DNA from: a virus
Taxonomy: Duplodnaviria > Heunggongvirae > Uroviricota > Caudoviricetes
Reading direction: 5' to 3' (one strand)
Virus record (IMG/VR): IMGVR_UViG_2579778919_000005
Length of the DNA: 4,050 nucleotides
The notes under the pieces are model-generated. The model made no database searches and had not been told where the DNA came from. It saw only the letters and a program-made list of their open reading frames with translations. Shown here one piece after another: positions 1 to 4,050 of this stretch (positions within the stretch are counted from its first letter, which is position 1; the number at the start of each line of letters is the position of its first letter). Made by a program: the position numbers and the translations under genes.

Positions 1-192
1 TCAGGAGCATTTCTGGTTAACGCCACCGTTAAGAATCCACCCTTCAACAGCTTCACGAAGGTATGATTTGGGGTGGGTTCTGACTGGCTTCGGAAATCCG
101 TACCGTTTGGTATAGTTCCAGATTGTCTGACGTGATGAAACACCGAGCTTGTTCATCACTTCTTTCTCAGGAATCAGGCTGGTATCGGTCAT
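1..192 (-). CDS. AlpA-family helix-turn-helix DNA-binding protein (prophage transcriptional regulator / excisionase-like), 63 aa
   Basis: Complete ORF on the minus strand: ATG at 192..190, TGA at 3..1. GGAGA Shine-Dalgarno (plus coords 199..203) sits 6 nt upstream of the ATG. The translated segment EKEVMNKLGVSSRQTIWNYTKRYGFPKPVRTHPKSYLREAVEGWI fits the AlpA/Vis-type HTH pattern recalled from memory (hydrophobic-x-x-E-V, G-x-S-R-S/T-T-I-Y, FP-K-P, trailing W). Size of 63 aa is typical for the family. Confidence 0.8.
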   Translation of the reverse strand: MTDTSLIPEKEVMNKLGVSSRQTIWNYTKRYGFPKPVRTHPKSYLREAVEGWILNGGVNQKCS

Positions 193-269
193 CTTAATTC
201 TCCAGGCAAAAAGAAACCGCCATATAGCGGCTCTATCAGATATGTACAGGCCTCATCGAGTGTGGGGCG

Positions 270-614
270 TTAGTCCTTGCGTAGCTCGCTGATTCTTCTG
301 TAAGTCTCTGGCGCTTTGTTTCCGTGTATCTTCATTTCAGACTTCAACAGAGCAACGAGGGAATCCCATTCGTTGAGGATGCCTTTGAATGTCGGAACGC
401 GCTTTGCAACCTTGTCGAATGAATCTCTGATTTCTGGAATCTGCTCAACAAGTGCAACACATCGCCGGAAGTCTGCTGCGTCATGGGGAGCGCCGAAGTG
501 ATGACCATAGATATTCTTTTTCAGTCCACATGCGATTGAGGCAAGAGTTGCGCTACTGATGCCGACATCGCCAGTTGATTGCCATTTCAAAACCTTCATA
601 GCCAAATCTGACAT
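270..614 (-). CDS. hypothetical protein, 114 aa (123 aa if the GTG at 641 is used); no recognisable family
   Basis: ORF track lists a minus-strand ORF 270..641 whose first codon is GTG. An in-frame ATG at 614..612 is preceded by GGAGA (plus coords 621..625) with 6-nt spacing, so I prefer that start. Stop is TAA at 272..270. The protein has mixed, non-repetitive composition and no predicted TM segment. It is in tandem with, and 77 bp upstream of, the AlpA-like gene, so probably co-transcribed. Function unknown; I do not recognise the sequence. Confidence 0.6.
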   Translation of the reverse strand: MSDLAMKVLKWQSTGDVGISSATLASIACGLKKNIYGHHFGAPHDAADFRRCVALVEQIPEIRDSFDKVAKRVPTFKGILNEWDSLVALLKSEMKIHGNKAPETYRRISELRKD

Positions 615-663
615 TTCTTGTCTCCATAAAACAAAACTCACCGTAGCGAGTTCAGATAAAAGA

Positions 664-685
664 AATCCCCGCGAGTGCGAGGATT
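664..685. promoter_or_regulatory. 22-bp imperfect palindrome AATCC-c-CGC-gagt-GCG-a-GGATT; candidate operator or bidirectional hairpin in the divergent intergenic region
   Basis: Pairs 664..668 with 681..685 and 670..672 with 677..679, with one mismatch (669/680). It lies between the divergently oriented minus-strand cassette (start 614) and the plus-strand gene run. On the minus strand it is followed by TTCTTTTATC, so it could also act as a terminator for leftward transcripts entering from the right. Confidence 0.3.
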
Positions 686-693
686 GTTATTCA

Positions 694-1089
694 TTGCCGA
701 TATTCACCTTTATCGCGAACACCTTTACAGGAGGACTTGGTTCGACAGCCACAAGCAATCAACTGGCTACGATTGCTCCGACTCTCGGTCAGTCGTGGTT
801 ATCAAACCAGATGAGCAATTACAACAATCTGGCAAACGTTGGGCTTGGTGCGCTGCAAGGTCAGGCAAACGCTGGGCAGACATACGCCAACAACATGAGC
901 AGCATTGCACAGCAAAGCGCAGCACTTGCCGCTGCTAATGCCAATAAACCATCAAGTCTTCAGACAGCAATTAGCGGCGGCACGTCTGGTGCGATTGCCG
1001 GTGCAGGTCTTGCCAGCCTTCTTGAAACATCAACACCGTGGGGTGCTGGCATTGGCGCTGGTATCGGATTGCTTGACTCGTTGTTTTAA
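694..1089 (+). CDS. small Gly/Ala-rich putative membrane-active virion (ejection-type) protein; 5' end uncertain, possibly a truncated remnant
   Basis: Frame-1 ORF ending in TAA at 1087..1089. The track start (ATG 559) gives a Cys-rich, non-protein-like N-terminus and overlaps the divergent minus-strand gene, so I reject it. Remaining in-frame starts are TTG 694 (GAGGA at 679..683, 10-nt spacing) or ATG 811 (no clear SD). The C-terminal part (TSGAIAGAGLASLLETSTPWGAGIGAGIGLLDSLF) is a glycine-zipper hydrophobic segment. Composition matches the next two genes. Confidence 0.45.
   Translation: MPIFTFIANTFTGGLGSTATSNQLATIAPTLGQSWLSNQMSNYNNLANVGLGALQGQANAGQTYANNMSSIAQQSAALAAANANKPSSLQTAISGGTSGAIAGAGLASLLETSTPWGAGIGAGIGLLDSLF
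705..727 (+). repeat. direct repeat CACCTTTA (705..712 and 720..727), with a flanking TATTCA duplication (688..693 and 701..706)
   Basis: Exact 8-bp direct repeat 15 bp apart, immediately upstream of GGAGGA (730..735), inside the uncertain 5' region of ORF1. Could be tandem regulator-binding sites or coincidence. Confidence 0.25.
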
Positions 1090-1098
1090 GGGGTAATC

Positions 1099-1812
1099 AT
1101 GGCTACTTGGCAAGGAACAAACGGCGGATTGTTGGCTGGTATCGGTGGCGTCAACTCAAACGCTCCTAACGTAAATGACATCGGCAATACGCTTCAGCTT
1201 ATCAGGCAGAACAATGATATTGAGCGTTCAGGCGCTAACAATGTTGGGCTGACTGTTTTGCAAGGTCTTTCTGGTATTGCGGGTGTTTTTAAGCAGGAAA
1301 AGCAGGCTCAGCGGCAGAAAGAATTTCAGCGGGCGTACGCTAATGCTTATGCGTCTGGTGATCGCGGTGCTTTGCGTCAGTTGGCTACTCAATATCCAGA
1401 CCAGATTGAATCTGTTCGTAAAGGAATGGGATTCATTGATGAAGACCAGCGCAATTCTATCGGCACCTTAGCGGCTGGCGCACGCCTTGCATCATCATCT
1501 CCAGAAGCAATGCAATCATGGCTGCAAAACAACGCCAAGGAACTGACTCGCGTCGGTGTTGACCCTAATAACGTTGCTCAGATGTATCAGCAGAATCCTT
1601 CAGGATTTGGTGAGTTTGTTGATCACCTTGGGATGGCTGCTCTTGGTCCGATTGATTACTTCAATGTTCAGGACAAGATGGCTGGTCGTGAGATTGACCG
1701 AGGCAGACTGGCAGAGACAATCCGCAGCAATCAGGCTGGTGAAGCACTAACAGCGCGTGGTCAGGACATCCAGATATCGGAAAGATTAGAAATCAGCTTG
1801 AAAGCAAGTTGA
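1099..1812 (+). CDS. putative internal virion / DNA-ejection protein, 237 aa (functional analogue of the P22 gp7/gp20/gp16 class)
   Basis: ATG at 1099 preceded by AGGGG (1090..1093) with 5-nt spacing; stop TGA at 1810..1812. The N-terminus has a glycine-rich hydrophobic stretch (GGLLAGIGGV) followed by a Q/N/A-rich, probably helical, low-complexity sequence. It lies in a co-oriented run of genes directly upstream of a P22-type tailspike gene, the position ejection-protein genes occupy in P22-like phages. The functional call rests on synteny and composition, not recognised sequence identity. Confidence 0.7.
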   Translation: MATWQGTNGGLLAGIGGVNSNAPNVNDIGNTLQLIRQNNDIERSGANNVGLTVLQGLSGIAGVFKQEKQAQRQKEFQRAYANAYASGDRGALRQLATQYPDQIESVRKGMGFIDEDQRNSIGTLAAGARLASSSPEAMQSWLQNNAKELTRVGVDPNNVAQMYQQNPSGFGEFVDHLGMAALGPIDYFNVQDKMAGREIDRGRLAETIRSNQAGEALTARGQDIQISERLEISLKAS

Positions 1813-1814
1813 GC

Positions 1815-1840
1815 ACTGTTAAAAAACAGTTTGATTATCA
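1815..1840 (+). terminator. weak hairpin (ACTGTT-AAAA-AACAGT) followed by TTGATTATCA; candidate attenuator between ORF2 and ORF3
   Basis: 6-bp stem with only 2 G:C pairs and a 4-nt loop, starting 3 nt after the ORF2 stop, followed by a U-rich stretch. If real, it would only partially terminate. Confidence 0.2.
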
Positions 1841-1912
1841 GGAGCCGGTGCAGAATATGCCAGGGCAACAATCTACTACTGGCAGTAACTTTTCTTCACT
1901 ATGGGGTGATTA

Positions 1913-3175
1913 ATGGCTAAAGCATGGAAAGATGTTATCAGATTTGCAGAGCGTGAAGGAGTTCCTCTGCACACCACAGACCTGTTACAACCAACTTCCT
2001 GCGTCGGAAAAATGGCGCAGACTACAGCAGAAAATATCCCTCTGGCTGGCACAAGCGGAATGAGAGCAACGCAACAGGAAGCGAGAAGCCAGTTGGTGCA
2101 GAGATTTGCTGATAAATTCGGTGAGTATGATCCAGCGGTTGTTATTGACAGCCTTAAAGCGAAAACATCAGGAATTCGTCGTGCCGCCGGTAATCGACTG
2201 GAGCAGGTTCAGAATGCTATGGCTGGAGTAAACATTCAGCCTGCGCGAGCAATTCAGCAGATTGATACAGAAATATCTAACCTGCAGAAGCTTGGTAAGG
2301 TTGCTGATAACGAGACTATTTCAAAACTTCAGTCATATCGTGATGAGCTTGTTCGCAATGCTGGTCCTGATGGTCCGGTAAATCTGGATTTGAAGCAATT
2401 AAGCGATCTGCGCAGCCAGTTCAGAATGGACGTGAAGGGTGAGCGACCAGTGTTACCAAACCGTTCCGATGCTGCCATTCAGCGCGTTTACAAGGCAATG
2501 ACCGACGATATCAATGGTGCCATTGGTCAGAATCTTGGCAACGATACTCTCCGTAAATATCAGCAGGCCAATGCCGTCTACGCTGACGAAGCGGCGAAAC
2601 TAAAGAATACCAGACTGAAGAATGTTCTCATGAAAGGCGACCTGACGCCGGAAGTTGTCAACAACATGCTATTCAGCAAGAACAAATCGGAAATTAAGAC
2701 GCTGTATAACTCAGTTGGTCGTGTTGGCCGGGCGCAAATGCGCAATGGCATCATTGGAAAGGCGATGGAGAAATCTGGCGGATCCCCAGCCCAGTTCCTT
2801 CGACAGCTTAACATCCTGCAAAACCATACTGGCATCACATTTAAAGGTCAGGATGCTGCTTATCTGAAAGGATTGAAAAACTACCTGCAATCCACGCAGC
2901 AGGCTGCAAAAGCGGCAGTAACAACACCCACAGGTCAGCAAACCATCCCGTTCATTATCGGGTATGGGACTGCAATGAACCCGGCGACAACTGGCGCAGC
3001 AGTAAGCTACGGCCTTCTTGCTCGCGCCTATGAGAGTAAGCCATTCAGAAATGCAATGCTACGAATGGCAAATACCCCACGCGGATCAACAGCGTTTGAG
3101 AAAGCCATGCAGCAGGCACAAAAGGCCATTAACTCCCTGACTCAGGGTGCTAAGTCTGATGCGTTGTCAGAATAG
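1913..3175 (+). CDS. putative internal virion / DNA-ejection protein, 420 aa
   Basis: ATG at 1913 preceded by GGGG (1903..1906) with 6-nt spacing; stop TAG at 3173..3175. Long, uninterrupted ORF; the competing ORFs on either strand are short and internal. The protein is A/Q/K-rich and probably helical, with a hydrophobic Gly-rich segment near the C-terminus (IPFIIGYGTAMNPATTGAAVSYGLLA). It is the last gene before the tailspike. The functional call is by position and composition only. Confidence 0.75.
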   Translation: MAKAWKDVIRFAEREGVPLHTTDLLQPTSCVGKMAQTTAENIPLAGTSGMRATQQEARSQLVQRFADKFGEYDPAVVIDSLKAKTSGIRRAAGNRLEQVQNAMAGVNIQPARAIQQIDTEISNLQKLGKVADNETISKLQSYRDELVRNAGPDGPVNLDLKQLSDLRSQFRMDVKGERPVLPNRSDAAIQRVYKAMTDDINGAIGQNLGNDTLRKYQQANAVYADEAAKLKNTRLKNVLMKGDLTPEVVNNMLFSKNKSEIKTLYNSVGRVGRAQMRNGIIGKAMEKSGGSPAQFLRQLNILQNHTGITFKGQDAAYLKGLKNYLQSTQQAAKAAVTTPTGQQTIPFIIGYGTAMNPATTGAAVSYGLLARAYESKPFRNAMLRMANTPRGSTAFEKAMQQAQKAINSLTQGAKSDALSE

Positions 3176-3284
3176 CTTCGCAAACACCAGGAATATGCAA
3201 AAACCAAATATGTAGAGCGCAATATTCAATAGATCTCTTTGCATAGACTCATCTCATAATTAACAAATCATAACTGACATTAGT

Positions 3285-3320
3285 GCAATGCTGGGCAAGT
3301 TGCATCTTGTTCGGCATTGC
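3285..3320 (+). promoter_or_regulatory. 15-bp stem / 6-nt loop RNA hairpin 20 nt upstream of the tailspike start codon
   Basis: Left arm 3285..3299 (GCAATGCTGGGCAAG) pairs with right arm 3306..3320 (CTTGTTCGGCATTGC): 12 Watson-Crick pairs plus 3 G:U pairs, loop TTGCAT. No U-tract follows, so it is not a canonical intrinsic terminator; more likely an RNA stability, processing or translational-control element. Confidence 0.4.
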
Positions 3321-3339
3321 TACGTCCGGAGCAAATTAA

Positions 3340-4050
3340 ATGACAGACATTACAGCCAATGTTGTAATTGGGATGCCTTCGCAACTCTTCACTATGGCGC
3401 GTTCTTTTAAAGCCGTAGCCAATGGCAAAATTTATATCGGTAAAATTGACACTGACCCGGTAAATACTGAAAACCAGATTCCGGTTTATGTAGAGAACGA
3501 AGACGGCTCTCACGTTTCTGTTTCTCAACCAATCATCATTAACGCTGCTGGATATCCGGTATATAACGGGCAGATTGCCAAATTCGTAACTGTGCAAGGC
3601 CATTCTATGGCTGTATATGATGCGTATGGCACGCAGCAGTTCTATTTCCCTAATGTGCTGAAGTATGACCCTGATCAATTTCAGGAAAGATTGCTATCTG
3701 AAAATGGGCCATTATTAGTTGATGATTCAGTTGTTCGTGTAAAACAACCCCTCTCTATGGCAATCGAGAGAGCACAGCACGATAAAAATGCAGATTTTGT
3801 GAGCGCGAAAGACTTTGGGTTTAAAGGTGATGGCACGAATGATGATGCTGCGGTGCTCAAACTTAAAGATTACGTTAACACAAGACCTAAATATTCTCCA
3901 CCAGTATCCGTGTACTTTCCAGATGGAAATTATCTTATTAGCGAGTCATTGAATTTAATTAGACCTGTTACTTTATACTCTTTTAAAGGAGCAACAATAA
4001 ACTATACTGGAACTGACGCTGCAGTTAAGTGTGGAGATCCAACTGACGAA
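3340..4050 (+). CDS. tailspike protein, N-terminal 237 codons (P22 gp9-type head-binding domain plus the start of a beta-helix receptor-binding domain); 3' end lies beyond the window
   Basis: ATG at 3340 with GGAG (3328..3331) 8 nt upstream; the frame stays open to the last base of the window. Residues 1..113 (MTDITANVV...[21 protein letters not shown]...[14 protein letters not shown]...QPIIINAAG...[13 protein letters not shown]...NVLKYDPDQ) match, at most positions, the conserved head-binding domain of P22/Sf6/HK620-type tailspikes as I recall it. After YDPDQ the sequence diverges and contains [17 protein letters not shown] (nt 3808..3858), the motif typical of the start of pectate-lyase-like right-handed beta-helix depolymerases. 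Not in the supplied ORF track because it has no stop inside the window. Confidence 0.9.

Follow-up and report, generated by a model that had tools for sequence, protein, structure and literature searches.

The window, a 4,050-nt stretch of viral DNA (IMG/VR record IMGVR_UViG_2579778919_000005), can with high confidence be taken as the core of a defective P22-like prophage (Sf6-type, Lederbergvirus) of about 9 kb that sits in sbcB of an E. coli strain. Its odd layout is very probably the scar of one internal deletion of about 25-27 kb in a P22-like prophage, a case of ordinary decay rather than a new mobile element. Four things were observed directly: where the breaks lie, what each flank is, the presence of an integrase and attL at the left, and the existence of a complete prophage, also at sbcB, with the same design. 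The features of the window are as follows.

1-20, plus strand: 3′ end of a tyrosine integrase gene (2851/mEp234 type, 392 aa), with its TAA stop at 18-20; called at 6930-8108 of the source contig L009
1-192, minus strand: 63-aa AlpA-like winged-HTH protein, presumed excisionase (recombination directionality factor), phrog_66
214-233, minus strand: terminator-like hairpin with a T-run, between ORF114 and xis (terminator scan)
270-614, minus strand: ORF114, an early-left accessory gene of lambdoid phages, from ATG 614 (the ORF listing extends it to GTG 641)
634-653 and 664-685, minus strand: two terminator-like hairpins upstream of ORF114 (terminator scan)
687-728, minus strand: stub of an ASCH-domain gene, the stop codon and last 13 codons (alignment)
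726-731, no strand: deletion junction 1, the early-left arm joined to gp7 codon 111 (TAC.GG microhomology, three-way alignment)
727-1089, plus strand: 5′-truncated ejection gene (P22 gp7/Sf6 gene 11), codons 111-230 and stop, a pseudogene (Pfam, BLASTN)
1099-1812, plus strand: gp20 homologue (Sf6 gene 12), frameshifted, codons 1-226 followed by 11 out-of-frame codons (237-aa ORF; Pfam Inj_translocase)
1776-1913, plus strand: displaced C-terminal 45 codons of gp20 in the native frame, severed from the N-terminal part (translation)
1913-3175, plus strand: gp16 homologue (Sf6 gene 13), 420 aa left (precomputed Pfam family Phage_P22_gp16)
3340-4050 and continuing beyond the window, plus strand: 5′ part of the tailspike gene, which encodes a conserved head-binding domain and then enters a pectate-lyase-like receptor domain (L009 11428-13371)

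An earlier, sequence-only reading described the layout accurately, with two minus-strand genes (1-192 and 270-614) ahead of the plus-strand virion genes. It judged the first plus-strand frame, ORF1, to be 5′-truncated and suspected a recombination junction in a prophage remnant, and both judgments hold. The window was compared by megablast with 50,697 phage records, and 5,426 complete E. coli genomes were searched; none of these reaches 80% coverage of the window or extends across the junction. From position 1 to 690-728 the window matches the int-proximal arm of lambdoid phages (2851, 1717, mEp234, Stx phages, HK022, 434) at 93-97%. From 726/727 to about 3680 it matches Sf6 genes 11-14, the gp7, gp20, gp16 and tailspike homologues, at about 95%, and about 20 other P22-like phages are matched too. 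A BLASTN search for the breakpoint, as had been proposed, finds that identity to P22-like phages begins at 726/727, equivalent to nt 330 of Sf6 gene 11 (693 nt), with lambdoid early-left DNA to the left.

In Sf6 gene 11, codon 111 begins at the base equivalent to window position 727, and 727-1086 matches positions 111-230 of the 230-position Pfam P22_gp7 profile (E = 8e-60). Thus, ORF1 is a 5′-truncated pseudogene; the gp7 remnant is 94.9% identical to Sf6 from 726 on. From 559 to 726, ORF1 results from reading through ORF114, the tL4 terminator and the gene stub in antisense, and the start chosen by gene callers for this first plus-strand ORF is TTG 694. In a three-way alignment of the junction, the lambdoid sequence reads ...ACCTTTACCGG, Sf6 reads ...GGCTACGGGAGG, and the window reads ...ACCTTTACAGGAGG, which places the crossover within TAC.GG at 726-731. 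A TAC.GG crossover is typical of illegitimate recombination. Reference genomes, at one genome per species, hold no match to a 26-nt junction pattern or to a 23-nt motif at its left. A search for fusion ORFs at other junctions, with the 559-729 antisense peptide against 5.8 billion proteins, returned short spurious ORFs only.

The window is 100% identical to contigs L010 and L011 and 99.98% identical to L009 (GCA_003145915.1), and window position 1 is L009 position 8089. The same 4050 bases recur in independent NCBI, ENA and Logan assemblies, and an exact-protein look-up in these three sources places the 420-aa protein on 17 contigs. Since independent assemblies carry the identical junction, it is a real junction and not an assembly artefact. 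The left part of L009 contains, in order, yeeZ, yeeY, plaP, tsuAB, sbcB, the attL core, int, xis and ORF114. The right part contains 'gp7, gp20 (frameshifted), gp16 (internally deleted), the tailspike gene, an acyltransferase gene, a 2851-type attP arm and an IS at the contig end. The host flank of L009 is 98.6-99.1% identical to E. coli.

The sequence-only reading anticipated an integrase or att site just to the left, and both are there. The int stop codon lies inside the window at 18-20, and the attL core, CGTAATCGTGAAA, lies within sbcB at L009 6703-6715, about 1.4 kb to the left of that stop. It is a 2851-type att core, found in sbcB together with its cognate integrase, as expected of integration at a phage att site; the integrase carries Arm-DNA-bind_3 and Phage_integrase domains. 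sbcB is the insertion site of 2851-type Stx2c phages (PMC3519850). The attP arm downstream of the acyltransferase gene, at the right end of the remnant, is the matching one. An attR is present in a second remnant at sbcB, that of PSJ-16. The attR of the window's own strain is absent from contig L009 because the IS breaks the assembly there.

This flank also bears on whether the minus-strand pair is a moron or regulatory cassette in the late operon of a complete phage, or whether the join is an assembly chimera. We regard either as barely credible, nothing speaking for them beyond the first impression given by the window alone. A moron would have late virion genes on both sides, whereas int, attL and sbcB make up the left flank; when it was inspected, as the sequence-only reading had advised, no ordinary tail genes were found there. 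A chimera is countered by the recurrence of the junction across NCBI, ENA and Logan.

The minus-strand pair itself is ordinary. The 63-aa HTH protein matches phrog_66, "excisionase and transcriptional regulator" (E = 2e-8), and NCBI sources label it an AlpA family regulator. Against Pfam PF05930 (Phage_AlpA) it scores 16.8 bits, below the gathering cut-off of 21, and falls outside that family by this threshold. The mEp234 record points to the likeness of this HTH protein to the phi24B excisionase. int and xis are convergent and overlap by 20 bp, a layout also annotated in PSJ-16, mEp234 and LD39-1. The protein combines membership of an excisionase/regulator family with a gene that overlaps the 3′ end of int. 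On the basis of position and annotation, the AlpA-like gene is presumed to be the prophage's own putative excisionase, part of a 2851/mEp234-type integration module. We infer that the protein acts as an excisionase and not as a regulator of the adjoining virion genes.

The 114-aa gene is ORF114 of 434 and gp32 of HK022, and belongs to phrog_1229 (unknown function; E = 8e-52). Its DNA is 92.8-97.4% identical to that of 434, HK022, mEp234 and Stx phages. An AlphaFold model of the protein has an all-alpha fold (mean pLDDT 93.6); a search of the PDB with this model gave no match, and its matches in BFVD are to uncharacterised phage proteins only. The hairpin at 664-685 is the counterpart of phage 434 tL4; t-L4 is annotated at 2292-2322 of the 434 record (L003), within a stretch that aligns to window 612-711. 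The hairpin at 214-233 is analogous in position to t'I of phage 434, but its sequence is not homologous. The window aligns up to 731 with HB37, HK022, vB_EcoP-720R6 and FDAARGOS_1248, and the end of their ASCH coding sequence corresponds to window 687. The ASCH gene adjoins ORF114 in HB37, HK022 and vB_EcoP-720R6. In the last of these, a Lederbergvirus, ORF114 and ASCH occupy the normal early-left position.

The order int-xis-ORF114 is common to mEp234, 2851 and 1717, and ORF114 is also found in 434 and HK022. Likeness to the arms of 2851, 1717 and mEp234, and to the ORF114/tL4 region of 434 and HK022, amounts to 93-97% over 1-690/728; int and xis converge, and next to them stand ORF114 and tL4. 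Those arms continue with ORF55, ASCH, ea22 and erf/exo, whereas the window stops 13 codons inside ASCH; from xis to the junction it holds only ORF114, the terminators and the 42-nt gene stub. Judged by this collinearity, the minus-strand pair is no inserted cassette but what normally stands at the distal end of the leftward early operon in lambdoid and P22-like phages. The pair stands against rightward late genes because all that lay between them was lost.

The sequence-only reading had offered a different source for the pair, an AlpA-regulated integrative or satellite-type module that either invaded a prophage remnant or captured ejection and tailspike genes. Neither version finds support, and we consider a PICI-like satellite or island of this kind highly improbable. 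The element is small, about 9 kb, and has an AlpA-like HTH gene beside an integrase gene, and in these respects it does resemble the Gram-negative PICIs with AlpA regulators, which are likewise small and integrated. PICIs are characterised by replication modules and by packaging or capsid-redirection modules. The whole element here lacks genes for a primase or other replication functions, packaging, capsid redirection or interference, so that every other PICI module is absent, and 1-731 is collinear, to the last base, with the ordinary early-left arms of lambdoid phages. The pair is the prophage's own early-left end, and no invading module is needed. As for capture, the ejection genes are broken and make no functional cargo, and the same int and xis occur in a complete P22-like prophage, that of E. 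coli LD39-1.

The LD39-1 prophage (NZ_CP047658.1) is apparently complete, about 37.7 kb long, and lies between sbcB and dacD. It shares the att site, the integrase (98.5% identity) and the 63-aa HTH protein, with int and xis at its left end, and has Sf6-type ejection genes (95.3-99.4%) in the same orientation. Codon 111 of its gp7 homologue is located 26.5 kb further downstream, with no change of strand. Since the same int and xis are there followed, 26.5 kb on, by co-oriented ejection genes, a single deletion explains the layout of the window. LD39-1 is thus an intact counterpart with the same ends, though not the exact parent. It is intact where the window is broken, and it has Eag/DUF551 genes by xis where ORF114/ASCH would be, gtrABC in place of an acyltransferase gene, and an HNH gene before the tailspike gene. 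No complete prophage or phage was found in which these ORF114/ASCH alleles, these ejection genes and this tailspike occur together.

The missing exact parent gives some room to a tandem arrangement at sbcB, in which a lambdoid siphovirus of mEp234/2851 type and a P22-like prophage lay side by side, and a deletion across them, or recombination, left one end of each. The int-xis-ORF114 module is indeed seen mostly in siphoviral lambdoids and Stx phages. We nevertheless think this origin unlikely. A P22-like prophage with this int and xis does exist at sbcB, in LD39-1, and ORF114/ASCH do occur in a Lederbergvirus, vB_EcoP-720R6. The right end carries a 2851-type attP arm that matches the left, and PSJ-16 has attR. 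Tandem lysogeny followed by deletion is also less parsimonious than one deletion.

A single deletion in one P22-like prophage would start from the following ancestral order. On the left would stand attL, int, xis (AlpA-like), ORF114, ASCH and other early-left genes, immunity and replication; on the right would follow lysis, the head genes, gp14, gp7, gp20, gp16, the tailspike gene, the O-antigen acyltransferase gene and attR. One illegitimate, microhomology-mediated deletion of about 25-27 kb would then have joined the last 13 ASCH codons to gp7 codon 111 and brought the leftward xis/ORF114 pair against the rightward ejection genes. Two later microhomology deletions would have frameshifted gp20 and removed 245 codons of gp16.

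Relative to both Sf6 and LD39-1, 481 bp are missing at 1775/1776, with a TA microhomology, and gp20 is frameshifted after codon 226. The gp20 remnant matches positions 1-217 of the 218 positions of Pfam Inj_translocase, and the translation of 1776-1913 matches the C-terminus of Sf6 gp12, IGKIRNQLESKL...SLWGD*. In gp16, an in-frame loss of 735 bp at 1936-1939 with a TATC microhomology, again relative to Sf6 and LD39-1, removes codons 10-254 of 665; most of the other members listed for its 90% cluster have 665 aa. Microhomology of 2-6 bp is present at all three deletion junctions.

The homologues of gp7, gp20 and gp16, collinear with a tailspike that bears a P22-type head-binding domain, mark the element as P22-like. 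Its defective state is plain from the gene list of L009, in which terminase, portal, coat, lysis, replication and immunity genes are absent. Five promoter-like sites were found, against 6.0 expected from shuffled sequence, i.e., no excess, and comparison with Sf6 places the native late promoter and Q in the deleted region. On both grounds, the ejection-gene fragments are probably silent or only incidentally transcribed. They are likely non-functional, having been stripped of their native late promoter along with Q.

The genes at the right are in better condition. The tailspike is of full length, 647 aa, with Pfam Head_binding positions 1-113 matched (E = 2e-64) and a Pect-lyase_RHGA_epim domain; its DNA homology to Sf6 stops at about 3680. 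Downstream of it, on the minus strand, lies a full-length gene for a 666-aa AT3-SGNH acyltransferase (O-antigen modification). This divergent, intact acyltransferase gene is probably the part most likely kept by selection, and the intact tailspike gene may also have been kept in this way.

Sf6, a Shigella phage of the genus Lederbergvirus, is the closest model for the right-hand part. DNA identity is about 95% over 726-3680, with the same gene order and orientation; as in Sf6, gp16 and the tailspike gene are not separated by an immI region, and an O-antigen acyltransferase gene lies downstream on the opposite strand. The window differs from Sf6 in having lost gene 11 codons 1-110 together with every virion gene upstream of them, 481 bp of gene 12 and 735 bp of gene 13, and in having a different tailspike receptor domain. 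The integration modules also differ, 2851-type at sbcB here and IntS/TorI at argW in Sf6. A comparable P22-like remnant has been described in E. coli O104:H4, where most genes were lost and an O-antigen-specific tailspike and adjacent acetylase were kept (Scholl et al. 2012, PMC3303846). That remnant differs from the present one in strain, tailspike and deletion.

The element is a textbook cryptic prophage made by internal deletion. In the related remnant PSJ-16, gene truncation is already recognised by annotation pipelines; PGAP labels the corresponding fragment (there from gp20) "missing N-terminus". The value of the case is modest. It gives the base-precise anatomy of a P22-like prophage that was grounded yet kept an intact tailspike and O-antigen acyltransferase, a pair of use in serotype conversion and in the engineering of O-antigen-specific pyocins.

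Other remnants share the left breakpoint. In the PSJ-16 remnant at sbcB, ...CACCTTTA is followed by GCGG and joined to about codon 123 of gp20. In a remnant at argW on a metagenome contig (L066), whose integration module differs from that of the window, ...CACCTTTA is followed by TGCC and joined to the C-terminal part of a Sf101-type gp16. The left breaks of the window, PSJ-16 and L066 all fall within window-equivalent 727-731, i.e., 5 bp, at two att sites, and the join partners differ: gp7 codon 111 in the window, gp20 in PSJ-16 and gp16 in L066. The window and PSJ-16 are 4-5% different throughout, a distance equal to that between either of them and unrelated phages, and their tailspike receptor domains and acyltransferases differ. 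A further idea, that such junctions are always in frame with ATG 559, was dropped, as it is true of the window and L066 but not of PSJ-16.

These junction types are rare; among the 5,426 complete genomes, that of the window occurs in none, that of PSJ-16 in 1 and that of L066 in 3. The scan that found L066 detects only junctions immediately after the motif, and other remnants have different left ends. One of FDAARGOS_1248 at argW joins ASCH to 'gp14; one of strain 81, also at argW, joins c2 to 'gp16 and carries the same tailspike-acyltransferase pair at 99.6% identity. Scans of IMG/VR for junction variants returned only a natural mosaic variant, L093. Inspection of the breakpoint by eye revealed neither a Chi site nor the end of an IS, and nothing that convincingly resembled an att core.

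That unrelated remnants break at the same point on the left suggests a deletion that was not purely random. We tentatively propose, while holding it to be doubtful, that the linker of about 55 nt, which comprises the last codons of alternative early-left genes and lies 42 nt from the tL4 hairpins, is a hotspot at which lambdoid and P22-like prophages undergo illegitimate recombination. Each deletion would have one fixed end there and one variable end, and microhomology would join them. If so, grounded remnants should arise repeatedly, with xis-ORF114 at one side and, at the opposite one, ejection fragments together with genes for the tailspike and for O-antigen modification. A recurrent breakpoint by a module linker, if real, would bear on the origin of lambdoid mosaic joints and of defective prophages.

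The segment 687-741 is a conserved linker that three or more alternative upstream genes share, and a natural mosaic joint falls at about 741. This joint lies about 10 nt from the shared breakpoint, a proximity that was counted for the hotspot.

The left deletion breakpoint of the window is common to three P22-like remnants that are otherwise unrelated, with a spread of no more than 5 bp. It lies at the end of the ASCH gene, a neighbor of ORF114 in HB37, HK022 and vB_EcoP-720R6, as follows.

687-741: conserved linker of about 55 nt, at the ASCH 3′ end
727-731: left breakpoint, within the final 13 codons of ASCH; at 15722-15729 in the PSJ-16 remnant (L001) and at 1090 in a metagenome contig (L066)

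The right breakpoints are unlike, falling in gp7, gp20 and gp16, and the remnants occupy two insertion sites, sbcB (two remnants) and argW (one). The common left breakpoint may mark a hotspot of illegitimate recombination. In lambdoid phages, three or more different upstream genes share the linker; an alternative gene is present in about 15 of 73 metagenome contigs, as well as in L029 and the IMG/VR natural mosaic variant L093. A natural mosaic joint is located at about bp 741.

Chimeric ORFs in which part of ORF114 (270-614, minus strand) is fused to Erf, Kil, Ea22 or dATP/dGTP pyrophosphohydrolase are numerous in the protein database. Therefore, prophage deletions with an end inside ORF114 seem to be common. 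The ORF114 product is predicted, with very high confidence (mean pLDDT 93.6), to be a compact, all-α protein, and no solved structural neighbor was found for the model. ORF114 is shared with λ, 434 and HK022, in which int and xis are co-oriented, whereas in the window the integrase gene (3′ end at 1-20) and the AlpA-like xis (1-192) are convergent, their 3′ ends overlapping by 20 bp.

Comparison with Sf6 and with the complete prophage of E. coli LD39-1 reveals two more microhomology deletions in the ejection protein genes:

1775-1776: gp20 deletion; 481 bp gone, gp20 frameshifted
1776-1913: native gp20 C-terminus, still present but out of frame
1936-1939: gp16 deletion; 735 bp gone in frame, codons 10-254

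The gp16-tailspike interval (3176-3339) resembles that of Sf6 in having no immI region (mnt/arc/ant); several close relatives differ, carrying Arc/Mnt or an HNH gene there. The segments further right are as follows.

L009 (source contig) 11428-15432: tailspike and AT3-SGNH acyltransferase pair; counterpart at L019 (E. coli strain 81) 41867-45874
L009 15601-16056: IS3-family element (HTH_Tnp_1), just past the attP-proximal arm and downstream of the acyltransferase

Two complete E. coli genomes contain this pair with 99.6-99.8% identity. In strain 81, the one inspected, the pair belongs to another remnant, which lies at argW and has IntS; this points to exchange of a tailspike-acyltransferase module among P22-like phages of differing integration systems. 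The attR of the source strain is not seen because the contig ends at the IS3-family element. In the PSJ-16 remnant, the prophage right arm carries a frameshifted S24-peptidase gene (L001 23017-23407) between the acyltransferase and attR.

Follow-up and report, generated by a model that had tools for sequence, protein, structure and literature searches.

What function can be assigned to a small protein that is encoded in a variable prophage region, beside a gene for a helix-turn-helix (HTH) protein, and that no described domain family covers? The question is raised by ORF114, a gene in a 4,050-nucleotide stretch of tailed-virus DNA (Caudoviricetes; IMG/VR record IMGVR_UViG_2579778919_000005), which is referred to here in its full length as the window. 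A first-pass annotation had proposed an accessory gene, or moron, served by a dedicated HTH regulator. The sequence of ORF114 is already known, as ORF114 of phage 434, gp32 of HK022 and phrog_1229. The coordinates of the features discussed below are collected in Table 1.

Table 1. Features around ORF114 in the window, in order of position.
Feature	Positions	Strand	Remarks
Convergent tyrosine integrase gene, last 20 nt	1..20	plus	Overlaps the excisionase-like gene
63-aa MerR/AlpA-type winged-helix protein, probable excisionase of the sbcB-type integrase module	1..192	minus	
Terminator-like hairpin, GAGCCGC..GCGGUUUC + U5	214..233	minus	Between ORF114 and the excisionase-like gene
ORF114 coding sequence	270..614	minus	114 aa plus stop; phrog_1229 family; orthologue of 434 ORF114 and HK022 gp32
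Shine-Dalgarno GGAGA	621..625	minus	6 nt 5' of the ORF114 ATG; read from the sequence
Second terminator-like hairpin with U-run	634..653	minus	U-run leads straight into the ORF114 Shine-Dalgarno
Hairpin homologous to 'tL4' of the 434 and HK022 records	664..685	minus	Alignment and fold
3' remnant of a gp34-like exo-xis gene, which in HK022 lies before the cassette	687..726	minus	Last 13 codons and stop
C-terminal fragment of the P22 gp7 / Sf6 gp11 ejection protein	727..1089	plus	Profile positions 108-230 of 230

A catalogued gene in a degraded prophage

The reading frame described earlier stands with its limits, its 114 residues and its translation. ORF114 opens with an ATG at 614-612 and closes with a TAA at 272-270, spanning 114 codons of the minus strand, and it is indeed co-oriented with the HTH gene (192-1), a relation that had been given without naming the strand. 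The ribosome-binding site that had been called strong is the GGAGA before this ATG, and the same hairpin, Shine-Dalgarno and start-codon context is also kept in E. coli PSJ-16, Stx2a_F349, HK022 and 434. Some gene callers choose an in-frame GTG at 641, which yields a 123-aa version; the start was placed at 614 because homologs from other genera all open with MSDLAMKV. The protein contains two cysteines and four histidines that are not clustered, and it has neither a transmembrane segment nor a signal peptide. These properties agree with the first-pass description of a protein without a metal-binding Cys/His cluster or a membrane-spanning segment, that is, a small soluble protein of a variable prophage region, here the lambdoid exo-xis region.

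The first-pass annotation could not assign the protein to any family. Neither Pfam, NCBIfam nor PADLOC matches ORF114, and no known function is attached to it, but it is a full-length member of phrog_1229 (E 7.9e-52, residues 1-114 on profile positions 1-113 of 116). Its amino-acid identity to 434 ORF114, to the HK022 counterpart gp32 (HK022_32) and to the proteins of mEp043, mEp213 and the Stx phages 1717 and 2851 is 96-99%. The 434 gene carries the name 'ORF114' in GenBank record M60848 (protein AAA67902) and has been catalogued since about 1990. Together with the hypothetical proteins of mEp043, mEp213, mEp234 and Stx phages 1717 and 2851, 434 ORF114 and HK022 gp32 share with the window gene their length, their Shine-Dalgarno and ATG context and a slot just 5' of xis. 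Phages 434 and HK022 differ from the window in having an extra ORF55 cassette between tL4 and ORF114, which the window lacks, and lambda-type xis and int genes, whereas the window has an AlpA/MerR-type xis-like gene and a convergent integrase, the remainder of the operon being deleted. The left 726 bases of the window match many Stx-converting and mEp phages, and the part from ~238 to 726 additionally matches HK022 and 434.

This gene is common in E. coli. Full-length ORF114 DNA with 90-99% identity is held by 915 of 5,426 complete genomes (~17%), Stx1, Stx2a and Stx2c prophages included, and in every one of these copies the annotation reads 'hypothetical protein'; exactly the same protein is recorded in 190 blocks of public assemblies. 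The ratio dN/dS, calculated by the Nei-Gojobori method between ORF114 and its counterparts in 434, HK022, Stx2a_F349, E. coli PSJ-16 and Salmonella phage g341c, lies between 0.08 and 0.19. Judged by these comparisons, ORF114 is under purifying selection, and it is a real, selectively maintained phage gene and not a chance reading frame. Searches by accession, PHROG identifier, name and peptide found no paper on ORF114, nor do the supplementary files of two accessory-gene screens list it.

The right-hand neighbours of ORF114 in the window have another origin. Position 726/727 is a deletion junction that brings the gene beside virion genes, and from 727 on the window is Sf6/P22-like: gp7 is represented by its last 123 residues and gp20 by no more than its N-terminal half, and an N-terminally shortened gp16 and the head-binding domain of a tailspike follow. 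Because gp7, gp20 and gp16 are truncated and an exo-xis gene survives as a remnant, the window is read as a prophage remnant, with one large deletion fusing the distal part of the pL operon to mid-gene 7. The position beside a tailspike gene, a neighbourhood that had been named as one to look for, is an artefact of this junction.

Several details of the virion-gene side can be recorded. The gp20 homologue (1099-1812) ends after about 225 of ~435-509 profile positions, a 34-aa ORF follows at 1809-1913, and the gp16 homologue (1913-3175) is without its first ~225 residues; the ejection module (1099-3175) is internally deleted and misses ~1.2 kb relative to Sf6. The tailspike gene starts at 3340 with a conserved P22/Sf6 head-binding domain, and its reading frame extends beyond the end of the window (4050). 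Among the phage and E. coli records listed as best matches, the alignment to the window stops at about 3675-3693, which suggests that the receptor-binding part is another allele. The homology of the ORF114 module breaks off at ~726-731 alike in the window, PSJ-16 (L003 8727-8729), HK022 and Stx2c phages, with different continuations: past the common breakpoint lies antisense gp7 from about codon 108 in the window, but a C-terminal fragment of an ejection protein in PSJ-16. This raises the question of whether the left breakpoint shared by the two remnants is a mosaic boundary or a deletion hot spot.

Operon position and the excisionase-like neighbour

Where an intact prophage encodes the identical protein, the gene order is N..CIII-Kil-RecT/Erf-Ea22-DUF551-small ORF-ORF114-xis-int. 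Phage 434 has ORF55 and tL4 on the 5' side of ORF114 and t'I, xis and int on the 3' side, P22-like Salmonella phages place the gene in the same last slot with an annotated terminator before it, and the window retains the order ORF114-xis-int. As the last pL gene before xis and int, ORF114 counts among the genes of the lambdoid exo-xis region, a segment reported to be early-transcribed, non-essential and largely uncharacterised (PMC8614690). Between ea22 and xis of lambda, only ea8.5 and orf55 are named in that review (PMC8614690). Like ORF114, the lambda exo-xis proteins (Ea8.5, Orf55, Orf60a, Orf61, Orf63, Orf73 and Ea22) are small, uncharacterised and encoded in the segment from the recombination genes to xis. 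The region is reported to influence lysogenisation and induction (PMC8614690, PMC3824215 and PMC6213356).

Outside the lambdoid setting, Mu-like phages carry ORF114 homologs in their early region among Kil-, DUF3164-, GemA- and Mor-family genes. Other phages carry them in blocks of small genes with no integrase nearby or beside RecE-like nucleases, and in an Arthrobacter phage the homolog lies 3' of the repressor and integrase genes on the same strand.

Directly before ORF114, its strand carries two strong hairpins with U-runs, 685-664 and 653-634, which fold jointly at -24 kcal/mol (z -4.8). The hairpin 233-214 on the far side takes the position of t'I in 434; it is not homologous to it and lies outside the homologous stretch. 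No sigma-70-like promoter was found on the ORF114 strand in window positions 1-1100 by a crude consensus scan, which could miss a weak or non-sigma-70 promoter, and an Rfam scan of the same interval returned no credible RNA family. Comparison of window positions 615-660 with 434 (2053-2290) and HK022 (5380-5640) shows ORF55 to be a ~190-bp cassette between two copies of the arrangement hairpin, U-run, GGAGA, N6 and ATG. It is missing from the window, Stx2a_F349 and PSJ-16. Elsewhere among E. coli prophages its slot is taken by an unrelated gene for a 59-aa zinc-ribbon protein, whose similarity to Lar (restriction alleviation) is sub-threshold.

The HTH neighbour itself resembles an excisionase. 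AlpA is a sub-threshold match to the 63-aa protein, its similarity to MerR/CarH-type proteins is weak, and its best PHROG is phrog_66, 'excisionase and transcriptional regulator'. The 20-nt overlap of its gene with the end of the convergent integrase is seen in both Stx2a_F349 and E. coli PSJ-16, as well as in a full prophage at sbcB. From this position and family, we infer that the protein is the excisionase of that integrase module. The xis-like and integrase genes are convergent and overlapping in the window, as against the co-directional xis-int of lambda, and the module adjoins sbcB in E. coli PSJ-16 and in a metagenome contig (L024).

ORF114 is found with several such partners. In addition to the AlpA-type 63-aa protein, these comprise the lambda-type Xis (lambda Exc, PF07825) in 434, HK022 and contig L027, a 66-aa HTH protein (L025/L026) and a P22-type xis in a read-through chimera (P0011), and homologs in Mu-like and other phages have no xis nearby at all. 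Since ORF114 occurs with three unrelated xis types or with none, the 63-aa HTH protein is not a dedicated partner. The proposed dedicated small HTH regulator thus turns out to be of excisionase type, to overlap the integrase gene and to be swapped for other xis types while ORF114 stays; and a neighbourhood that always includes AlpA, the other arrangement to look for, gives way to several xis types or none. With anti-CRISPR/Aca-type operons, in which a small HTH autoregulator comes after a small effector, the locus shares the succession of a small uncharacterised gene and a co-oriented small HTH gene. It differs from them in that the HTH neighbour of ORF114 belongs to the excisionase type, has a gene overlapping that of the integrase, and does not accompany ORF114 consistently.

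Phage morons such as HK97 gp15 and lambda bor and lom are extra cassettes with a promoter and a terminator of their own, and they are expressed from the prophage. ORF114 resembles them as a hairpin-flanked cassette, present or absent between genes that are adjacent in related phages: 434 has orf55-ORF114-xis where the review names only ea8.5 and orf55 for lambda, and the hairpin 233-214 follows the gene. To this extent the accessory reading survives. Unlike morons, however, ORF114 has no detected promoter and is embedded in the N- or put-antiterminated early pL operon, behind terminators of the tL4 type.

Whether ORF114 is a moron expressed from the prophage under AlpA-like HTH control, and acting in superinfection exclusion, defence or lysogenic conversion, can be weighed on this basis, and we regard this as quite improbable. 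The gene is co-oriented with the HTH gene and lies 77 nt upstream of it, is cassette-like with terminator-like hairpins on both sides, and has an Arthrobacter phage homolog in a repressor/integrase-side block. It is also intact in two differently deleted prophage remnants, the window and PSJ-16, which could hint at a benefit to the host and at expression in the prophage state. Yet the ORF114 strand offers no promoter-like site, the HTH neighbour is an integrase-adjacent excisionase type exchanged for lambda-type, P22-type and other xis genes, and homologs occupy early lytic operons of Mu-like phages and integrase-free blocks of small genes elsewhere. Most exclusion proteins, moreover, have the signal peptide or transmembrane segment that ORF114 lacks, and PADLOC matches neither ORF114 nor, beyond noise, 70 remote relatives.

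Conserved residues and predicted fold

The remote members of the family, 70 proteins that are ~30-40% identical, define a sharp signature. S20, P43, D45, D48, R51, C52 and W83 are invariant among them, W11, G18, S21, L55 and P60 are nearly so, and the family core reads PxDPxDFxRC. All signature residues are present in the window protein: W11, G18-x-S-S, P43-x-D-P-x-D-F-x-R-C52, P60-E and W83-D. The segment GHHFGAPHD, which had been singled out as the most distinctive motif, does not hold this rank, as H38 and H39 are variable and H44 is only partly conserved in the 70 members. Charge is not conserved either: the pI of the family ranges from 4.5 to 9.8 with a median of 5.9, and R51 is the sole invariant basic residue.

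An AlphaFold model of ORF114 was obtained with a pLDDT of 93.8 and a pTM of 0.87, and it predicts seven helices at residues 3-12, 19-28, 46-58, 60-72, 74-81, 83-97 and 102-113. With high confidence in the model, ORF114 is predicted to be a compact seven-helix cytoplasmic protein. The starts of the helices coincide with conserved residues: P46, P60, P74 and P102 occupy first turns, D45-P-x-D48 forms a capping box, and S20 and S21 stand at helix 2. These residues are therefore read as determinants of the fold.

The structure prediction, which had been recommended together with a similarity search, thus gives a confident model. No relative of ORF114 was found in the PDB by sequence or by profile, no known enzyme or sponge fold is similar to it, and the lambda exo-xis proteins with solved structures (Ea8.5, Ea22 and Orf63) resemble it neither in sequence nor in fold. 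One resemblance outside the PDB is to a giant-virus protein of Sylvanvirus sp. (BFVD A0A3G5AI15; TM 0.70, 20% identity). Pfam, NCBIfam and PADLOC gave only noise with the 70 remote relatives, including one PADLOC noise match.

Two alternatives concern the biochemical nature of the protein. ORF114 might be a nucleic-acid-binding regulator or a recombination accessory whose N-terminal G-I-S-S-x-T-[LM]-A is a degenerate HTH, and which modulates the lysis-lysogeny decision, excision or Red/Erf-type recombination, as other exo-xis region genes do. On inspection of the sequence, the stretch 18-30 looks like the turn plus recognition helix of an XRE-type HTH motif, adjacency to xis and int is constant in lambdoid and P22-like phages, RecE-like nucleases adjoin homologs in two unrelated phages, and the reported influence of exo-xis genes on lysogenisation and induction (PMC3824215) would suit such a role. 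The profiles and the model nevertheless speak against it. No HTH family of Pfam matches ORF114 at E<=1 or the 70 relatives at E<=0.01, the model has a loop before G18 in place of a first HTH helix, the putative recognition helix carries Ala and Ser and not basic residues, the family pI is mostly acidic to neutral, and many homologs are located where int and xis are absent. We consider a regulator of this kind very unlikely.

ORF114 could also be a small enzyme or a binder of nucleotides or signals, with S20/S21, D45, D48, R51 and C52 forming a pocket together with E61, R63, D84, E93 and Y105. Such a protein would hydrolyse, modify or sequester a nucleotide-type compound early, either as a sponge or hydrolase directed against signalling defences or as a nucleic-acid modification factor. 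The number of invariant polar residues is unusually large for members only about 30% identical, and the very broad host range points to a target that is universal, for instance a small molecule. In several unrelated elements, homologs have orphan DNA methyltransferases or RecE-like nucleases beside them, and in one case (P0173) the member is either fused to a CCA-adding enzyme with an HD domain or directly next to it. Against this stand the lack of a conserved His and of a metal-binding cluster, the location of most invariant residues where helix caps and helix-initial prolines are expected, the placement of C52 in the middle of a helix and not at a helix N-terminus, and the lack of resemblance to any known enzyme or sponge fold. 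Guilt by association with the CCA-adding enzyme was set aside, since no relatives of the fusion could be detected and it may result from faulty gene calling. An enzyme or small-molecule binder is, on this balance, an unlikely identity for ORF114.

Breadth of the family and the favoured role

ORF114 belongs to a large and widely distributed family. An exhaustive profile search yielded 2,897 representative clusters at E<=1e-3 and 683 at E<=1e-10, where a word-indexed search had returned only enterobacterial relatives plus many recombinant chimeras. Members were found across Proteobacteria and Actinobacteria phages, among them those of Vibrio, Salmonella, Yersinia, Mannheimia, Haemophilus (Mu-like), Arthrobacter and Clavibacter, and a ~26%-identical homolog is kept on about 109 Pseudomonas megaplasmids of ~400 kb. 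On P. aeruginosa p60503-DIM (L018), the homolog at 7995-8351 is divergent from an HTH regulator and has two orphan DNA methyltransferases after it; an SOS-response-associated peptidase lies near, and the neighbourhood is of a non-phage, establishment type.

Composite proteins are frequent in this family and have been a source of misleading labels. Among the unusual members P0071, P0252, P0107 and P0173, one has two tandem ORF114 domains, and P0252 and P0107 carry an N-terminal zinc ribbon. A Rosetta-stone link through this ribbon was discarded, since the zinc-ribbon gene beside ORF114 in E. coli prophages has nothing but a CPxCG knuckle in common with the N-termini of P0252 and P0107. Ten fused members scanned against PHROG matched the same unknown families only. 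In many chimeras (P0015, P0017, P0035, P0041, P0055, P0067 and P0026/P0038), an ORF114 part is joined to dATP/dGTP pyrophosphohydrolase, Erf, Ea22, Kil or unrelated C-termini. An identity as PF04447 (dATP/dGTP pyrophosphohydrolase) was rejected because that domain lies in the non-ORF114 half of P0015, P0055 and P0067, and the ERF, Ea22 and Kil labels on some matches likewise come from the other half of recombinant chimeras. Some Stx2 phages (Stx2 phage 86 and PA28) retain the first ~56-68 codons of ORF114 only. Judged by these junctions, recombination in the exo-xis region seems frequently to join sequences within the body of this gene.

The explanation that we favour, and to which we give about an even chance, is that ORF114 is an antitermination-dependent, delayed-early cytoplasmic protein that binds a conserved host or phage factor and is silent in this remnant. 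In intact lambdoid and P22-like prophages, ORF114 stands last among the accessory genes of the leftward early (pL) operon, right before xis, and its product would be made only when pL transcription, antiterminated by N or, in HK022, by put, passes tL4. Since expression would need antitermination through tL4, ORF114 should be delayed-early, appearing with Xis at infection or induction and not in a quiescent lysogen. The product would then bind a conserved macromolecule of the host or the phage, in the service of host takeover or counter-defence. In the window itself, pL, N and the immunity region are gone, and this copy of ORF114 is therefore probably silent cargo.

A binding role is favoured over that of an enzyme or a DNA-binding regulator because the conserved residues look like fold determinants and charge is not conserved. 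This preference, drawn from negative evidence and from reasoning on residue patterns in the model, is held with modest confidence. Several observations run counter to the favoured explanation. Twelve polar residues (S20, S21, T23, D45, D48, R51, C52, E61, R63, D84, E93 and Y105) are invariant or almost invariant, and these could equally mark a catalytic or ligand pocket. The survival of intact copies in the two differently deleted remnants could hint at expression from the prophage state. In addition, the Arthrobacter phage homolog stands on the repressor/integrase strand, 3' of both genes.

More specifically, and only tentatively, the ORF114 family may constitute an unrecognised, structurally novel class of early counter-defence or host-takeover proteins, for which one possibility is an anti-restriction or establishment factor. 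This possibility is considered because of recurrent neighbours, which include orphan DNA methyltransferases, the Lar-like zinc-ribbon gene and genes of Gam, Abc2 and RecE type. The methyltransferases adjoin homologs on the megaplasmids and in two phages, and together with the Lar-like neighbours they provide weak circumstantial support for an anti-restriction or establishment role.

The copy in the window is nothing new in itself, being an ordinary instance of a catalogued, uncharacterised early gene in a degraded prophage. The family to which it belongs is among the larger wholly uncharacterised families of phage early genes, combining a confident fold that has no solved relative with a sharp sequence signature, and as a whole it is a reasonable target for experiment. 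If ORF114 were a neutral passenger of the exo-xis region, the finding would be ordinary. If, on the other hand, a role in counter-defence or host takeover is true, it would bear on the induction biology of Stx prophages and on the catalogue of anti-defence genes.

Follow-up and report, generated by a model that had tools for sequence, protein, structure and literature searches.

The DNA analysed here, a viral stretch of 4,050 nt that we call the window, carries a 5'-truncated homologue of P22 gene 7 and Sf6 gene 11 (ORF1, 727..1089, plus strand), a homologue of P22 gene 20 and Sf6 gene 12 (ORF2, 1099..1812, plus strand) and parts of their neighbours. By profile match and alignment, ORF1 and ORF2 evidently encode homologues of DNA-ejection proteins from the P22-like (Lederbergvirus) virion operon, and the gene pair is already known, in the order 14-7-20-16. 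ORF1 and ORF2 share a reading frame and are separated by a single stop codon. For this arrangement the initial annotation had offered three readings, namely a nonsense mutation that split one ancestral gene, programmed readthrough, and tight translational coupling of two genes.

Gene remnants in the window

ORF1 was identified by its match to PF25688 (P22_gp7) and by alignment with Sf6. The profile match extends over window positions 727-1086 with 202.9 bits (E=8e-60; curated cut-off of 28 bits) and covers profile positions 111-230 of 230; the region also matches phrog_598. In the protein alignment, 119/120 residues are identical to residues 111-230 of Sf6 gp11. Homology to Sf6 and P22 begins at window position 727, and the frame of ORF1, which is open from 559, is open only by accident upstream of that point. 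The ATG at 811, first taken as the start of ORF1, is the internal Met139 of the gp7/gp11 homologue. A full-length member of the gp7 family has approximately 230 codons, its own start and a gene 14 homologue upstream; what remains here is codons 111-230 and the TAA, preceded by the antisense of early-region genes in place of the gene 14 homologue. ORF1 is, on these alignments, evidently a truncated PF25688 member and a pseudogene fragment.

ORF2 has kept the native N-terminus (MATWQ...) and belongs to the gp20 family; its match to PF16928 (Inj_translocase, P22 gp20) spans profile positions 1-217 of 218 and scores 257.7 bits, where the cut-off is 29.7 bits. Its residues 1-226 align with residues 1-226 of Sf6 gp12 and are 95% identical. 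Full-length PF16928 proteins have approximately 430-470 aa, including periplasmic barrel and C-terminal plinth domains, and ORF2 ends at 237 aa. From the native start, 226 codons run to position 1776 and are followed by 11 frameshifted codons and a TGA, a 3' end (1777-1812) made by a 481-nt internal deletion. The 3' remnant of the same gene continues out of frame (frame 3) at 1777..1913 on the plus strand, as seen by direct reading and by blastn, which places window positions 1775-1939 at 3031-3195 of Sf6 (L001). The TAA of this remnant, at 1911-1913, overlaps the ATG of the next gene (TAATG, 1911-1915).

Comparison with the Sf6 and E. coli genomes revealed three deletions, whose junctions all show microhomology of 2-4 nt. 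The first (J1, 725-727, microhomology TAC) took gp7 codons 1-110 together with the gene start and the upstream operon, and joined gp11 codon 111 to the 3' end of an early gene with an ASCH domain. The last ~13 codons and the stop of that early gene are left at 687..727 on the minus strand, recognized by alignment with the intact gene of L095 and with Sf6. The second (J2, 1775-1776, 2-nt overlap) is the deletion in gp12, which shifted the frame and left the 11 junk codons before the TGA at 1810. The third (J3, 1936-1939, microhomology TATC) is an in-frame loss of 245 codons (735 nt) from the gp16 homologue, gp13. The P22 gene 16 and Sf6 gene 13 homologue at 1913..3175 (plus strand) consequently has 420 aa compared with 665 aa when intact; it matches phrog_770 at profile positions 226-666 of 668, and PF26808 is found on the called gene.

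At the left end of the prophage remnant, adjoining the integrase, lies a 63-aa excisionase or AlpA-like gene (1..192, minus strand; phrog_66, 2e-8), for which the match to PF05930 is weak; the same excisionase-like gene adjoins int in L002 and L256. It is followed on the minus strand by a 123-aa ORF from the ORF list (270..641, profile match to phrog_1229), to which gene callers give 114 aa. The right part of the window (3340..4050, plus strand) holds the start of the tailspike gene, with a P22-type head-binding domain (PF09008, 217.5 bits) and then a pectate-lyase-like receptor-binding domain (PF12708); in the source contig the tailspike has 647 aa (gene table of L256). From position 726 on, the window has 95% DNA identity to Sf6 genes 11-14, whose homologues in P22 are genes 7, 20, 16 and 9.

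We therefore annotate the window, with its exact deletion junctions, as what its sequence indicates it to be: part of a decayed Sf6-like prophage remnant of approximately 8.5 kb beside sbcB. The gene order is yeeZ-yeeY-yeeF-tsuAB-sbcB on the host side, then int, xis, the 114-aa ORF, gp7', gp20', gp16', the tailspike (647 aa), an acyltransferase (666 aa) and IS3. The remnant has lost the late promoter and the greater part of the phage, and a promoter and terminator scan stayed at background level, with no promoter-like or terminator-like excess. The gp7, gp20 and gp16 remnant genes are probably non-functional. The first reading had not recognized the two ORFs as truncated pseudogene fragments.

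The exact 237-aa ORF2 protein occurs in 14 contigs by exact look-up, and the complete window is contained letter for letter in ENA metagenome contig L257 and in Logan contig L259. NCBI assembly GCA_003145915.1 is identical to the window over positions 701-1900, but does not contain all 4,050 nt as an exact match. Junctions J1, J2 and J3 are absent from all 5,426 complete E. coli genomes, and the exact J1 pattern has no match in species-representative genomes.

The junction and its relatives

Direct reading agrees with the coordinates first given for the junction, with ORF1 and ORF2 in the same frame, one TAA apart and a restart after 9 nt. Frame 1 is common to the ATG at 811-813, the TAA at 1087-1089, the ATG at 1099-1101 and the TGA at 1810-1812, and all codon starts of ORF1 and ORF2 equal 1 mod 3. 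The spacer between the TAA and the ATG at 1099 is GGGGTAATC (1090-1098, 9 nt), so the two ORFs are separated by one stop and three sense triplets (G-V-I). A hypothetical read-through translation of the window would give ...GAGIGAGIGLLDSLF-stop-GVI-MATWQGTNGGLLAGIGGV...; for Sf6 gp11-gp12, the corresponding hypothetical junction peptide is ...LLSSLF-X-GVIMATWQGSNGG....

The TAA falls within the Shine-Dalgarno (SD) sequence of the next gene. The stretch 5'-UAAGGGGU-3' pairs with the 3' end of 16S rRNA at -8.4 kcal/mol, and the SD TAAGGGG ends 5 nt before the gene 20 ATG; the 16S duplex and the spacer comparison together define an element at 1087..1098 (plus strand) that consists of the TAA of the gp7 homologue, the SD of the next gene, TAAGGGG(T), and the spacer. 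Equivalent SD sites have -8.4 kcal/mol in P22, -8.6 in epsilon34 and -6.9 in APSE-2. The layout is that of coupled cistrons, on the same strand, with a spacer or overlap of a few nucleotides and the stop within the next SD. No promoter or terminator was seen between ORF1 and ORF2, where the scan stayed at background. In E. coli, TAA is the stop codon that terminates most efficiently and leaks least; Qbeta A1, the classic case of readthrough in a phage, uses UGA. The RNA at the junction (1070-1190) has no detectable structure and folds less well than shuffled sequences (z=+1.23); an Rfam scan gave no family match. A recoding signal at the junction was considered and rejected on account of the unstructured RNA. 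The comparison with known readthrough contexts that had been proposed thus found neither a leaky stop nor a stimulatory structure.

To place the shared frame among relatives, we compared 257 related loci, made up of 240 from IMG/VR, 13 named phages with annotated coding sequences and 4 distant cluster representatives. The IMG/VR loci were gathered by three single-protein scans (Sf6-type, P22-type and epsilon34-type); a degenerate-pattern locus search built from a 40-sequence gp20 alignment was dropped because the alignment was too divergent. The gp7 and gp20 homologues are separate genes in 257/257 loci. A stop, then an SD, then an ATG or GTG is found in every locus, the stop being TAA but TAG in phiSG1, and the ATG or GTG is kept at the aligned gp20 N-terminus in all loci.

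The spacer varies, with lengths of -1, 2, 8, 9, 10, 12 and 42 nt across loci. It is 9 nt, giving the same frame, in Sf6, Sf101, Louie, Proteus vB_BPM-V3 and epsilon34, and 12 nt, again in the same frame, in APSE-2. The frames differ in P22, CUS-3, Bp96115, SEN22 and Sodalis phiSG1, with a spacer of 10 nt, and in Skarpretter and Kc237, in which the genes overlap as TAATG (-1). In the four distant cluster representatives the spacers are -1, 8, 10 and 42 nt, and a PF25688 gene immediately precedes the PF16928 gene in each; L262 has a 1-nt overlap and L263 an 8-nt spacer.

Within the IMG/VR sets, the P22-type loci divide into 59 with 10 nt and 21 with 9 nt (none with 2 nt or lacking upstream sequence), and these two forms are one A apart (GGGGTAATC versus GGGGTAATCA). 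All 80 epsilon34-type loci have 9 nt and a GTG start, with no 10-nt or 2-nt spacers and none lacking upstream sequence. Among the Sf6-type loci, 76 have 9 nt, one has 10 nt, two have 2 nt and one has no upstream sequence; the spacer is identical to GGGGTAATC in 72-73/80. In the Sf6-type loci L004 and L039 the two genes lie in different frames. The 2-nt case that was inspected, L004, has a 1-nt deletion in a TTTT run, after which gp7 ends ...FKG-stop. Overall, 7/17 sampled lineages are in frame compared with ~5.7 expected by chance, an excess that is not significant. The initial annotation had put the chance of a coincidental shared frame at 1 in 3, a rate from which the observed fraction is not distinguishable, and the shared frame is not conserved among relatives. 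On the sequences compared, the frame relation evidently flips freely, even between close relatives.

The 9-nt in-frame spacer is itself very stable in two of the sets (76/79 scorable Sf6-type and 80/80 epsilon34-type loci), which alone could resemble constraint. Recent common descent and selection on the SD-to-ATG spacing explain this stability equally well.

Hydrophobic ends and the search for fusions

Glycine-zipper segments had been noted on both sides of the stop, and GxxxGxxxG motifs do occur in each ORF. ORF1 has two (GGTSGAIAG and GAGIGAGIG) compared with 0.31 expected from shuffles (P=0.049); the single motif of ORF2 (GTNGGLLAG) against 0.31 expected is not beyond chance (P=0.25). The gp7 homologue ends in a Gly-rich hydrophobic hairpin, GGTSGAIAGAGLASLL-ETSTPW-GAGIGAGIGLLDSLF, and the C-terminal motif G-x-x-I-G-x-G-x-G-x-L-x-S-L-F is kept from Sf6 to APSE and phiSG1.

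The P22 structures offer an explanation for the resemblance. In situ cryo-EM of P22 found a gp7* dodecamer together with a gp20 dodecamer (12:12), modelled as separate chains (bioRxiv 10.64898/2026.09.03.749273). The V-shaped C-terminal helix pair of gp7* (hydrophobic, I191...F229) lies within the outer membrane, each gp20 subunit adds one transmembrane helix (residues 51-66) to form a 36-helix pore with gp7*, and gp20 residues 1-47 line the lumen of the gp7* tube (bioRxiv 10.64898/2026.09.03.749273). In Sf6, gp12 alone assembles in vitro into a channel-like oligomer (PMC4755594). The most hydrophobic 15-residue stretches of ORF1 and ORF2 map onto the P22 pore elements, with ORF1 residues 85-99 and 106-120 as the two arms of the gp7 hairpin and ORF2 residues 49-64 (VGLTVLQGLSGIAGVF) as the gp20 transmembrane helix. 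By analogy with P22, the Gly-rich hydrophobic likeness reflects co-assembly in one pore and not ancestry as one polypeptide. The same geometry bears on a covalent link. With the C-terminus of gp7 in the outer membrane and the N-terminus of gp20 far up the extracellular lumen, a 4-residue gp7-gp20 linker could probably not be accommodated, as it would have to bridge ends that are ~47 residues away from each other.

Fusion homologues were sought with two kinds of query. A fused query (gp7 C-terminus, linker and gp20 N-terminus) gave 6,197 matches, and no gp7-gp20 fusion is present among the best 120, all of which cover the gp20 part only (70% of the query length); any close fusion should outscore gp20-only matches and would hence be expected among these best matches. 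An exhaustive HMMER search with ORF2 residues 1-226 against 1.84 billion cluster representatives gave 152 matches. In the best 150 of these, no gp20 domain is preceded by a gp7-sized N-terminal extension and no protein is longer than 515 aa; the domain starts at residue 1 or close to it in all but P0132, P0184 and P0215. These three were examined as candidate fusions and rejected. In P0132 the gp20 domain starts from residue 100, but the protein is a gp26-needle::gp20 chimera, and P0184 and P0215 are chimeras with a replication-type protein and a terminase, respectively; all three arose through other deletions in prophage remnants. A single protein that spans the junction with a sense codon at this position, for which an alignment of homologues had been suggested, was therefore not found among the 120 best matches, the 152 clusters or the 257 loci. 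Two consistently separate genes and no fusion homologue in these searches is the outcome that had been named in advance as speaking against a single split or fused gene.

Explanations for the shared frame

The reading that we favour, at a probability of about 0.94, is that of two distinct neighbouring genes with tight packing and probable coupling, for which the shared frame is a coincidence of the lineage. The gp7 TAA sits inside the gene 20 SD (TAAGGGG), 5 nt upstream of the ATG, so that ribosomes would terminate at gp7 and then initiate or re-initiate at gp20. Translational coupling of the two genes is probable on this layout and would suit the 12:12 stoichiometry of gp7 and gp20, and the 9-nt spacer, which brings both genes into the same frame, would be a chance feature of this lineage. 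Of the tight coupling proposed at the outset, two tightly packed genes fit all the evidence, whereas the coupling itself is something we infer. Coupled phage late-operon cistrons share with the window the stop within the SD, the 9-nt spacer and the TAATG overlap at the next junction, and differ in that the upstream gene of the remnant has lost its own start. The adjacent genes could also be translated fully independently, with gene 20 initiated de novo at its own SD and no coupling, a possibility that we consider doubtful and that differs from the favoured explanation only in degree. The strong SD (-8.4 kcal/mol) and the unstructured initiation region are consistent with it, as is the expression and assembly of Sf6 gp12 alone in vitro (PMC4755594). 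However, coupled cistrons typically have spacers such as the -1 to 12 nt seen here, including TAATG overlaps like those of distant relatives and of the gp20/gp16 junction, and a 12:12 stoichiometry would gain from coupling.

The closest known systems include the gene pairs of Sf6 and P22. Sf6 genes 11 and 12 (NC_005344, CDS 9560-10252 and 10262-11557) have 95% DNA identity to the remnant, an identical junction (TAA GGGGTAATC ATG, 9-nt spacer, shared frame) and the same protein ends, ...GAGIGAGIGLL(S/D)SLF before the stop and MATWQG(S/T)NGG... after the restart. Both Sf6 genes are complete, with 230 and 431 codons, whereas in the window gp11 has lost codons 1-110 and the frame of gp12 shifts after codon 226. 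P22 genes 7 and 20 share PF25688 and PF16928, the order 14-7-20-16 and the TAA with the GGGGTAATC... SD spacer, and conservation extends to the membrane hairpin at the gp7 C-terminus and to the N-terminus and transmembrane helix of gp20. In contrast to the window, the P22 spacer has 10 nt (GGGGTAATCA), which puts genes 7 and 20 in different frames, and the identity of gp20 across its first 226 residues is 48%.

Programmed readthrough of the TAA at 1087, which would yield a low-level gp7-gp20 fusion with a role in the ejection channel, is very improbable. The shared frame, the short 9-nt spacer and its stability in the Sf6-type and epsilon34-type sets would fit such a mechanism, as would the partnership of gp7 and gp20 in one 12:12 assembly. 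However, the frame relation is not conserved, given the 10-nt spacers of P22, CUS-3, SEN22, Bp96115 and phiSG1, the overlaps and the 8-nt spacer; a single A flips the frame inside one lineage (59 versus 21 of 80 loci), and the Sf6 type too has out-of-frame members (L004 and L039). The resemblance to the Qbeta coat/A1 readthrough is one of superficial geometry only, an in-frame ORF after a single stop. Qbeta has a leaky UGA, an extension without its own initiation site and a conserved in-frame relation, whereas the window has TAA, the tightest bacterial stop, a downstream gene with its own strong SD and ATG (GTG in some relatives), and a frame that is not conserved. A stimulatory RNA structure was not found at the junction (z=+1.23), the 4-residue linker would probably be too short for the P22 pore geometry, and the gp7 of the window is without a start, which makes a native fusion impossible. 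The readthrough that had been suggested is thus contradicted by the unconserved frame, the TAA stop, the separate SD and ATG, and the unstructured RNA. The comparative data show that a read-through fusion product cannot be required. Rare read-through of the TAA in the lineages with an in-frame spacer of 9 or 12 nt (Sf6, epsilon34 and APSE), giving a few gp7-gp20 fusions per burst that might nucleate or poison the 12:12 outer-membrane pore, is more improbable still.

We give as little credence to a nonsense mutation that split one ancestral ejection-protein gene, with the pair as a pseudogenized single gene. It could draw on the same frame, on the similar Gly-rich composition of both sides and on the other pseudogenizing lesions of the window, but those true lesions lie elsewhere, at 725-727, 1775-1776 and 1936-1939, and the stop and restart are present in all 257 loci. 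Furthermore, Pfam places gp7 and gp20 in different families, both P22 and Sf6 have them as two distinct virion proteins, and no gp7-sized N-terminal extension precedes the gp20 domain in the best 150 of 152 matches. With two genes at every homologous locus and no spanning protein found, the idea of a split ancestral gene does not hold.

An in-frame stop between compositionally similar ORFs is hence not evidence of recoding when the spacers of relatives vary. The result clears a false lead and matters little for biology; as a by-product, the pore-forming Gly-rich ends of gp7 and gp20 explain the compositional likeness that was noticed first.

Prophage remnant at sbcB and its deletions

The window, which coincides with positions 6903-10952 of contig L257, is part of an Sf6-like prophage remnant of ~8.5 kb that adjoins sbcB; public contigs with this remnant number at least 14. 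Its context, read in contig L256 (1-14906), gives the gene order int, xis, a 114-aa ORF, gp7', gp20', gp16', tailspike, acyltransferase and then IS3, with primes marking damaged copies of the homologues of P22 ejection-protein genes 7, 20 and 16. Because the tailspike (647 aa) and the O-antigen-type acyltransferase (666 aa; Acyl_transf_3 and SGNH) are intact, the remnant suggests that the lysogenic-conversion end is the only part of the prophage being retained.

Relative to Sf6, 1.3 kb of the window holds three distinct deletions, each with microhomology of 2-4 nt. Most of the prophage was lost in a large deletion at J1 (725-727, TAC), a 481-nt deletion at J2 (1775-1776, AT) shifts the frame of the gp20 homologue, and an in-frame deletion of 735 nt at J3 (1936-1939, TATC) leaves the gp16 homologue without residues ~9-253. 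Each of these deletions is absent from all 5,426 complete E. coli genomes.

On the plus strand, 56 open frame-1 codons (559-726) lie 5' of the gp7 homology, spanning the deletion junction J1 and running antisense to the 123-aa ORF. The 176-aa ORF that includes them is an artefact. Gene callers chose the TTG at 694, which gives a 131-aa 'P22_gp7' in public annotations and not the 176-aa ORF.

Deletions in related prophages

A second remnant occupies the same sbcB site in E. coli PSJ-16 (L002). Its left breakpoint lies 1-2 nt from J1 (...ACACCTTTA|; window 720-727 versus L002 4722-4729) and its right breakpoint is in gp20 at CACCTTA (window 1464-1470). The near-common left breakpoint could have arisen by a nested second deletion in a J1-type ancestor, via CACCTT(T)A microhomology, or the position could be a breakpoint hotspot. 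J2 and J3 are both missing from the PSJ-16 remnant, and the left arm common to the two remnants is only 95.7% identical.

Three proteins of a public protein library (P0132, P0184 and P0215) are chimeric ORFs with gp20 fragments, the fusion partners being the N-terminus of needle gp26, a replication-type protein and terminase. These chimeras are traces of further large internal deletions in P22-like prophages, and the erosion of such prophages is therefore common.

Gene boundaries in the 7-20-16 block

The gp7-gp20 spacer varies within one closely related set of P22-type loci (L096-L175; gp20 start at 1201), being 10 nt (GGGGTAATCA or GGGTTAATCA; different frame) in 59 loci and 9 nt (GGGGTAATC; same frame) in 21. 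This polymorphism may stem from mosaic recombination between Sf6-type gp7 and P22-type gp20 alleles, exactly at the gene boundary.

The gp20 and gp16 homologues overlap as TAATG (window 1911-1915), with one base common to stop and start. In Skarpretter, Kc237 and L262 the gp7/gp20-homologue junction is of this type too. Since such overlaps occur at both junctions, the sequences support coupled translation as the probable organisation of the entire 7-20-16 block.

Follow-up and report, generated by a model that had tools for sequence, protein, structure and literature searches.

A tailspike assembled from exchangeable parts raises two questions: which surface glycan does its receptor-binding part recognise, and does the gene still serve a phage? 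Both arise in the stretch of viral DNA analysed here (4,050 nt in its entirety; hereafter, the window), which closes with a plus-strand open reading frame that starts with an ATG at position 3340 and is open through the window end (237 codons). A sequence-only reading had taken this frame for a mosaic tailspike, in which a P22-type attachment module is joined to a different beta-helix domain, and had proposed it as a host-range determinant.

The window ends in the first third of a mosaic tailspike gene

Tracing the 420-aa product of window positions 1913–3175 by exact-sequence look-up yielded 17 contigs, several of which agree with the window at 100% identity over its entire length. Such full-length identity (100% over 4050 nt) holds for L006 and L007, and L005 (GCA_003145915.1, NBJZ01000073.1; isolate Spr2013_WWKa_ALT_55) is 99.98% identical to the window. 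This isolate stems from wastewater in Germany (PMC5997705). The full tailspike gene was recovered from the contigs that are 100% identical to the window: it comprises 1944 nt (L006 11428–13371) and encodes 647 aa, and window positions 3340–4050 hold its 5′ third, that is, the first 237 residues. Beyond position 4050 the frame runs on without interruption to 647 codons, in 7/7 contigs containing the gene. The features at this end of the window are:

3176–3339, plus strand: intergenic spacer between gene 16 and the tailspike gene, 164 nt, without immI genes, in an Sf6-like arrangement (the 164-nt spacing is equal in Sf6 and in the prophage of L002)
3340–3678, plus strand: head-binding (virion attachment) domain of P22 type, tailspike residues 1–113 (Pfam PF09008, nucleotide identity, PDB sequence matches)
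3678–3684, plus strand: main recombination boundary after codon Q113 (YDPDQ/F), placed by the identity drop against HK620, Sf6, CUS-3 and 720R6
3679–3807, plus strand: neck or linker, residues 114–156, leading into the beta-helix cap (Sf6 neck similarity, structural model, identity to the 5CC variant)
3808–4050, plus strand: predicted onset of the right-handed beta-helix in the receptor-binding domain, residues 157–237 of 647, with [13 protein letters not shown] as its first residues; the reading frame continues past the window end
3839–3859 (~3850), plus strand: second module boundary within the gene, immediately past the GDGTNDD motif, placed by the identity drop against the 5CC variant

The assignment of residues 1–113 to a conserved attachment module held up. 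They match Pfam Head_binding (PF09008) over 113/113 profile positions (E = 4.3e-65), and the PDB sequence matches of this domain are to the head-binding domains of Sf6 gp14 and of the P22 tailspike. By megablast against 50,697 phage records, nt 3340–4050 matched 28 P22-like phages at 85–94% nucleotide identity, among them HK620, Sf6, CUS-3, IME10, epsilon34 and Sf101 (88.8% in the head-binding part); the head-binding domain of Sf6 gp14, an endorhamnosidase (PDB 2VBK, 7SG7), is ~92% identical at the nucleotide level. The gene order is likewise that of Sf6, with gene 16, the 164-nt spacer, the tailspike and, encoded on the opposite strand, an O-antigen acyltransferase. An Rfam scan of the window, this spacer included, returned no match. 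The head-binding domain, the position at the late operon's end behind ejection genes 7, 20 and 16, and the beta-helix all agree with membership of the P22-like (Lederbergvirus) gp9 family. Thus, the gene is a modular, mosaic P22-like (Lederbergvirus-type) tailspike gene, and RefSeq already lists its product as ‘phage tailspike protein’ (WP_107144853.1, WP_060618122.1).

Mosaicism was also visible within the attachment module. Relative to strains 81 and Br_167_kylling, gene nt ~1–210 (window 3340–3550) vary between 73 and 100% identity per 30-nt bin; beyond nt ~210, within the compared gene nt 1–900, identity to both strains is 100% apart from ~4 mismatches with strain 81 confined to the final 60 nt. 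Counted along the entire gene, 16 codons distinguish the Br_167_kylling copy from the remnant copy.

Two exchange points inside the gene

Breakpoints were mapped by aligning the gene to HK620, Sf6, CUS-3 and 720R6 and counting identity in 30-nt bins. Identity to these four genomes ranged from 83 to 100% as far as gene nt 330 and had fallen to chance by gene nt ~342 (window ~3681). All 28 phage megablast matches ended at query nt 215–354 and 27 of them at 329–354, so that an exchange right after DPDQ, as had been proposed from the letters of the window, was borne out. The DNA matches to Sf6 and HK620 stopped at gene nt 338–346, far from the near-identity over the whole length that would have marked a tailspike of known specificity.

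That the protein downstream of residue 114 is unrelated to P22 proved correct, since P22 tailspike chains in the PDB align with residues 1–117 only; it is not, however, unrelated to all tailspikes. Residues ~129–183—the neck and the first coil—share 43% identity over 56 aa with residues 136–191 of Sf6 gp14, with which the protein also has its beta-helix architecture in common. After residue ~183 no sequence similarity to Sf6 was detectable, and the C-terminal domain is a different one. The break is sharp in the DNA, and the start of the new module is distantly related to the Sf6 neck.

A further drop in identity emerged from the comparison with variant L003 (strain 2018-05-5CC), to which the gene is 96–100% identical over gene nt 331–510 and then ~66%. 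The conserved first-coil motif GDGTNDD may have served as the crossover site. Exchange after YDPDQ is a textbook principle of modular tailspike evolution; what the alignments add is the second exchange point, after GDGTNDD.

A tailspike depolymerase fold without close solved relative

The motif [17 protein letters not shown], which the sequence-only reading had placed at the head of a beta-helix, lies exactly where it was reported (residues 157–173, nt 3808–3858). Pfam Pect-lyase_RHGA_epim (PF12708) matches the window reading frame from residue 153 (E = 4.5e-9, 36.9 bits); scores for this profile ranged from 36.9 to 39.2 bits against a gathering cut-off of 27, and 25/29 members of the domain family matched it. 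We built an AlphaFold2 model from an alignment of 29 homologues headed by P0001, which shares 98% identity with the window-source protein. The model is confident at residues ~150–648, with low confidence up to residue ~140, and predicts a right-handed beta-helix (~150–515) followed by a C-terminal beta-sandwich (~525–647). Its best Foldseek matches are tailspikes, namely those of Det7, Sf6, HK620 and CBA120 (TSP3) together with Acinetobacter and Klebsiella depolymerases. Searched against the PDB, neither the single protein nor a 29-sequence profile gave a match past residue ~206, and P22 was absent from the profile matches. The receptor-binding domains of the HK620 tailspike (an endo-N-acetylglucosaminidase acting on O18A1) and of P22 gp9 (an endorhamnosidase) are unrelated to this one, with 10–12% identity in structural alignments; for HK620 there is similarity in fold only, at 12% identity. 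The predicted fold is thus that of a tailspike depolymerase, without a close solved relative.

Among the 50,697 phage records, the domain was found only in St11Ph5 and its near-twin vB_EcoP_ShWW44 (Gamaleyavirus, N4-like), at 55–59% identity. Homology to St11Ph5 gp63.1 extends over the full receptor-binding domain, with 55% identity over 534 aa (residues 116–647; E = 0) spanning both the beta-helix and the C-terminal domain; the window receptor-binding domain is a member of the St11Ph5 gp63.1-type family. Unlike the window protein, gp63.1 carries a G7C-type adapter anchor instead of the P22 head-binding domain, and its phage is virulent. The gp63.1 analogue is a lyase by prediction only (PMC6393563). 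Among 5.8 billion proteins searched, 30 homologues were detected, with identities of 39–99%, and 28 further family homologues at 36–57% identity share 52 invariant columns. N-terminal anchors vary within the 29 aligned proteins—Tail_spike_N in nine, a T7 tail-fibre N-terminus in one—and the P22 head-binding domain is confined to the E. coli prophage form of the family. The domain is therefore a cassette shuffled between unrelated podovirus scaffolds, in line with the general pattern of receptor-binding cassettes shared across phage scaffolds (Pas et al. 2023; PMC10408124).

Acidic positions D286, D337, D347, E300, D303 and E400 (P0001 numbering) are invariant or nearly so across the family. 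Position 399, a Glu in 28/29 family members, is a Lys in the window-source copy; this E399K change is present in 7/7 contigs of the remnant described below (L006 12622–12624, codon 399, beyond the window end). It is one of three residue differences from the Br_167_kylling copy in the receptor-binding part. Against L002 there are only five differences in this part, too few for a selection test. The E399K copy may be inactive, and the substitution may mark the start of functional decay.

The tailspike gene lies in a decayed prophage at sbcB

In the contigs, sbcB is followed by a tyrosine integrase gene, an AlpA-like gene, a hypothetical gene, remnants of genes 7, 20 and 16, the tailspike gene, an acyltransferase gene and an IS fragment. 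We judged the damage against an apparently intact P22-like prophage in L002, which has genes 7, 20, 16 and the tailspike in the same order. Upstream of the spacer, the window contains:

1–192, minus strand: AlpA/excisionase-like helix-turn-helix gene beside the sbcB-site integrase (PHROG 66, excisionase, E = 2e-8; Pfam AlpA, E = 0.0064, weak and below cut-off)
270–641, minus strand: hypothetical prophage gene of the integrase-proximal end (PHROG 1229, E = 1e-51; annotated as hypothetical, beside the integrase, in L004 and L005)
694–1089, plus strand: remnant of gene 7 (ejection protein), N-terminal ~105 residues lost, junction at nt ~727 (Pfam P22_gp7 positions 107–230 of 230; residues 106–219 of 219)
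1099–1812, plus strand: remnant of gene 20 (ejection protein), 237 aa, C-terminal half lost (Pfam Inj_translocase, E = 1e-76; residues 1–225 of 443–464-aa intact proteins)
1913–3175, plus strand: remnant of gene 16 (ejection protein), 420 aa, in-frame deletion of ~244 codons after codon 9 (residues 246–665 of the 665-aa L002 protein; PHROG 770 positions 226–666 of 668)

Homology to P22-like prophages begins at window nt 726–733. In gene 20, an out-of-frame deletion with its junction near nt 1776 ends the product at residue 237; in gene 16, nt 1882–1939 correspond to L002 6469–6526, after which the alignment jumps to 7258. In L004 and L005, the AlpA-like gene and the end of the integrase gene overlap. 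Head, lysis, replication, immunity and regulatory genes are absent from the sbcB remnant. Because the head, lysis and regulatory genes are absent and the ejection genes truncated, no virion would arise from this locus, and the window tailspike is best read as a relic in a decayed, non-viable prophage. Here the sequence-only reading was not supported: in a prophage remnant at sbcB from which no virion is possible, the gene is not an active host-range determinant of this genome.

Several further traits of the remnant were recorded. The integrase-proximal genes are joined straight to the middle of gene 7 (window 1–727; L004 8001–8729), with ~30 kb of prophage missing, and the internal deletions of genes 20 and 16 lie close together (window 1764–1939). 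Two terminator-like hairpins with T-runs are located on the minus strand at 634–685, beside the deletion junction and upstream of the minus-strand hypothetical gene; a third terminator-like hairpin lies at 214–233, in the gap that separates the two minus-strand genes. The left junction recurs in strain PSJ-16, where the sequence continues into the middle of gene 20 and the tailspike has a different receptor-binding domain. This comparison suggests successive deletions and tailspike replacement within one remnant family.

The site is a familiar one: attachment at sbcB is documented for Sf101, a serotype-converting phage of the P22-like group, and prophages of this type leave an O-acetylase gene behind upon decay (PMC4159516). 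Sf101 and other serotype-converting P22-like prophages at sbcB resemble the window prophage in their insertion beside that gene and in having the tailspike and then an O-antigen acyltransferase at the prophage end, and Sf101 also in prophage decay that leaves the modification gene. Sf101 differs in its receptor-binding domain, in its acyltransferase and in its host, S. flexneri rather than E. coli.

Tailspike and acyltransferase seem to move together

Just downstream of the tailspike gene lies the one feature beyond the window that bears on its history:

L005 13432–15432, minus strand: acyltransferase with AT3 and SGNH domains, 666 aa, of the kind that O-acetylates O-antigens

In the sbcB remnant, the region past the tailspike stop codon, which includes the whole acyltransferase gene (2292 nt), shares 99.5–99.6% identity with its counterparts in strains 81 and Br_167_kylling, whose prophages lie at argW, and the 3′ part of the window-source tailspike gene is 99.3–99.6% identical to the copies in argW prophages. 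The integrases of the sbcB remnant and the argW prophages differ. Given this near-identity despite different integrases, receptor-binding domain and acyltransferase would travel together and seem to move as one cassette. Comparable pairings are the Sf6 tailspike with oac and the P22 tailspike with gtr. Within the remnant, the acyltransferase is most likely the gene kept by selection, through serotype conversion or exclusion of same-type phages, and the tailspike may merely be its neighbour.

A second relic of this domain family occurs in E. coli B strains (REL606, BL21, ATCC 11303, NEB Express and others), in the form of a 5′-truncated 445-aa copy. It is located in the att-lambda region between a prophage integrase gene and ybhB (L021 8893–10230; REL606 ECB_RS03940), lacks the head-binding domain, the neck and the first coils, and sits in a decayed prophage between two acyltransferase genes. 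BL21(DE3) records among the matches listed had the wzy match alone, the domain copy being apparently absent. The E. coli B copy belongs to the same domain family as the window copy (82% aa and 84% nt identity) and shares with it the decayed prophage, the adjoining acyltransferase genes and a distribution in strains with O7-type rfb; it differs in its chromosomal site and in being of the 5CC-like subtype. New here is the recognition of the window copy and the truncated E. coli B copy as relics in decayed prophages.

Nearly all carriers of the domain have O7 wzy

Correlation with the O-antigen gene clusters of the hosts, a comparison already suggested from the sequence, pointed to O7. The window part of the domain (nt 3679–4050) is present in 3/5426 complete E. 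coli genomes, and all three possess O7-type clusters with O7-family wzx and wzy; their annotated O7 clusters contain rmlBDAC, vioA/vioB, manCB and wbbD. The 3′ two-thirds of the gene occur in 52 genomes, in two at an identity of at least 99% and in 50 at ~84%. An O7 wzy co-occurs in 51/52 of these carriers, against a base rate of 97/5426 (1.8%)—a count in which many of the 51 are clonal E. coli B derivatives, so that independent observations are far fewer than 51. The overlap was measured by searching with the concatenated 3′ segment and O7 wzy, which gave 98 records and 150 places. The domain copies fall into two subtypes, ~84% identical in nucleotide sequence, and occupy three attachment sites (argW, sbcB and att-lambda); the carrier strains are of human, poultry, pig, seawater or laboratory origin. 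The window-source contig ends before the rfb cluster, and the O7 association is drawn from the other carrier genomes; the flanks of the source contig are 99.4% and 98.3% identical to those of O7 strains and 98.6% identical to those of a strain of unchecked O-type.

Two carriers stand out. Br_167_kylling (NZ_CP182378.1) has two copies of the 3′ part of the domain, and TUM10008 (NZ_CP135658.1 4368999–4370191) is the sole carrier without O7 wzy, possibly through an O-antigen switch after lysogeny.

In temperate P22-like phages the tailspike matches the O-antigen of the lysogenised host. Because of this match, and because nearly all carriers are O7, the substrate of the domain is likely to be the O7 O-antigen; that of Sf6 gp14, in contrast, is the S. 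flexneri Y backbone. The O7 cluster encodes pathways for Rha, Qui4NAc, Man, Gal and GlcNAc, that is, neutral and amino sugars, and no uronic-acid pathway was present in the annotated O7 clusters of the three carrier genomes. Since the O7 cluster lacks such a pathway, a hydrolytic endoglycosidase is more likely than a beta-eliminating lyase, and the conserved acidic positions would fit a hydrolase. Of the earlier label ‘pectate-lyase-like’, the fold stands, and lyase chemistry is unlikely.

By analogy with the tailspikes of P22, Sf6 and HK620, the protein would work as follows. Module 1 (residues 1–113) would dock a trimer onto the virion; module 2 (residues ~114–647), comprising neck, beta-helix and beta-sandwich, was recombined in directly after YDPDQ. 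The trimer would bind the O7 O-polysaccharide along the beta-helix and cleave the chain as an endoglycosidase; through this cleavage, a virion would be lowered onto the outer membrane. Taken together—a modular tailspike, probably an O7 hydrolase, surviving as a relic in a decayed prophage—we assign this reading a probability of about 0.72.

Alternative readings

The association with O7 could reflect shared ancestry of the carriers, with the domain targeting another surface glycan such as capsule, colanic acid, ECA or core. The clonal E. coli B derivatives among the carriers would fit this, as would TUM10008, a carrier without O7 wzy, and the seemingly O-antigen-independent infection by St11Ph5: its isolation host is an O5ab uropathogenic strain, not O7 (PMC5764931), and resistant host mutants retained their LPS profile, from which that study inferred that O-antigen recognition can be circumvented (PMC6393563). 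The best PHROG match is moreover labelled ‘colanic acid degradation’, but this match (PHROG 8280) covers residues 1–173 only, the head-binding domain and neck, with the beta-helix outside it, and we rejected the label as evidence on these grounds. Colanic acid and ECA are near-universal in E. coli, for which a serogroup-restricted distribution is not expected, and the strong skew towards O7 persists across two subtypes, three attachment sites and varied sources. We consider a different glycan quite improbable. That the domain is a polysaccharide lyase, as both the name of the Pfam profile and the lyase prediction published for St11Ph5 gp63.1 would have it, is argued against by the lack of a uronic-acid pathway in the carriers’ O7 clusters—an argument that holds for the predicted substrate—and strikes us as highly improbable.

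An already characterised tailspike of the Sf6, HK620, P22, CUS-3 or epsilon34 type, with the corresponding specificity, is suggested by the first 113 residues, which are ~90% identical to those proteins in DNA. This identity was rejected on the phage-record and PDB searches: no phage record matches past gene nt ~354, the PDB sequence and profile searches are empty beyond residue ~183–206, and the only phages to share the domain, St11Ph5 and ShWW44, do so as the distant relatives described above; its probability is practically nil. The odds are nearly even, by contrast, that the gene in the window genome is silent or inactivated and intact only through recency of decay. Truncation affects its neighbours 7, 20 and 16, and nothing is left of the late promoter and antiterminator region. 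A promoter scan found no sigma-70-like site or consensus promoter on the plus strand of the 164-nt spacer upstream of the tailspike, and across the window predicted sites were no more frequent than in shuffled sequence. The E399K change at a nearly invariant Glu, the presence of essentially one allele across all seven contigs and the 5′ truncation of the related E. coli B copy point the same way; the unbroken 647-codon frame in every contig speaks against it. Such silence is compatible with the modular O7 tailspike favoured here, as it concerns the present use of the gene and not what the gene encodes.

Implications for O7 recognition

Tailspike receptor-binding domains are the main predictors of the O-serogroup attacked by a podovirus or an engineered derivative. 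O7 includes extraintestinal pathogens, and the E. coli B laboratory lineage was ancestrally of this O-type. Within the collection of papers that our literature searches covered, no O7-specific E. coli phage or tailspike came up, and the 14 serogroups for which a survey from 2023 listed specific E. coli receptor-binding proteins do not include O7 (PMC10408124). A more ambitious reading would see in this locus the first tailspike specificity for E. coli O7, a hydrolase family without characterised or solved member and a mobile ‘recognise and modify’ cassette of tailspike and AT3-SGNH acyltransferase, retained in decayed prophages, those of E. coli B included, perhaps for the benefit of the host and with the E399K copy acting as a non-cleaving binder; we regard this combination as rather unlikely and put it forward tentatively. 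The locus is otherwise a textbook case of modular tailspike evolution and prophage decay that introduces no new principle, and the advance—the probable assignment of an uncharacterised domain family to O7—is modest. If validated, an O7 domain would be graftable, after YDPDQ or GDGTNDD, onto P22-, G7C- and T7-type scaffolds for typing or therapy.
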